A DNA stretch of 64,000 nt from a virus (taxonomy: Duplodnaviria > Caudoviricetes): positions 32,001-96,000 of the IMG/VR virus record IMGVR_UViG_3300037255_000025; one strand, given 5' to 3'. Position 1 is the stretch's first letter. Each line of letters begins with the position of its first letter. This document shows positions 1 through 64,000 of this stretch, one piece after another. The translations under genes and the position numbers were made by a program. The notes under the pieces were generated by a model. The model was not told where the DNA came from. It worked only from the letters and a program-made list of their open reading frames with translations, and ran no database searches.

Positions 1-34
1 ACGTCGCCAGCAAAGACGACTCCGGGGTGCACTG

Positions 35-616
35 ATGGCCAACGCGCTTCCCACCACGGCGACACCTCCTCGCGTGACGTTCCAGAATCTCGCCAACGGC
101 GTGACGATGAACGCTCAGTACAACCCAAGTACCTTCGAGGAGGACATCGGCGCCGTCTACCAGAAGATCAAGATCCAAGGGCTCAGCCACCAGGTGCTCC
201 AGTTCGAACACACCGAGAACTACACGGCCAAGTTCGACCTGACGTTCGACCAGTTCTCGACCAGCCTCGCGCGCGGCCTCTCGGACAACATCATGACGGC
301 GCGCAACAACATCCTGAGCTGGGTCTACCCGACCCGCGCGGGCTCGGGCTCCGTCGCGTCCGGCGGACCCGGCCGGATCATGTTCGTCTGGCCCCTGATG
401 GTCTCGCTCACGGGCGTCATCACGAAACTCACGTTCAAGAACAAGCGCTTCGCCTGGGGCGGCGTCGACCCCACGACCCAGACGGGCGCGCAGCAGAACA
501 CCGGCAGCCTGGTCGCGACGTGGTTCACGGTCTCGGTGACGCTCGAGGCGATCCGCGACACGCCGATCTACGCGGACCAGATCGCCGCGTCGGGCACGGT
601 TTGGTCCGGGACCTGA
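35..616 (+). CDS. CIS/phage tail tube-initiator-like protein
   Basis: QYNPSTFEE...GLSHQVLQF and 'IMFVWP...LTGVITKL' resemble CIS tube N-terminal family; precedes LysM-like and gpD-like genes. Confidence 0.65.
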   Translation: MANALPTTATPPRVTFQNLANGVTMNAQYNPSTFEEDIGAVYQKIKIQGLSHQVLQFEHTENYTAKFDLTFDQFSTSLARGLSDNIMTARNNILSWVYPTRAGSGSVASGGPGRIMFVWPLMVSLTGVITKLTFKNKRFAWGGVDPTTQTGAQQNTGSLVATWFTVSVTLEAIRDTPIYADQIAASGTVWSGT

Positions 617-630
617 GCTAGGATCGCCCC

Positions 631-984
631 ATGGCAGGCCCCACCTCACGGTACTCCCGGGACTACTTCTGCACCGGTCAGCTCGACGCCGATGGGCTTT
701 TTTTTCTGAGTGAGCGCGTCCCCTTCCGGTACCAGCCGTTCGACGACACGATCGAGCGCATCGCGGTCGCGGGGGACACGTGGTGGTCGCTCGCGTTCAT
801 GTACTACGGCGCGATCCCGAACGCGGCGAACCTGCTGTGGTACGTCATCGCGGACTTCCAACCCGTGCCGGTCGTGGACCCGACGATCGCAATCGTCCCG
901 GGCACGACCGTCTACGTGCCGAGCCTCCAGACGTTGCTGTCGGATATCTGCTCGGAACAGCGGCGCAAAGATTTCACGGCGTAG
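631..984 (+). CDS. LysM-like / tail X baseplate protein
   Basis: AGDTWWSLAFMYYG...LWYVIADF...PGTTVYVPS pattern; synteny. Confidence 0.75.
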   Translation: MAGPTSRYSRDYFCTGQLDADGLFFLSERVPFRYQPFDDTIERIAVAGDTWWSLAFMYYGAIPNAANLLWYVIADFQPVPVVDPTIAIVPGTTVYVPSLQTLLSDICSEQRRKDFTA

Positions 985-1144
985 TCTGAGAGTTGGGGCG
1001 CCGAAGTCCGGATCTCGTGTGAGATCCCGCGCGAAGCGACCAAGCGCGAAGCCAGGGGCATCGCGGCGCTCATCCGGTCCTTCGGCGAGTAGGCGACCAA
1101 CCGGGCCTAGTTCGAGGCCACCCCGGCCATGGTAGATTCCAGCC

Positions 1145-2377
1145 ATGGCGCTCGACCGGTCCAACCCCGTCATGTTCGTGCGGATCGGCCCCGCGGGCTC
1201 GCAGAGCTTCCAGCGTATCCCGGTCGCGATCCGGCTTGAGAGCCTCACGTTCGACGAAGAGGAGCGCAAGCAGGACGTCCTGAGCATCATGGTCGACAAC
1301 CACGACCTCGCCAACTTCGACACCCCGCTGTTTGCCGTGGGCAACGTCATCGAGGCCGTGTGGGGGTACCCCGGCGCGATGTCCCGGGTGCGCGAGTGCA
1401 CGATCACGAAGATCACCGGGTCGCTCAAGCTCAAGGTCGAGTGCAAGGGCGCGGCCCACGTGGTCAACCTGGTGCAGCAGTGCCGGATCTTCAACAACAT
1501 GAAGCGCTCCGACATCGCAGCCCAGATCGCGACTGAGGAGGGCTACAGCGGCGCGAACCAGATCATCCAGCCGACCAAGACGACGCTCGACCAGGTCCTC
1601 CAGGTCCGGATGACCAACGCGCAGTTCCTCCGCGACATGGCCCAGCGCGAGAACTACGGCTTCTACATCGACTCCTACGGCTTCCACTTCCACGCCCGGA
1701 AGCTGCTGAACGTCCCGACGCGAACGTTCGAGTATTTCGTGGGTCAAGGCAACGGCGACATCGAGAGCTTCAACGTCGAGGGCGACATCACGGCCAAGCC
1801 CGCGGTCGTGATCGCGTCGGGTCGGGACCCGCTGCTCAAGAGCAACTTCGCCGTCTACAGCGACAACCAGAACCAACCCGGACGCCCGACCAACGCCGCC
1901 CAGTCGATCTTCAAGGCCGCGGCGGTCGTGTCCGCCGCGGGCGCCGTCATGGTGGACCCAGCGGCCGCGGCCGACCAGGGCGCGACGACGAGGCGCGGGA
2001 CGACCCGGACGACCTCGGACGACGCCCAGACGAGCGTCAACGCGAGCCAAAGCACCGCCGAGCAGAAGGCCGTCAAGGTCACGCTCCACTGCGTCGGCGA
2101 TGCGCTGATCGAGGCCAAGCAGACCGTCACGCTCAAGGGGTTCGGCCAGACCCTCGACGGCAACTACTACGTCGCGGGCGCGAAGCACACCGTGGGCCCG
2201 GGGTACAAGATGGCGCTGAAGCTCCACCGGAGCGGTGTCGGGTCGTCGACGGGCCTGGGGGCCAACGCGGACCCGAGCGACGGCACGGACAACACCGGCA
2301 CGGGCCCGACGGCCGCGAGCCAGGTCCCGACGGTTCAGGTCAACCCGGACGGCAGCGTCTCCTGGGTGGGGGGCTGA
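1145..2377 (+). CDS. Baseplate hub / late control D-like protein
   Basis: SDIAAQIA, QVRMTNAQFLRDMAQRENYGFYI, LDGNYYVAGAKH; size and synteny. Confidence 0.8.
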   Translation: MALDRSNPVMFVRIGPAGSQSFQRIPVAIRLESLTFDEEERKQDVLSIMVDNHDLANFDTPLFAVGNVIEAVWGYPGAMSRVRECTITKITGSLKLKVECKGAAHVVNLVQQCRIFNNMKRSDIAAQIATEEGYSGANQIIQPTKTTLDQVLQVRMTNAQFLRDMAQRENYGFYIDSYGFHFHARKLLNVPTRTFEYFVGQGNGDIESFNVEGDITAKPAVVIASGRDPLLKSNFAVYSDNQNQPGRPTNAAQSIFKAAAVVSAAGAVMVDPAAAADQGATTRRGTTRTTSDDAQTSVNASQSTAEQKAVKVTLHCVGDALIEAKQTVTLKGFGQTLDGNYYVAGAKHTVGPGYKMALKLHRSGVGSSTGLGANADPSDGTDNTGTGPTAASQVPTVQVNPDGSVSWVGG

Positions 2378-2402
2378 GCGTGATCATCTCCCCTCCCTGC
2401 GC

Positions 2403-3572
2403 TCAGGAGAGCGCGAGGAAGGGGCTTCTCGGAACAGAAAGAGCCCCAGCGCTCTCCTGCCTCCGAAGGCGCTGTCCGCGCCGATCGATGTTGATTCCGG
2501 CGTTGACATCGCGATCCAGCACGAGCCCGCAATGCGGGCAGCGATGGACGCGCACGCCGAGGCCCTTCCGGACCACAGCGCCGCAGCCGGAGCATTCCTG
2601 GGAGGTACCGCGTGGATCCACGGCGGAAAACTCGCGGCCGGCGCACTCTGCCTTGCCGTCGGTGATCGTCGTGAACTGTGCCCACGCAGCGTCGAGAACT
2701 TGTTTCGCCAAACGCCCGCGCGCGAGGCCGATGACGTTGAGCTTCTCCACGGAGATCGAGTCGAAGTGATGCACCAGGTAGAGCGCCACCTTGTGGTGGA
2801 AGTCGAGCCGCACGCGACCCACGCGAGCGTGATGCTTGCGAAGCAGCACGACGGCCTTGCGGCGTCGCCGCGAGCCCTTCTTCCGCCGAGAGACGCGTTG
2901 CTGGGCAGCAGCGAGCCTCCGGTGAGCGGTCTCGTAGGGCCGCGGGTTGTCGATGCACTCGCCGGTCGAGAGCGCTGCGAAGGTCGTGATCCCCACGTCC
3001 ACGCCGACGCTCTTGCCCGTCGACGGCAGAGGCTTGGTCGGCACGTCCTGGCAGACGAACGCGATGTACCAGTGACCGTCGCCGTCGAGCGAAACGCTGG
3101 CCTGCTTGATCCGGCCCTGCATGGGTCGGTGGAGCTTGACCTTGACGTTGCCGATCCCCGTGAGCTTGACCCGCTTGCCGCCCGCGAGAAGCCGCACGCC
3201 GTTGTGGTTCGCGGCGTCCTTGAACGTGAACGTCGAGTAGCGGTCGCGGCCCTTGAAGCGAGGGAAACCGGGCTTCTCGCCGGCCTTGAACCGGCGAAAG
3301 AAGGCGCGCATGGCGCGGTCGAGCCGCGTGAGCGCGTCTTGCAAGAGGTGCGTGTGGATCGCGGCGTACTCGGGGCGGACCTCGCGGACCTCGCGCAGCT
3401 CGGCCATCTGATCGTAGGCCGAGAGCGTGACGCCTCGCTGGCGGTACGCCTTGATCCGCTCCTCGAGCGCCGCGTTGTAGAGCTCGCGCAGCCGGTAGGT
3501 CGTCTCACGCAGCGCAGCGTCCTGCGCTCGCGTCGGAGCGAGACGGTAGCGGTAGACACGAACCACGCGCAT
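2403..3572 (-). CDS. tnpB: TnpB RNA-guided endonuclease
   Basis: YRYRLAP HTH, GFPRFK, RuvC GVDVG / VEKL / DRDVNA, two CxxC; catalytic D-E-D intact. Confidence 0.95.
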   Translation of the reverse strand: MRVVRVYRYRLAPTRAQDAALRETTYRLRELYNAALEERIKAYRQRGVTLSAYDQMAELREVREVRPEYAAIHTHLLQDALTRLDRAMRAFFRRFKAGEKPGFPRFKGRDRYSTFTFKDAANHNGVRLLAGGKRVKLTGIGNVKVKLHRPMQGRIKQASVSLDGDGHWYIAFVCQDVPTKPLPSTGKSVGVDVGITTFAALSTGECIDNPRPYETAHRRLAAAQQRVSRRKKGSRRRRKAVVLLRKHHARVGRVRLDFHHKVALYLVHHFDSISVEKLNVIGLARGRLAKQVLDAAWAQFTTITDGKAECAGREFSAVDPRGTSQECSGCGAVVRKGLGVRVHRCPHCGLVLDRDVNAGINIDRRGQRLRRQESAGALSVPRSPFLALS

Positions 3573-3595
3573 AATGTACTTCGTTCGGACATCAC

Positions 3596-4003
3596 GTGCA
3601 AGCACTCCACCGCAACAACAACGCTGTTTTCCGGATCGTCTACCACTTGGTTCTCGTCTCCAAGTACCGGCGGGCCGTCCTCACCGGGCCGATGCTCGAT
3701 CGCTGCGCCGAGATCCTGCGGAGCCTGTGCGTCTCGTGGGAGGGCGAGCTCGTCGAGTGCAACGGCGAGGCGGACCACGTCCACATGCTCCTCGACATGC
3801 CGCCCAAGGTCCGCCCGAGCGACCTCACCAACAACGTCAAGACCGTCCTCTCGCGACGCCTCCGCTCCGAATTCCCGGCGCTCCGCGCGGCGTACCGCGG
3901 GAAGGCCGTCCTCTGGTCCCCGAGCTACTGCATCCTCTCCGCAGGAGGCGCGCCGATCGAGATCCTCAAGAGGTACGTCGAGAACCAGAAGAAACCGGAG
4001 TAG
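3596..4003 (+). CDS. tnpA: Y1 HUH transposase TnpA
   Basis: YHLVLVSKYRR, EADHVHML, LWSPSY, YVENQ. Confidence 0.95.
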   Translation: MQALHRNNNAVFRIVYHLVLVSKYRRAVLTGPMLDRCAEILRSLCVSWEGELVECNGEADHVHMLLDMPPKVRPSDLTNNVKTVLSRRLRSEFPALRAAYRGKAVLWSPSYCILSAGGAPIEILKRYVENQKKPE

Positions 4004-4074
4004 CGCCGCCGTGCTCGACCGGAACCTGGTGGACCCCCGCCTGCGGAGCGAGGCGGGGGCTTGCGGTTCTTGGG

Positions 4075-4698
4075 TCAGGTTGGACCGTCAAACGAGCGAC
4101 AGCGGTCGACGACGCCGGCAGAGGCTGCTCGCGTCGGGGCAGGTGCTGGGGCGAGCTTCGTCTCCGCCGGCAGCGGTCGCTCCCGCGCCGGGGAAGCGAC
4201 CGGCGCAACAGGCGGCGGCTCGTTGCTGCTCTTGCCGATGGCGTCTCGAATAGCGCGTGTCATCCCCGTCGCCCGCACTTCGCCGCACTTGCCGAAGTCG
4301 ACCAACTGTTCGAGCAACATCACGGTCCGAGCGCCGTGCTGCTCGATCTTCTCAAGATGCCGCTCGATCCGGTGCACCAGGTTGACCCGAGCGCCCGCCG
4401 GCCCGATGCGCAGCGTGTTCAAGATGACCCAAACGGGCCCGCGCTCGAGCCGGACCTCGGCGGCGTCCGTCGTCAGAGGCTCCGCCGGACCCGCCGCCGC
4501 GGCAGCAGCGCGTTCGGCACGGGCCGCCGCCTTCTTCTCGTTGGCGGCGTTCCGGCGCTCCAGCGCCGTCGGGGGCGCGGGCTTGGCGGGCTTCACCTTC
4601 ACGGGCGGCGGCGGGTGCTCACCCTCCTGCTCGGGCCAATACTGCACGGGGTTGCGGAAGCTCGCGTACCGGACGTAACTCGGGCTGCCGGTCAGCAC
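4075..4698 (-). CDS. hypothetical protein (Ala/Pro-rich)
   Basis: Plausible codon usage; stop codon abuts IS left end; start uncertain. Confidence 0.5.
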   Translation of the reverse strand: MLTGSPSYVRYASFRNPVQYWPEQEGEHPPPPVKVKPAKPAPPTALERRNAANEKKAAARAERAAAAAAGPAEPLTTDAAEVRLERGPVWVILNTLRIGPAGARVNLVHRIERHLEKIEQHGARTVMLLEQLVDFGKCGEVRATGMTRAIRDAIGKSSNEPPPVAPVASPARERPLPAETKLAPAPAPTRAASAGVVDRCRSFDGPT

Positions 4699-4728
4699 CG
4701 TGGTACCGTCACGCGCGACCCGGTAGTT

Positions 4729-4992
4729 CTACAGGCCGATTTTGAAATCGACAGCGTCCAAGAGGACGTGGCGTTCGACCAAAATGACCCGACGCAAGGG
4801 CGGTGCGGCCTGCTTGAGCGACGGGCGCGAGTAGTAGAGGTCGCCCACACTCGGGAGCGGGTTGTGCGCCCACGGGCGGTTCGTGGGCATGGTCTCGAGC
4901 GGCGCGGGTGGCTCGGCGGGCACCGGGACGTCGAGCGGTGTGGTCCCGAAGGGATGGGGATCCGGCGGCGGGTGATCGTTGGGAAAGGGCAT
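4729..4992 (-). CDS. hypothetical Pro-rich protein
   Basis: ATG with GGAGA SD and upstream GTAAGG motif. Confidence 0.5.
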   Translation of the reverse strand: MPFPNDHPPPDPHPFGTTPLDVPVPAEPPAPLETMPTNRPWAHNPLPSVGDLYYSRPSLKQAAPPLRRVILVERHVLLDAVDFKIGL

Positions 4993-5056
4993 CGTGTTGT
5001 CTCCTTCCGCGTCCCTTACCTTGCCCCGAGCGGCTTCGCGGGCGTACAGTGCCTGG

Positions 5057-5416
5057 GTGTCGGGCTCCCAACTTGAAGACCTCCGCGACGAGGTCCACTG
5101 CACCCGGTGGACGATCTACGCCCACACGAACCGTGCGAACGGTAAGCGTGTTCGGCGGCATCGCGGGAATCCTCGCGGGCGCCGCTGCCTCGAAAGGATC
5201 GACCCCATGACCATGCGACTGACGATCAAAAACGAAGACCCGAACCGCTCCGCCGCCACAACGCTGATCGACGTCGGCCCGTCCGGCGCGCGCATCAGCG
5301 AAGGCAAGGCCGAGGCGCCGGTCACCCTCGCGCCGGGCGAGAGCCGCGAGGTGTGGATCCACTCGGGCCGCGTCGTCCTCGTCGAGGAGCTGGACGCACC
5401 GAAGGAGGCCACGTAA
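5057..5416 (+). CDS. hypothetical protein; N-terminus duplicates spike gene start (alternative ATG 5207)
   Basis: GTG 6 nt after TACAGT; VSGSQLEDLRDEVH vs spike MSGSNLEDLRDEVH. Confidence 0.45.
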   Translation: MSGSQLEDLRDEVHCTRWTIYAHTNRANGKRVRRHRGNPRGRRCLERIDPMTMRLTIKNEDPNRSAATTLIDVGPSGARISEGKAEAPVTLAPGESREVWIHSGRVVLVEELDAPKEAT

Positions 5417-5660
5417 TTTCCCCTCGCTCGACTCACAGCTTCCTCTCCGTCGTCGGCGCCGTGGCCGTCGGCGCCTTCGCCATCGGCGGTGTCGTCGCGG
5501 GCGCCGCCCTGCCCCCGAAAGGACCGCTCTCGTGATCAACCCGTACCGCAACAACGAAGCGCGCGAGCGAAGGCCATCTGGGCCGGCATGACAGAAGAGC
5601 AGCGAGTGGACGCAATCAAGCGGCGCGTTGCGTCTCGTAAAGCCAACAAGGAAGCGAATA

Positions 5661-6299
5661 ATGAGCGGGTCTAACCTCGAAGATCTCCGCGACGAGGTCC
5701 ACAGGTATTATGGATTACAGAGGGGTGTCGTGACCTCGATCACGGACCCCAAGGGGTTGCACCGCGTGCAGGCCATCATCCCGGGCATCGTCGAGCCCAA
5801 CACGGACTGGCTCTACCCGCTGACGATGGGCGGCGGGTCGCCCCAGCGCGGGGGCCACGTCGTGCCCGCCGTAGGCTCGGACGTCGCGATCTGGTTCCAC
5901 CAGGGCGACCCCCAGGGCGCGGGCGCATACGCAGCGGCCCATTGGGGCCTGCCCACGGCCGGCACCGAGATCCCCGGGGACGTCAACGACGTCGGGACCC
6001 AGAACCCCGAGCTGGTCCAGTCGCTCGAGTTCCCCGACGCGACGGTCGCGAACGGCGGCTCCGGCGGAACGCTCCGCATCACCGTCGATGAGCGCCCGGG
6101 CTCGCGCTCGCTCCAGATTCTCGATCTCGACGCCAACAAGCAGGTCCAGAGCGTCATCCTGCTGGACCGCGAAAACCGCGCGATCATGCTCCAAGCGGTC
6201 AGCCAGATCATCCTGAAGTGCACCGGCGCGATCGTCCTGGACGCCCTTGAGGTCAACATCGGGGGCCGCCGGGTTCAGACTTCGAGCGCGATGATCTGA
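5661..6299 (+). CDS. Baseplate spike (gpV/Gp5 OB-fold)
   Basis: GVVTSITDPKGLHRVQAIIPG...VPAVGSDVAIWFHQGDP. Confidence 0.85.
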   Translation: MSGSNLEDLRDEVHRYYGLQRGVVTSITDPKGLHRVQAIIPGIVEPNTDWLYPLTMGGGSPQRGGHVVPAVGSDVAIWFHQGDPQGAGAYAAAHWGLPTAGTEIPGDVNDVGTQNPELVQSLEFPDATVANGGSGGTLRITVDERPGSRSLQILDLDANKQVQSVILLDRENRAIMLQAVSQIILKCTGAIVLDALEVNIGGRRVQTSSAMI

Positions 6300-6363
6300 T
6301 GCTCCGCGAGCGCCTCTCTTCTACCGCGGCGCGCCACCGGCGAGAAAGGAGAATCTAACCTAC

Positions 6364-7089
6364 ATGCTCGTACCTATCGTACCTTTGCTCTGTTTGCCGC
6401 CGCCACCGCACATCGACCTGTGCATTACAATGCCGGGAAACGTAACCATATGTGCGATGGACCTACTCAACGCGGCAGATCCCTACATCCTGATCCAGAC
6501 ACTGTTTCAGGGCCTGAATAGCGCGCTCGCGCCCCTAACGCCCATATTCGACATAATCGACGTGTGCGTGGCGCTCGTGCAGTGCATCCAGGCTATTCCA
6601 CAATGCCTCGCTCCTCCGGACCCGGAGCCGCTGATCAAGTGCATCCCGATCTTGGCCGCCGCCATCGCGAAGCTGGTTCAGCTCGTGCCGCAGCTCTCGG
6701 TGCCGATCATGATCTTGGAGATCATCAAGGCGCTGATCGTCGCCGTCACGGCGCTCATCACGCGGCTTGAGGTAATCATCCTCAAGAACGCGCAGCTCCT
6801 GGTCGCCGTGACCGCAGCGGCCCAACCGGGCAACATCGCGCTCAAGGCCGTCGTGGACTGCGCGACGGGCAACATCGCCATCGAGATCCACAACCTCAAC
6901 GCGTCGCTCGCGCCGCTCAACCGGTTGATCGGAATAATAAACGTCTTCGCGGCCTTCATCCCCGGGGTTCCGAACCCGCTGATCCCGAGTCTCGCGGACC
7001 TCGGGGCCGACGCGGCCGCCGCCATCGCGCCGCTTCAGAACGTCGTGGACATCCTCAGCGAAATTGTCAGCTTCCTCCCCGTTCCGTGA
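6364..7089 (+). CDS. hydrophobic helical tail/baseplate-associated protein
   Basis: Leu/Ile/Cys-rich helical ORF after spike; AAAGGAG upstream. Confidence 0.6.
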   Translation: MLVPIVPLLCLPPPPHIDLCITMPGNVTICAMDLLNAADPYILIQTLFQGLNSALAPLTPIFDIIDVCVALVQCIQAIPQCLAPPDPEPLIKCIPILAAAIAKLVQLVPQLSVPIMILEIIKALIVAVTALITRLEVIILKNAQLLVAVTAAAQPGNIALKAVVDCATGNIAIEIHNLNASLAPLNRLIGIINVFAAFIPGVPNPLIPSLADLGADAAAAIAPLQNVVDILSEIVSFLPVP

Positions 7090-7180
7090 CCTTACCCCGC
7101 GGTCGCGAGGCTCCACGCCATCCAGAGGAGGATCGCGCCGAACAGTCCAAACAGGAGCCGGTCGTCGAGGTCCCGCGGCT

Positions 7181-7606
7181 TCAAGGTTCACCCGCGGCGC
7201 CGCGGGTGGCGCGGCCCCTTACAGGCGGCCAACGCCAACCCGCGCCCTCGCGCAGTTCGTTCCTGCACCACGCGACCGCGAGCTTCGGCAAGAGCCAGTA
7301 GGGGTCTTGGTAGTGCCGTAATCTGTTACGGGCGTCGGCGCTGCGGTCGTCGGTCGCGCGGGCGATCCTGCATTCCGCGACACCGTCATTGGTTGGTGCG
7401 TGGTGCAGGCCGCGCTGTAGCTCGACACCCTCAACCCAGAAGTATCGGAACGCCCTGGAGTCCGCGGCGCGGTAGGGCGTTAGGAACCACTCCGGCAATT
7501 CAGGCAGGGGCTCGCCGCGGGGCACCCGGTACTGCGCCCACCAAAGCATCGCAGCCGCCCGGGCCGCCCGGTCGATCATCTTGGTCGACGCGATCGGCTT
7601 CACCAT
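7181..7606 (-). CDS. hypothetical protein
   Basis: Start overlaps upstream stop in reverse operon. Confidence 0.5.
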   Translation of the reverse strand: MVKPIASTKMIDRAARAAAMLWWAQYRVPRGEPLPELPEWFLTPYRAADSRAFRYFWVEGVELQRGLHHAPTNDGVAECRIARATDDRSADARNRLRHYQDPYWLLPKLAVAWCRNELREGAGWRWPPVRGRATRGAAGEP

Positions 7607-7974
7607 CAGTCGTCGTCCCCCTTGAGCCGGACGGCCGCGAACGCCGCCGCGGCCTCTCGAGTCAGCGCGAAGAGCCTCTCCTCTTCGCGCTCCGCTTCCA
7701 CCAGTAGCTCCGGCAACACACGCGCGGCGTCGATGCGCGTGTAGGCCGCACACGACTGAAGCAGGCTACGCACGGGGTCAAGACCGGGCTCCTGGTGCTC
7801 GACCGCCAGCGTCCAATCTTGGCCGATCTTTGTCCACCACAGCCGGCCGCCTTCGGGTAACGCCGCGCTCGCGCGAGCGTGGAACCGGGCCCGCATCCAC
7901 TCGATGGTCCCTTGGATCTCGAGGTTCAACGCGAAGAACGCGCCGTCCATCTCCTGCTTGGTCGGCTTTGCCAC
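7606..7974 (-). CDS. hypothetical protein
   Basis: Tightly coupled to RNA ligase gene. Confidence 0.6.
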   Translation of the reverse strand: MAKPTKQEMDGAFFALNLEIQGTIEWMRARFHARASAALPEGGRLWWTKIGQDWTLAVEHQEPGLDPVRSLLQSCAAYTRIDAARVLPELLVEAEREEERLFALTREAAAAFAAVRLKGDDD

Positions 7975-7975
7975 G

Positions 7976-8974
7976 CTAGACCTTCCACTTCTTCAGCAAG
8001 TAGGCCTCGCCGTGGTACTTCAAGATGACGCGGCCCATGTGCTCAGTACGCTCGTGCGCCGGACGCACGACGAAGCCTTCTCGCACGTGGGTTGGGTTCA
8101 ACAAGTCAGGCCCATCGGCGTGCGAGACCAACTCGCGCGACCAGGAACCCCGGTAGAGCACCGGCGCGGTCAGAAGACCGAGCTGGTCCGCAACCGCCGC
8201 GAAGTCGTCGTAGTCGAGGTAGCGGCGCTGTCGAAGGTCCATCGCATCGAAGAGCCGCAGACCGCGCTCGCTCGCGCTGGCGTCATATCGCATGCCGGTG
8301 ACGTTGCCGTACAGTTCACCGTAGACCCCGATGTGGCCCCCGAGCGCGCGAAGCTTTTGCTCAAGACCCAGGCGCTCGGCCGTGGTGGTCCAAGCCGTAC
8401 GAGCCGCCGGCGCCTTCCAACGCGTACGCGAACCGCAATACAGCCGCGCGTCGTCGACACAGTACCTCGCGTTTTCTCCGTGGATCTTCGTAACCAACAC
8501 GACGTCTTCACCATCTTGAAGCGCGTGAGGGTGCTGGCGCAGCCCGTCGATGTCGGTGTACGTCGGCATCAATCCTGGGTCGGCCTCGTTCTCGAGGCTC
8601 GAGGACGAAGACGCGTCGACAGCCTCCGCGCGCTCGATGCGCAGGTCCATCGAGACGTCTTGCCCGACAGCCCACGAGGGTTCGGCGCGCGTCAGGATCC
8701 CCATGGAGAAGATCCCGCGCAAGCGCTTGGCATCGATCTCCGTGTAGGGCTTGGTTGACCCCGGATTGGCCAGAAAAGACCATCGCGGGTCGTCCAACGG
8801 AACGGCGGCCCCGACCGGCACGTACACCGCGCGGTCGCCTTCGTGGAACTCGCCGGTTCTCAAAATGACCGGATAGCCACCTTCGCCCCCGACCGTCGTT
8901 AGACTCAGCGAGTCCGCGTTCGGGTGCTTCGTTACAGGGCCAAGCTCAACGACTCGTACATGAAACTCGCTCAT
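7976..8974 (-). CDS. ATP-dependent RNA ligase (DRB0094/Rnl5-like) with N-terminal OB domain
   Basis: KHPNADSL; motif I TKIHG, III YGE, IIIa LFDA, IV EGFVVRP, V LK. Confidence 0.88.
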   Translation of the reverse strand: MSEFHVRVVELGPVTKHPNADSLSLTTVGGEGGYPVILRTGEFHEGDRAVYVPVGAAVPLDDPRWSFLANPGSTKPYTEIDAKRLRGIFSMGILTRAEPSWAVGQDVSMDLRIERAEAVDASSSSSLENEADPGLMPTYTDIDGLRQHPHALQDGEDVVLVTKIHGENARYCVDDARLYCGSRTRWKAPAARTAWTTTAERLGLEQKLRALGGHIGVYGELYGNVTGMRYDASASERGLRLFDAMDLRQRRYLDYDDFAAVADQLGLLTAPVLYRGSWSRELVSHADGPDLLNPTHVREGFVVRPAHERTEHMGRVILKYHGEAYLLKKWKV

Positions 8975-9297
8975 GCAGACCCCTTACCTTCCGCAAGTAC
9001 GGTTTCCGGGTATTCCCACGGACCCACGGGAATCTGTGGGGCCCTCGGGAGCAACGAGACGCGCCGCACCTTTCCGCCGTAGCGAGCCAGAATCGCCGCG
9101 AGCGAACCCGCGGCGTCACGCTCGTCCGGCAGCAACACGATGCCGCTCGGCGTCACGACAACCTCGACTTTGACGGGCTCGACGGGCCGCAGAACCGAGC
9201 ACCCGCGGCGATACGGCAAAGCCTCCAAATGTGGGGGCGCGCAGTACAGCTTAGCCTTGGCCTTGGGCCTCGGCGGCTTGGACTTGGGCCTGCTCAT
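8971..9297 (-). CDS. hypothetical basic protein
   Basis: ATGA overlaps on both sides. Confidence 0.55.
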   Translation of the reverse strand: MSRPKSKPPRPKAKAKLYCAPPHLEALPYRRGCSVLRPVEPVKVEVVVTPSGIVLLPDERDAAGSLAAILARYGGKVRRVSLLPRAPQIPVGPWEYPETVLAEGKGSA

Positions 9298-9707
9298 TCC
9301 GGCTCCTCGGGGTCGACGACTTCGTCAAAGAGCTTCAGCGCACGCTCCCAGCCGTCTTCTACCGCGGTGGCTTCGACGGCCGCTTCACTGTCGTGGCGGT
9401 TGCTCGCATCGATCCGATCCCTCTTTGCCTCAGCGGCAAGCTCTTGCATGCGATAGTGTAAGCGCACGAGGTGGCCATCTAGCCGATCGCACCGCGATTC
9501 CAACTCATCCACCGTCGCGCTCGAGACGACGGGGGCGCTAGCCGCACCGTAGCGGACTTTCGCGCGCAGGCGCCAAACCTCACCGATGAGCCGCATGAAG
9601 TGACCACGAAGGTGTCCGAGATCGACCCCGTCGGGGTTCTTGCCCGTAAGAGCGTACGCGTCCGCCGCCATGGTGTTGAGTTCGTCTGCTGTGATCGGCT
9701 TCGTCAT
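9294..9707 (-). CDS. hypothetical coiled-coil protein
   Basis: ATG 7 nt after GGGGTAAGGG motif. Confidence 0.6.
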   Translation of the reverse strand: MTKPITADELNTMAADAYALTGKNPDGVDLGHLRGHFMRLIGEVWRLRAKVRYGAASAPVVSSATVDELESRCDRLDGHLVRLHYRMQELAAEAKRDRIDASNRHDSEAAVEATAVEDGWERALKLFDEVVDPEEPE

Positions 9708-9763
9708 GTCGGGTCCCTTACCCCGGCGGCGGAGACTTGCGCCGCCCGCGCCGTTGGGGTTCA

Positions 9764-10915
9764 ATGCCTCGCATGTTTTGCCACAATTACAGCCAGCCCC
9801 ACCCGCGCCTCCGTGGCGTTCGCCTTGCCGCCCCGCACGACGGCTCCGCACCCTCGTTCCCCGACGGGTCGCTGTCGGTACGGCAGATCCTCGGCTCCAT
9901 GGGGTTCACCAAGGACCTCTACAGCACCGCCACGGCGGTCAAGGTCGGCATCGTCTCGCTTGGCGGCGGCGTCGTGATGGCGGACGTCGAGAACACGTGC
10001 CGGTGGTTCGGGTGTGCTGCGCCCCAGAACACCATCGTGCTGGCCCCGGGCGGCGTCGACAACCCCGCGGACCAGGACCCGTCGACCGAGGTCATGCTGG
10101 ACAACGAGGTCGTGATGCAGGTCGTCTGGGACCAGACGGGCAAGCCGGCCACGATCGTCAACTGCTTCGCAGCCAACACGGGCCCCGGCATCGCCCAGGC
10201 GATCGACAAGCTCGTCGAGGCGGGGTGCAGCGTCATCACGATCTCGTGGGGCCAGGCGTACGACCAGTGGGACCCCGCGGACATCGCCACCACCGAGGCT
10301 GCGCTCCAGCGCGCGCACGGCGCCAACGTGAGCGTGTTCGCCGCGAGTGGTGACAACTCGATCGACGACGGCACCGCGTCCCCGACGCCCGACTATCCCG
10401 CGTGCTCCGTGTGGGTCACGAGCGTCGGCGGTGTCTTCGAGCAGCTCGCGGCCGACGGGTCGATCGCACAGCTCACCGCGTGGGGTGACGGCCTGCCGGG
10501 CGACCCCGGCGGTGGCGGTGGCGCGGTCGCGGCCCCCGCCTCGCCTCCCTGGCAGACCGGTATCGTTCCGCCGCCACCCGCGAGCCTCGGGGTCCAGGGA
10601 GCCTTCATCGCCGTGCCGGTGCTGAGCGCGGTCGCAGACCCGAACAGCGGCGTGCAGGGCAGCTTCAACGACGCGCCGAACGTCGTCGGCGGTACCTCGA
10701 TGGCGGCGCCGCTCGTCGCCGCACTCGTCGCGGTCGCCAAGGGCGTCAGCGGTGTCAAGGTCGGCTGCGTCAACGAGATGCTCGGGAAGGCCTACCCGGG
10801 CGCGTTCATCGACGTCGCGCTCGGCAGCGACGGGGTCACGGCGACCGTTGGCTACGACTTCTGCACCGGCATGGGTATCCCGAACGGCCCGAGGTTCGTC
10901 CAGGCCATCTGCTAG
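9764..10915 (+). CDS. S53 (sedolisin/kumamolisin-like) serine peptidase
   Basis: EVMLD (E-x3-D), TISWG, AASGD, VTSVGG, GGTSMAAP, YDFCTGMG. Confidence 0.9.
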   Translation: MPRMFCHNYSQPHPRLRGVRLAAPHDGSAPSFPDGSLSVRQILGSMGFTKDLYSTATAVKVGIVSLGGGVVMADVENTCRWFGCAAPQNTIVLAPGGVDNPADQDPSTEVMLDNEVVMQVVWDQTGKPATIVNCFAANTGPGIAQAIDKLVEAGCSVITISWGQAYDQWDPADIATTEAALQRAHGANVSVFAASGDNSIDDGTASPTPDYPACSVWVTSVGGVFEQLAADGSIAQLTAWGDGLPGDPGGGGGAVAAPASPPWQTGIVPPPPASLGVQGAFIAVPVLSAVADPNSGVQGSFNDAPNVVGGTSMAAPLVAALVAVAKGVSGVKVGCVNEMLGKAYPGAFIDVALGSDGVTATVGYDFCTGMGIPNGPRFVQAIC

Positions 10916-10947
10916 TTGATGGTGCCGACCGTGGTAGGCTCGGGTGG

Positions 10948-11400
10948 ATGGCGACACCCTCGAGCCCCACGGCGACGACCGCACAACAGGCTGCGACGGC
11001 GCTGCGCCTCACGCCAGCACTTCCCCAGGCCAAATTTGGTCTCCTCCGGCCATTGGTCCAAGACCAAGCACGCGACTTCGCCCAGGCTTCGGGTGACGCC
11101 CTGTTGGCGAGCCGCGTCGGCCAAGTCATCGGCTCCGCGGGGGAGTTCCCTTGGCGACCTGACTTGAACGCCAACCTCGACCGCGTGCGGAATGTCGCGG
11201 ACAACTACGCGCTCCAGGAGTTCGCGCGTGCGTACATCAGTCAGGCGCTCCAGGCGTTCCTGCCGTCAGTCGTGGCCGTTGCGGTCTCGGCCGCGAAGAC
11301 CAACCGGACGCTCTTGCTGACCGTGACGTGTACGCGATTGGTCGACCTTAACCGCGTGCCCGCCAAGACCTTCACGTCAACCGTGTCGCTGTCGCTGTAG
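10948..11400 (+). CDS. gp25/gpW-like baseplate wedge protein
   Basis: GLLRP..DFA...GEFPWRPD; size and context. Confidence 0.65.
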   Translation: MATPSSPTATTAQQAATALRLTPALPQAKFGLLRPLVQDQARDFAQASGDALLASRVGQVIGSAGEFPWRPDLNANLDRVRNVADNYALQEFARAYISQALQAFLPSVVAVAVSAAKTNRTLLLTVTCTRLVDLNRVPAKTFTSTVSLSL

Positions 11401-11425
11401 CGTCCGTGTGATAGGCTGCGCTGCC

Positions 11426-11896
11426 ATGAAGCTCACGAACATCCGTTTCGCTCCCATCCTGGTGCTTTCGAGCGCCCTGACGATCTGCCTGACCGCCACG
11501 GGCTGCAACCTCCCCGCCGCGACCGTCATCTCCGACATCGAGGCGGGCGTGTCCGACGCTGGACTCGCGCTCCAGGGCGTCATCACGGTCGTCGACGGCA
11601 TTCTGGCCGCGCACCCGAACCCCGCGGTTCAAGCCGACTTCACCAAGGTCGCGGCCGTCGCGACCGAGGCCCTCCAGGGGCTCGACGCCGCGCTCGCCGG
11701 GGCCACCAGCATCTCGGACGCCAACGTCCAGGCCGCGCTCGCCAACTTCTACCAGGCGTACCAGGCGCTGATGACGATCGCGGGCCAACTCGGGGTCCAG
11801 ACGGCCGGCACGCCCGCGGCCAATTTCGCGCGCCCCGCCGGCACCGCCATCGTCTACGTCAAGGCGCCACGCATCTTCGCGCACCTCAAGCACTGA
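11426..11896 (+). CDS. putative lipoprotein
   Basis: Signal peptide ending LTATG-C. Confidence 0.6.
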   Translation: MKLTNIRFAPILVLSSALTICLTATGCNLPAATVISDIEAGVSDAGLALQGVITVVDGILAAHPNPAVQADFTKVAAVATEALQGLDAALAGATSISDANVQAALANFYQAYQALMTIAGQLGVQTAGTPAANFARPAGTAIVYVKAPRIFAHLKH

Positions 11897-11978
11897 GGCG
11901 GCGAAGCCGGACGCGGCAAGGCCGACAGCGGCAAAGCCGAAGCTTCGCGCGGAAGGCGAGGTGCGCTACGCTGCGCAC

Positions 11979-12413
11979 ATGAAGCCCTCTCAGCACCGCG
12001 CCTCGGCGCTGCTCTTCGTCTCGGTCTGCGCCCTCGCGGCGGTCCTGACCTCCAACCCCAGCCTCGCCCAGACCGCCATCACGCCGACGCCCACGAGCGG
12101 TGGCGGGCTCAGCCCCGACCTGTTCGTGACGCTGTGCGCGCTCGGCGCCGCCATCAGCCTCGGTCTCCAGCACGCGCTCCAGGCGGGCAACTGGCCCCCG
12201 GGCGTCACGCTCTCGCCGATGGTCCGCGCGCTCGTCGCGACGCTGCCCGGCGTCGGTGCCATCATCTTCGTGACCGCGCAGAACAGCGGCCACTTCGACC
12301 AGCACGCGTTGGCGGCGGGTCTGATGGGTGCCGTCGGTGCACTCCAGGGCCTGTTCAACGCCTGGTGGCCCACGGCTTCGGGCGCGACGCCGGCCGTCGG
12401 CAAGGGGTCCTGA
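11979..12413 (+). CDS. membrane protein, holin-like
   Basis: 3-4 hydrophobic segments. Confidence 0.5.
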   Translation: MKPSQHRASALLFVSVCALAAVLTSNPSLAQTAITPTPTSGGGLSPDLFVTLCALGAAISLGLQHALQAGNWPPGVTLSPMVRALVATLPGVGAIIFVTAQNSGHFDQHALAAGLMGAVGALQGLFNAWWPTASGATPAVGKGS

Positions 12414-12415
12414 CG

Positions 12416-12610
12416 ATGACCGGCATCCACAGCACTCCGACCTTCCCGCCGCCGCCCACGCGCGTCGTCAAGGCCCGGGCGAACCTCACGATCGGCGTGC
12501 TCAACATGCCGCGTGAGGTCCTGCGCTTCTTCGCCGAAACCTTCCGGGTCGGTCCGTTCTCGCCGACGCCCGAGCTGCGCGCGGCCTTCGAGCACCACCC
12601 GCTGGGCTGA
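12416..12610 (+). CDS. hypothetical protein
   Basis: ATG 2 nt after upstream stop. Confidence 0.4.
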   Translation: MTGIHSTPTFPPPPTRVVKARANLTIGVLNMPREVLRFFAETFRVGPFSPTPELRAAFEHHPLG

Positions 12611-12639
12611 ACCCGCCCACGCGGGGGTAAGGGGCGGAC

Positions 12640-13194
12640 GTGCCCATCAACCGCCTCCTAATTCTGGACGTCGAGACCGCAGGCGTCACGCCACAGAGCG
12701 CCTGCATCGAAGTTGCGGTGTCGGTGTTCGACGTGCCCCACGCGTCCGTCGTCCGATCGTTCTCGTCGCTCATCCGCGGCGACCGCAACCAAGCCTTCCA
12801 CGTCAACCAGATCCACGAGCGCCTCCTGCAAGACGCGCCGCTGCCCGACGCGGTCTGGTCTGCGGTCGCGCGCTCAGTTGAACGGTGCGAGGCGATCGTG
12901 AGCCACAACGCTAACTTTGACCGCCGTTACGTCCCGACTGAGGTCGTCGCGGGGCGCCCGTGGTTCTGTAGCTGCTACGACTTCGCCTGGCCCGCAGCGC
13001 TCAAGGCGGGCTCAAGCCTCAGCGCGCTCGCCCGAGACCACAGCGTCCCGCTTGGCGGGGTCCACCGGGCCGCGGCCGACGTCGACACGCTTGCGCGCCT
13101 CTTCGCGCACGTCGACCGCGTTTCCAACCTCACGCAGCTCATCGACCGCGCACTCGCGAAGGCTGCGGGCCGGTCTAAAAGGCCTGCCCCGTAG
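12640..13194 (+). CDS. DEDDh 3'-5' exonuclease (DnaQ-like)
   Basis: LDVET, SHNANFD, HRAAAD. Confidence 0.9.
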   Translation: MPINRLLILDVETAGVTPQSACIEVAVSVFDVPHASVVRSFSSLIRGDRNQAFHVNQIHERLLQDAPLPDAVWSAVARSVERCEAIVSHNANFDRRYVPTEVVAGRPWFCSCYDFAWPAALKAGSSLSALARDHSVPLGGVHRAAADVDTLARLFAHVDRVSNLTQLIDRALAKAAGRSKRPAP

Positions 13195-14968
13195 TCGGAT
13201 TCAAAAGCTGGATCGCGCCGATCTGTGGGAACTGATACGCCGCCAGCGCGACGTCGGTCCGCGCGCCGTTGAGCAAGAACCCGCTGGGCCCCGGGTCTAG
13301 CTTCAGTACCCCCGTGACGCTGCCGACGAGGTCGAACAGAACGGACCAACTGAAGACCCCCGTGGGGTTGCCGTTTTGGTCCAAGGTCTTGGCCCCGAAG
13401 TCGATCATGGGGTTCAGCGACCCGTCTGGCAGGCTCGGCGCGAAGAACGCCGTCAGGGCCGCGCGGATCGCCGCGCCGACGACCAGCGGCGCGGCCCCCT
13501 TGGCGAGATACACGAGCGCCGAGACGTTGATCGTCAGGTAGTCCACACCGAGCCAGCGGATCGGGAACGCGTTGGGTTTCGGGTAGGCCGGCGCCGGGTA
13601 GCCCACGACGGGCGTCGACTGCGCCAAGACCTGCTGGAGCAACAGCGGCGTCGGCTGCCCCCCGCCGGTCGGTACGATGAAGCCGCAACCGGAGTTCCAT
13701 GGGACCAACGGACTCTCGGTCGCGGTCAGGAACAAGGACCGCAGGACCCCCGGCGTCAGGTTCGCGACGGTCTCGTAGTCGCTGTTGGCGACGCAGCGGT
13801 TCGCGACCGTAAGCGACGCCGGGGCAAGCTGCTGGATCTGCGCGACGCTGTAGCGGTCGGCGCCCGGGGTCGAGGCCTCGTTCGTGACCGTGAGCGAGAC
13901 GGGATTGTTGTCCCCGTCGACAGGCGACGAGGGCCCGACCGTCAGGGCCCCGGCGGCGACCGCGCCCGCCGTGCCGCCGCCGGTCTTGTACGCGGCCGTG
14001 ATGGTGCCGCTGGGGATCGCGCCCGTGACACCGTTACCGAACGTGACGAGGCACCGGTCGAGGTTGTCCACCGTGGTGGTGAAGACGTGGTCCGTGGGCA
14101 ACGCCGACAGGAAGTTCGGCACCTCGTACCAACCTCCGGGGTTCTCCACGGCGTCGTACGGACCCGTCACGGCGTCGGTCACCAGAAGCGACGCGTCCAA
14201 GTAGGGCGTCTGGGTCAGGAGGAACTGCTGGTTCGCTGCACCCGAGCTGGTGAAGGTGTCCTGCTTGACCGCGCTGTTCTCGACCGTGCCGGAGCCGATG
14301 GCCCAGATGGCGCCTCCGGTCGCGAGCGTGCCGGCGCCGCCGGTGCACTCGTTGAACGAGGGCGTACCGCCGCCCGTGACGCTCGTGTACGAGACGACCT
14401 GCTTGCCCACGGAGGACGTGACGTTGATCTGGCCTGACGCGGCGTAGCCTTCGGTCGTGGCGGCGTAGATGACGCCCGCGGGCAACGCGACGCCGTTCGA
14501 CCCCGTCGCGATGGTCGTACCCGCGGGCAGCACGATGGTCTCGAGGAGCTGGTAGACGATGGGGGTCGGAGACGACGACGTCGAGACCGAGATGCCCGAT
14601 GTTCCCTCCACGAAGTCCGCGCCCAAGAACGTGACGGGCGCCGCCGGGGACGCCGCGAGCGCGAACGTTTCGACCGCCTGAGCCGCGACCGCGCCGGGCA
14701 CGCGGAACCCGATGAGCTTGACCAAACCGAGCAGGCCGCGCCGCTGGGTCGCGGTCGTGATCCGGGCCTCGCGACCGATGAGCCGCAGGTAGTACGCCAG
14801 GATGTCCGAGACCCACGCGTTGCTCTCGAGCAGCAGCGTCGCCATCTCGGCAAGGCTGTCGAGTTCCAGGTTGGGGAAGACGCTCTGGCAGAGCTGGATG
14901 AGCCGCGTCCGGATCGACTGGAATTCCAGTTCGGTGTAGCTTGGCGAGGGGCTCTGTAGAAAGCTCAC
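13175..14968 (-). CDS. Baseplate J / gp6-like wedge protein
   Basis: YTELEFQSIR, TATQRR..KLIGF, VTFGNGVTGAIP, YKTGGG, NRCVANSDYE. Confidence 0.88.
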   Translation of the reverse strand: MSFLQSPSPSYTELEFQSIRTRLIQLCQSVFPNLELDSLAEMATLLLESNAWVSDILAYYLRLIGREARITTATQRRGLLGLVKLIGFRVPGAVAAQAVETFALAASPAAPVTFLGADFVEGTSGISVSTSSSPTPIVYQLLETIVLPAGTTIATGSNGVALPAGVIYAATTEGYAASGQINVTSSVGKQVVSYTSVTGGGTPSFNECTGGAGTLATGGAIWAIGSGTVENSAVKQDTFTSSGAANQQFLLTQTPYLDASLLVTDAVTGPYDAVENPGGWYEVPNFLSALPTDHVFTTTVDNLDRCLVTFGNGVTGAIPSGTITAAYKTGGGTAGAVAAGALTVGPSSPVDGDNNPVSLTVTNEASTPGADRYSVAQIQQLAPASLTVANRCVANSDYETVANLTPGVLRSLFLTATESPLVPWNSGCGFIVPTGGGQPTPLLLQQVLAQSTPVVGYPAPAYPKPNAFPIRWLGVDYLTINVSALVYLAKGAAPLVVGAAIRAALTAFFAPSLPDGSLNPMIDFGAKTLDQNGNPTGVFSWSVLFDLVGSVTGVLKLDPGPSGFLLNGARTDVALAAYQFPQIGAIQLLNPTTGQAF

Positions 14969-15036
14969 GTGGGCAGCCTACCTGCTCCTCGCCCGCGCGT
15001 CGCGCTCACCGTGATAGGCTGGCGCCTCCACCGCCC

Positions 15037-17490
15037 ATGGCCGCGCCCACAAATCTGAATTTCAGCACCCCTGGCGCCGCGCCGGGAACAGCGGCCGGCT
15101 GGCAGGCGAACATCTCCAACGGCGGTGTCGTCCTAGCCGACTTCCGCGGGACGCTCCCCGGCCCGACCGGCTTCGAGGACTTCAGCCATGACTGGGGCAA
15201 CGGCGAGGGGATTTTCCCCCCGTGGGTCGGCGGCGAGGTCTACCCGGCGGCGTTCTTCGCCACGTCGAGCGGCAACCTGTACCAGTCGCTCAACGCCGGA
15301 ACGTCCTCGGCGGTGAATACTGGGCCGAGCGGGACCGGCACGTTCGTCGACAACCCCGGGCTGTACCAGGTCGCCTGGCTCTACGTCGGACCCGTCGCGG
15401 TGCCGCCATTCGTTCCGGACAACCAAGACTGGTCTGGAACGATCCTGCTTCCTTCGCCCGCGCTCTTCGACGCGACCCCGGTCGTCTACGACGGCAGCAC
15501 CTACGCGGGCCGCCCAGGCGGCCAGCCCATCGAGGACTTCAGCTTCAACTGGTTGAACGACGCAAGCCTCGGCGGGACCACGCCCCTGCGTATCTACTGG
15601 TACCAACTTGACCTCGCCGAGGGAGCAAGTTTCTGCGCCGCGACGCCCCCGGAGGTCTTGCCCGCCTGGACCCCCTCGACGGTCTACGCGAAGGGTCAGG
15701 AGGTCTTGGCCAACGGCGGCGTATGGCTCGTCGTCCTGACGGCTGGCACCGGAACCTCTGCCGCGCTCGGCATCGGGCCCATCCGGGTCTCGGGTCCGAC
15801 CTACCTCGACAACCGCGGCACGAACCAGATCACGTGGCTCTATCTGTCGGCGACTGCGAACCCGCCGGCCAACCCCGTCGAGGACTTCGCCCACGGCTGG
15901 CTTGGCGCTGAGGGCGAGTTCCCACCGTGGTCGCCCGAGACCGCATACCTCGCGGGCGACTTCGCCGTGTCGAACGGCAACGTCTACCAGGCACTCAACG
16001 CCGGCACGTCCGCCCCGCTCGGCCCGGGCCCCGTCGGCACTAGCGCGTTCATCGACAACCCCGGGACGGACCAGATCGTTTGGGGCTACGTCGAGGCGAA
16101 TCCGACGGGTGCGACCCCGATCGACGTCAGCTCGGTCGCCAACGCCGACCCAGTTATCCTGACGCTCGTCGCCGACCACGGCGTCCAGACCGGCCAGCCA
16201 TTCGAGGTCTTCGTGACCGGCGTGACCGGCTGCACGGCCGCCAACGGCCTGTGGTCGGGCAACCTCGCCGCGACCGCGACGAGCCCGACCGCGCTGTCGC
16301 TCCCGACGCAGGGCAACGCCGCGGGTTCAGGCGGGAGCGCGCTGCTCCAGACGACGTTCGAGACCCTGTACCGGCCGCCCTCGTGGGAGACCGTGACGCC
16401 TTACGCAGCCGCCGCGGCGGTCCTGTCACGCGGCTACTGGTACCAGGCGAACGCTGCAGGCCTCTCCGGCTTCAGCAACACGGGCCCCATCGGACCGGTG
16501 TTCATCGACACGCCGCCGCCGCCTTGGGCCCCCCGGAGGAACTACGTGTTGGGATCGACCGTGACCTCGAGCGGCAACTGGTACATCGCGTCAGGGATCT
16601 CGGGCTCGGGCCTCTCGGGCCTCATCGCGCCCGTGGGCAGTGGAACGTTCGTCGATGGACAGGTCACATGGGCTTTTGAGACCGCAGCACCAACGACGCC
16701 ACCGATCGTCTGGACACGACTACGCGCGGCCCCGGTCGGGCCGTTGTACGGGGCTCGCGTGGCCGTCTTCGGCACGGACCCGGCCGAATACTTCGAGTTC
16801 GGATGGGGCGTTGTTCCGTACTACACGGGCCTGGAAAACCCCGCCATCGCGACATTTTACGGGTACGAGTCGGGCATTTCCCCGTCTCCCGCGCTCGTGG
16901 GAAACAGCGCGCTCACGACCGAAACGTTCACGCCGCTTCTCCAGACGCCCACCATGATTGCGCTCGTCGACATTGGCGCCAACTTGATCTCACTCGCGCC
17001 CGGGAAGCACCTCCCGGACGGCGCGCACGTGACGTTCGCCGCGACGCCGCCGTACTCAGCCTACAGCGTCACGTATCCCCTGCCGATCGTACCCGCGGCC
17101 TCCTACGTCGTGTGGAACGCCGCGCCCGCGCTCGGTCTCGACCGTCTCAACGTCGGCGACGACAGTGCCGCGACCTCGACGGCAGTCTCCTCGACCGAGG
17201 GCGGTTTCTTTGGCTCCACGGTGGTGGTAACCACCACACCCCACGGGCTGTCGGACGGCTGCACGGTCTTCATCGCCAACAACCAACCGTTCGCTGGCGT
17301 GAACGGCTTCTGGACCGCCACCGTTTTGGACGCGACGCACTTCACCGTGCCGGTCTCAAGCTCATCCGACACCATGAGCACGTCAGGCTTCGTAACCGGG
17401 CCGATCACGCCTGTCGTGCTCCAGACGACCGGCGCGGGTCAGCTCACGCTCGTTGGCGACCCCGGTTGGGACTGGCCCGCGCCAGGCTAG
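15037..17490 (+). CDS. virion/tail appendage protein with CBM5/12-like repeats
   Basis: Five P.W....Y..G..V...G..Y units, EDF..W repeats, TTTPHGL modules. Confidence 0.7.
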   Translation: MAAPTNLNFSTPGAAPGTAAGWQANISNGGVVLADFRGTLPGPTGFEDFSHDWGNGEGIFPPWVGGEVYPAAFFATSSGNLYQSLNAGTSSAVNTGPSGTGTFVDNPGLYQVAWLYVGPVAVPPFVPDNQDWSGTILLPSPALFDATPVVYDGSTYAGRPGGQPIEDFSFNWLNDASLGGTTPLRIYWYQLDLAEGASFCAATPPEVLPAWTPSTVYAKGQEVLANGGVWLVVLTAGTGTSAALGIGPIRVSGPTYLDNRGTNQITWLYLSATANPPANPVEDFAHGWLGAEGEFPPWSPETAYLAGDFAVSNGNVYQALNAGTSAPLGPGPVGTSAFIDNPGTDQIVWGYVEANPTGATPIDVSSVANADPVILTLVADHGVQTGQPFEVFVTGVTGCTAANGLWSGNLAATATSPTALSLPTQGNAAGSGGSALLQTTFETLYRPPSWETVTPYAAAAAVLSRGYWYQANAAGLSGFSNTGPIGPVFIDTPPPPWAPRRNYVLGSTVTSSGNWYIASGISGSGLSGLIAPVGSGTFVDGQVTWAFETAAPTTPPIVWTRLRAAPVGPLYGARVAVFGTDPAEYFEFGWGVVPYYTGLENPAIATFYGYESGISPSPALVGNSALTTETFTPLLQTPTMIALVDIGANLISLAPGKHLPDGAHVTFAATPPYSAYSVTYPLPIVPAASYVVWNAAPALGLDRLNVGDDSAATSTAVSSTEGGFFGSTVVVTTTPHGLSDGCTVFIANNQPFAGVNGFWTATVLDATHFTVPVSSSSDTMSTSGFVTGPITPVVLQTTGAGQLTLVGDPGWDWPAPG

Positions 17491-17522
17491 TCTGCTGTAG
17501 CTGCGTACTCGTAGCGCATGTT

Positions 17523-18038
17523 TCACCCCCCTTGGCCAAACAACTTGGCCTCGTTCTCAAGCATTGCAGCCGCTACTACCCACCGCGGGAGTGCCGCCAG
17601 GGTCGCGTCGTACGCCGCCGCCGCGCGTTCCAATCGGCCAGCCATGACCGCGTGGTAGGCGTAGCTCGCGTCGTAGACGCCATGCGTTCTGTGCTCGGCT
17701 ACGGCGCGCCGGGCGCTTGCGGCGTTTTCAAGCGCAACCAAGGCGCGGCGGCCTGCCGCGTTGTCGTCGAACTCGAACACGTGCGCGTGACGATCTGCGG
17801 CGATGCGCGCCCGGTACAGCGCCGCGCGTGTCTTGTTCCACGGGACCGACACCAACTCCGGCAAGAGCCCAAGCACCGCCGCCGCTCGCAGGCGGTGCGT
17901 ACCCTCGCGTGCGTGCCAGACCCCTACCTCCGCATCGTAGAAGGCTCGGATCTTCGGGGCGCCCCGACGGCGCATCTCGACGACGACGTGGTCGAGGTGG
18001 TCCTGCCGGAAGTAGCCGTGCAGCGGGTTGACGACCAT
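17523..18038 (-). CDS. ParB/Srx-like domain protein
   Basis: GAPKIRA...EGTHRLRAA. Confidence 0.55.
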   Translation of the reverse strand: MVVNPLHGYFRQDHLDHVVVEMRRRGAPKIRAFYDAEVGVWHAREGTHRLRAAAVLGLLPELVSVPWNKTRAALYRARIAADRHAHVFEFDDNAAGRRALVALENAASARRAVAEHRTHGVYDASYAYHAVMAGRLERAAAAYDATLAALPRWVVAAAMLENEAKLFGQGG

Positions 18039-18148
18039 CGCGAGTACCTTCCCCCGCCGCCGGTGCGTTCGCCGCTAGGTCTCGCGCCCCCAATCGCGTA
18101 GACTCCCCACATGGTCGCTGTCGTTACCACCAAGGGTTTGGTCTGAAC

Positions 18149-18895
18149 ATGGGCGCGACCGATTGGTCCGAGCTGTCCGACAACGCCCTACAGGCGAACG
18201 TCCCGCACGGCGTCATCAACGCGGCGGCGATCGGCGGAAGTCCGCCGGGCAGCGGCAGTTCGTTCGTCTACGCCATGAACAGCGCGATCAACAGCGCCGC
18301 CGTCGTCGCGAGCTACACGACCGTCTCGGGATTCAGCCCCGTGGCCAAGGGCGCTTCAATCTCGGGGGCGATCCAGCGCTGCGTCAGCGGCGGACCCTCG
18401 GGCTGGAGCGTCTGGCTTTTCGCCGCGCTCCAAGGCGGCAGCTCACTCTTCAGCGCGTACGCGCTCGGCCTCGCCGACGGGGGCACCGGGGCCCACATCG
18501 TGCTCCAGCGCGCACCTCTGTCGTTCGGCATGGCCGACAACGCCCCCGGTACGGCCAACTCCGGCACGCTCGCACGCGGCACCGCGACCTACCCGCCCGG
18601 CACCTGGGTCCAGCTCATGCTCGAGGTCGTGTGCAACACCAACGGGGACGTGGTGTTGAACTGCTACCAGAACGACCTCACGGTCGTGGACGCCAGCGTC
18701 CAGACGCCCACGTGGGCCCCGGTCCCCGGGATCTCGCAGTTCATCGACGACGCCGTGGGGGCGAACGTCAGCAACCTGCTGGCGCAGAACCCCCAGTCGC
18801 CGCTCGCACCGGGCTTTGTGGGCTGGGGGATGCAAAGTTCCCAGGCCGCGCGCCGCGCGGCCATTTCGACCGTACAGATCGCCGCGCAGTTGTAG
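18149..18895 (+). CDS. virion structural protein (beta-rich)
   Basis: Gly/Ser/Ala beta-rich ORF in tail module. Confidence 0.6.
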   Translation: MGATDWSELSDNALQANVPHGVINAAAIGGSPPGSGSSFVYAMNSAINSAAVVASYTTVSGFSPVAKGASISGAIQRCVSGGPSGWSVWLFAALQGGSSLFSAYALGLADGGTGAHIVLQRAPLSFGMADNAPGTANSGTLARGTATYPPGTWVQLMLEVVCNTNGDVVLNCYQNDLTVVDASVQTPTWAPVPGISQFIDDAVGANVSNLLAQNPQSPLAPGFVGWGMQSSQAARRAAISTVQIAAQL

Positions 18896-18933
18896 CGCTC
18901 GCCCGCTCACCCCAGACCGTGTAACCTGCTGTC

Positions 18934-21213
18934 GTGGCAGCTCGGATCCAGGTCAACGGCGGCGCGGTCGGCGTAGGATCGCTCGCGTGCCCCCACGCGG
19001 AGCCTGTGGCGCTCACGGACGCGGGCGGCGGAACCCCGACGTCGCGCCAATGGGTCGTCACGTACTGGCCCGCGCCACTTCTGACGCCCCCGACGCTCTC
19101 GACGCCCACGACCAGTTCGTCCGGGTTCAGCGGGCTCCCGGGCACCTACGTGATCCAGCTTACCCGGGTGGAGTCGACGGGCGCCACCACGACCCAGTCG
19201 GTCCTGGTTGGAATCGAAGACGTCAACGGAAACGTTCTGCCGAGTCCTGGCGTACCCGACGCGCTCTACGGCCTCTTGGGCAACAGCCCTGCGTTCGCCT
19301 CCCACGGGGCTTACGTCACCGGCGAGTCGCTCGTGACGAACGACAACCCCACGCGGGTCTACGGGTGCGTCTCAGGCGGGACCGACGCCGGCTCTTCCGG
19401 CCCCACCGGAACCGGGTCGACCATCGTCGTCGGTGGCTTGACCTGGCAGTACCTCGGCACGGCCTCCCAACAAGTCGCCGCGGCCGCGACGGCAGGATGG
19501 AGCGGCAGCGCGTTCGGCGGCACGCCGAACCTGATGGACGCCGCCCTGCGCGACCTTACAACGCTCGCGCCCGGGACCGCTATCCCGGACTCGAATGAAG
19601 GGCAGATCGGCTACATTTTGGCTGTTGCGTCCCCCGGGGTCGCGGCGTGGGAGGTGCTACCGCCAGGCTTCAACGCGGGAGCCGATCTAGGCGGTACCTC
19701 CGCGGACCAGACGGTCGTGGCCATCCAAGGTCTCCCGACGGTGGGAAGCGCAGAAGCCGTTAGCGGCAACGTTGCCCAAGTCTTGCCGTCCGCCTTGTGG
19801 GTTGAACCCACGGGAATTTCTTGGGACGGAACGCACCTGTGGGTGCTCGACGGCGAGGTCAACACCGCTACGGGCCACGTTAGCGTTTACGAAACGGACG
19901 GCGCGACATTCGTCACCCCATATGGGCTCGACCCTAGCGTGACGCTGGGGCTGAGGATCCTCTATAGCTCGGCCGCGGGGTACAACCTCGTGGGCGTCCA
20001 AAACAACACCTCCAACACGTACTACCTGTACGTCGTCAACACGTCCGGGGCGGTTATCGGCATCGGCTCCTTTCCAGGACTCAGCTCCAGCGGGTGCACG
20101 GGGCTCGCGTTCGACTCGTCGGGGAACGTTTGGACGGCGGACGCGACCTACGGGCTCCAATGCTTCAACATCGCCTCCATGGTGTCGCGCGGCCTGGGCA
20201 CGCCCACGCCACCGACTCAAACCTTGGCGTTCTCGGGGTGCGCCGACGTTTGCTTCGACGGGACGTACTTGTACGCGTGCGCGGGGACGACCCTCAAAAA
20301 GGTCAACGCCTCTACCGCGACGGTGCTGGCAACCGCAACGGCGTCCACCGCCATCGCGGCGCTCTTTTACCACGCCAGCACGGGGCCTAGCTTCTACGCC
20401 AGCGCCGCCAACGCGACCGCGCTTTTCAAGGTCACCTCCGCACTCGCGATCACCACCGTCACGTCGAGCGGTAGCGGTTCCTCGGGGTTCGGCCGTCTGA
20501 ACACAGACGGGGGCGGGACGTACGTGTACGTGGCGCGCTCGCCCGGCGTAGACGTGTTCAACATCACGACGCCGGCTTGGTATGCCCAGTACGCGACCCT
20601 TGCCCCGTTCAGCAGCGCTAGCGTGGTCAATGGCCTTGTTAGCGACGGGTCGTCCGTTTGGTGCTGCGTTGCCGGGTCTTCGGGCGTTTCGTCTGGCCTA
20701 CAGCAGTTCACCTCTGCTGGACCGTCGTCGCTGTACGTCGGGCCGCTGTCGCTCGCCTACGCCGCCGGGACCCCCTCGACGGGACTCGTGCTCGGCTACA
20801 ACGGCACCGCTTGGGTAGCGACTACCCCGTCCCCCGCGACAGTCTCCCTGGTGTCTGAGACGGTGTCGACGACGTCAACCTCCGCCGTTACAGTGGGCTC
20901 TCGTGGTTTCGACCCGAGCGCTTACGCAAGCGTGGGCAGGACGATCAAGCTGTGGGCCGTCGCCCAGGTCGCTTCCGCAAGCGACACCCTTACGATTTCG
21001 CTCGTAGACGCGAGCGACACAACGACGATCGCCACGCTCACAACGACGTCCACTGTAGCTGTGGAGCTTTCTACGACTCTCACGGTATCGAGCGCGGGGA
21101 GTGGTACCCTCGCGAACAGCAGAAAACTCTACTACGCCACGATTCAGCGCACCGGGGGCGTCTCGAGTGACGGCGTCACGATTCACTCCTGCTCACTCGA
21201 GGTTACGTACTAG
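18934..21213 (+). CDS. tail fibre/receptor-binding protein with beta-propeller-like repeats
   Basis: PTGISWDGTHLWV, GLAFDSSGNVW, VCFDGTYLY, LVSDGSSVW. Confidence 0.7.
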   Translation: MAARIQVNGGAVGVGSLACPHAEPVALTDAGGGTPTSRQWVVTYWPAPLLTPPTLSTPTTSSSGFSGLPGTYVIQLTRVESTGATTTQSVLVGIEDVNGNVLPSPGVPDALYGLLGNSPAFASHGAYVTGESLVTNDNPTRVYGCVSGGTDAGSSGPTGTGSTIVVGGLTWQYLGTASQQVAAAATAGWSGSAFGGTPNLMDAALRDLTTLAPGTAIPDSNEGQIGYILAVASPGVAAWEVLPPGFNAGADLGGTSADQTVVAIQGLPTVGSAEAVSGNVAQVLPSALWVEPTGISWDGTHLWVLDGEVNTATGHVSVYETDGATFVTPYGLDPSVTLGLRILYSSAAGYNLVGVQNNTSNTYYLYVVNTSGAVIGIGSFPGLSSSGCTGLAFDSSGNVWTADATYGLQCFNIASMVSRGLGTPTPPTQTLAFSGCADVCFDGTYLYACAGTTLKKVNASTATVLATATASTAIAALFYHASTGPSFYASAANATALFKVTSALAITTVTSSGSGSSGFGRLNTDGGGTYVYVARSPGVDVFNITTPAWYAQYATLAPFSSASVVNGLVSDGSSVWCCVAGSSGVSSGLQQFTSAGPSSLYVGPLSLAYAAGTPSTGLVLGYNGTAWVATTPSPATVSLVSETVSTTSTSAVTVGSRGFDPSAYASVGRTIKLWAVAQVASASDTLTISLVDASDTTTIATLTTTSTVAVELSTTLTVSSAGSGTLANSRKLYYATIQRTGGVSSDGVTIHSCSLEVTY

Positions 21214-21215
21214 CC

Positions 21216-22169
21216 ATGGCCGACTACCCCTCCCTCGTAAAGACCTGGCTCGCTCCGACGGCGGGCCCCAACCTCGCGCTGCCCACGACGGGCACGCAGC
21301 TTGGAGACGCCAAGGCACTTCTTTGGGCGATCTACCAAATGTTCATCGGGTTCGCGACGAACCCGATGACGTTGGTCAGCTCCAACGCGTTCGGGTCGTC
21401 CTCAGCGCTCACGTGGGCTGCGAGCGGCACCGCACACTCGTGGATCGTGCTGAAGCAGGCCGGCTCCAACGCGCAGCTTTTGATCGCGTGCAGCAACGCA
21501 TCGTCAACCAACCTCAACGTCTCCGTCTCGCCGAGCGTCGGATTCGCGGGCGGTACAACGCTACTCGACCCGACCGCGAGCGATAGCTTCGCGCTGCTGA
21601 CCAACGCAAGCTGGGGCGCGAACGCCGCCACGGCGACCTACAAGCTCCAGGGCATTCAGGCTAGCGACGGGACGATTACCCGCATCATGATTTGCCAGCA
21701 TGAGACCGGCGTTGGTGGTGTTGTTAGCGGCTACGTCACTCTTGAGGTACCCGCAAACCCGGTGAGCGGTTGGAGCAACCCCGTGGTCGGCGTCTGGCTC
21801 GGGTCCAGCAGCGCGACCCAGGTCTTGACCGCTAGTTCACTGCGTAACGCCGCAGCATTCCAAGGCCGCGGTGTCTCGACGATGTCGCTGTACTGCACCA
21901 GCGAGTACACGTCGAACAACTACGTCGAATCCCTTTTCTTCGCGCCAAACGACTTGTCGCAGGAGTGGCCCGCGCCTCCCATCGGCTTGTTCTCCCTTAC
22001 GACGAGCAACCGCGGGCGCCACGGGTCGTTTTATGACGCCTGGTGGACCCCCGGCGTGTTCGTGGCTGTGGGCGGCGTCGGGTTCAGCAACGCCTCCGCG
22101 TGGGGGTACGCGCCATTCGGGTGCCTGATGCTGCCGTGGCCGTCGGGCGTTCCCGTACAGTACAGTTAG
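21216..22169 (+). CDS. tail-fibre-associated protein, paralog A
   Basis: Collinear similarity to next ORF. Confidence 0.65.
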   Translation: MADYPSLVKTWLAPTAGPNLALPTTGTQLGDAKALLWAIYQMFIGFATNPMTLVSSNAFGSSSALTWAASGTAHSWIVLKQAGSNAQLLIACSNASSTNLNVSVSPSVGFAGGTTLLDPTASDSFALLTNASWGANAATATYKLQGIQASDGTITRIMICQHETGVGGVVSGYVTLEVPANPVSGWSNPVVGVWLGSSSATQVLTASSLRNAAAFQGRGVSTMSLYCTSEYTSNNYVESLFFAPNDLSQEWPAPPIGLFSLTTSNRGRHGSFYDAWWTPGVFVAVGGVGFSNASAWGYAPFGCLMLPWPSGVPVQYS

Positions 22170-22179
22170 GGGTACTACC

Positions 22180-23505
22180 ATGAGCGCCACCTACCCCACG
22201 CTCGACCTCACCTGGCAGGAGTCGGTCACATCCGTAGCCGCGCAGGGCACCGCCCTGGCATGCTCGCAAGTCCTGCTGCTCACGATCGTCAACGCGCTGC
22301 TCGGGTTTGCGTCCGCGCCCCCGCAGGTGCGCGGGAGTAGCAACTCGGTCTCGGCATCGCTTCTCGCTCAGTCGGCCACCGGACCCGGAACAAATTATTG
22401 GTCGTTGAGCACCAACCTGGTATGGGCCGCGAACGGCACGGCTCATTCGTGGATCGTGCTGAGGCAGGCCGGTTGGGGCAACGGAACGTACCCGGAGGTC
22501 CTCATCTCCTGCGTCAGCGGCTCGTCAACATTGACGGTTCGGGTTTCCCCCTCTGCGGGGTTCGCTGGAGGAAGCGCCACGACGGACCCGACCGCAACGG
22601 ACTCCCAGACGCTAGGTAGCAACGCGAGCTGGGGGGTGACGGGCAGCAACCAGGCCTACGTCGCGTCCGTGTGGCAGGACACAACAGGCAAGTGCACCCG
22701 CATTGGAATCGGCACCGCAACGGCAACGAGCGGGTATATCGCCTGGGAAACCGCCAAGAACCCTGTCTCTGGTTGGACGAACCCGATCGTCTTCGGGATG
22801 ATCGGAACCAACTCAGGGGCCAACCAGCTCACGAGCAACGGCTTCTGGCACAACATTGGGCCGTGGCAAACCGTGGTCAACGGCAGCTTGGTCAGTCTGT
22901 GGTGGACGAGCGAGTCATGTCAACCCTCCGTTACTCTCATCACGACAGGACTCCTAGCGCCAAACGACTTGTCGGGGAGCTATCCCGCGGCGCCAATTGG
23001 CCTGTTCGTGGTTACGGCCGGTTCGGGGGCGTCGAGCGTTGGTCGTGGCCGAATCGGGATGTTCTACGATCTATGGTGGGGGACCAGCTCCGTCACGAAT
23101 GCCTCGCCCTACGCGGGCGCTACGGCCCACCAATACGTCCAGTTCGGCGAGTGCATTTTCCCAAACCCGCTAGGAACCGCGTACCCGGGCGGACCCTCCA
23201 CGGACCTGACGCTCTACGGAACGTACGGGCTCGGTACGAGCAACGGAGGCAAAGGCAGCAACTACGGACAGCTCACCACAAGCTCAAACCCGTTGGGTGC
23301 GGCGAAGCTGTCTGCTGCCGTTACGTATTGGTACCAAATGGTCTGCTGCGACGCGGTTTCGTCCGCCACGGCGTCGTGGCTCGTACAAGGTGCCCCGGAT
23401 CCCACCGCAACGACGGTTGCTGCCCTCGCGGCCATCGCGAACGCGGGCCTCGCGACCCCGGTGCGCTTCGTCCGTATCGCAGCTTCGTGGCCGTCGCCCA
23501 ACTGA
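22180..23505 (+). CDS. tail-fibre-associated protein, paralog B
   Basis: WAANGTAHSWIVL, NPVSGW, APNDLS shared with paralog A. Confidence 0.65.
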   Translation: MSATYPTLDLTWQESVTSVAAQGTALACSQVLLLTIVNALLGFASAPPQVRGSSNSVSASLLAQSATGPGTNYWSLSTNLVWAANGTAHSWIVLRQAGWGNGTYPEVLISCVSGSSTLTVRVSPSAGFAGGSATTDPTATDSQTLGSNASWGVTGSNQAYVASVWQDTTGKCTRIGIGTATATSGYIAWETAKNPVSGWTNPIVFGMIGTNSGANQLTSNGFWHNIGPWQTVVNGSLVSLWWTSESCQPSVTLITTGLLAPNDLSGSYPAAPIGLFVVTAGSGASSVGRGRIGMFYDLWWGTSSVTNASPYAGATAHQYVQFGECIFPNPLGTAYPGGPSTDLTLYGTYGLGTSNGGKGSNYGQLTTSSNPLGAAKLSAAVTYWYQMVCCDAVSSATASWLVQGAPDPTATTVAALAAIANAGLATPVRFVRIAASWPSPN

Positions 23506-23522
23506 TCGCGTAGCCTCGCCCG

Positions 23523-24626
23523 ATGCCGAGTTTTGGCGTAGGCCCCTGGGGTAACGGAGGTGTAGGTGGCGCCACCACGGCGGCCCTGACGGTGTTCGAC
23601 TACGCGGCAGGCACGACGCAGCTCGCGGTCCCAGACCCCGACGGCTTCGTCGCGCCCTTGAACCTGCGATCGATCTTCAGCGTCGGCACGGCTCAGTTCG
23701 TCCTCGGGAGCGACCTTCCCGGGGAGATGTGGCGTGCGGCCGCGGGGGACTACGTCGAGGTCGCGCAGCTTGCCGACTGGGCGGCGAATGTTCTGCGCGT
23801 TGCGGTACAGGTCCGACCCCCTGTGCCGCTCGCGCCCGGCGTCGTCTGGACCGTGACGTTCACCGTCGACGGCGCCACGTGGGACAGCTTCACCTTCGCG
23901 CCCGGCGACCCGCCGCGCATGCGTCAAAGCATCGCGGTCCGGGGCGCATCCATCGGCGCGACCCCGCACAACGTCGCGGTCCGGCTCACGCTCACGTCGT
24001 CGCCCACGATCGCGGCCGCACAGCCAATCCCGCACCCCTCGGTCGCGTTGCCGCCGATGGTGGTCGCGGCCGGCTCAGTCGGGACCGACATCTCGACCTT
24101 TACGGGGTCAGGCGTTCTACACGTCGCGGCCGTACCGGGCGGCTACCCTACGGCGGGATCGATGTACCTCCCGCGGCTCGACGCGGTCGTGTCGTTCACC
24201 GGTGCGTCGGGCGCCACCGTCACGGGCTGCACGACCCAGGGTGGGGCCTCCGGGGCTCTCGCACTTGCGGACGCCGCGCTGGGCCTCCATGGCACCCAGG
24301 TTACGCTCTCGGTCTCGGGCGCGACCAACCCACCGTCCCCCGCACCGATCGTCCTCACGACCACCACACCGCACGGCCTGCTCTCGGGCGACGCCGTCGC
24401 GATTACGGGCGTCTTGGGCAACACGGCGGCGAACGGCCTGTGGCAGGTCACGGCGATCGACGCGATGCATCTCGCGCTCGTTGGATCGGTTGGAACCGCG
24501 GTCTACACGTCCGGCGGCACCGTCACGAGCCCCCCGAGCGCGCCAGTCCTGTACAGTGCGGGCATGCGGTCTCTGGTGGAGTTGCCGGGCGTCTACGTCG
24601 TCTGTTTTGCGCAGGACAACTCATGA
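23523..24626 (+). CDS. virion structural protein with repeat modules
   Basis: FGVGPWG start, VAAGSVGTD and TTTPHGL modules. Confidence 0.65.
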   Translation: MPSFGVGPWGNGGVGGATTAALTVFDYAAGTTQLAVPDPDGFVAPLNLRSIFSVGTAQFVLGSDLPGEMWRAAAGDYVEVAQLADWAANVLRVAVQVRPPVPLAPGVVWTVTFTVDGATWDSFTFAPGDPPRMRQSIAVRGASIGATPHNVAVRLTLTSSPTIAAAQPIPHPSVALPPMVVAAGSVGTDISTFTGSGVLHVAAVPGGYPTAGSMYLPRLDAVVSFTGASGATVTGCTTQGGASGALALADAALGLHGTQVTLSVSGATNPPSPAPIVLTTTTPHGLLSGDAVAITGVLGNTAANGLWQVTAIDAMHLALVGSVGTAVYTSGGTVTSPPSAPVLYSAGMRSLVELPGVYVVCFAQDNS

Positions 24627-27403
24627 CGACCCGCCTTATTCTGCTCGACCAGGATCCCGAGCCCGACGACGGCGCGGCAGAGCTAACGTACGTCCGGCTT
24701 AGTGCGACCGACGCGGGCTCCAGCGGCGTCGACCCGAACAACGTCGACGTGCGCGTGCTGCGCGCGGTGCCGATCTCCGGTGCGGTCCCGAGCCCCGCGG
24801 GCGACGCCGTCCTGCTGTCGTTCGCGTCGCCCCACGGTCTCGGCCCGTCGACGATCACGACGGTGTCGGTGTCGTCCGCCGCGCTTTCGGCGTCGCCCTC
24901 GACGGTCACGACCAGCACCCCGCACGGCCTCGTAACCGGCCAAGAGGTCTTGATTTCGGGCATCAAAGGCAACACCTCGCTCAACGGCAACTGGTTCGTG
25001 ACCGTCGTCGACACGACCCACTTCACCGTACCGGTCGCGGGCGTCGCGCCCTACACGGGGGGCGGGACCGTCGTGGGCCCGATCGAGCAATCTGCCCAAG
25101 TTCTGGTCGCGGGGATCGTCGGGTTCGGTCTCGCGCTGAACACCGCGTGGACCGCGACGGTCTTGGACCCGTCGACGCTCAGCGTCCCTTTCGCGCCCCC
25201 CGCGGGCGCGGCGTATACCACGGGCGGCAGCGTCACGGTCGCGTCGATGCCGCTCGCGGGCGCGTCCGACACGACGCCCGTCGTGATCACGACCGAGTAC
25301 CCGCACGGCCTCGGCCCGGTCAACACGATCGTCCAAGCGCTCGTGTCCGACGCGGGGGTTTGGACGGGGGCGAACGGGGACTGGGTGGGGGTCGTCACGG
25401 GAACAACGACCGTGTCGCTCGCGGGGTCGGTCCCGGTGAGCCTTCCGCCGCCGCACTCCGGCGCCACCGGTGAGGTCGTGTTCTGTGCGGGGTCCGGCGC
25501 GGCCCTCGCCTACCGCGCAGGATCAATCCAGAGCGGTTGGAGCGGGACCGCCGCGCTCTTGGTCGACGGCAAGACGCTCGCGCTCAATCTCGCGCCAGCG
25601 GTGCCGCTGGTGAGCGCGGCACCGCACTTCGTCCGCGCGATCGTCAACGATGTCGGCGCGGACATCTCGCCGCTCGTGACGCTGTACGGGTTCACGACCC
25701 TCAACGACTTGGCGCCGGCTGTGATGTCGGCGGTCGCGTTGGACCCCGAGACCGTCCAGCTCGCATTCTACGTCCCGGTGTTGCAGGAAAGCGTGACAGG
25801 CTCGAGCGACGCACTCAACCCGGCGAACTACACGGTCGTCCCCACCGCGGGCCTGCCGGCGGTCGCGCCCCCGGTCACGAGCGTCGCGCAGGTCGCGCCC
25901 CCGGGCCAACCCGGATACGCAGCCAACACGGTCCTGCTCTCGCTCGAGTACCCTATGACGCGCGGCGCGACCTACCTCGTGACCGTCACGGCCGTCCAAG
26001 ACCTCGTCGGCAACGTCGCGGCCCCGCCGACCAACACGGCGTCGTTCGTCGGGTGGCAATCGGTCGTACCGGGTCGCGTCTTCTCGGCCTACTCATGGTG
26101 GCCGGTCGTGAACCAGCTCGAGGACACCTCGGGCGACCTACGGAACCTGATCGCGTGCTTCCAGGAGGTCGCGGACACCATCCTGGGCGAGATCGATACG
26201 TTCCTGGACATCCTGGACCCCGACCTCGCGCCGGCCGCGTGGCTTCCGTCAATGCTGGCGGACCAGGGCAACCCGTTCGCGTTTTTGCTCGGTCAACTCT
26301 CCGCCAACGACCAACGCCGCCTGGCCCATGCGCTTGTTTTCGTCTACCAGCTCAAGGGCACCGACACCGGCATCGTCCAAGCGCTCAACTTCTTCCTGGG
26401 CATCGAGGCGACGGTTTCGTACGAGTCGCCGGGCGACCAACCGCTGGGCCTCGGGTGCCTGACGGGTCCGGTATCCACGACGGTCGCGGCCGGGTCCGCG
26501 ACCGTGCCGTTCCCCGCGTTGGTCTCACCCCCGACGACCTTCAGCCTCAACGTCGTCAGCACCAGCGGCTTCGCCGCGCCCACGGGGCAGCTCCGGGTCG
26601 ACGGTCAAGTCGTCACGTACACGGCGGCGCAGCCTTCGATCGCGTACGCCCCTCCGGTGCTCAAGGTCGCGGCCGGCTCGGTCGGAACCGACGTCTCGAC
26701 CTTCACGGGGTCGGGCGTCTTGTCGGTCGCGTCGGTACCCGCGGGTTACCCGGGCGCGGGCACGGTCTACCTCCCGCGGCTTGGCGCGCTCGTCTCATTC
26801 ACGGGAACCTCCGGCGCGACCCTCGCGGGGTGCGCAACGCTCAACGGCGCCTCGGGTGCGCTCGACCTCAACGACATCGTCAACGCCGTGAGCGGGCCCG
26901 ACGTCTCGACCCTCACAGGCGCGGGCGTTCTGCTGACCTCGACGCTACCGCCGAGCTACCCGACCTCGGGTAGCGTCTACCTAAAGCGCCTCGGTGCCAC
27001 CGTGACGTTCACCGGCGCGACCAGCGCGAGCTTGACGGGGTGCGCGGTCGTGGGGGTCGCGGGGGGCGCAATCCTCGCGGGGGACGAGATCGCTGGAACG
27101 GTCTTCGCCAACTGCACCGGCGGGGTCGCGACGCCCGCGCTGGACGACGTCGTCCAGCCCGTCGGTCTGTCGATCCGGCTTGGCGCTGCCCCGTACACGG
27201 CCGAGCTGATGACGTTCTTCGTGGACATCCCGGCGGGCCTGACGGCGCAACAGGTCGCCAACGCAGAGGCGATCATCGGGTACATGCGCCGGGCCGGGAC
27301 GCGGCCAGTCCTGCGGACCCCCGAGCAGGCCGCGCCCGCGGTCCCGATGCTCACGTTGGGCGAGTTCACGATCGGGCCCGGCGGCTCGTGGCAGTTAGTG
27401 TAG
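24623..27403 (+). CDS. tail protein with P2 gpI-like domain and Ig-like/repeat modules
   Basis: LDPDLAPAAWLPSML...YQLKGT..GI. Confidence 0.75.
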   Translation: MTTRLILLDQDPEPDDGAAELTYVRLSATDAGSSGVDPNNVDVRVLRAVPISGAVPSPAGDAVLLSFASPHGLGPSTITTVSVSSAALSASPSTVTTSTPHGLVTGQEVLISGIKGNTSLNGNWFVTVVDTTHFTVPVAGVAPYTGGGTVVGPIEQSAQVLVAGIVGFGLALNTAWTATVLDPSTLSVPFAPPAGAAYTTGGSVTVASMPLAGASDTTPVVITTEYPHGLGPVNTIVQALVSDAGVWTGANGDWVGVVTGTTTVSLAGSVPVSLPPPHSGATGEVVFCAGSGAALAYRAGSIQSGWSGTAALLVDGKTLALNLAPAVPLVSAAPHFVRAIVNDVGADISPLVTLYGFTTLNDLAPAVMSAVALDPETVQLAFYVPVLQESVTGSSDALNPANYTVVPTAGLPAVAPPVTSVAQVAPPGQPGYAANTVLLSLEYPMTRGATYLVTVTAVQDLVGNVAAPPTNTASFVGWQSVVPGRVFSAYSWWPVVNQLEDTSGDLRNLIACFQEVADTILGEIDTFLDILDPDLAPAAWLPSMLADQGNPFAFLLGQLSANDQRRLAHALVFVYQLKGTDTGIVQALNFFLGIEATVSYESPGDQPLGLGCLTGPVSTTVAAGSATVPFPALVSPPTTFSLNVVSTSGFAAPTGQLRVDGQVVTYTAAQPSIAYAPPVLKVAAGSVGTDVSTFTGSGVLSVASVPAGYPGAGTVYLPRLGALVSFTGTSGATLAGCATLNGASGALDLNDIVNAVSGPDVSTLTGAGVLLTSTLPPSYPTSGSVYLKRLGATVTFTGATSASLTGCAVVGVAGGAILAGDEIAGTVFANCTGGVATPALDDVVQPVGLSIRLGAAPYTAELMTFFVDIPAGLTAQQVANAEAIIGYMRRAGTRPVLRTPEQAAPAVPMLTLGEFTIGPGGSWQLV

Positions 27404-27413
27404 GCTACGCCCC

Positions 27414-29249
27414 ATGGCGAACCGCTGGATCCAGTGGCAAGGGCAGTACGTCGCGGCGTCGGACCTCAACACGTCGGCGGCGGGCCTGGAGGCCGCGGAC
27501 CGAGCGCTCGCCGCCGACCTCGGGTTTTTCGGCATCGTGGTCGGCGGCGCGTGCGCCCAGGCGGTCTCGCCCGCGATGTCGATCGTGCTCGCCGGGCCCA
27601 CGGTCGCGTACGATCAGCTCGGCCAGCGCATCTACGTCGCGGCGAGCCAGACGATCGACCTGTCGGTCGACTACCTCGGACAGTCCACGACGGTCGCGAC
27701 CGTCGGGCACAGCAAGGTCCTCAGCGTCTTTCTCCAGTTCACGCGCAACAACACGCAGGCCGTCGTCGACGGCGAAACGCCGCCGCAGACCGTCTACGTC
27801 AATCAAGCCGAGAGCTACCAGATCCTGGTCTACCAGGGCGCCGAGTCCGCCAGCCCGTCGCGCCCTGCGCTGCTGAGCAACGGCGTCCTGCTTTGCGACG
27901 TCATCATCGCGTACGGTCAGACGCAGGTCCACACCGACGGGACCGCCGCAGGCGGCAGCCCGGTGGGCCACGACGTCTATGAGACCGTGGGCGACACGTA
28001 CAACGCCGCGACCTCGCGGCAGCAGCTCCTGTTCGCCGTGCCGCACCAGAACACCTGGGCTGGTCTCATGGGCAACGGCGCCGGGCTCAACGACATCTTC
28101 ACTTCGATCTCGAACGAGATCGACACGTTCACGGCCGCGGGTGTCGTCAACTACCTCGGGTCCCACTACACCCCGAATGTACAAGGTACGTGGCGCGACG
28201 GAAGCTACCTCGCCCCGCAAAACACGCTCGGCGACGCCATCAGCGACGTCATCGTCATCTTGGGATGGGACACTACGGGGTCGAACACCGACGGCGCGTC
28301 TAAGGTTGGCTCTCAGTTGATCCCGACGCTCACGAGCGGCGTACAGATCAACGCGGGCTCGGTCCACGCGCAGTTGGTCGCGCTCAAGAGCGCCGCCAAC
28401 CTCGACTTCTCGACCACCGCGACGTGGGCCAACGGGTCCATCCTGGTCGACGGAGACCTCCAAGACGTCATCAACTCGCAGATCGTGGGAGCTCTCGCGT
28501 CCACGTCGACCGGGACGTTGTACGTCGGCGGGCCCGCGATCTCCTCCACGACGGGGCTGTCTGCCGTCGCGGCTGGTACGTTGAGTAGTCAGCTCAACGC
28601 ACTCAAGAGCAGCGCTAACATCGATTCCACCGCGTACTCCGCAGGCGGCGCGATCCCGCTGAACAACTCCAGCGTCCAGAGCAACCTGATCGCGCTCGCG
28701 ATCGCCGCCGCCCCGCGCGCGAGCCCGACGTTCACCGGGACCGTGACGGTCCCGGCGCCCACGATCAGCAGCCAAGTCGTCGGCCCCTCGGTTACGGGTA
28801 CGCCGAGCATCACACGCGTTCAGCAAGGCCCTTGGTGCGTGACGAACGCAACGTACGCGAACGGCGGCATTGCCGCCCTCGGACAGGTCACGGCCAACGC
28901 GGGGGACTCTTGGGGACAGCAGCTCGACCTACCGCACGGATGCGCGGTTTCGAGCATCAAGGTCAATCTTGCCTCCTATGGCGGCCCCGGGGCCGCCACG
29001 CAGGCACAGCTCAAGCTCATCCAAATCAGTGCGCTGTCCCAAGCCACGACGATTTTGGGAACCGTCAGCGACAGCTACAACGCCGCGGACCACGACCTCA
29101 CGTTGACGGTCTCGACCACGGTCGACCGATCGCAGTATTTCTACGTTGCGCTGTTTGTGGCTGAGAGCGGCAGCGGCGCAGCGTCGCGCGGAATCGCGGC
29201 GTCACGTGTGACGTTCACGCTGTCCACGATGGACATCGCCGCGGCCTAG
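27414..29249 (+). CDS. tail fibre-like protein
   Basis: Follows gpI-like gene; ASPTFTGTVTVP fibre motif. Confidence 0.65.
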   Translation: MANRWIQWQGQYVAASDLNTSAAGLEAADRALAADLGFFGIVVGGACAQAVSPAMSIVLAGPTVAYDQLGQRIYVAASQTIDLSVDYLGQSTTVATVGHSKVLSVFLQFTRNNTQAVVDGETPPQTVYVNQAESYQILVYQGAESASPSRPALLSNGVLLCDVIIAYGQTQVHTDGTAAGGSPVGHDVYETVGDTYNAATSRQQLLFAVPHQNTWAGLMGNGAGLNDIFTSISNEIDTFTAAGVVNYLGSHYTPNVQGTWRDGSYLAPQNTLGDAISDVIVILGWDTTGSNTDGASKVGSQLIPTLTSGVQINAGSVHAQLVALKSAANLDFSTTATWANGSILVDGDLQDVINSQIVGALASTSTGTLYVGGPAISSTTGLSAVAAGTLSSQLNALKSSANIDSTAYSAGGAIPLNNSSVQSNLIALAIAAAPRASPTFTGTVTVPAPTISSQVVGPSVTGTPSITRVQQGPWCVTNATYANGGIAALGQVTANAGDSWGQQLDLPHGCAVSSIKVNLASYGGPGAATQAQLKLIQISALSQATTILGTVSDSYNAADHDLTLTVSTTVDRSQYFYVALFVAESGSGAASRGIAASRVTFTLSTMDIAAA

Positions 29250-29266
29250 CGCACGGAACACCTAGA

Positions 29267-29689
29267 CTAGACCCAACGACGCCGACGCCGTTGGGCCGCG
29301 CGTATACCCGCCGATACGCCGGAGCCCTTGACCACCTCCGGGGAATCCGGGCCGTACACGACTTCCATGAACGCCTCAGTCCCGCCCGCACTTGAATCGC
29401 CGCCGGCCAAGAGATACGCGGCCTGTAGGCCCCGAAGCGACGCGGCGGGGTCCGGCTGCTTCCGGGCCCACGTGAGCGCGTCCCTCAACCACGGGGCTTC
29501 GTAAGATCCAAGCGACGAGCGAAAGAACCGGATCGTGTCCAGCTCGTACGACAAAACCCAACGCTCGCCGCGCGAGCCCAAAGGCGTAAGCGTCGGCACC
29601 GCGCAATACACGACGAGTACGTGCTCCCCCGGCAGCACGTCCTCGTAACCCGCGGCGACCAACTGGGCCTCGGTCATGTCCGTGATCAC
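29267..29689 (-). CDS. hypothetical protein
   Basis: Coupled reverse operon. Confidence 0.55.
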   Translation of the reverse strand: MITDMTEAQLVAAGYEDVLPGEHVLVVYCAVPTLTPLGSRGERWVLSYELDTIRFFRSSLGSYEAPWLRDALTWARKQPDPAASLRGLQAAYLLAGGDSSAGGTEAFMEVVYGPDSPEVVKGSGVSAGIRAAQRRRRRWV

Positions 29690-30147
29690 GGGTCAGGGTC
29701 CTGGGCCAGCCGCAGCACCCCAGGCAGCGCCTCCGCACCCCATACTTCGACCGCGACCCCCATGGGCCTGCCCTTCCGCTGGGCGTACGCGAACGCCACG
29801 ACGTCGCTCCCGTCGTCGACGCCCAGGATGGCGCAGATCGCGTCCCGTACGGTCTTAAGCGCCAGCGGTACCGCGTCATCATCAAGCCGCGACGGCGAGA
29901 CCCGCGTGAGCCGCACGCACCAGGGCCCGGCGGGCGGCATCGCCTGGTCCACGAGCGCAACCGACACGGCCTCGACGGTGGTGTCGCGCGCGTCCTGACG
30001 CCGCCGAACCTTCGCCCACCGCTGGGTCGTCCCGTTGGCCTCGTTGGCCGTCCGAAGTTCAAACGCAACCGAGAACCCCGGCGCCCCCAAAGGCTCCGCC
30101 GGACCCCCGCACCAGACGCGCGGCCAAGCTCCGGCCGGCGTGGTCAA
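29686..30147 (-). CDS. RusA-like Holliday junction resolvase
   Basis: RLTR...LDDD...K.VRD....GVDD; TTG start overlapping upstream stop. Confidence 0.7.
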   Translation of the reverse strand: MTTPAGAWPRVWCGGPAEPLGAPGFSVAFELRTANEANGTTQRWAKVRRRQDARDTTVEAVSVALVDQAMPPAGPWCVRLTRVSPSRLDDDAVPLALKTVRDAICAILGVDDGSDVVAFAYAQRKGRPMGVAVEVWGAEALPGVLRLAQDPDP

Positions 30148-30455
30148 GATACCGACTCCTGGCAGATCCTCACCAGCGCCTCGGTCGCGCCGTCGAGCGC
30201 GACCCGCCGGCTGTGTGCCGTGCCCTCTTGTGCGTGGTCCGTGCAGAGCGGGTGCCAGACCCGCCACCGCCAGACCCGGCCCGGTCCTGGGCGCCAGACC
30301 CGACCGCCTAGGTCGTACTGGACGCGCGCAAGCAACGTCCAGTAGCGCCGGTCCTCCTCTGGACCGTACTCGACCCAGTCGAGTAGCCGAACCGTCAAGG
30401 TCACGTACGGGTCCACGGTGGCCAACGTCCCTGCCTGGGTGCCGAGCGGGGGCAC
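30144..30455 (-). CDS. hypothetical protein
   Basis: Operon coupling. Confidence 0.5.
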   Translation of the reverse strand: MPPLGTQAGTLATVDPYVTLTVRLLDWVEYGPEEDRRYWTLLARVQYDLGGRVWRPGPGRVWRWRVWHPLCTDHAQEGTAHSRRVALDGATEALVRICQESVS

Positions 30456-30456
30456 G

Positions 30457-30696
30457 CTACAGGTCCTCCAGGTCGAAGAGGTCGAGCTGTGCAGCTGTCC
30501 CCCACCGCGCCGGGTCGGCCTCCCGGGCCGCGAGCTTCACCAGCACCAACGCGGTGTCAAGGTTGACCCCGGCGGCACCGCAGACGCGACCCAGCGCCAA
30601 CGCCAGAGCCGCGACGGCAGCCCGCGGCGTCGCTTCCCGTCCAGCCAACACCAAGAGCCCGTCGCTGGCCCGGAGCGCGGTCACGACGGTGCCCAT
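30457..30696 (-). CDS. hypothetical protein ending QLDLF (clamp-binding-like motif)
   Basis: C-terminal AAQLDLFDLEDL. Confidence 0.45.
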   Translation of the reverse strand: MGTVVTALRASDGLLVLAGREATPRAAVAALALALGRVCGAAGVNLDTALVLVKLAAREADPARWGTAAQLDLFDLEDL

Positions 30697-30783
30697 GGCG
30701 TAAAGCTGTAGCCCGCAAGGGGCTTCTTGGAAAGGTTGCTCACGATCGAGACCTTACCCCGTGGCGCGCGGGTTCACTCTAGA

Positions 30784-30827
30784 TATTCTCTTCTAACACT
30801 TGCGCTTTGGGGCAGATGTCTTAGAAT
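30784..30827 (+). promoter_or_regulatory. early sigma70-type promoter 1
   Basis: TTCTCTTCTAA, TTGCGC-N16-TAGAAT, ATG 7 nt later. Confidence 0.8.
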
Positions 30828-30834
30828 AGCTTCC

Positions 30835-30999
30835 ATGAGCCACCCCAAGACAGACTCCGCGCCCCGGACCAACCCGTGGGTCGGCGCGATCCGCAAGACC
30901 CCCGCGGAGCCCCGGACGCCCGCCCAGAAGCGCGCGGCCGAGCAGATCAAGCTCTGGGGTTTCGACAAGAAGATCGCCGCGAAAGGACCCACTCAATGA
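30835..30999 (+). CDS. small basic early protein
   Basis: Leaderless ATG after promoter. Confidence 0.6.
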   Translation: MSHPKTDSAPRTNPWVGAIRKTPAEPRTPAQKRAAEQIKLWGFDKKIAAKGPTQ

Positions 31000-31214
31000 T
31001 GACCGCCAAGCAAGAAGCCTTTGACCGCAAGATCGCGCGCGCGGACCGCGAGCACTACCTGAAGCTCGCCCAACTCTCGCTCCAGCGTGCCCGCCACTGG
31101 GTCGTGAACCCAAAGGGTCTCCCGGAGGACGTCAGGTCTCTGTATATCGTCAGCAACATCGTCAGCGCGCTTCAGTACCGAGACCGCGCGCGGTCTTGCG
31201 GGGTAGCGTCGTGA
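30996..31214 (+). CDS. hypothetical protein
   Basis: ATGA overlap. Confidence 0.6.
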   Translation: MMTAKQEAFDRKIARADREHYLKLAQLSLQRARHWVVNPKGLPEDVRSLYIVSNIVSALQYRDRARSCGVAS

Positions 31215-31555
31215 GGCCCTCGGTCGTCGCGTGGGTCGCGGGACTGGTCGCGGGGCTCCTGCTCCGGTCGGCCGGGTCGGCCCACGGCCTGCTCTCCGCG
31301 CTCGTCGTGGTCGCGACCAGCGCAGCCGCCGCGGGCTACGCCTGGCGCTTGGCTCGTCCGAAGCCCCCGGCGGGCCTCCCGGCCAACCGTCGGGTCGCGC
31401 CGCCACAGTACCCAGCGCTCGACGGCGACTGGGCCGCCCGGTCCCGCTACCTCGCGCAGCAGGTCCGGGCCTATGCGGACAGCGCGACCCGGACCGAGCG
31501 AGACGCCGCGGATCTGCTGCTTGAGCGCGTCAACCAAGAGGAGACCAGCCGATGA
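31211..31555 (+). CDS. membrane protein
   Basis: Two N-terminal hydrophobic segments; GTGA overlap. Confidence 0.55.
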   Translation: MRPSVVAWVAGLVAGLLLRSAGSAHGLLSALVVVATSAAAAGYAWRLARPKPPAGLPANRRVAPPQYPALDGDWAARSRYLAQQVRAYADSATRTERDAADLLLERVNQEETSR

Positions 31556-31848
31556 CCTCGCCTGCTACCACCAACACCATCTTGATCGTCGGGAACACGT
31601 ACCCCGTGAAGGACGCCCTCCGTGAGCTGGGCGGCCGGTGGGACGCGGCCCAGAAGGGCTGGCGGGTGCCCGCGGACGTCGCGGACAAGGCCCGCGCGCT
31701 CGTAGCGTCCGCGGCAACCACCCCCTCCCGCCCGACCTCGAGCCCTACGGCAGCCAGAACGCGCCGTCCGTGGCGTCCGTGCGGGTACCCCGGGTGCAAC
31801 CCCAGGTACTGCGACGAGTGCGACGGCGAGGGGTACACAGGCCGATGA
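31552..31848 (+). CDS. DUF5710-like protein with Cys-rich tail
   Basis: GNTYPVKDALRELGGRWDAAQKGW; CGYPGC..CDEC. Confidence 0.65.
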   Translation: MTSPATTNTILIVGNTYPVKDALRELGGRWDAAQKGWRVPADVADKARALVASAATTPSRPTSSPTAARTRRPWRPCGYPGCNPRYCDECDGEGYTGR

Positions 31849-32840
31849 CCACCACCGTCCAAGACCGCGTCCGGGGCTGCCTGATGGGCCAGTTCGCCGG
31901 GGACTCGCTGGGCTCGCTCGTCGAGTTCCGGACCGCCCGAGACATCGCCCGACAGTACCCTGCGGGCGTCCGCGAACTGGCCGACGGCGGCACGTTCAAC
32001 ACGCTCGCCGGACAACCCACGGACGACTCCGAGCTGGCGCTGACGCTCGCGCGGTCGATCGTCGCGGCGGGCCGCTACAACGCCGACGACGCGCGCGCGG
32101 GCTACGTCGAGTGGTACCGGTCGGGACCGTTCGACATCGGCGGCACGACCGCCGCGGCGCTCTCCCGACCGACGGGAGGAAAGCTCCCCGAGGCGAGCCA
32201 AGCGAGTCAGGCCAACGGGTCGCTCATGAGGGTCTCGCCCCTCGGGATCGTCGCGGTCGGCTCGCCGGACCTGGCGGCCCGTTGGGCCCTACAGGACAGC
32301 GCCCTCACGCACCCCAACGAGGTCTGCCGCTGGGCCTGCGTCGCCTACGTCGCGGCAATCGGGACCGCGATCCGTACCGGCAACGCTCGCCAGGCCTTCG
32401 CGGCCGCGTCGGAGGCTGCGTCCGAAACGGACGAGCGGGCCCGCCCGATCCTTGAAGCCTTGGCCCGTGCCCGAACCGAACTGCCCGAGGACTTCGAGCA
32501 CCAACAGGGTTGGGTCCTGACGGCGTTCCAGAACACCTTCTACCAGCTCATCCACGCGCCATCGCTCGAGGAGGGCGTCGTCGCGACCGTCGGGATGGGC
32601 GGGGACACCGACACCAACGGGTGTATCGCGGGCGCGCTCCTCGGCGCGGTGCATGGCGTCGACGCCATCCCGTACCAGTGGGTCCACGCGGTCTTGAACT
32701 GCCGGCCCGAGGCGGGGCCCGGCGTACGTCACCCACGGCCCCGACGGTACTGGCCGATCGACGCAATCCGACTGGCGGACCAACTGCTGCTGGTCGGTCA
32801 GCGACTAGACCACAAAGACCTTGGGGTTGGTGGGACCTGA
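31845..32840 (+). CDS. ADP-ribosylglycohydrolase (DraG/ARH family)
   Basis: GDSLG, TDDSE, NGSLMR, LTH, GGDTDTN. Confidence 0.93.
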   Translation: MTTTVQDRVRGCLMGQFAGDSLGSLVEFRTARDIARQYPAGVRELADGGTFNTLAGQPTDDSELALTLARSIVAAGRYNADDARAGYVEWYRSGPFDIGGTTAAALSRPTGGKLPEASQASQANGSLMRVSPLGIVAVGSPDLAARWALQDSALTHPNEVCRWACVAYVAAIGTAIRTGNARQAFAAASEAASETDERARPILEALARARTELPEDFEHQQGWVLTAFQNTFYQLIHAPSLEEGVVATVGMGGDTDTNGCIAGALLGAVHGVDAIPYQWVHAVLNCRPEAGPGVRHPRPRRYWPIDAIRLADQLLLVGQRLDHKDLGVGGT

Positions 32841-32844
32841 AAGA

Positions 32845-32888
32845 TAATCTCTTCTAAAACTTGCCAAACGTCTAACAATAGCTAAGCT
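32845..32888 (+). promoter_or_regulatory. early sigma70-type promoter 2
   Basis: TCTCTTCTAA, TTGCCA-N16-TAAGCT, ATG 7 nt later. Confidence 0.75.
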
Positions 32889-32895
32889 AGGTCCT

Positions 32896-33387
32896 ATGAC
32901 GACGCTCAACGGTTACGACGACTGGAAGCTCGCCTCCCCGCCCGAACCGGGCGAACCGTTCGACGACGAGCAGCCCCCGCCGCTGCCACTCGGGTGGGAA
33001 GCGACCCCGAGTCCGCTCAGCGACACCGAGCCCCCGCCGACCCCCGCGACGTCGGGCGAAGTCCCCCGGGCGCTCGACTGGCGCCCGTTCGCCAAGGACG
33101 ACGGCTACGCATTCGCGGGCGCCGCCGACTTCGAACGCGGGACCGGGCCACGCGGGACCGGGCCACTCATCGCCGACATCGAGGTCGACGGTCGGGGCGG
33201 CATCGCGGTCCTGGACCGCAGCGGCTTGAGCCTGATCTGGTTCAACGCCAACCCCAAGGTCTCGTCGATCGACTCCGACGACCACGAGGCGCACGTTCAC
33301 CACCCGCTCGCCGCCCGCGCGGTCGCGCTGCTCCGCACGCCCACGACCTCGGCCGAGCTTCGCGCGCTCGGCGCCAACTTCAGCTAA
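32896..33387 (+). CDS. hypothetical protein
   Basis: Leaderless start, GYDDWKLASP. Confidence 0.6.
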   Translation: MTTLNGYDDWKLASPPEPGEPFDDEQPPPLPLGWEATPSPLSDTEPPPTPATSGEVPRALDWRPFAKDDGYAFAGAADFERGTGPRGTGPLIADIEVDGRGGIAVLDRSGLSLIWFNANPKVSSIDSDDHEAHVHHPLAARAVALLRTPTTSAELRALGANFS

Positions 33388-33410
33388 CCCTCAAGAAAGA
33401 AAGACAGAAA

Positions 33411-35057
33411 ATGAGCAAACTGAACCTCTTCAAGGCCGCGATCTTCACGCCCCTGGCCCGTGGCCGCTGGGGCCTGCCGCTACTCGCCTGGAGCACGCCG
33501 GGCGCCGCCAAGTCGGACCTCCTGCGGGAGATTTGCGAGAGCTTCGACCTGCCGTTCATCTCGCTGAGCCCCGGCGAAATGGGAGAGGGGGCGTTCGGCG
33601 TCGTGCCGGTGCCCGACAAGAGCGGCGTCATCAAGTACCCGCCCCCCGACTGGACCCTGACGGTCGCGACCGGCGGGGTGATCCTGATCGATGAGATTTC
33701 CTGTTTCGTCGCGGGCACGCCTGTCGACGCCGTTATCGGCGGAGAGGTCGTCCGCGTTCCGATCGAGAATCTCAAGATCGGCGACACCGTCGTGAGCGTC
33801 GACGTTGCCTCCGGGAGGAGCCGTTGTAACATGGTGTCAAACTTCTTCACCCGACGGGCGAATAACCTCGTCCGTGTGGAGCTGACCGATGGCCGACACC
33901 TCATCTGCACCTCCGACCACCGCTTCCTCACCGACGCCGGTTGGGTCTCCGCCGGAAACCTCCCCGCAGGATCCCGTCTCTGCGAAGGAACCCACTCGGG
34001 CGCGGGATATGTCGCTGCCGGCGACGATCGCTTCGATTCGAACGTTTCTTGGGCTACCGTTGGCACCGTCCACGCCCTGACCGAGGGCGCGCAAGTCTTC
34101 GATATCACGGTCGAGCGCGACCACAACTTCCTGGTGAACGGGGTCGTGGCGCACAACTGCGTCCCCCCTGCCCTCCAGCCTGCGCTGCTCGGGCTCGTGC
34201 TGGACGCGCGCATCGGCGGCACCGTGCTGCACCCGCGCGTTCGACGCATCGCGGCCGCCAACCCACCCGAGTACGCGGCCAACGGCTATGATATCAACGC
34301 GGCCCAGGCGAACCGCATGGGGCACATCGATTGGACCGCCCCCACGGTCCAAGAGCACACCGCATACATGATGCGCGGTACTACGGGCCACGGGGGCGCG
34401 GCCGAGCGCCAGTTCAGCGCCACCGCGGAGGAGGAGCGCGTGTTGACCGCGTGGGACGGCGGCGCGTGGGCCCGGGCGGTCGGACTCGAGACGTCCTTCC
34501 TGGCCGCGCGGTCCGACCTCAAGAACAAGTGCCCCAAGGCGAGCGATCCGGCGGCGTCGCGCGCGTGGCCGTCAGACCGGTCGTGGACCATGGCGACCCG
34601 GGCGCTCGCGAGCGCCGACGTCCACGGGTTGTCGCCCGCCGATACCGACGAGTTCGTCGGGGCGTTTATCGGTCACGAGACCTACGCTGAGTGGGCCACG
34701 TACATCCGCGAGGCCGACCTGCCCAACACGGCGGACCTGCTGGACGGCCGGGTCGATTTCAAGCACTCGGCGGACCGCCTGGACCGTACGGTGGCGGTCC
34801 TGAACGCCTGCTGCGCTTTGGTCGCGCCCGCCGAGGCCCCTCGGCGCGATGAGCGCGCCACCGCGCTGTGGGGTCTGTTGTCTAAGCTCTTCACGACGCC
34901 CGGCACGTCCCAGGACCTCGTGTTGGACGCGTGTCTGGCGCTCGTCCGAGCAAAGGTCGCGCACAACGCAACGAGCGCCAAGGTCCGCGCGGCGTACCAA
35001 CAGCTCGGACAGCATCCAAAGTTCATTCCGCTGATGAAGGCCGCGGGGTTCTCGTGA
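33411..35057 (+). CDS. MoxR-like AAA+ ATPase with mini-intein
   Basis: Walker A variant STPGAAKS, Walker B LIDE, AAANP, NRM, PS.RSW. Confidence 0.85.
   Translation: MSKLNLFKAAIFTPLARGRWGLPLLAWSTPGAAKSDLLREICESFDLPFISLSPGEMGEGAFGVVPVPDKSGVIKYPPPDWTLTVATGGVILIDEISCFVAGTPVDAVIGGEVVRVPIENLKIGDTVVSVDVASGRSRCNMVSNFFTRRANNLVRVELTDGRHLICTSDHRFLTDAGWVSAGNLPAGSRLCEGTHSGAGYVAAGDDRFDSNVSWATVGTVHALTEGAQVFDITVERDHNFLVNGVVAHNCVPPALQPALLGLVLDARIGGTVLHPRVRRIAAANPPEYAANGYDINAAQANRMGHIDWTAPTVQEHTAYMMRGTTGHGGAAERQFSATAEEERVLTAWDGGAWARAVGLETSFLAARSDLKNKCPKASDPAASRAWPSDRSWTMATRALASADVHGLSPADTDEFVGAFIGHETYAEWATYIREADLPNTADLLDGRVDFKHSADRLDRTVAVLNACCALVAPAEAPRRDERATALWGLLSKLFTTPGTSQDLVLDACLALVRAKVAHNATSAKVRAAYQQLGQHPKFIPLMKAAGFS
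33702..34157 (+). mobile_element. mini-intein (152 aa)
   Basis: CFVAGT...CTSDHRF...VFDITV..HNF...VAHN/C. Confidence 0.92.
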
Positions 35058-35305
35058 TGGACTGCGCCGAGATCACCAAGGCGATCGAAGTGGCGCGCCG
35101 CTGCCTCAACGTGGCACAGCGCTACCTCGAAAGCGGCGACTCGACCAAGTCGGCGGAAGCGCTCGACCGCGCAGCCCTCTTGGCCCAAGCGGCGGGTCGC
35201 ATCCAGCACCCCATCTTGTCTGACGCCAAACGCGCCGAAAGCGATGTCCTCATCCGCGCGGCAATCCTCCGCGTCGTAGCTGACCTCGACGCGGATCCGC
35301 AGTGA
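35057..35305 (+). CDS. hypothetical protein
   Basis: TGATG overlap. Confidence 0.55.
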   Translation: MDCAEITKAIEVARRCLNVAQRYLESGDSTKSAEALDRAALLAQAAGRIQHPILSDAKRAESDVLIRAAILRVVADLDADPQ

Positions 35306-35778
35306 AACCCCTCCTCGAGTGCCCCGACTGCGGTTGCTTCTACCGCGGCCTCGGGGCCCACCGGGGATCGACGCCGTGTCAGGTGCAGGCGCGGCGGCGC
35401 GATCTTCGCGCGCTTGGGCTCGAGCGAACCGTGCGTGTCGCGAAGCTCCGGGATGCCGGTTGGCCCGTCGTGCGGGCAATGACGGGCCTTGAGAAGTACC
35501 CGAAGCGGAGCGTGACGCAGCAGACATGGGTCCCGGAGCTGGGGGCTTTGCTGGTCCACTACCACTATGGCGGCTACCTCCTGCCCTACGCGGATGGGGT
35601 GCGGCGCCTGCGCGCTGTGTTCGAGCTTCCCGAGGGCGCCAAACGGGCCCTCCTGGCGACCTACCTGCTGGGCGGTCACCCCGCGCTACAGGACGCGATG
35701 GCCGCGGAAGTCCCGGGATGGAGCGACCCGCCGCGGCACCGGACCGAAGCCGAGTTCCTCATGCAGACCAGTGTCTAA
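35302..35778 (+). CDS. hypothetical protein with Zn-finger-like N-terminus
   Basis: CPDC...H....C. Confidence 0.55.
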   Translation: MKPLLECPDCGCFYRGLGAHRGSTPCQVQARRRDLRALGLERTVRVAKLRDAGWPVVRAMTGLEKYPKRSVTQQTWVPELGALLVHYHYGGYLLPYADGVRRLRAVFELPEGAKRALLATYLLGGHPALQDAMAAEVPGWSDPPRHRTEAEFLMQTSV

Positions 35779-35780
35779 CA

Positions 35781-35823
35781 ATTCTCTTCTAACACTTGCG
35801 TTTCGTGGCAGACGTCTTAGAAT
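35781..35823 (+). promoter_or_regulatory. early sigma70-type promoter 3
   Basis: Near-copy of 30784-30830; TTGCGT-N16-TAGAAT. Confidence 0.8.
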
Positions 35824-35841
35824 AGCTCTCGGAGGTCCTGA

Positions 35842-36495
35842 ATGAGCTACGAATCCGCCCCCGCGACCAAGATGTTGGCAACCCAGTGTGCGTGCTGCGG
35901 CCGGCCGTTGGTCGACGCCGCGTCGATTGAGGCCGGCATGGGCCCGATCTGTCGCAAGCAACACGGCTACGCCGCGGCCCAGGTCGCGCCCGATTGGAAG
36001 TCCGTCCTGTCCGAGACCGACGGCGCGCTCTCCGTGTCGGAGATCCTGGGCTTCCGCCACGAGGCCGCGACCGAGCTGAACCTGCTCGAGGCCTCGTGGC
36101 TTCTCGGGGGGCTCGAGACCCGCCGGGTCGCCAACGCCCTCGTCCACCGCATCGCGGTCGACCAGGACGGCCCGCAGGTCCTCCAACTCACCAACGCGAT
36201 CCGGGCCCTCGGGTTCACGAAGCTCGCGGACCGGATCGCCCACCGCCTAGCGAAGATCGTCATCACGGTCGAGGGCGACGCCCTCTTCGTCGAAGCGCCC
36301 TTCTCGGACGCAAAGGTCGAGGCGTTCCGTAAGGTCCCGGGCCGATCACGCGACAAGGATCGCGGCCGCTACGGCGCCGACCGCTTCCCCCTCACGTCCA
36401 AGCGGTCGCTCTTCACCGCCCTCAAGTCCGCGTTCCCGGGCGCCACCGCGGTCGGCCCCAAGGGCCTGTTCACCATCAACTCCGACCACGCATAA
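35842..36495 (+). CDS. DUF6011-like Zn-binding protein
   Basis: CACCGRPLVDAASIEAGMGPIC. Confidence 0.7.
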   Translation: MSYESAPATKMLATQCACCGRPLVDAASIEAGMGPICRKQHGYAAAQVAPDWKSVLSETDGALSVSEILGFRHEAATELNLLEASWLLGGLETRRVANALVHRIAVDQDGPQVLQLTNAIRALGFTKLADRIAHRLAKIVITVEGDALFVEAPFSDAKVEAFRKVPGRSRDKDRGRYGADRFPLTSKRSLFTALKSAFPGATAVGPKGLFTINSDHA

Positions 36496-36505
36496 AGGAC
36501 GAATC

Positions 36506-36937
36506 ATGGCCTGGCAAGCTCAGCTCTTCATCGGTCAACCCGTCCGTTCCTACGAGGAAGCGAGGGCGATCCTTACGAAACTCGGCGTCACCTCCGCCCT
36601 CGCGGAGACCGGGGACACCGACCTTCCGAACGTAATCTGGAAGGTGATCCCGATGACCTATCTCGGGAAGAAGTTCGCGGGGGAGGTCTACTTCTCCATC
36701 GAACGCGAGGGCGGCTCCCGTTTCCCGACCCCGAAGGGTCAAAACCAAAACTACACTGACGCGGCCGTCGTTCTCGACCTCACGAGCCGCTACGAAGGTT
36801 CCATCCTCGACGCGGAGGAAACGCACGGCCGTCCGGAGCCGTTCGTGTTCGACCCGATTGAGGTCGCGGACCTCCTGACCCAGGTCCGGGCTGTCTGGCC
36901 CGAAGCTCAGGCCCTCATCTGGGGCCGCTGGTACTAA
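36506..36937 (+). CDS. hypothetical protein
   Basis: AAAGGA SD. Confidence 0.6.
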   Translation: MAWQAQLFIGQPVRSYEEARAILTKLGVTSALAETGDTDLPNVIWKVIPMTYLGKKFAGEVYFSIEREGGSRFPTPKGQNQNYTDAAVVLDLTSRYEGSILDAEETHGRPEPFVFDPIEVADLLTQVRAVWPEAQALIWGRWY

Positions 36938-36966
36938 CCAACCGAAAGCGAAAAGGCCCCACCGCC

Positions 36967-38271
36967 ATGACGGAATCACGAAAGCTCGTCCTCAAGCCGC
37001 TCACGGCCGCTGAAATCGAAAAGGCGCGCCAAACGATGGCGGCCGGGCGCTACCTCGCGCGTAAGGCCGCGCCGTACTTCCAGCGGATCCTGATGAAGCT
37101 GGTGATCCGCGAGGTCCCGCCGATGGTCGACCTCGCGGGCAACATCCTGTTCGGCACCGTCGGGGTGTCGGAGTCCATGATCATGTACTCGTGCATGGAG
37201 TACGTCGCGACCCTGACGCCCGAGACGATGGCGGGCGACTTCCTCCACGAGAGCCTCCACCTTTTCATGCGCCACGCCCAGCGCCGGGGCCTCCGCGACC
37301 ACGAGCGTTATAACCGGGCCGGAGACTTGGCCATCAACACGATCACGCGCGACATGGGCGTGAAGCAGACCCCGGTGGCGATCTGGCCCAAGGACTACGG
37401 CTTCGACGAGCACCTCTCGGCCGACGAGTACTACATGCTGCTCGAGAAGCTCGAAAAGAGCGGCAAGGGCAAGAAGGGCCAGGGCGGCTCAGGCCAAGAC
37501 GGCAAAGGGCCACCAAGCCCCGGCGCAGGTCACTGTGGCTCGTGCGCGGGCCACAAGCTCCCGATCGAGGGCGACGACCCCGCGGGCCGGACCGAGACCG
37601 AGGTCGAGTCCGCGGTGCGCGAGGTCGCGATGGCGATCAAGTCCCATGCCCAGAGCCAGGGCAAGCTCCCGGCGGGCCTCGCGCTGATGGCGGACGACAT
37701 GCTGGCGCCGCCAAAGGTCCCCTGGCAGCAGCACCTCTCGCGGGTCGTCCGGGCGTCGTGTGCCTGGACGTCCGGCGCGGTCTACGCGCGGTACAATCAC
37801 CCTAGCCGACGCCAGGCCGCGATCGGCTACGGCGTCGGGCGACCCATCCTGCCGGCCCTGCGCCGGCCCACCCCTCGGGTCGCGGTCGTGGTCGACACGT
37901 CGGGCTCGATGGGCTCGGGTCCGGGCTCACCGCTGGCGGCGGCGACATCGGAGGTCATGGGGGTCGTGAAGGCCGTCGGGGCCGAGGTGCAGTTCATCGC
38001 GGTCGACGCCGCGGTCCACGCCAACGCCAAGGTGCGGGGGGCGCAGGACCTCCTCCAGAACATCAAGGGCGGCGGCGGAACCAGTTTCGTGCCGGGGTTC
38101 GAGGCCGCGGAGAAGCTCCGGCCCCGCGTCAACGTGGTGATCTACATGACCGACGGCTGGGGGGACGCACCCCCCGAAGCCCCGCGGGGAATGCGGGTCA
38201 TCTGGTGCCTCATCGGCAAGGGCGCGCCGCACCCTGCGACGTATGGCGAGGTCGTCCGGATTGAGGACTGA
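36967..38271 (+). CDS. metallopeptidase-vWA protein (DUF2201-like)
   Basis: HESLH, DLAIN, MIDAS DTSGS, GGGGT, MTDG. Confidence 0.88.
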   Translation: MTESRKLVLKPLTAAEIEKARQTMAAGRYLARKAAPYFQRILMKLVIREVPPMVDLAGNILFGTVGVSESMIMYSCMEYVATLTPETMAGDFLHESLHLFMRHAQRRGLRDHERYNRAGDLAINTITRDMGVKQTPVAIWPKDYGFDEHLSADEYYMLLEKLEKSGKGKKGQGGSGQDGKGPPSPGAGHCGSCAGHKLPIEGDDPAGRTETEVESAVREVAMAIKSHAQSQGKLPAGLALMADDMLAPPKVPWQQHLSRVVRASCAWTSGAVYARYNHPSRRQAAIGYGVGRPILPALRRPTPRVAVVVDTSGSMGSGPGSPLAAATSEVMGVVKAVGAEVQFIAVDAAVHANAKVRGAQDLLQNIKGGGGTSFVPGFEAAEKLRPRVNVVIYMTDGWGDAPPEAPRGMRVIWCLIGKGAPHPATYGEVVRIED

Positions 38272-38277
38272 GGCGCG

Positions 38278-38532
38278 GTGTTCTACCTCCAGTTCATCGA
38301 GGACGAGGACAAGCGCGCGATGTACGCGCGCCTCGGCGGCTACGAAGGCGACGACTCGTATCTGACCCAGTACGACTTCATCACACGCGACTTCGCTCAG
38401 GCCCACCCCTACGCCTGCGTAGAAACCGCCGAGCACACCCTTCGGCGAAGCCGGTACTCCGACGTCCTCCGGGTCGTCCCCGAGGCCGACATCCTCCTGT
38501 CCCGCGAAGCTCGGCGGCAAGTACGAAGGTGA
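38278..38532 (+). CDS. hypothetical protein
   Basis: GAGG SD, coupled. Confidence 0.55.
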   Translation: MFYLQFIEDEDKRAMYARLGGYEGDDSYLTQYDFITRDFAQAHPYACVETAEHTLRRSRYSDVLRVVPEADILLSREARRQVRR

Positions 38533-38539
38533 GCGCGAT

Positions 38540-38582
38540 ATTCTCTTCTAAGACTTGCGCATTATCAAACTCGACTTAAACT
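38540..38582 (+). promoter_or_regulatory. early sigma70-type promoter 4
   Basis: TTCTCTTCTAA, TTGCGC-N16-TAAACT, GTG 6 nt later. Confidence 0.75.
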
Positions 38583-38588
38583 AGTCCC

Positions 38589-39827
38589 GTGAGCAAGAGA
38601 ACCTACCCCGCAAAGTGCGCGACCCTGTGCGGCCGCGCGGCCGTCACGGGGCAGAACCTCTGCGCTCGGTGCAAACAACAACTCGTATCCAGGGAAACCA
38701 ACATCATGGCAAAGCGCGGCAACAAGGCTTCCGGTGCAGACAACGCCAAGGGCTACCCGGTCCAGCTCGTAATCGACGGCGAGCGCCAGCTCTCGGTCGA
38801 GGAGATCATCGACCACCTCTTCGAGGTCGCGGCGGACGCGACCTCGCCGGACCAGTACGGGCTCGCGGACCGCGGGACGGCCGAGAACCTCCTCAAGGGC
38901 ATGGGCAAGCCCGGGCGCAACGCTCTCGCCCGCGCGGTCGCGAAGCGCGCGTCCGAGACTCCGGCGACCGTCGCGGCTCCGGTCACGGCGCTCGACCCCG
39001 CAGGCCCGGACGACGACTTCGAGCCGGAGGTCGGCAGCTACGAAGCTCCGGCGGACGTCCCGGAGATCGCCGCTCCCCCGGCGGTGGCAAGCCCGGCGCC
39101 CAAGCCCGCGGCCCCCGCCCCGGTCAGCGACGACGCCCGAACGGCGCGCATCGAAGCCCTGCGGGCCATGACGCACGAGCAGCTCGAGTCCGTTTGGGGC
39201 AAGACGACCCCGGCGAAGGACTCGCTCCTGCGATGTTGGATCGTCATCCGCGAGTTCGGCAATGGAAAGGTGGCAAAGCCGGCCCCCGCGGCCAAGGCCC
39301 CGAAGGCGCCGAAAGCCCCCAAGGCGGCGCCCAAGACCGCGGCCGATCCGGTCGACCCGCGGCTGGCGTTCGCCAAGCTCGTGACGCTCACGTTCGACGC
39401 CTTCAAGGCGCTCCAGGACAAGCGCGGCCAAGAGATCGTCGCGGGCAGCGCGTTCGCGGCGCTCAACGGAGTCGTGAACGCCGTCCTGGATGACGCCGCG
39501 GCGGCCGTCGATGTGCCCGACGGCGACGAGCGCGTGGCCGAGACCGAAGAGATCCAGGTCCACACGGCGGAAAGCCCGGCGGCAAGCGCGCCTCCCGCGG
39601 TCTCCGAGACGCCCGCGGCGGCAAGCGCACCCGAGGCAAAGGCCCCGGGTCGCATCGCCGACATCGCCCCGGCGCACCAAGCGAAGTACATCGACGCCCT
39701 CACGGCCGAGCAGATGCAGGCCCTGACGGTGCTGGACCGCAAGGGCGGGCTCACGACATGCCGCACCGCGGACGGCGCGGTGGTCTCGATCAAGTCCAGC
39801 CACCTCGTGACCCGGACGGCCGCGTGA
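38589..39827 (+). CDS. Ala/Pro/Lys-rich protein
   Basis: N-terminal Cys cluster, KAP repeats; alternative ATG 38706. Confidence 0.65.
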   Translation: MSKRTYPAKCATLCGRAAVTGQNLCARCKQQLVSRETNIMAKRGNKASGADNAKGYPVQLVIDGERQLSVEEIIDHLFEVAADATSPDQYGLADRGTAENLLKGMGKPGRNALARAVAKRASETPATVAAPVTALDPAGPDDDFEPEVGSYEAPADVPEIAAPPAVASPAPKPAAPAPVSDDARTARIEALRAMTHEQLESVWGKTTPAKDSLLRCWIVIREFGNGKVAKPAPAAKAPKAPKAPKAAPKTAADPVDPRLAFAKLVTLTFDAFKALQDKRGQEIVAGSAFAALNGVVNAVLDDAAAAVDVPDGDERVAETEEIQVHTAESPAASAPPAVSETPAAASAPEAKAPGRIADIAPAHQAKYIDALTAEQMQALTVLDRKGGLTTCRTADGAVVSIKSSHLVTRTAA

Positions 39828-39997
39828 AGCTCTTCCGCGACAACCTCTCGCCCGAGGAGCAGGCGGCGTTCCGCCGGTGGGCTCGGGACCACTACAAGGT
39901 CTTCGAGCCCATCCAGGGCGTCTGGCACCCGCTGGTTCAGCAGGAATGCGTCGAGATGAACCGAGAGGCTTCAAGGAACCTCAAGGACGTCTCGTAA
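39824..39997 (+). CDS. small hypothetical protein
   Basis: GTGA overlap; FRRWARDHY..WHP. Confidence 0.55.
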   Translation: MKLFRDNLSPEEQAAFRRWARDHYKVFEPIQGVWHPLVQQECVEMNREASRNLKDVS

Positions 39998-40009
39998 CGC
40001 CAAGATCGT

Positions 40010-40043
40010 TTTCTCTTGTAAAACGACTCGATCCCCATACTAT
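40010..40043 (+). promoter_or_regulatory. divergent early-type promoter 5
   Basis: TTCTC then TTGTAA-N16-TACTAT. Confidence 0.5.
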
Positions 40044-40067
40044 TCTAGATCGGAAGGGACGCGCGCC

Positions 40068-41018
40068 ATGACCGTGTACGCAGTGCCGGAACAAGAAGAC
40101 GCGGGCAGCGTCGTGTACTGGCGTCTCCAGGGCGCAGTCGACCCGGACCACCTGGCAGCCGCGTGGGAGGCCGCGGGGCTCGACCCGGCGGACCTGCCGG
40201 AGCTGCCGTCACCTGCGACGGCGCTCAACCGGACCCTCAAGGCATTCCAGCGAGGCAGGACGCTCATCCGACCGCTCGCGGCCGGTGGCTACGCGGTGGT
40301 CCAGGAGACGGCGCGGCGCGAGGCCCTCGAGTACGACACCGTGCTGACGGCGCGGCTCGACTCGGTGGGGCGGCTGGTCTTCAGCCGCGAGGCCCAGGCG
40401 ACGTGCGACTGCGGCTGGGCCGAGAAGTCCGACGAAGAGCGGGCCACGTCGCTCCACACCAAGGCTTGCGCGGTGCGCGTAGCCGTCGAGGCCGCGGGCG
40501 AGGCCCATCCCTTGGCGCCCGCGATCCGCACCGCCTACGCGACGACGATGAACGAATTGGCGCCGGTCGACGTCGTGCCGTGGCTGGTCGACCTGCTGTA
40601 CCGACGGTGCGACGCCGTGGCGCTCCGAGACCACGGCGGCGTCTACTACGTGCCCCGAACCGGGACCGAGCGGTGGCGCGCGATCCTGGGCGCGATCCGC
40701 GAGGTCAGTCAGCACCGGGTCTTCGAGATCCCCGCGCTGTCCAGCAAGGAGGTGCTGTCGGCCGTGCTGGACGCCGTGGAGCGCGAAGCCGCGCGCGAGG
40801 CGGAGGACATGGCGGCGGAGCTGGCCTCCGGTGTCTCAGAGCGCGTCGCCAAGACCAGGGTCGCGCGGTGCGATGCCGTGGAGCAGAAGGTCACGCGGTA
40901 CGAGGCTATCTTGGGGGAGCGACTCGAGGGCATCCGGGCGAAGCTCGCGGAGCTTCGCGGCGGGCTCGCGAGCGCGATGCTCTCGAACGAGGCGGCCGAG
41001 CAAGCGGCGGCGGAGTAA
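40068..41018 (+). CDS. conserved-looking phage protein (DUF6744/DUF3150-like)
   Basis: GSVVYW.L, GGVYYVP, C-terminal coiled coil. Confidence 0.55.
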   Translation: MTVYAVPEQEDAGSVVYWRLQGAVDPDHLAAAWEAAGLDPADLPELPSPATALNRTLKAFQRGRTLIRPLAAGGYAVVQETARREALEYDTVLTARLDSVGRLVFSREAQATCDCGWAEKSDEERATSLHTKACAVRVAVEAAGEAHPLAPAIRTAYATTMNELAPVDVVPWLVDLLYRRCDAVALRDHGGVYYVPRTGTERWRAILGAIREVSQHRVFEIPALSSKEVLSAVLDAVEREAAREAEDMAAELASGVSERVAKTRVARCDAVEQKVTRYEAILGERLEGIRAKLAELRGGLASAMLSNEAAEQAAAE

Positions 41019-41020
41019 CG

Positions 41021-41659
41021 ATGAACGCTGAAACGGCAGAGATCGCGGCCCGGGTGGTCAACGAGGTCGTGGTCCAGTACGCGTTCCGCGTGCGCGCATG
41101 GTGCGACGAGCGGGACCTAGCGCAGCACGCGTGGGAGGTCGTGATGACGACGCTCGCCGCCGGGGGCCACGACCCCGCGAAGGGCCCGCTGGCCCCCTAC
41201 CTGGCGAACGCGCTGCGACGCCAGCTTGGCGAGCAGCTCGTCCGGCAACACGCGCCCGTCTCCGCCCGGCGTAGCGAGGTGTACAAGCTCCACCCGACCC
41301 GGGGCGAGTCGCTCGAGGGGTTCCAGGACTACGGTGAAAACCGACGATTGGACGGCCGGCAACAAGGCGGCAAACTGAAGCTCACGCCCGAAGCCACGCA
41401 GGAGCCCGTGCGCTGGGTCGACCAGATCCTGGCGGACCGCGAGTGGCACTACCGCGTGTTGACCCGGCTCACGGCCGTCGTAGGCGACGACGGCTTCGAT
41501 GGCCTGTTGGACCTGCTGCGCGAGGGGCCGCGGCGCACCGAGGGCGGAACGCCCGTAACGGGCCGGGCTCCCTGGGACCTCGAACAGTCCCGCGCGACCG
41601 CATGTATCCGGATCGCCCAAGACCCCGAGCTGCGTACGCTCGCGAAGGAGCGCCCGTGA
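41021..41659 (+). CDS. sigma70 region-2-like transcription factor
   Basis: DLAQ..W...HDPAKG.LAPYL...LR..L resembles regions 2.2-2.4 of group-3 sigmas; region 4 not evident. Confidence 0.6.
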   Translation: MNAETAEIAARVVNEVVVQYAFRVRAWCDERDLAQHAWEVVMTTLAAGGHDPAKGPLAPYLANALRRQLGEQLVRQHAPVSARRSEVYKLHPTRGESLEGFQDYGENRRLDGRQQGGKLKLTPEATQEPVRWVDQILADREWHYRVLTRLTAVVGDDGFDGLLDLLREGPRRTEGGTPVTGRAPWDLEQSRATACIRIAQDPELRTLAKERP

Positions 41660-41982
41660 CGACCAAGCTCGGAGACCCCCTGTCGCCCCGCCAGCAAGAC
41701 GCGCTCAAGGCCATCCAGCGCCACATCGCCGCCCGGGGCTACAGCCCGACGATCCGAGAGCTGGGCGAGGCGCTCAACGTCAGCCCTAGCGGGGCTGCGG
41801 CTCTACTCGAGGGCCTGAAACGCAAGGGGGCGATCCGCCGTCACCCCGACAGGGCGCGGACTATCGTGGTCGCCGTTCCTGTCGTCGGTACGCTCTTCTA
41901 CCTCGTCCTAGACGATACCGGCACGCCCCGGGTCTGCCGCGAAGGCGTCAAGGTTGGTCCAGACGGTCGGGTGCCCGCGTGA
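41656..41982 (+). CDS. LexA-like winged-helix DNA-binding protein (no peptidase domain)
   Basis: LSPRQ...GYSPTIREL...L.RKG.I.R....ARTI. Confidence 0.85.
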   Translation: MTTKLGDPLSPRQQDALKAIQRHIAARGYSPTIRELGEALNVSPSGAAALLEGLKRKGAIRRHPDRARTIVVAVPVVGTLFYLVLDDTGTPRVCREGVKVGPDGRVPA

Positions 41983-42752
41983 CCAAGCAGAAGATCACCC
42001 CCGCCGTCGTTGAATCCTCGGAACCGCCGACCTGGCGCACGCTCGCGTTCCCGCTCGACGACCGGCTCCGCGAGCCCCCGGGGCCCAACCCGAACGTCAT
42101 GTCCGAGCAGGACCTCCAGTTGCTCGCGGACAACATGCGCCGGACCGGCTGTGTCCAACCCGTGCTGGCGCGGGTCCTACCCGGGACCGACCTGCCGCCG
42201 TCCGTCCCGGGCAACGACGACGCGCGTTGGCTCGACACCGCCGCGCTCGAGGTCATCGACGGGTCCCACCGGGTCGAGGCCGCGCGGCGCGCGGGGTTCA
42301 CCGAGATCCCCGTGACGGTCGCGAGCTTCTCCGATGAGCGCGCTCGGGCGCTTCGGATCGGCATGAACAAGCTCCGCGGCGAGCTAGACCTGAACGCGGT
42401 CGGCGCGAGCCTGACGCAGCTCGCGGACCTCGCGGCGATCGACGGTGGCCAGGCCGACCTCCAGCTCACGGGCTACGGCGCCGAGGACATCGCGGACCTG
42501 ATCGCGGCCGTGCAGCCGAGCGACGATGAGGCTAACGCGATGGCGGCGCTCGGCGGGGTGTCGAACGACGCCCCGGAGCCCGCGGCGCCCAAAGAGCGAC
42601 GCTACCTGCTGGAAGTGTCGTTCGCGGACAAGGCCCAACGGGACCGCTGCCGGCGGGTGCTCGATGGTCTCGGCGGCGGCGACCTCCGGGCGGGCTTGCT
42701 GCTCGCGCTCGAGCAGGCGGGTGAGGGTGAAGACGAGGAAAAACATGAGTAG
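41979..42752 (+). CDS. ParB/Srx domain protein
   Basis: NPN.M, GCVQPV, VIDGSHRV, MNKLRG. Confidence 0.85.
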   Translation: MTKQKITPAVVESSEPPTWRTLAFPLDDRLREPPGPNPNVMSEQDLQLLADNMRRTGCVQPVLARVLPGTDLPPSVPGNDDARWLDTAALEVIDGSHRVEAARRAGFTEIPVTVASFSDERARALRIGMNKLRGELDLNAVGASLTQLADLAAIDGGQADLQLTGYGAEDIADLIAAVQPSDDEANAMAALGGVSNDAPEPAAPKERRYLLEVSFADKAQRDRCRRVLDGLGGGDLRAGLLLALEQAGEGEDEEKHE

Positions 42753-43068
42753 GATCAAGCGCTTGAGCAAGTCTGACGAAATGATGCGTATGGATGGTTT
42801 CGTGACCGCCATGGAGGTCCATGAGGCCACCGGCCTGGCGCTCAGCGCGATCCACAAGGGCATCGAAGACGGCCGGATCCCGGGCCGGAGCTTGTACGTG
42901 TCCGACAAGTACAGCCACAAGTACGTCGACATCCGCGCATACGTCTCGATGGGACTGTACCGGGGCGCGACCACGATTGAGGCCAACCTGGCCAAGCTGG
43001 TCGCAGCAGTCGACGCCATGAAGGGCAAGTCCGTGGCGTCGACCCCACGGCCCGCATCCGACTCCTGA
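42745..43068 (+). CDS. putative HTH DNA-binding protein
   Basis: TAMEVHEATGLALSAIHKGIEDGRIP. Confidence 0.55.
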   Translation: MSRIKRLSKSDEMMRMDGFVTAMEVHEATGLALSAIHKGIEDGRIPGRSLYVSDKYSHKYVDIRAYVSMGLYRGATTIEANLAKLVAAVDAMKGKSVASTPRPASDS

Positions 43069-43086
43069 CACGCGGGGGCCTTTGCC

Positions 43087-45861
43087 ATGATGATCCGCCT
43101 AACCAACCGGGTCGCGACGTTGGTACGCGCGACGCCCGAGGAGCGCGACTACGTCCGCGGCTACCTGTCGATCCCTGACCCGCAGGCGTTCTTCAAGGGC
43201 AAGGAAGAGGCGACGTACAACCTCTACACCGAGGCCACGTCGTCGTTCTTCGGTGGGTTCCTGCCTGGGCTGCGCAAGGCCGCGGCGGCCGAGGGGTTCA
43301 CGGTCGAGATCGTGGACAACCGGGTCCAGCCGGTCGCGCGCGACCCCGCGGCGGACCTCGCGTGGCTCCGGGACTACCAACGCGAGGCCGTGGACGCCGT
43401 AGACAGCCATGTACATGGCATCATTTGGCAAATTACGGGATGTCTCGTCGGAGACACCTCCCTCGTCGTCAACCGGGGCGGAGCCGCTCGTCCAGTGGCG
43501 CTGAAGACCTTGGTGAGTCGTATGCGTGGGGAAGCTACGCGAAACCACGGCGGTAAGGGACGAACGTGCGCGTGGGACCTCTCGATCCCGACCTACACAC
43601 AATCGGTCGATCCCGAGGGGTATCTCCGCCTCAATCAAATCGTCAACGTCCACGATAACGGGGAGGCGGACGTCTTCTGCCTCAAGCTCACCGACGGGCG
43701 GTCGATCCGCGGAACGGCGGACCACCGCTTTCTTCAAGAAAGCGGCGAGTACACGCGGCTGGGTGACCTAGCCCCGGGCGACGAGGTCATGATCATCGAG
43801 TGGCCCAAGAGCCTGGCCAAGCTCGCGCATCACGACAAGGTCGACGACTACGAGCTGATCGACAAGATGTACAACCACCCGTATGCACAGTGGACGAACT
43901 GGTCGCGCACGGGGAAGCTCGTGCGCGTCCCGAAGCACCGACTCGTTGCCGAGGCCCGCCTGAACAACATCAACCTGTTCGAGCTTGTGGGCCGAATCAT
44001 CCTCAACGAGATTGAGGGCCTGACCTTCCTCGGGCCCGAGGTCCACGTCCACCACAAGGATGAAAACAGGCGAAACAACGACCCCGACAACTTGGAGGTC
44101 CTCCCGCGCAAGGAACACCTCGCGGAGCACGGACGCCGCGGTGGTTGGAAGAACGTGTCCGGTCGCGCGGTTCCCGCCGTCGTCGCGAGCATCACGCCCT
44201 GCGGCCGAGAGCCTGTGTACGACCTGACGATGGCGAGCCCGATGTCGAACTACGTGGCCAACGAGTTCGTCGTCCACAACAGCGGCAAATCGGACGTTGC
44301 GGTGGGACTCACGCGCGCGTTCCCCTGCCACTGGTTGTTCATGGCCCCGAGCCTCTCGTTGGTGAACAGCATGGCGGACCGCTTCGTGTTGCGGAACACC
44401 GAGCACGGAGTCGACCTGGGTGAGCCCGGCCGGATCGGCGAGGGTCGGTGGACCGAAGGCGCCCGCCTGACGTGCGCCACCTACCAATCGATCCAGCGCA
44501 GCCTGGCCAACCCGAGTACGCGGGCACTGCTCGAGCGCACCGGGGGCCTGGTCGTCGACGAGTGCTTCGTCGCGGGCACGCCTGTGGGTGACGTACCCAT
44601 CGAAGCCGTGCGCGTGGGGGACTACGTCCCCTCGTTCGACACGGACGCGGACCCTTGGGACCCGGTCCAGCGTCGTGTCCTGCGGACGATGCGGCGGCGG
44701 CCCGAAGTGCTCACCCGCGTCTGGCTATCGACCGGCGAGAGCTTCGTCTGCACGCCAAGCCATAAGTTCTGGACCCCATGTCGCGCAACAGAGCACCGTT
44801 GGACGCCCGCGGAGTCGCTCGAGGGCCACCTCCTGGTCGACGCCTACGCGGCGCCGGTAGGTGCGCCCCCGCTGGTCCGGGTCGATCGAGTACAGGCGCT
44901 TCACCCCGGGGCCGACGGAACCTTTGAGGGCGCGTGCCCCGACGGGTACGTGTACGACCTCGAAGTCGAAGGGACGCACACGTTCCTGGTGGGGTCCGGC
45001 ATCGTGGTCCATAACTGCCACCAGGTCCCCGCGCGCACGTTTCTGGAAGCGACGAGGGCCTGCAACGCCTACTGGCGTGTAGGGTTGTCGTCGACCCCGA
45101 TGGCCCGTGGCGACATGAAGTCGGCGCTCACGATGGGCGTCACGGGTCCGGTGATCCACCGCTACACGGCCCAGCAGGCCATCGCGGCCGGCGTGGTCTC
45201 GACCGCCCGGGTCCGGATGATCACTGTCAAGCACCCGAACCCCGCGGGCTACACGTACGCTGAGGTTTACCAGGAGCTGATCGCGCGGTCCGCACAGCGC
45301 AACGCGATGGCGGTCGCGGCGTTGAAGAAGGCGGCCAAGCCCGCCATCGCGTTCGTCAAGCACATCCAACACGGCCGGACGCTGCTCAAGCTGCTCCAGC
45401 AGGCGGGCATCTCGGCGGAGTTCGTCTGGGGCACGCACAAGGCCGCGGAGATCGAACGCCACATCAACGACCTGCGCCGCGGCGACACCGAGGTGATCGT
45501 GTCGAGTGCGGTCCTAAGGCAAGGAATTGATGTCCCGGAGCTGCGAACGGTCGTGAACTTGTCGGCGGGTCGGAGCGTCATCGACGTGCTCCAGAAGCTG
45601 GGCCGCGGGTCCCGGGTCGAGCGCGACGCCGCCGGCAACGCGGTCAAGACCTCGTTCGAGCTGGTGGACTTCTACGACATCTCGTCGGAGTGGCTCGAGG
45701 ACCACGCGAAGAAGCGGCGGCGCGCCTACCTCGGCGAGGGCTACTCGGTGGTAGTGGAAGGCGAGATCCCCCGGAAGCACGTGCGGGCCGACCCCGCGCG
45801 GGTGTCTTGGGGCCTGGCCGACGCGCCGGCAAACAAGCGCGAGATCGGTAAGGGGCCCTGA
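43087..45861 (+). CDS. SF2 (UvsW-like) helicase with two inteins
   Basis: LRDYQ, TG|SGKS, DE|CH, GLSST, GIDVP, QKLGRGSR. Confidence 0.92.
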   Translation: MMIRLTNRVATLVRATPEERDYVRGYLSIPDPQAFFKGKEEATYNLYTEATSSFFGGFLPGLRKAAAAEGFTVEIVDNRVQPVARDPAADLAWLRDYQREAVDAVDSHVHGIIWQITGCLVGDTSLVVNRGGAARPVALKTLVSRMRGEATRNHGGKGRTCAWDLSIPTYTQSVDPEGYLRLNQIVNVHDNGEADVFCLKLTDGRSIRGTADHRFLQESGEYTRLGDLAPGDEVMIIEWPKSLAKLAHHDKVDDYELIDKMYNHPYAQWTNWSRTGKLVRVPKHRLVAEARLNNINLFELVGRIILNEIEGLTFLGPEVHVHHKDENRRNNDPDNLEVLPRKEHLAEHGRRGGWKNVSGRAVPAVVASITPCGREPVYDLTMASPMSNYVANEFVVHNSGKSDVAVGLTRAFPCHWLFMAPSLSLVNSMADRFVLRNTEHGVDLGEPGRIGEGRWTEGARLTCATYQSIQRSLANPSTRALLERTGGLVVDECFVAGTPVGDVPIEAVRVGDYVPSFDTDADPWDPVQRRVLRTMRRRPEVLTRVWLSTGESFVCTPSHKFWTPCRATEHRWTPAESLEGHLLVDAYAAPVGAPPLVRVDRVQALHPGADGTFEGACPDGYVYDLEVEGTHTFLVGSGIVVHNCHQVPARTFLEATRACNAYWRVGLSSTPMARGDMKSALTMGVTGPVIHRYTAQQAIAAGVVSTARVRMITVKHPNPAGYTYAEVYQELIARSAQRNAMAVAALKKAAKPAIAFVKHIQHGRTLLKLLQQAGISAEFVWGTHKAAEIERHINDLRRGDTEVIVSSAVLRQGIDVPELRTVVNLSAGRSVIDVLQKLGRGSRVERDAAGNAVKTSFELVDFYDISSEWLEDHAKKRRRAYLGEGYSVVVEGEIPRKHVRADPARVSWGLADAPANKREIGKGP
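43441..44280 (+). mobile_element. intein (280 aa) with HNH homing endonuclease, in Walker A
   Basis: CLVGDT...TADHRF...HRLV...VHHKDENRRNN...NL...VVHN/S. Confidence 0.92.
44563..45015 (+). mobile_element. mini-intein (151 aa) in Walker B
   Basis: CFVAGT...CTPSHKF...VYDLEV..HTF...VVHN/C. Confidence 0.92.
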
Positions 45862-45955
45862 TGCAGTATGTACGCTGGGTCACGTCCACGCACTACTTCT
45901 ACTACCTGGCCTACGCCACCGAAGCGGTAACGCCGCACGGGAGAGGGCGATAACG

Positions 45956-46465
45956 GTGCCGTTCATCCTGTGTAAGCGAAGAGACGCACATCGGTCGCTG
46001 TACCTACACACCTGGCCTACCCCAGGCCAAGTCGCAAAACTGGTCCAACGTTGGGAAGAAATGGGCCCATCCGCGGCAGCATCGGACCCCTACGGCTTTT
46101 GGATCCCCCTTTCAGACCCCCGCGAGCACCATCTCGCTCTTTTGGCGGACCGCTTCGTGTTGCGGAACACCGAGCACGGAGTCGACCTGGGTGAGCCCGG
46201 GCGCATCGGAGAGGGCTCTTGGGATGAATACGCCTGGTGGGGGGACCACCCCGGCGGCGCGAAAGGCTACAAGGACAAGGCCGCGCTCGTGGCGTTGGCC
46301 GAGGCTCGGTTCGCCGCCCTCCCCGAGGTGTTTCATACGTCGAAGGGTCGACCCGTCTGGTGGCCCAAGCTGAAGTCGGTCATCATCGTCGACCAGGCGC
46401 AGGAGATGCTCCGGTACGCCGCCAAGGGCCCGCGCGACGAGTGGGGCCGACCGATCGGGCGATAG
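45956..46465 (+). CDS. hypothetical protein carrying copied helicase segment
   Basis: ADRFVLRNTEHGVDLGEPGRIGEG identical to helicase. Confidence 0.55.
   Translation: MPFILCKRRDAHRSLYLHTWPTPGQVAKLVQRWEEMGPSAAASDPYGFWIPLSDPREHHLALLADRFVLRNTEHGVDLGEPGRIGEGSWDEYAWWGDHPGGAKGYKDKAALVALAEARFAALPEVFHTSKGRPVWWPKLKSVIIVDQAQEMLRYAAKGPRDEWGRPIGR
46143..46200 (+). repeat. 58-bp exact direct repeat of 44372-44429
   Basis: Direct comparison. Confidence 0.95.
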
Positions 46466-46616
46466 CGCCCCGGGTCGCGGCGCTTTACGACCGACCCCGA
46501 ACCGGGGTAGGGTCGCCCTTCGGCCGCGCCGCGGCCCCCGACCTCAAACCCCAAATAGACGTTCGCCCCGGCTCACTTTCCAGGGCAAGCCAGGGCGACG
46601 TCTGACAAGTGACTAT

Positions 46617-48398
46617 ATGACTATACACACGCGTTCGTCGTCGATCAAGCCCGATCCGCATCCCGCGCGGCCTTCGCCGGGCGTCGTCGTAAAGCCCGCG
46701 AACACGAACTGGGAGGTCGCCGGGGGCGAGACACTGCCCGTCGACACCATGGAACGGAAGCTCGGGCGGAACACTTGGGCGGTCTACCGGTGCCTCGCGA
46801 CCTGCCGCGACCCGCGCAACGGGCTCACGCGCATTTGGAACGAGACGATCGCCCGATACACGGGGATCCACCTCGACGTCGTCAAGGATGCGACCGCGAA
46901 GTTGAAGCGGTTGGGCCTCGTCGAGAGCGGCAAGGTCAAGGACGAGCCGGACCTCGGGGTCCTGGGCTTCCGCAACTTCCACCGCCCCGCCCGGGGCATC
47001 TGGCGGGCCCTCAACACGAAGGTCTACGTCCGGCGCATCCGGGGGTCGGCCGCCGTCGGAGCCGTCGGGGCCGACCGGGTCTGGATCCTTCCCGCCGAGG
47101 CAAAGCGCCGCATCACCGCCCCCGACCCGCGGGGGGGCCCGCGACCCGGGGCAGGTCGCCCCAAGGGGTCGGGCAACCTGCGTTACCCCCGCCCCGCCCA
47201 CGGGCCCGCGGGGTGGGGCATCCGGGCATGGATGTGGGACCAAGATCCGAGCTACGTCGCCCCGGTTGAGGTGCTCTCCGGGGTCGATTTCGTCGGTGAC
47301 CAGGATATCAAAAAGCCCCCGACGGGCGACGCCGAAAAGAATCAAAACCACCGTCGACGATCTGATCCGGATCTGGGATCTCCTCCGGATCTGGATCCGG
47401 ATCCGGATTCTTCTTCGAAGAATCCCGCGCGTGCGCGCGAGTTGGATTTTCAGATCCAGAGCCCGGACGGCACGCGGACCGGGTGCACGGATCACGACCC
47501 GATCCAAACCACCGCGACCCCTTCGACGTCGACCGCGGGTAAGATTCCGGGTCCGCCCCCGATGACGAACCCGACGCTCATGACTCCAACGCAGGACCCC
47601 GCCGGGGTTGCGCAGAACCGACCCGAGAACGCGTCGGGGGGTTCCAACCCAAGCGAGACCCTGTCGCGGGTCTCCGGAGCCGTTTACGACCCCGCTACGT
47701 CGGCCGACACCGTACCCACGATGACGCCCGAAGAAGAGCTGGCGTTGCCGATCGGGACGTTCTTGCGACTCGCGGGGTTGCCCCGTACGCCGTCGCTGAA
47801 CGATTTCTTGGTGGAAACTCCGCCCCCCGCGAGGCTCGCGCCGGAGACGACCCCCTACGAGCGTGCGCGGCTTTTGGTTGCGACCTACCTGAGCGGGCTC
47901 GAAAAGCGCTACCCGGACGAACCCATGCGGGACTTTCGCGGCAACCTCGCAAAGTCCAAGCACTACGACAACCTCGTGGCGGCGGCCGCGGCGATGATTC
48001 CGCTCAACGTGGCGCCGGCCGCGTGGGTCTTGTATTCGTTCGATGTCTGGGAGCGCGGCGGCGGTATGCGGACCGGTGTGGTCCCGCCGCCGCGATTCGT
48101 TTTCGACCCGAAGCGCTTGAGCCGTCAGGGCGTCGCGATGTTCAACAAGGTCGAGCTGGACTACCGGGCCGTCCCCAACAAGATCACCGACGAGTTCCGG
48201 GAACTGACGCGCGCGTACAACCGGGCGATGCGGTTGGCGAGCGAGGCGCCGTCGTTGGCGGCCGCGCGTGTCGTGGTCGCGACGACGTTGGCGGAGAGGG
48301 GCTGGGAAACCCTGTTCAAAGCCGCGACCAAGGCGACACAGGTCGCGAGGGCGGCGCTCGCCGCGCGGATCGCTTCGGGCGAGATGGTTTGGGGCTGA
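46617..48398 (+). CDS. putative replication initiator
   Basis: N-terminal HTH-like (ETIARYTG...LKRLGLVE), internal repeat tract, directly upstream of DnaB. Confidence 0.6.
   Translation: MTIHTRSSSIKPDPHPARPSPGVVVKPANTNWEVAGGETLPVDTMERKLGRNTWAVYRCLATCRDPRNGLTRIWNETIARYTGIHLDVVKDATAKLKRLGLVESGKVKDEPDLGVLGFRNFHRPARGIWRALNTKVYVRRIRGSAAVGAVGADRVWILPAEAKRRITAPDPRGGPRPGAGRPKGSGNLRYPRPAHGPAGWGIRAWMWDQDPSYVAPVEVLSGVDFVGDQDIKKPPTGDAEKNQNHRRRSDPDLGSPPDLDPDPDSSSKNPARARELDFQIQSPDGTRTGCTDHDPIQTTATPSTSTAGKIPGPPPMTNPTLMTPTQDPAGVAQNRPENASGGSNPSETLSRVSGAVYDPATSADTVPTMTPEEELALPIGTFLRLAGLPRTPSLNDFLVETPPPARLAPETTPYERARLLVATYLSGLEKRYPDEPMRDFRGNLAKSKHYDNLVAAAAAMIPLNVAPAAWVLYSFDVWERGGGMRTGVVPPPRFVFDPKRLSRQGVAMFNKVELDYRAVPNKITDEFRELTRAYNRAMRLASEAPSLAAARVVVATTLAERGWETLFKAATKATQVARAALAARIASGEMVWG
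47359..47424. repeat. GGATC(C/T) repeat tract, candidate origin iterons
   Basis: Seven GATC in 45 bp plus GATTCTT/AAGAATC inverted repeat. Confidence 0.6.
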
Positions 48399-48412
48399 TA
48401 GGAGCGCGAACG

Positions 48413-49795
48413 ATGGCGACTGACCGGAGCTACTACTGGCTGGATCTAAGGTTCGAGCGGCGTGTCGTCTTTTTGGCGTGTACGTCGCCGAAGTTTTGGG
48501 CTCGGCTGGGCCACGAGATCGAAGCCGAGAACCTGAACGCCGAAGAGGCTCGGTGGGCCATGCGGGCCGCCCGGATGATCGTGGCCGAGACCCACCGCCC
48601 GCCCGACTCATTTGTTCTCGTGCTCCAGCGGCTCAGGACGCTCATGGACGACGGCAAGGTCAGCTACGCCGAGGTCGAGGCCGTGGGTGACTACTTCATC
48701 GCGGGCGCGGAGGACTCGATCGCGTACGACGCCGTCGTGGACCAGCTCGCGCCCGTGTTGGCGAAGCGACTGCGCAACAAGGTTGTCTTGGCGGTCATGC
48801 AGGAGGCAGCACAACCCGACGGCGAGGAGGGTCCGTTCCCGGAGGCGCGTAAGTTGGTCGAGCGGGCGGCGGCGGTGGGCCGGGACGCCGAGGTGACCGA
48901 CGTCGGGGTTGTGCTCGGTGAGGGTAGCTACGACGCGATCAAGGCTGTGCGCGGCTTGGTTCGGCTTGGCACCGGCATCGAGGATTTGGACGCGCAGCTC
49001 AACGGGGGACCGCGGCGAGGAGGGTTCACGATCTGGATGGGCTCGACGGGGGCGGGAAAGTCGCTCAGCCTCACGCACACGACGAGCCACGCGTTGCGCC
49101 ACCAAAAGGTCGTCGCGTTCGCGACGCTGGAGCTGCCACTGGACCAGCAGTTCTCGCGACTCAAAGCCAACCTCACGGGTTTCCAAATCGACGACGTCCA
49201 GGACGACCCCGACTGCACCCGCGGTTGGTTCGCGGTGAACGGCGGCGGGCTCGGGCGCGCGTACCTCCAGGCGTTCCCTTCGCACGCCACGACGGTGGCG
49301 GATCTACGAAAGTGGGTGGACGAGGTCGAGTTGCGTGAGGGGGCATGCCGGGGTCTCGCGGAGGGGACGCGACATTCGATCGACCTGTTGGTCATCGACT
49401 ACGGGGACCTTTTGGCCGTGCCGTCTTCAGTGGGTAAAGACGCGGACCACGGTTACTCGGTGGGCAAGCACGTGTTCGGCGAGTTGCGCGACTACGCCGA
49501 GGGCCAGAAGCAGCCCGGCGACAAGGGGCACCCCGGGGGGCCCATCTGGGTGTCGACCGCGTGTGCCGCGACGCGTGGAACCGCGTCAGCCAAGCGCAAG
49601 TACCTGTCGTCGGACGACATCGCGGACTCGATCCACAAGTCGCGACGCGCGACCCTGATGATCTCGATCAACCCACGCGACGACGGCACGGAGTATTGGG
49701 TCGCGAAGAACACGCACGGCAAGGACCTGTTTCCGGTGGGGCCGATCTTTGGCGAGCGCGAGAAGGGCCGCATCGCGCCGCTGTACAGCGTGTGA
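48413..49795 (+). CDS. DnaB-like replicative helicase
   Basis: TGIEDLD, GSTGAGKS, TLE, VIDYGD. Confidence 0.88.
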   Translation: MATDRSYYWLDLRFERRVVFLACTSPKFWARLGHEIEAENLNAEEARWAMRAARMIVAETHRPPDSFVLVLQRLRTLMDDGKVSYAEVEAVGDYFIAGAEDSIAYDAVVDQLAPVLAKRLRNKVVLAVMQEAAQPDGEEGPFPEARKLVERAAAVGRDAEVTDVGVVLGEGSYDAIKAVRGLVRLGTGIEDLDAQLNGGPRRGGFTIWMGSTGAGKSLSLTHTTSHALRHQKVVAFATLELPLDQQFSRLKANLTGFQIDDVQDDPDCTRGWFAVNGGGLGRAYLQAFPSHATTVADLRKWVDEVELREGACRGLAEGTRHSIDLLVIDYGDLLAVPSSVGKDADHGYSVGKHVFGELRDYAEGQKQPGDKGHPGGPIWVSTACAATRGTASAKRKYLSSDDIADSIHKSRRATLMISINPRDDGTEYWVAKNTHGKDLFPVGPIFGEREKGRIAPLYSV

Positions 49796-50253
49796 AGTCG
49801 AAACACGAGCGCGCGTCGACTTGGTGCAGTCTCCGGACGCTCGGGGCCGCGCGGCGCTGCGCCATCATCTACCGTGGTGGGGGCTACTGCGCGTGGTGCC
49901 GGGTTCCGCTCACGCAGGACACGGCCCAGATCGACCACGTCGTGCCCCGGCGTCACGGCGGATCGAACGACCCGGCGAACCTGGTCGCGGCGTGTTCGGA
50001 ATGCAACGCGCGTCGCCCCGACGTGACGGGCGACCTCGCGCAGCTTTGCGAGCCGTTGGACACCGCTGCGGGCTTCCAGTTGGCGCTCTGCTGGTACCCA
50101 TGGTTGCCCGCCCGCTACGCTGACAAGGAAGCGCGCAAGCGCAACGCTCGGGACCAACAGCGCGAGCGCCAACGGGCCGCGCGACTCGAGGGCCTCGGTG
50201 GCGACGCGTTCCCGTTTGGCGCCGCGGAGCCTGAAGCCGCGGCGGCGGAGTAG
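49792..50253 (+). CDS. HNH endonuclease
   Basis: CAWC..DHVVP..GGSN...NLV.AC..CN. Confidence 0.88.
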   Translation: MKSKHERASTWCSLRTLGAARRCAIIYRGGGYCAWCRVPLTQDTAQIDHVVPRRHGGSNDPANLVAACSECNARRPDVTGDLAQLCEPLDTAAGFQLALCWYPWLPARYADKEARKRNARDQQRERQRAARLEGLGGDAFPFGAAEPEAAAAE

Positions 50254-50307
50254 CGCCGTGGGGTTGGTCGTCGCAAAGCCGGCCCGCTCGGGGTAAGGGT
50301 CGCGTCG

Positions 50308-51333
50308 ATGACGACCCCTCGCGCGCTCCTGTACACGTTCGCGGACTACCGACGCGACATGAACCTCGTCCTCGTCGAGCCCTCGTGGGGGGACTACGAA
50401 GTGCACTGCGACGCCAAAGGGATCCCGCCGCGTAAGCCCGACGGCGACATCAACAACTGCGCGCTCGTTCACGGGGAATCGGCGCAGGATTGCCAGGTGT
50501 GCCCGGGCCGGTGCCCCGACGCCGTCCGGCTGTTCCAACGGGCCGCGGGGGCGTCGGTCGTGACCGCGGCGGAACTGGAGGCGGAGCCCGCCGCGGAGCG
50601 GGCGGCGGAGCCGACCGAGCCCGCGGCCGCGGAGGACGCGACGCCGCTGGCGCACGCGTTCGCACACTCGAGCGCCAGCGTGGAGCACTACAGCCCCTTC
50701 GGCCTTGTCGGCGCGGCTGCCCGGGTCTTTGGTGGGACGATCGACCTGGACCCTGCGAGCTGCGAGGCCGCGAACGAGTACATCGAGGCCACGACGTATT
50801 ACGACGCCGCGACCAACGGTCTGAAGCAGGCCTGGGCGGGCAGTGTGTGGCTAAACCCGCCCGGGGGTCTGTGCGACGAGGACGGGCGACCCTGTTACCC
50901 CCGGACGCGCAAGCGCGAGGGCTGCACCGTGACGGGCGCATGTGGTCTCGAGCCCGGGCACCAACATAAGGGCGTGACCAGCTCGGCCAAGCACTGGTGG
51001 GCGAAGCTCGCGCGTGAGTGGTCCGCGGGGCACCTCACGCAGGCGGTGTTCCTGGGGTTCTCGCTCGAGCAGCTCGGGTCCACGCAGTCCGACGTCGGTC
51101 CGGGCTTGCTGACGCCGCTCGACTGCATCCTGTGCCTGCCGCGCAAGCGCGTGCGGTACCTGCATCAGGACCCCGACGGCGCGCTGGTCTCGGGCGACGC
51201 CCCGCCGCACAGCTCGTTCCTGGCCTATCTCGGCCCCAACACGAAGGCGTTCACGGCGGCGTTCGTGCCGTTCGGCCGCGTGTTGGTCGGGCACCACGAC
51301 CTGCGATCGGTGTGGTGGGACGAGACGCCATGA
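50308..51333 (+). CDS. phage DNA N6-adenine methyltransferase-like
   Basis: EHYSP, IDLDPAS, NGL..W, WLNPPG. Confidence 0.8.
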   Translation: MTTPRALLYTFADYRRDMNLVLVEPSWGDYEVHCDAKGIPPRKPDGDINNCALVHGESAQDCQVCPGRCPDAVRLFQRAAGASVVTAAELEAEPAAERAAEPTEPAAAEDATPLAHAFAHSSASVEHYSPFGLVGAAARVFGGTIDLDPASCEAANEYIEATTYYDAATNGLKQAWAGSVWLNPPGGLCDEDGRPCYPRTRKREGCTVTGACGLEPGHQHKGVTSSAKHWWAKLAREWSAGHLTQAVFLGFSLEQLGSTQSDVGPGLLTPLDCILCLPRKRVRYLHQDPDGALVSGDAPPHSSFLAYLGPNTKAFTAAFVPFGRVLVGHHDLRSVWWDETP

Positions 51334-51965
51334 GCGTCATCGAGACCACGCCGGGGCCGCCGTACGCGGCGATCCAGGGCCTGCTGCCGGGTGACCGGGT
51401 GAGGTGCCGGGATTGGCGATATGGTCGTCTCGTAGACGGGACGCACGTGGGCTTCGTGGCCAAGACGCGGCTCGCGCGTGTTCGGCTCGTCGTGGGGCCA
51501 GCGGCGCGAGCCAAGGAGGCCGCTTACCTGCTCGAGGGCGAGGCGGGGGTGCCGCGCGAGCGAGACGTGACCTACAGCGACGCCCTGCACGGCCGTGCGC
51601 CGTGCTCGGTGTCGAGCCTGTCGCTGAGCGTCCTGCGGGACTTCTCCGTCGGCGTGCGCGGGTTCTCGTGTTCCGACGTCGTTGAGGTGTTGGACGGCGG
51701 CGGGACCAAGGGCCGGGTTGAGCGGCTCGCCGACATCATCCGTTGTAACGCCGCGGTTGATGCGACGCCGCAGCCGTCGTTCCTCCAGCCGGGCAAGCTC
51801 TTCGCTAGGCGAGGTTGCCCTGGTTGCTTGGCGTTCTGGCTCGACCAGAATGACTTCCTGGCGCCGCACGATCCTCGCTGTATTGGCGAGGTGCTGGTGC
51901 CGGAGCTGGCGGCGGCGCTCGAGGTGCTGGGCCACTACGGCCCGACGGGTGTGCTCGGTGGTTGA
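51330..51965 (+). CDS. hypothetical protein
   Basis: ATGA overlap. Confidence 0.55.
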   Translation: MSVIETTPGPPYAAIQGLLPGDRVRCRDWRYGRLVDGTHVGFVAKTRLARVRLVVGPAARAKEAAYLLEGEAGVPRERDVTYSDALHGRAPCSVSSLSLSVLRDFSVGVRGFSCSDVVEVLDGGGTKGRVERLADIIRCNAAVDATPQPSFLQPGKLFARRGCPGCLAFWLDQNDFLAPHDPRCIGEVLVPELAAALEVLGHYGPTGVLGG

Positions 51966-52212
51966 GGTCGGCGACTACGTGCGCGATGTGACCTTGGATC
52001 GGAAGACAGGTAAGGCGCTTCGGACTGGCTGGATGCGGGCCATATTACGCGTGGGAGCGCGGACATTCTCAACCGAATGCGCGACGTACCTCCTGGACGG
52101 GCGTCGGTCCCCGTTGAGGGTGTACGGGCAAGGGGCGACAGTGCACGTTGCCCGTCGGGTGCCCAACCACGAGGTCGCGGCCGCGATGCTTGAGCACGAG
52201 GCAGCTCGATGA
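51958..52212 (+). CDS. hypothetical protein
   Basis: Overlaps both neighbours. Confidence 0.5.
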   Translation: MVEVGDYVRDVTLDRKTGKALRTGWMRAILRVGARTFSTECATYLLDGRRSPLRVYGQGATVHVARRVPNHEVAAAMLEHEAAR

Positions 52213-53126
52213 GTACCCGATCGGGCGACCGTGCGGTGCTCGAGGCGGTCGCGGGGAAGCGCCCTGGGCCCAGCGGGTGGGTCCGGGGCAACTGCCCGTC
52301 GTGCGAGACCCGCGTGGGCAAGGTCGACCGGCGGCAGTGCCTCGGGCTCAACGTCTACACCGCGCGCTGGGTTTGTCATCGGTGTGGTGACGGTGGCCGT
52401 ATCGGCCGCATGCCCGACGAGTGGAGTGACCTGGAAGCCCCCGCGCCCCGCGCCGCCTCGGGCCCGAAGCTGCCCACGATGGACCCGCCCGACGGGTTTT
52501 TTGAGCTGTTCAACGGCGACGGTGCTCGTTCGCGTTCGCTCGACCCCGCGCGGCACTACCTCACGCAGGTCCGGGGGTTGTCGCCGGAGGTCCTGCGTGA
52601 GGCCCGCGTGGGCGCGTGCGTCGCCGGGACCTTTGCCGGCCGGGTGGTCGTGCCGGTGTTCGGGGTCGAGCCCGACGAGGACACGGGGGAGCTTCCCTGG
52701 GTTGGCTACAGCACGCGACCCTGGGTCAAGAACTACACGGGAATGGGCTACCGGTACCCGCGGGGCATGCCGTTGGCGACGCTGCTGTACAACGCCGCAG
52801 TGCTCCAGGTCGAGACCGACGAGCCCGTGCTGGTCGTCGAGGGCGTGTTCGATGCCCACGCGTTGTGGCCTGACGCGGTCGCGGCCCTCGGCGGGACCAA
52901 GGAGGGGCACCGGGAGCAGTTCATGTCGGCGCGCCGACCCGTCGTGTTGCTACCAGACGGCGACGCTTGGCATAAAAGTTGGCTTTTCTCAATGCAGCTC
53001 CGCTTCGAGGGGCAGCGCGCGGGGCTGGTGAAGCTCCCGCCCAAGCGGGACCCCGATGAGGTCCCGGTCGACGTGTTGCGCGCGGCCGCGCGCGAGTCAC
53101 TTGATCGAGACTGGGTTGCGGTGTGA
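52209..53126 (+). CDS. DNA primase (Zn finger + TOPRIM)
   Basis: CPSC..CHRC, VEGVFDA, PDGD, DPD. Confidence 0.9.
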   Translation: MSTRSGDRAVLEAVAGKRPGPSGWVRGNCPSCETRVGKVDRRQCLGLNVYTARWVCHRCGDGGRIGRMPDEWSDLEAPAPRAASGPKLPTMDPPDGFFELFNGDGARSRSLDPARHYLTQVRGLSPEVLREARVGACVAGTFAGRVVVPVFGVEPDEDTGELPWVGYSTRPWVKNYTGMGYRYPRGMPLATLLYNAAVLQVETDEPVLVVEGVFDAHALWPDAVAALGGTKEGHREQFMSARRPVVLLPDGDAWHKSWLFSMQLRFEGQRAGLVKLPPKRDPDEVPVDVLRAAARESLDRDWVAV

Positions 53127-53295
53127 TCGATCGGGATCTCAACGCTGCCATCAACTTGAAAGATTTGGCCGGGAGTTCCCCGGTGTCAGCCTGTCGCCCT
53201 GGAGGCTCTGGTGCTGCTCTTACGAGCGGTACGAAACCTCTGGTTGGGCAGGAACCGAACCAGGTATCAGCTTGCTGAACCTACCTCGGAGGACG
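53117..53295 (+). pseudogene. 3' remnant of a second tnpB with omegaRNA-like scaffold
   Basis: Frame reads CGVIDRDLNAAINLKDLAGSSPVSAC...QE; nested hairpins; lower GC. Confidence 0.8.
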
Positions 53296-53341
53296 TAAGG
53301 GTCGCGGCGGGACGAAACGAACGAAAGGGTCGAGGTACGAG

Positions 53342-54331
53342 ATGCGGACGATTACGTGGACGGGTACGGCGGTGATCTTGGGTGTGGAGCGGCCCGTGGC
53401 GTTCCAGGGGCTTGGTTTGGCGCCCGGCGTGGCGGGAGGTACGTCGCCGTTGATGCTGGCCATCGGTGGGCTGTCGTCCGAAGAGGGTGCGGCGATCGTC
53501 GCCGCACTCGAGAAGATCCAGCCCGCGGAAGGGACGAAGACCTACAACTTCCGCGTCGAGATCCCTGGCGCCAAGCTGGACCAGACGCCCGTCATCCCCG
53601 GCGACGCACACAGGTCGTGGTGGGACGAGACGCCGAAGCCCGCCCCGGCTGCGGCGAAGCCGGCCGCGCCCGCTGCGACGACTCCGCCGGTCAAGACCGC
53701 GGTCCCCGCGACGGCCGCGGCGCAGCAGGCTGCACCCAAGCCGGCACCCGCGGCCGTCGCCCAGGCGCGCCCCGCCTCGACGCTAGCGGCCGTCGCTACG
53801 GCTGCGCCTCTCCCTGCCGCGAGGCCCGCGGCGGCTCCTGCGCCCGTGACAGTAAACCGGCCTGCGCCTGCTGCGAAGCCTGCCGCGGCGAAGCCTGCAC
53901 CCGCGGCAGCGGCTCCGCCGGCCGCGACTCGCCCGAAGCCCGCCGCGGCCCCCGCGCCGGTCGCGGCAATCGACCCGGCCGGACCCGACGAGGACGAAGA
54001 GGAGGCGCCCGAGGAACCCGATGGGACTGAGCCCGCGGCGGCGTCGGTTGACGACGATCCGGTGGGCTTGTCCTCGACGCCGATCCCGCCAGAGCTATTG
54101 GCGGCGAACGCAATGCTCCGGGCGGTGGTGGTCTGGGTCATTCAGCACATGATCGACACGACGGGTGAGCACCCCACGGAGGACCAGATCATCGCGGGCA
54201 TCGAGGCCCTCCGGGGCAAGGTCCCGCTGGTGACGCGGACGGTTGCCGCGGACCTCGCGCGCCGTGTCCCGCTGGTTCTTCAGGTCATCGGCAACCTGGG
54301 CCCGGCGCCCCGCGCGGACGCCGCGCAGTAA
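53342..54331 (+). CDS. Ala/Pro-rich protein with acidic patch
   Basis: GAGGT SD; low-complexity linker between two small domains. Confidence 0.7.
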   Translation: MRTITWTGTAVILGVERPVAFQGLGLAPGVAGGTSPLMLAIGGLSSEEGAAIVAALEKIQPAEGTKTYNFRVEIPGAKLDQTPVIPGDAHRSWWDETPKPAPAAAKPAAPAATTPPVKTAVPATAAAQQAAPKPAPAAVAQARPASTLAAVATAAPLPAARPAAAPAPVTVNRPAPAAKPAAAKPAPAAAAPPAATRPKPAAAPAPVAAIDPAGPDEDEEEAPEEPDGTEPAAASVDDDPVGLSSTPIPPELLAANAMLRAVVVWVIQHMIDTTGEHPTEDQIIAGIEALRGKVPLVTRTVAADLARRVPLVLQVIGNLGPAPRADAAQ

Positions 54332-54336
54332 CGCCC

Positions 54337-57300
54337 ATGCGCGACCTCCCGCTGTATTCTGCCTTGCCGGTCGCGGCCATCGAGGCGGAGCCGTCGCTCG
54401 ACCCCGACGACCGGTGCACCCGGTGCGAGCTGTCGGGGCTCCGCCGGGCGACGGATCCGGAGACCGGGGAGGAGCGGGTTGAGCCTCGCGATGCGAAGCG
54501 GCCCGGCCGCGTTTGTTTGGGTTCGGACGGGGGCAAGAACCCCCGTCCGGGCGGTGTCTTGGTCGTGGTCGATACGGTGACGCAGGACGACGACCGGCCC
54601 CACCCGGCCGGTCGCGTGTTGTCTGGCGTTGCTGGCCACATGGTCCGCCCGTTGGTGTCGAGGTGGTATCCCGGGCCCGTGACGTACGCGGCGGCGACGC
54701 GGTGCCGGCCCTTTCACAAGCTCGCGGTCGAGCACGTGGAGGCCTGTCGCGGCTACATGGCCCGGACGCTGGAGGATGTCCGGCCGGAGCGCATTATCGC
54801 GATGGGGTCGCTCGCGGCGCGCTCGATCCTGGGTCGGTCGGTCCAGCCGAACAACGTCCGCACCGGGTACGCGTACTTGCTCGCCGGGCGCTACCGCGAC
54901 CGACCCATCCCGGTCTACTTCGTCGGAGCGCCCAAGGGCGCGGTAGACAACCGGTTCCTGAAGACCCTGCTTGAACAGGACATCGAGTACGCGTTGACGC
55001 GGCCGCCGCCGCCGTTGCCACCCCTCGACGCGGTCGTGCGCGTGGTCGAGACCGCGGAGGACGCCGAGGCCGCGGTGGCGGAGATGAGCGCCGCGCCCTG
55101 GTGCTCGGTAGACGTGGAGAGCGCGGGGCAGTTGTTTGACCCGTCGTTCCGGCTTCTGTGCGTGACCGCGACCCCGGAGCGAGAAGACGAAGCCTTGTCG
55201 GAGGATACGTGGACGTGGGACGAGGCCGCGTTGGCGAACCCGGCGACGCGCGCGCCCCTGGCGCGTTACCTTGCGGACCCTCGCGCACGAAAGTGCGGCG
55301 CGAATGTCAAATTCGACCGGTCGGCGCTTGTGACGAATGGGTTCGCGGTCGCGGGGGTCGACGGCGACGTGCGGCTGTGGCGCAAGTTGCTCGAGGCCGA
55401 GGCGCCCGCCGACCTCGCGACGATGGTTGAGTTGGTCGGGATGGGCGGCATGAAGGACGAGCAGAAGTTGGCCGAGGCCCCGGCGGTCGACCGGATCACG
55501 TTCGGCGTCCACACGGAGCGCCGGTTGGCGAAGGCGAAGGAAGCCGACAAGAAGGTTGGCAAGCTGTCCGCCAAGGCCGCGGACGGGCTCGCGGCGCTCG
55601 CCGACCTCGACGCGCGTCTCCCGCACATCGCCGCGCTCGTTCGGGACGCGGGCGTTGAGTCGGGCGCTTGGGCCAAGGCGGTCGTACCGGACGACACGCT
55701 GCTCGCGTACAACGGTCGAGACGGTGTGGGGACGCGGCGTCTGTTGGCGCGGCTTCCGCGTGACCTAGCGATCAATCCACAGATCGACCGTATCCGGCGG
55801 CTCGTCGTAGACCGTGCCGCGCGCGCTGTGGCTCGGCTTGAGGAGTGGGGGGTCCCGGTCGACATGAACGCGCTCCGAGCCTTCGACGCGCACTGCACGC
55901 TATCGTTGCGCGTGACGCGTGAGAGGCTCGATGCGGAGGTGGGCGTGGATCTCAACCCCGGGTCGCCGCAGCAGCTAGCCGAGTTGTTGTATCGAAAGCT
56001 TGGGTTCAAGCCGACCAAGCTCACCGCGGGCGGACAGCCATCGGTCGACGAAGAGGTCTTGGAGAAGCTGCGCGGTAAGCACCCGGTGGTGGACCTCGTG
56101 CTGGATCACCGAAAGTACGCAGGACTGCGCTCTAAGTACGCAGGAGGCATGATCCCGCATGTCCGACCTGACGGCCGCGTTCATTGCTCGATTCTACTCG
56201 ATGGAGCAGCGTCGGGTCGTGCGTCTATCAAGGATCCCCCGCTACAGCAGATCCCTAGCAATAAGCGCGACCCTTTGTACGGCAAGATGGCGCGCGACGT
56301 CTTCGCGCCTGTGTTTGGTTTCCTTTTCCTACAGGCCGACTACAAGCAAGCAGAGTTCCGGGTGGCCGCGATGTTGTCTCAGGATCCTGTCATGATGGCT
56401 GACATCGCGGCGGGGTTGGACCCACATCTGGCGACGGCGAAGTTCATCTCGCGCGTGGCTTGGGGTATCTCGCCCGACGAGGTCACGGACGAGCACCGAT
56501 CCCAGACAAAGTCTGTTGTCTTCGGCGTGTTGTACGGGAAAACAGCGGGGTCTCTTGCCGCGATGTTCGGTTGTTCGAGAGAACAGGCGCAGAAGATCGT
56601 GGATGCCGTAATGGGCCGCTACAAGGTCCTGGCCCGGTGGATCAAGACGAACCTCCGAGAGGCTCAGAATACTGGGTATGTCTGGACTCAGTGGGCAGGA
56701 GAGCCCGCGCGTCGTCGGCCGCTGTTCGACCTTGGCCTGCGCGGCGATCAGAACGAGGGGCGGCGAGTTCACGCGGCTAACGCCGCCACCAACTGCCTCG
56801 ACGCCGAGACGGAGGCGCTTACGCGTCGCGGTTGGGTCCGCGGGTTTGATCTCCGTCCCGACGACGTCATCTTGACCAAAAACGCTGCGACCGGCGCGTT
56901 GGAATGGGAGACCATGACCGACCTTCGCCTCTTTCCCGACTATGAGGGCCCCGTTGTTGAATTCAAGTCGAGGAGCTTCAGCGCGGTTTCCACCCCCAAC
57001 CACCGATGGCTCGTTGAGACCAAGTCGCGCCAGCCTGGGCGTCGAACGTGCGAGCGGACTACTCGTACGCTCTCTCCGTGGGGAGATGACCGCATCCACC
57101 GGACGGGCGAGTACCGCCCCGACGTCGACAGCGTCTTGACGCCGGACGAAGCGGAGCTTCTTGGGTGGTTCGTCACGGACGGTTCGATCAGGAAGGCCCA
57201 TACGGTCGCTGGAAAGCAGAAGAACCGCAGGTATTCCACGACGAGCGCGAGGGCGCTCATCCACCAGAGCGGGACCGCGAACGCGGCTAACTGCTCCCGC

Positions 57301-58104
57301 ATCGACGCGCTTCTAGCTCGCGCGGCTCCCAGCGAAACTACTCGTAGGTCGCTGAAGAATGGGATGGTCGTGTGGAACCTCGGTCGTCGCCTATCGACGC
57401 TTCTTATTGGGCTATGCCCAACAAGGACTCTCATGTTGGGGGCCATGCTCCGCCTCAATCGGCCCGCGCTTGACCGGCTGCACGAGGCAATGGTCCTTGG
57501 CGACCGGCATAAGCGGGGCATCTGCACGGGTCGGCGCGAGCAGGCCGAGGCGTTTCAGATCCTCTGTACACTCACCGGCGCGCACGCGTCCGTTACGTAC
57601 CGAGACATGAGCCGATACAAGCTAAAGAAGTACCCAAGCATGGGGAACATCCCCGTGACCGAGGGGTGCTGGTTGTCGGACACGTTGAACCGGAAGACTG
57701 TCCAGGTCACTGCGGGCCAGCGCCGCGAGGTCGTGGCGCGCGTCCCGGTGTGGTGCCCTGTCGTGCCTAACACGTTCTTCGTCGCGCGCCGGAGTGACCA
57801 CGTGTTCATCACGGGAAACTCGCCCATTCAAGGAGGGGCGAACGAGTTCCAGCTCGCGAGCCTCGTAGAGGCCGTCGAGTGGATCGAGGTTGAGGGCATC
57901 GAGCGGGACGTGAAGCTCCTGCTGCCCGTTCACGATTCGCTCCTGTTCGAGGTAAGAGCCGATATGGTGAACGACGTTGCCAGGAAAGTGCGTCAGATCA
58001 TGACGAGCCACGATAGCGGTGGCGTCGCGATGGATGTTGACTGTGAAGTTGGGCCCGCGTGGGGCTCGCTCTCGAAGTGGAAGGACCCCGATGTTGTCGC
58101 GTGA
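54337..58104 (+). CDS. polA: Family A DNA polymerase with N-terminal UDG-like domain and intein
   Basis: CTRC/RCRP/AC; exo DVE, NVKFD, YNGRD; pol ADYKQAE, K..VFGVLYG, VHDS. Confidence 0.93.
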   Translation: MRDLPLYSALPVAAIEAEPSLDPDDRCTRCELSGLRRATDPETGEERVEPRDAKRPGRVCLGSDGGKNPRPGGVLVVVDTVTQDDDRPHPAGRVLSGVAGHMVRPLVSRWYPGPVTYAAATRCRPFHKLAVEHVEACRGYMARTLEDVRPERIIAMGSLAARSILGRSVQPNNVRTGYAYLLAGRYRDRPIPVYFVGAPKGAVDNRFLKTLLEQDIEYALTRPPPPLPPLDAVVRVVETAEDAEAAVAEMSAAPWCSVDVESAGQLFDPSFRLLCVTATPEREDEALSEDTWTWDEAALANPATRAPLARYLADPRARKCGANVKFDRSALVTNGFAVAGVDGDVRLWRKLLEAEAPADLATMVELVGMGGMKDEQKLAEAPAVDRITFGVHTERRLAKAKEADKKVGKLSAKAADGLAALADLDARLPHIAALVRDAGVESGAWAKAVVPDDTLLAYNGRDGVGTRRLLARLPRDLAINPQIDRIRRLVVDRAARAVARLEEWGVPVDMNALRAFDAHCTLSLRVTRERLDAEVGVDLNPGSPQQLAELLYRKLGFKPTKLTAGGQPSVDEEVLEKLRGKHPVVDLVLDHRKYAGLRSKYAGGMIPHVRPDGRVHCSILLDGAASGRASIKDPPLQQIPSNKRDPLYGKMARDVFAPVFGFLFLQADYKQAEFRVAAMLSQDPVMMADIAAGLDPHLATAKFISRVAWGISPDEVTDEHRSQTKSVVFGVLYGKTAGSLAAMFGCSREQAQKIVDAVMGRYKVLARWIKTNLREAQNTGYVWTQWAGEPARRRPLFDLGLRGDQNEGRRVHAANAATNCLDAETEALTRRGWVRGFDLRPDDVILTKNAATGALEWETMTDLRLFPDYEGPVVEFKSRSFSAVSTPNHRWLVETKSRQPGRRTCERTTRTLSPWGDDRIHRTGEYRPDVDSVLTPDEAELLGWFVTDGSIRKAHTVAGKQKNRRYSTTSARALIHQSGTANAANCSRIDALLARAAPSETTRRSLKNGMVVWNLGRRLSTLLIGLCPTRTLMLGAMLRLNRPALDRLHEAMVLGDRHKRGICTGRREQAEAFQILCTLTGAHASVTYRDMSRYKLKKYPSMGNIPVTEGCWLSDTLNRKTVQVTAGQRREVVARVPVWCPVVPNTFFVARRSDHVFITGNSPIQGGANEFQLASLVEAVEWIEVEGIERDVKLLLPVHDSLLFEVRADMVNDVARKVRQIMTSHDSGGVAMDVDCEVGPAWGSLSKWKDPDVVA
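56794..57819 (+). mobile_element. intein (342 aa) with LAGLIDADG-like domain
   Basis: CLDAET...TPNHRW...LLGWFVTDG...VWCP...ITGN/S. Confidence 0.9.
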
Positions 58105-58303
58105 CCCGTACCAACCGAGCGCCGAGCGCATCGCGCTCGTGGACGCGCTGCGCGCGACCTTGATGCGGCTGCTCCCGGCCCTCGGGCCGTCCGCGGCCGA
58201 CGCGGGGGCATGCTTCCTGGTGCGCCGCCTCATCGTGGACAACCGCCGCACCGCACGCACGGTACGGAACGAGCGCGTCGCGTACGAAGGAGCTGTCTCA
58301 TGA
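58091..58303 (+). CDS. hypothetical protein
   Basis: Overlaps neighbours. Confidence 0.4.
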   Translation: MLSRDPYQPSAERIALVDALRATLMRLLPALGPSAADAGACFLVRRLIVDNRRTARTVRNERVAYEGAVS

Positions 58304-58845
58304 GCGAGGCCGACGAATACCTCGCCGCCGCGGGCGATTACGGCAGCGAGCACCTGGCGCTCGATCCCGAGGCGCTCGACCCCGAGCCGGACGCTGGAGA
58401 GACCCAGATCCTGGAGGAGGAACTGGCGATCCGCGATCGGCTCCGGGTCGACCCGAGCAGCCTCGACGACGACCTCGCGCGGTGCGCCGGGGACATCGCG
58501 TACGCCGGCAGTCGGCAGGCGCGCGCGACGCTCCAGCAAGGCCGCGCGAAGATTCGGGCCAAGAAGACCAGGGCGATCGTCTATCTCCAATGCAAGGAAA
58601 CCGCGACCGACACGTACGGAGCCCGCGGCGCGACCGTCGACGTGATCAACGCCCTGGTGGACCAAGACCCCCGGTACCTCGACGCCGCCGAGGACGAGGT
58701 CGTGGCGGACGCGACGCTCACGGTGGCCAAGACCAACGTACAGGCCGCGTTGGCTCGCAAGGACATGGTGGTCCAGGTCGCGTCGTCCCTGCGCGCCGAG
58801 ATCGCGCGCGACGGTTACGTCGTGGAACGCCCGAAAAGAGCATAA
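58300..58845 (+). CDS. helical protein, possibly UvsY-like mediator
   Basis: AAGGAG SD; coiled-coil; between PolA and SSB. Confidence 0.5.
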   Translation: MSEADEYLAAAGDYGSEHLALDPEALDPEPDAGETQILEEELAIRDRLRVDPSSLDDDLARCAGDIAYAGSRQARATLQQGRAKIRAKKTRAIVYLQCKETATDTYGARGATVDVINALVDQDPRYLDAAEDEVVADATLTVAKTNVQAALARKDMVVQVASSLRAEIARDGYVVERPKRA

Positions 58846-58956
58846 CGCGCTACCAAACGAGCCCAACATCAACTACAGTTTTCCTCGCGGTCGGGCCCTC
58901 GGGCTCCTCTCGCAAACTCGTCTGAATCTGCAACCGCTAACGAAAGAAGCAACGTC

Positions 58957-59859
58957 ATGCCTACGTCGAATCAACGCACCGCGGCCCCGAAGTCGAGCTT
59001 GCTCGACTACGAGGAGTGGAAGCCCGAAGACGCCATCGGGAGCGCCCAGGAAGTCGCGGCGGCTTCCGAGTCGGGCAACTTCTGGAAGCCCAAGGCGGGC
59101 GAGAACGTCATCCGGATCCTGCCCGGGCGGCGGGACCTCCATCGCACGCCGCTCGTGCCGACCTGGAGCCATTATGTTGAGATCGCCGGGGAGGAGCGGG
59201 GCGTTTCGTTCCTATGCCCGAGAAAGCACAAGGCTGGACACGCGTGCCCGGGGTGCATGCGGCTCGAGGAGCTTCGCGGCACGGGCAACCCCGCGGATTA
59301 CAAGGCCGCGGCCAGCTTCCTCCCCAAGCTGCGCGTCTACGCGAACGTCATCGACCGGCGCGATCCCGGTGTCGGGCCCCAGACGTTCGCGTTCGGCAAG
59401 ACCGTGTACGACCCGCTGATGTCTTACCGGTCTTCGGACCCCGCGATCGACATCCCGTTCACGAACCCGGACGACACCGGCTGCGACGTCGTGATCGTGA
59501 AGAAGGGCGAGGGCAAGCAGACCGAGTACAGCGTCCGGCTGGCCAAGGCGTTCAGCGCGCTGTCGCACGACGACGAGCAGGCGCTGGCGTGGCTCGAGGC
59601 CATGCGGGACCTGCGCAAGGAGACCCGGATCCTGTCGACCCAGGACATCTGGGCGAAGCTCACCGGGGACGATGGCGGCGGTCAGGGTCACGGCGGCGGT
59701 CGCCCCGCACCCGCGGGGGGTCGCGCTCTCGGTGGCGGCGGTCGTCCGGCGGCCGCGGGCGGGTCGGCCGTCCGGGGCGTGGGTGTCGCGCGCCCGCGGT
59801 CGGTCTCGGACGACATGGGGTACGGCCCCGCGGACGAGGAACTCGACCCCGCGGATTGA
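58957..59859 (+). CDS. gp32-like single-stranded DNA-binding protein
   Basis: VIRILP, H..CP..CPGC, YANVI, acidic tail. Confidence 0.8.
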   Translation: MPTSNQRTAAPKSSLLDYEEWKPEDAIGSAQEVAAASESGNFWKPKAGENVIRILPGRRDLHRTPLVPTWSHYVEIAGEERGVSFLCPRKHKAGHACPGCMRLEELRGTGNPADYKAAASFLPKLRVYANVIDRRDPGVGPQTFAFGKTVYDPLMSYRSSDPAIDIPFTNPDDTGCDVVIVKKGEGKQTEYSVRLAKAFSALSHDDEQALAWLEAMRDLRKETRILSTQDIWAKLTGDDGGGQGHGGGRPAPAGGRALGGGGRPAAAGGSAVRGVGVARPRSVSDDMGYGPADEELDPAD

Positions 59860-60037
59860 GAAGCTTGGTGGGCAGGCCCGGGTAAGAGCCGGGCCCGTCC
59901 TTTGGTGAAACGCCGACCAAGGCGTCCCGTCTGGGTGCGCGCGCCCGTTGCTCTCCTCTTGCCAGACGGAGCGACGGGCGCATCCCTTCCCGCACCTCGG
60001 CGGGCGCCGCCAGCGGTCTTGCAAGGAGTGTTGAAGC

Positions 60038-61159
60038 GTGAAAGTTGCTCTCGTAGCGGACTGCCACGTGGCCTCGCACAAGCGGCTTGGCGGCGACCGC
60101 GTCGCGAGCCTGAACGAGCGCTGTCGGCGCACGCTCGACGTCTTCACGCGAGCGGTCGAGCGTAGCCTTGAACTGGACTGCGCGGCCTTCGTCGTGCTGG
60201 GTGACCTTCTGGACTCGCAGCGGCCGGAGCCGCAGATCCTCGCGGCGATCCAGACCGCGCTCGCGCCCGCGAAGGCCGCGGGCATGGCGGTCTACCTCCT
60301 GGTGGGCAATCACGACCAGGTGAGCGACCAGCCGGGGGACCACGCGCTCGGCCCCCTCGCGCCGTTCGCGACGATCGTGGACCGTCCGACGATCATTCAT
60401 GTGGACGGCCGTGCGCGCCCCTCGGGCTTGCTCGGTCTCGTCCCCTTCCGGACGGGCGCCGCGGATGCTTGGCTGCCCGAGACGCTACAGGGCTTCAACG
60501 CGCGCGTAGGCTCAACGAAGGCGCACCGGCTCTTGGGCGTTCACCTCGGCGTACGGGACAGCGCGACCGCGCCCTGGTTGAAGACCTCGACGGACGCGAT
60601 TGACGTTGAGGTCTTGGCCGCGGCGGCGCGGGACGCAGGGTTTGGATCGGTCGCGGCGGGCAACTGGCACAACCGGCGTAGCTGGACCGTCGATGGCGTC
60701 GAAGTGCTTCAGGTCGGCGCGCTGGTGCCTACGGGGTGGGACAACCCCAACGTGGCCCCGTACGGGTCTGACCCGTACGGGACGCTGGCGGTCTGGGAGG
60801 ACGGCGTGTTCTCGAACGAGGTGCTGCCGGGCCCGCGGTTTGTCCTGACGGACGCCGCGGGGCTCTCCGAAGCCGTGCGTTGGGCCGAGCAGCGCGGCCA
60901 TACCCTCTACGCGCAGGTCAAGGCGCCGCCCGAGAGCCTCGCGGCCGCGGTCGCGGCGCTCGAGGCATCGGGGGTCGCGGGTGAGGTCGTGGTCGATGGT
61001 AAGGCCGTGGAGGCGAAGGCACGCGAGGCCGCGGAGGCCGCGAGCAGCTCCAAGACCGTCGAGGCCGCGTTGGCCGCGTATCTCGACCGGTTTCCTTTGG
61101 AGCCCGGGGTAAGTAAGGAAGCGCTGGACGAAGCCGTGCGCGGCTACCTCGCGCGCTGA
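60038..61159 (+). CDS. Mre11/SbcD-like nuclease
   Basis: ADCH, GDLLD, GNHD, GNWH. Confidence 0.9.
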   Translation: MKVALVADCHVASHKRLGGDRVASLNERCRRTLDVFTRAVERSLELDCAAFVVLGDLLDSQRPEPQILAAIQTALAPAKAAGMAVYLLVGNHDQVSDQPGDHALGPLAPFATIVDRPTIIHVDGRARPSGLLGLVPFRTGAADAWLPETLQGFNARVGSTKAHRLLGVHLGVRDSATAPWLKTSTDAIDVEVLAAAARDAGFGSVAAGNWHNRRSWTVDGVEVLQVGALVPTGWDNPNVAPYGSDPYGTLAVWEDGVFSNEVLPGPRFVLTDAAGLSEAVRWAEQRGHTLYAQVKAPPESLAAAVAALEASGVAGEVVVDGKAVEAKAREAAEAASSSKTVEAALAAYLDRFPLEPGVSKEALDEAVRGYLAR

Positions 61160-61173
61160 AAGGGTCAACGACG

Positions 61174-61428
61174 ATGAACTGGGAACGGGCTCGACTGATC
61201 GCGAAGGACTTGTTTCCCCGACGGCGGCCGGTCCGGATGGGCTTGGTTGAGCGGCGCGGGGATCTCCTGGTCTTGAGCGTCGAGGGCAGCGAGGACGTGT
61301 TGGTGCTGTACGGCGAGGGGCTTCAGGGTGTCCTGGAGGGCGCGGCGGCGGCCCGCGACTGTGTGGTCGTGCGCGAGAGTGAGCTGCCCGGCTTCTTCGG
61401 CCACGTAGGGCAGAAGCTTCCTGCATGA
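61174..61428 (+). CDS. hypothetical protein
   Basis: Coupled between SbcD and SbcC. Confidence 0.55.
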   Translation: MNWERARLIAKDLFPRRRPVRMGLVERRGDLLVLSVEGSEDVLVLYGEGLQGVLEGAAAARDCVVVRESELPGFFGHVGQKLPA

Positions 61429-63200
61429 GGGTCTTGGAGATCCAGACCGAGCGCTTCATGGCGCTGGCGCCGACGCGGATCCGGTTTCCTCGGTCGGGTG
61501 TCGTGTTGATCACCGGAGGCAACGGCGCGAGCAAGACGAGCCTGCTGGAAGCCATCGCGGTGGGCCTGTACGGCAAGACTCTCCGGGGCACGCCTTGGTG
61601 GCCGGCGGGCGCGCTCGGGTCTTCGGCGGTCGTCGTGACCGACCTGGTTGAGGCGCGTCGCGTCCGTAAGGGCGACAGGGTCTCGCTCGCGTGGAGGCCG
61701 AACGGCAACGAGCCCGCGGGGCGCGCGCTCTTGGCTTCGCGGGGGCTCGAAGGGGCCTCGATGGACGAGGAGTTCAAGAGCTACGAGACCGCGACGCAGG
61801 CCCAGGAGGCGCTGTCGGCGGTCATCGGGACGTTCGACTCATGGCGCCGGTCGAGCTGTTTCAGCGCGGACGACGCCCAGCACTTCAGCGGCGCGACCGA
61901 CGCGGAGCGCAAGCGGCTGCTCGAGGCGATGCTGGGGTTGGATCGGTTCGATGCCGCGCTCGAGGCGTGCCGCGCGGACCTGCGGACCTTTTCCGACCTT
62001 GCGGTGTCGTGCGCGTCGATCCAGGACACCCTACAGCGCGAGCGCGACGTCCTGCGGGCACGGTTGACCCAGTACGAGACCGAGTTGGCCCGGGCGTTGG
62101 AGGACCTGGTGGTCCTGGTGTGCGATGAACTGCCCCGCGGGCGGTCGAGTGCAGCCTTGCGCGTACCCCCGTCGGACGCGATGGTCGCGGCGGCGTTGAA
62201 AGACGCGAGAGCACTAGACGCGATCGAGGCTGAGGCGATCCAGGCGGTCGGGCGCGTGCAGTCCGACTTGGTGCGAGCCCGCCGGGCCGTTGGGCTGTTC
62301 GCTTCGGGTCGGTGCCCGACGTGCGGCGCGGACGCGGTGGGCTTGTGCGACGACCATGCGGCCGAGGTCGACCGGGCGCTCGTGGCGGAGCAGGAGGCCG
62401 CGTACGCGCGCAACATCGCCCGGGCGGACGCCGAAGAGGCTCGGTGGTTGTTGTCCGCGCTCCAGCAACGCCGCGTGGAGCACACCGTGGCCGAGGACAA
62501 GTTCAAGACCGCGGCGATTGCGCGCGGGCGAGCGAACGGTCGTGTACGCGAATACCAAGAGGGAGTGGACAGGCTCAAGGAGGAACTGGAGGCGAGTCGG
62601 GTGGCTTGGGAGGATGCGGCGCATAACCGCGCGCAGGCCGACCAGCGTGTTCAGCTCCTCCGGGCAGCCGAGGCTGTGTTGGGACTACGGGGGTTCCGCG
62701 CACACCTCCTGGCCGACAACCTCGCGGGCCTGTCGGCGGTCGCGAACGCGTGGCTTCCTCGCCTCGGCATGCCCGACATCCGGGTCAAGCTCCACCCGTA
62801 CACGGAGAAGAAGTCGGGCGGCGTCTTGGACTCGATCAGCCTCGACGTCGCGGGCGTCGGGGACGGCTACGGCTACCGCGCGGCTAGCTCGGGGGAGCGT
62901 CGCCGCATCGACGTCGCGATCCTGTTGGCGCTCGCGGAGGTCGGGCAGGCCGCGGCGGCTCAGACGGGCAGCACGCTTTGCTTCGACGAGGTCTTCGACC
63001 GGCTCGACAGTACGGGCATCGCGGCCCTGATGGGTGCGCTCGAGGACCTGGCGCGAGACCGGGTTGTCCTGTTGGTGACACACAACGAAGAGGTCGCGCG
63101 AGGGGTAAGGGCGGCGATGACGATCCGGATGGACGCGGGCGTCGCGACGGTCTCTCCCGAGCAGGCCTTCGACGACGCAGGAGACACGCGCGGTGGCTGA
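61425..63200 (+). CDS. Rad50/SbcC-like ATPase
   Basis: GGNGASKT, CPTC hook, SSGE, FDEVFD.LD, VTH. Confidence 0.92.
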   Translation: MRVLEIQTERFMALAPTRIRFPRSGVVLITGGNGASKTSLLEAIAVGLYGKTLRGTPWWPAGALGSSAVVVTDLVEARRVRKGDRVSLAWRPNGNEPAGRALLASRGLEGASMDEEFKSYETATQAQEALSAVIGTFDSWRRSSCFSADDAQHFSGATDAERKRLLEAMLGLDRFDAALEACRADLRTFSDLAVSCASIQDTLQRERDVLRARLTQYETELARALEDLVVLVCDELPRGRSSAALRVPPSDAMVAAALKDARALDAIEAEAIQAVGRVQSDLVRARRAVGLFASGRCPTCGADAVGLCDDHAAEVDRALVAEQEAAYARNIARADAEEARWLLSALQQRRVEHTVAEDKFKTAAIARGRANGRVREYQEGVDRLKEELEASRVAWEDAAHNRAQADQRVQLLRAAEAVLGLRGFRAHLLADNLAGLSAVANAWLPRLGMPDIRVKLHPYTEKKSGGVLDSISLDVAGVGDGYGYRAASSGERRRIDVAILLALAEVGQAAAAQTGSTLCFDEVFDRLDSTGIAALMGALEDLARDRVVLLVTHNEEVARGVRAAMTIRMDAGVATVSPEQAFDDAGDTRGG

Positions 63201-64000
63201 CCTAGGGCGACGGCTACAGATCGTAAGCGGGGAGAAGGGGAAAGGCCGGAGCTTCACCGCGGAGGTCCTGGCGATGGCCAGCGCGAACGTGTGGGACAAG
63301 CACGAGTCCAACGCGACGAAGGAGCGGCCCGCGTTCGTGATGCTGGCCTGTCAGCAAGAGGAAGCGCTGCCGGTCTTGGCGAACCTTCGAGCGGGCCACG
63401 GTGCGTTCCTGTCGGGTGAGGGTGTATACGGGAAGGGCGTCGCGTTCGAGACGTTGAAGTCCTCGCGGTACCGTTGGGGGTCGCAGCGGATCGCGCTCCC
63501 GCGGGGCCAGGGTGCGGTCGTGTTGACCGGGCGCGTACCGGGCGTGACGCTGGTGGACCCCGGGCCGCAGGACCCCGCGGCCGACGTCAACTTCCTGATC
63601 GTGCCGCCGCGCGCGCGTCTCGAGCAGGAGACCGCGCGGTTGCCCGCGCGGGAGATGCTCGAGTACGGGGCTGCGCTGCTCCGTCCGCAGCTCTTCCGCG
63701 ACGGGGGCGAGCGGTGGAACCGGGCCGAGGTCCCGGTGGACGGACCGCTATGGCGTTTCATGCCCGCGATGGCGCTGTGGTTCTGTGCGTGCTTGGACCG
63801 CCGCACGGGTGTGCCGATCTTGCCGGACCCGCTCTTTCAGGTGCGCCTGTACTTGGCGGCCCTGTACGCGGGGCTCGCGAGCTGGTCGAAGCACGACGGC
63901 CAGAGCAACTACGGGAGCGACGTGCGGTTCGGTCGGCGCGGCGTCTACCTGTCGGAGTGGGGGTACGCGGGGTCCGGGCTCGCCCCGGGTGTCGCGTGTT
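63193..64000 (+). CDS. hypothetical protein, truncated by window end
   Basis: Open frame from GTG 63193 (VADLGRRLQ...) to end. Confidence 0.6.
   Translation, partial: MADLGRRLQIVSGEKGKGRSFTAEVLAMASANVWDKHESNATKERPAFVMLACQQEEALPVLANLRAGHGAFLSGEGVYGKGVAFETLKSSRYRWGSQRIALPRGQGAVVLTGRVPGVTLVDPGPQDPAADVNFLIVPPRARLEQETARLPAREMLEYGAALLRPQLFRDGGERWNRAEVPVDGPLWRFMPAMALWFCACLDRRTGVPILPDPLFQVRLYLAALYAGLASWSKHDGQSNYGSDVRFGRRGVYLSEWGYAGSGLAPGVAC

Follow-up and report, generated by a model that had tools for sequence, protein, structure and literature searches.

The 215-nt spacer between the DNA primase gene and the next gene of an uncultured phage holds a 5'-truncated relic of a TnpB cassette, which carries a complete omegaRNA-like scaffold and is followed, from position 53297, by a copy-specific sequence equivalent to a guide. 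Positions are those of the window, the 64,000-nt stretch of DNA analyzed here, which comprises bases 32001-96000 of a 169,748-bp IMG/VR virus record with a G+C content of 67.5%; those elsewhere in the record are given as genome positions. The relic corresponds to the last 174 bases of a cassette, that is, 51 codons of tnpB plus the right end (Table 1). It probably stems from a transposase-less tnpB-omegaRNA cassette of IS607 lineage, being either young or homogenized by recombination, and we lean toward regarding it as a leftover with useful ends, whose RNA activity, if any, would be incidental.

Table 1. Features of the relic, its surroundings in the window and related remnants in the genome
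Feature	Position	Strand	Remarks
DnaB-like helicase gene	48023-49795		Replication module
HNH endonuclease gene	49561-50253		Replication module
DNA methyltransferase gene	50308-51333		Replication module
DNA primase gene	52209-53126	+	phrog_47, E 1.6e-14
5'-truncated tnpB-omegaRNA cassette relic	53123-53296	+	blastn and alignment to three intact copies
Remnant tnpB frame, RuvC-III DRDLNAAINL to natural stop	53123-53278	+	Stop codon 53276-53278
Complete omegaRNA-like scaffold	53159-53296	+	Covariance model R1, 76.6 bits, E 5e-24
Helix 1, hairpin with conserved AGUUC loop (CCGGG/CCCGG)	53168-53184	+	5 of 5 pairs with compensatory changes, 45 sequences
Helices 2 and 3 (GCCUGU with GCAGG; CUGGAGG with CCUCUGG)	53190-53252	+	Covarying among relatives
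Helix 4, variable hairpin GUGCUGCUC/GAGCGGUAC inside helices 2/3	53209-53234	+	
Helix 5, outer stem CCGA/UCGG and inner hairpin 53262-53282 (AGGT-TCAGC/GCTGA-ACCT)	53255-53289	+	
AAC-N14-GTAAGG, cassette right end plus gene-start box of the flank	53278-53300	+	
Guide-equivalent flank AAGGGTCGCGGCGGGACGAA, 20 nt past the right end	53297-53316	+	First base +/- 1-2 nt
Pro/Ala-rich protein gene downstream of the relic	53342-54331	+	GAGG-N6-ATG ahead of the ORF
Family-A DNA polymerase gene	54337-58104		Replication module
96-nt relic	near genome 149.7 kb		Right end only, R1 about 15 bits
Mini-element	genome 12420-12556		Left-flank box and first 94 nt of tnpB joined to last 30 nt of right end
24-nt relic	genome 8317-8340		

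The remaining tnpB frame opens with a GTG that overlaps the primase stop codon (GTGTGA), and its predicted 51-codon peptide is 94% identical over 47 residues (E 3e-29) to the segment 357-403 of a 407-aa TnpB that the phage encodes intact near genome 113 kb, in agreement with the original prediction that only the last 52 or so codons are left. At the DNA level, positions 53123-53301 are 86-95% identical (blastn) to the 3' ends of the three intact tnpB genes of this family in the genome. As revealed by multiple alignment, homology extends from exactly GTGATCG (53123) as far as GGAGGACGT (53296), beyond which the flanks of all copies differ; the search for a parent element thus yields three family members in the same genome and a right end mapped to within about 2 nt (53294-53296). 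Sequence upstream of 53123 matches no cassette left part, and the relic retains a right end only. The predicted stretch is therefore real, although its limits shift from 53117-53315 to 53123-53296. Also as predicted, the remnant is distinct from the TnpB encoded at 2403-3605, with which it has only the 12-residue RuvC-III motif in common. A search of INPHARED returned a single match of no value for synteny (135 nt, 73%), with the 3' end of a tnpB from an uncultured phage of 485 kb.

The original prediction had pointed to the rest of the genome as a possible source of TnpB, and six TnpB ORFs occur there. Two are of the IS605 type and adjoin a Y1 transposase, one of them being the copy within the window (2403-3605, minus strand); one is a more distant solo copy; and three, at about genome 113.7 kb, about genome 159.8 kb and genome 168.9 kb, belong to the family of the relic. 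The last of these runs into the contig end. The two contig ends overlap by 210 near-identical bases within this tnpB, so the assembly broke at a tnpB repeat. TnpB proteins of the relic's family align with ISDra2 TnpB (8bf8, 8h1j) over residues 5-370 (E 9e-64) and retain the RuvC D-E-D motifs, as DVGIK, IEDLN and DRDLNAA, aligned with those of ISDra2 TnpB.

Relatives of these proteins were gathered from 17 loci on other viral contigs and 80 loci in bacterial and archaeal genomes, mostly of Chloroflexota. A common conserved 3' region is present in 42 relatives, always ending in RGAACGG, with divergent sequences thereafter. In both of the relatives that were checked (L041 and L048), a tnpA with MerR-HTH and resolvase (PF00239) domains ends one base before tnpB. 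Because relatives end in GAACGG and carry a serine-recombinase tnpA, the cassette lineage of the relic is, by sequence, IS607-like. Such elements, CboIStron among them, likewise have this tnpA directly upstream of tnpB and a GG right end; their GG core dinucleotide and TGGG TAM have been shown experimentally (bioRxiv 10.1101/2023.11.20.567912). In CboIStron the TGGG TAM directly borders the left end, and the target cut by TnpB is the empty site after rejoining (bioRxiv 10.1101/2023.11.20.567912). The gene-start boxes of the phage, described below, resemble this arrangement in being preceded by G-runs. Thus, the original assignment to an IS607-type element holds for the lineage but not for the phage copies themselves. 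No serine recombinase (PF00239) is matched in the 169,748-bp genome at E <=0.1, and the phage cassettes end in ACGT rather than the ACGG of the 42 relatives. All seven right ends in the genome share ...GGAGRACGT before they diverge. The left sides of the phage copies, in contrast to IS607 elements, are conserved only pairwise, with no left end common to all, and the copies are embedded in a gene-start motif of the phage, each intact copy beginning 9-12 nt after a GTAAGG-like box.

The scaffold, about 138 nt long, is as complete as those attached to intact genes. A covariance model, R1, was built from the scaffolds of 40 relatives with the relic left out. On the relic it covers model positions 1-149 of 149 with zero non-canonical pairs, and the score obtained (Table 1) equals those of the three scaffolds attached to intact genes (76.2, 76.0 and 71.2 bits); by this check, the scaffold is not decayed relative to its parents. 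Across the whole genome the model finds just two more, the distant solo copy at 29.8 bits and, at 15.1 bits, a truncated relic. The consensus structure of the 40 scaffolds, again without the relic, has compensatory changes at 17 of 18 pairs, and realignment of 45 sequences to the model gives 18 of 19 consensus pairs. The minimum-free-energy fold of 53159-53296 (-58.9 kcal/mol, z -2.4) has the same architecture as the consensus and includes all four of the hairpins that the original prediction had named and described as intact. When the alignment was extended 150 nt upstream, no conserved helix appeared before the first hairpin. Since the left limit of the relic lies 45 nt upstream of that hairpin and nothing is conserved earlier, the truncation leaves the conserved structure uncut. 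Helix 4 differs among the phage's own copies with its pairing preserved in the alignment, and the outer stem of helix 5 covaries. Two intact copies have exactly the helices 1-4 of the relic. The inner hairpin of helix 5 is a variant, still paired, which differs from the GCUUC...GAAGC of the intact copies and is found otherwise only in two other relics. This mosaic, read from the sequence, suggests exchange between copies. Rfam, including its RAGATH-18-type IS607 reRNAs, matches nothing in the window at gathering score, nor anything in 52900-53500 at E <=10.

The relic lies in a co-directional replication module, and the gene upstream is, as first proposed, that of a primase. The primase stop codon, TGA (53124-53126), is within the relic, out of frame with the tnpB remnant. 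The homologues of this primase that were found, which are 40-47% identical to it, differ by no more than 2-3 residues in where they end, and their genes are separated from the next by spacers of only 1-60 nt without a tnpB remnant; in one relative, this compact, unoccupied junction carries a GTAAGG box. The Pro/Ala-rich protein encoded downstream of the relic matches no family, and its N-terminus resembles that of the product of the gene after primase in two relatives, L016 and L119. Predictions gave no sigma-70 promoter from the primase gene to the relic or around the relic, and no intrinsic terminator site (GC-rich hairpin plus U-tract) in 52000-54500. The ORF at 41021-41656, a candidate for a sigma-like factor, matches no Pfam family.

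The right end of the relic abuts a motif that is found throughout the phage. GTAAGG occurs 61 times in the genome (24 copies on the plus strand, 37 on the minus strand), mostly 6-25 nt ahead of a start codon, and typically has a G-run before it and NCC after it. As several copies are followed by a separate GGAGG ahead of the start codon, the box is more than a Shine-Dalgarno sequence, and may be a promoter, a translation signal or both. At GGTAAGG sites (n=38), an A is present at -16 in 29 and at -15 in 25, against a background frequency of A of about 0.16. The predicted GAAC-N14-GTAAGGGTCGCG is present at the relic, with AAC at 53278-53280, the spacer at 53281-53294 and the box starting at 53295; the tnpB stop codon ends on the first A of AAC. 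The AAC-N14 of the right end thus matches the register of the phage-wide AA-N15-GTAAGG motif exactly, which fits the earlier suggestion that the end of the IS supplies an upstream promoter element. AAC-N14 also precedes GTAAGG at two intact copies and two other relics. A right end need not form part of a gene-start box, since GTAAGG is missing after those of the intact copy near genome 114 kb and of the 96-nt relic, whose flanks share only GT. The box at the relic is 47 nt ahead of the downstream ATG, which also has a separate GAGG 6 nt upstream of it. The last 19 nt of the relic (AAC, the 14-nt spacer and GT) probably serve as the upstream half of the signal of the downstream gene. If so, two parts of the relic may be constrained, its first bases, as the primase stop, and these last 19, as half of a gene-start signal.

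The most likely history runs as follows. The cassette would once have inserted behind the primase gene, at the gene-start box of the gene downstream. Later, a deletion extending from the primase end to codon 356 would have removed the left end and about 1,070 nt of tnpB, and fused the 3' end of primase to the codon before the RuvC-III motif; by virtue of this fusion the relic provides the primase stop codon. The primase transcription unit would then end in the scaffold, arranged as in a native tnpB transcript, and there it could probably be bound and 5'-processed by TnpB from three or four sibling copies. The resulting ribonucleoprotein would be aimed at the unoccupied form of the primase junction. 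TnpB needs to process only the 5' end of such a transcript (PMC10278001). With no predicted terminator, only 5' processing needed and intact, near-cognate TnpBs in the same genome, loading and use in trans by the siblings are plausible, judging from sequence. Most likely, such targeting would simply come with the leftover, without having been selected as a function.

The other right-end remnants of this family provide a control. Three further ones are present in the genome, retaining 96, 30 and 24 nt, and only one of the four relics, that at 53123-53296, keeps the scaffold. The 96-nt relic, a candidate for a second stand-alone scaffold, was rejected as such; helix 1 is missing from it, as are the 5' strands of helices 2 and 3, and its score is only 15 bits. 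It is 88.5% identical to the primase-linked relic over their common part. As an unfoldable relic is about equally undecayed, lack of decay is not evidence of selection for the RNA. The earlier statement that the deletion spared the RNA module is accordingly true as a description, but with one of four relics keeping the scaffold there is no sign that selection was involved. Some observations sit less comfortably with a mere leftover having useful ends. Identity of helices 1-4 to those of two intact copies would also be expected under purifying selection, two of the right ends (those near 114 kb and of the 96-nt relic) lack a following GTAAGG, and the rebuilt motif at the relic is imperfect because the usual G-run before the box is replaced by GGAC.

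Possible, if on the whole unlikely, is a selected function in trans. The relic omegaRNA, together with a sibling TnpB, would cut rival or co-infecting phages that have an unoccupied primase junction (a G-run, then TAAGGGTCGCGG...), and would thereby drive copying of the relic allele or exclude competitors, as a protein-less, non-autonomous homing unit. In favor of such a role are a complete scaffold that scores as well as intact ones, helices 1-4 the same as in the scaffolds of two intact TnpBs, the TnpBs with intact catalytic motifs in the same genome, and a native-like position in the transcript, for which TnpB need process the 5' end only. The local junction, being without a G-run, would also escape self-cutting at the relic site. 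PATEs, protein-less elements that need omegaRNA use in trans, have been described (bioRxiv 10.1101/2023.03.14.532601). Against it, scaffold retention is limited to one of four relics, of which unfoldable ones are equally undecayed, and the proposed target has yielded no match. Exact searches of IMG/VR with the guide-equivalent 20-mer returned zero matches, and those with a 17-mer returned two in unrelated contexts, judged to be due to chance, leaving none that is informative. The comparison with empty-site relatives gave none with a matching site. Searches of IMG/VR and JGI metagenomes for close relatives with an empty or occupied junction gave only primases of 40-47% identity, too distant for guide matching at their junctions to be assessed. 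We consider it improbable that the relic is a working stand-alone guide, such that the phage runs one nuclease family with separate guides (three or four in cis plus the orphan), with the orphan either homing without a gene or excluding rivals that have an unoccupied primase junction.

Regulation by a guided but non-cutting complex is very improbable. In that case TnpB with the relic guide, which starts with TAAGGG, would act as TldR does, binding gene-start motifs of the phage itself and tuning transcription. With the T of the box taken as the first base, the guide does match the phage genome elsewhere, over 11 nt at window 50294-50304, behind GGGG, and over 13 nt from genome 136209, behind AGGG; the first of these is the recurrence of GTAAGGGTCGCG at 50293-50304 behind GGG noted in the original prediction, which is real but not specific to the relic, given a box present in 61 copies. 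Among the 1,830 pairs of boxes, 20 share at least 10 of the bases that follow and 3 share at least 13. Prefixes of this kind being common, the 11-nt and 13-nt matches are unremarkable, and we rejected them as a special sign of self-targeting or regulation. The idea of a guide seeded by the promoter motif likewise loses its force, as such a seed is generic to all gene-start boxes. Moreover, TldR guide RNAs have partners without RuvC catalytic residues, whereas the TnpBs of the relic's family retain D-E-D, and no nuclease-dead homologue, which had been proposed as an alternative partner, was seen among the six TnpB ORFs in the genome.

Just as remote is a role of the relic as a TnpB-independent RNA element that stabilizes or terminates the primase mRNA. 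The strong fold, located directly after the primase stop, would suit such a role, but no terminator-like site is predicted and there is no U-tract, the fold is simply that of the omegaRNA family, and the element is absent from the primase genes of relatives. A junction of primase to mid-tnpB created by mis-joined repeats in the metagenome assembly is hardly credible, for although tnpB repeats did disturb this assembly (both contig ends lie in a tnpB copy, with the 210-nt overlap), no k-mer is shared across the left, unique-to-repeat junction, the primase has the length that its homologues predict, and the relic has variant bases of its own and a terminal hairpin absent from every intact copy.

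Taken by its parts, the relic is of known kinds, namely an IS relic, an omegaRNA without its nuclease and an IS end that adds to the signal of a neighbor. The omegaRNA (reRNA) of ISDra2-like TnpB similarly overlaps roughly the last 40-50 codons of tnpB and extends to the right end, with a guide drawn from the flank, and its multi-helix scaffold finds a counterpart in the strongly covarying one of the relic's family. In the relic, by contrast, the nuclease gene is deleted, so that the RNA could work only in trans; ISDra2, moreover, is an IS605 element with a Y1 transposase, whereas relatives in the relic's clade have a serine recombinase and end in GG. PATEs (Meers et al., bioRxiv 10.1101/2023.03.14.532601) resemble the relic in encoding an omegaRNA without a nuclease gene of their own and in needing TnpB in trans. 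These IS605 derivatives, however, keep both ends and can be mobilized by TnpA, while the relic has a right end only, and the one both-ended derivative in this phage (genome 12420-12556) has, unlike PATEs, lost the scaffold.

In the relic, a natural deletion has parted the guide-RNA module from its own nuclease, while the genome still encodes intact ones. Should the RNA be produced and loaded, the locus offers a ready test of natural omegaRNA function in trans, and of whether a guide alone can be a selfish or competitive element. A stand-alone guide, if that reading were true, would be a step from 'one transposon, one guide' to a nuclease with detached guide modules. Without production or loading of the RNA, the relic would be no more than an ordinary leftover of an IS, of use mainly as a marker of past cassette turnover and as an example of the end of a mobile element in the expression signal of a neighbor.

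IS ends can supply promoter elements to adjacent genes, and the relic terminus would similarly give the upstream half of its neighbor's expression signal. Free-standing homing endonuclease genes lodge between phage genes, and the cassette is like them a selfish nuclease unit placed between essential replication genes without disrupting them; it differs in that its nuclease is RNA-guided and the signal is the phage-specific AA-N15-GTAAGG. The setting, with transposase-less TnpB cassettes between essential genes and in register with the gene-start motif of the phage, is uncommon, and suggests that RNA-guided nucleases may live in phages in the manner of homing endonuclease genes.

Three further remnants of the cassette family to which the truncated tnpB-omegaRNA relic belongs lie elsewhere in the phage genome. 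In one, a mini-element, the first 94 nt of tnpB, together with the left flank box, are fused directly to the final 30 nt of the right end, with a GGGCTT microhomology at the fusion point. Like PATEs, which are protein-less IS605 derivatives encoding an omegaRNA, it retains both ends; unlike them, it has lost the omegaRNA scaffold. Of the two right-end relics, the longer has a compensated helix 4 but is missing helices 1-3 of the scaffold, and scores 15 bits with the covariance model. Both contig ends (genome 1-478 and 168749-169748) fall inside a tnpB copy and share a 210-base overlap that contains two mismatches. It is within this tnpB repeat that the assembly broke; the family has a copy number of three or four, and the phage genome may be circular or permuted.

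A bipartite gene-start motif recurs across the phage genome: AA(C) followed by a G+C-rich spacer of about 14 nt and the box (G)GGTAAGG(G/A)NCC, with the start codon 6-25 nt downstream of the box. The AAC is often overlapped by the stop codon of the upstream gene, and some copies carry a separate GGAGG 3' of the box. The motif may act as a promoter, as a ribosome-binding signal, or in both roles. Upstream of the gene at 53342 there is also a degenerate tandem pair of boxes, GTAAGGGTCGCGG at 53295-53307 and GAAAGGGTCGAGG at 53323-53335, the second beginning 28 nt after the first and identical to it at 11 of 13 positions. The ATG at 53342 stands at the usual spacing from the second box, which may be the original box of this gene or may have been left by a past insertion or recombination event. 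At the other end of the relic, the GTG start of the remnant tnpB frame overlaps the primase stop (GTGTGA), a layout compatible with translational coupling and with a putative small C-terminal TnpB peptide.

Features of the window and of the wider phage genome
Feature	Coordinates	Strand	Remarks
TnpB, IS605-type element	window 2403-3605	-	400 aa
Y1 tnpA, IS605-type element	window 3626-3988	+	oriented divergently to the 400-aa TnpB gene
Remnant tnpB frame	window 53123-53278		51 codons
Mini-element	genome 12420-12556	-	locus L122
Right-end relic, 96 nt	genome 149667-149760	-	locus L126
Right-end relic, 24 nt	genome 8317-8340	-	locus L122
Bipartite motif, examples	window 12627, 43553, 45848, 50293, 53295, 63105	+	
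Bipartite motif, examples	window 5019, 8987, 9721, 30757	-	
Family-A DNA polymerase	window 54337-58104		Pfam model matched in two stretches

The IS605-type element in the window (2403-3988) is unrelated to the relic's cassette family, and a second Y1 tnpA and TnpB pair of this type occurs near genome 19.6-21.1 kb. Among the neighbouring phage genes, the family-A DNA polymerase has a UDG-like domain at its N-terminus and an insertion of about 350 residues, beginning Cys-Leu-Asp, that looks intein-like and has no Pfam intein match. The ORF at window 41021-41656 was assigned to no Pfam family; its neighbour, ORF 41443-41982, contains a LexA-type DNA-binding domain.
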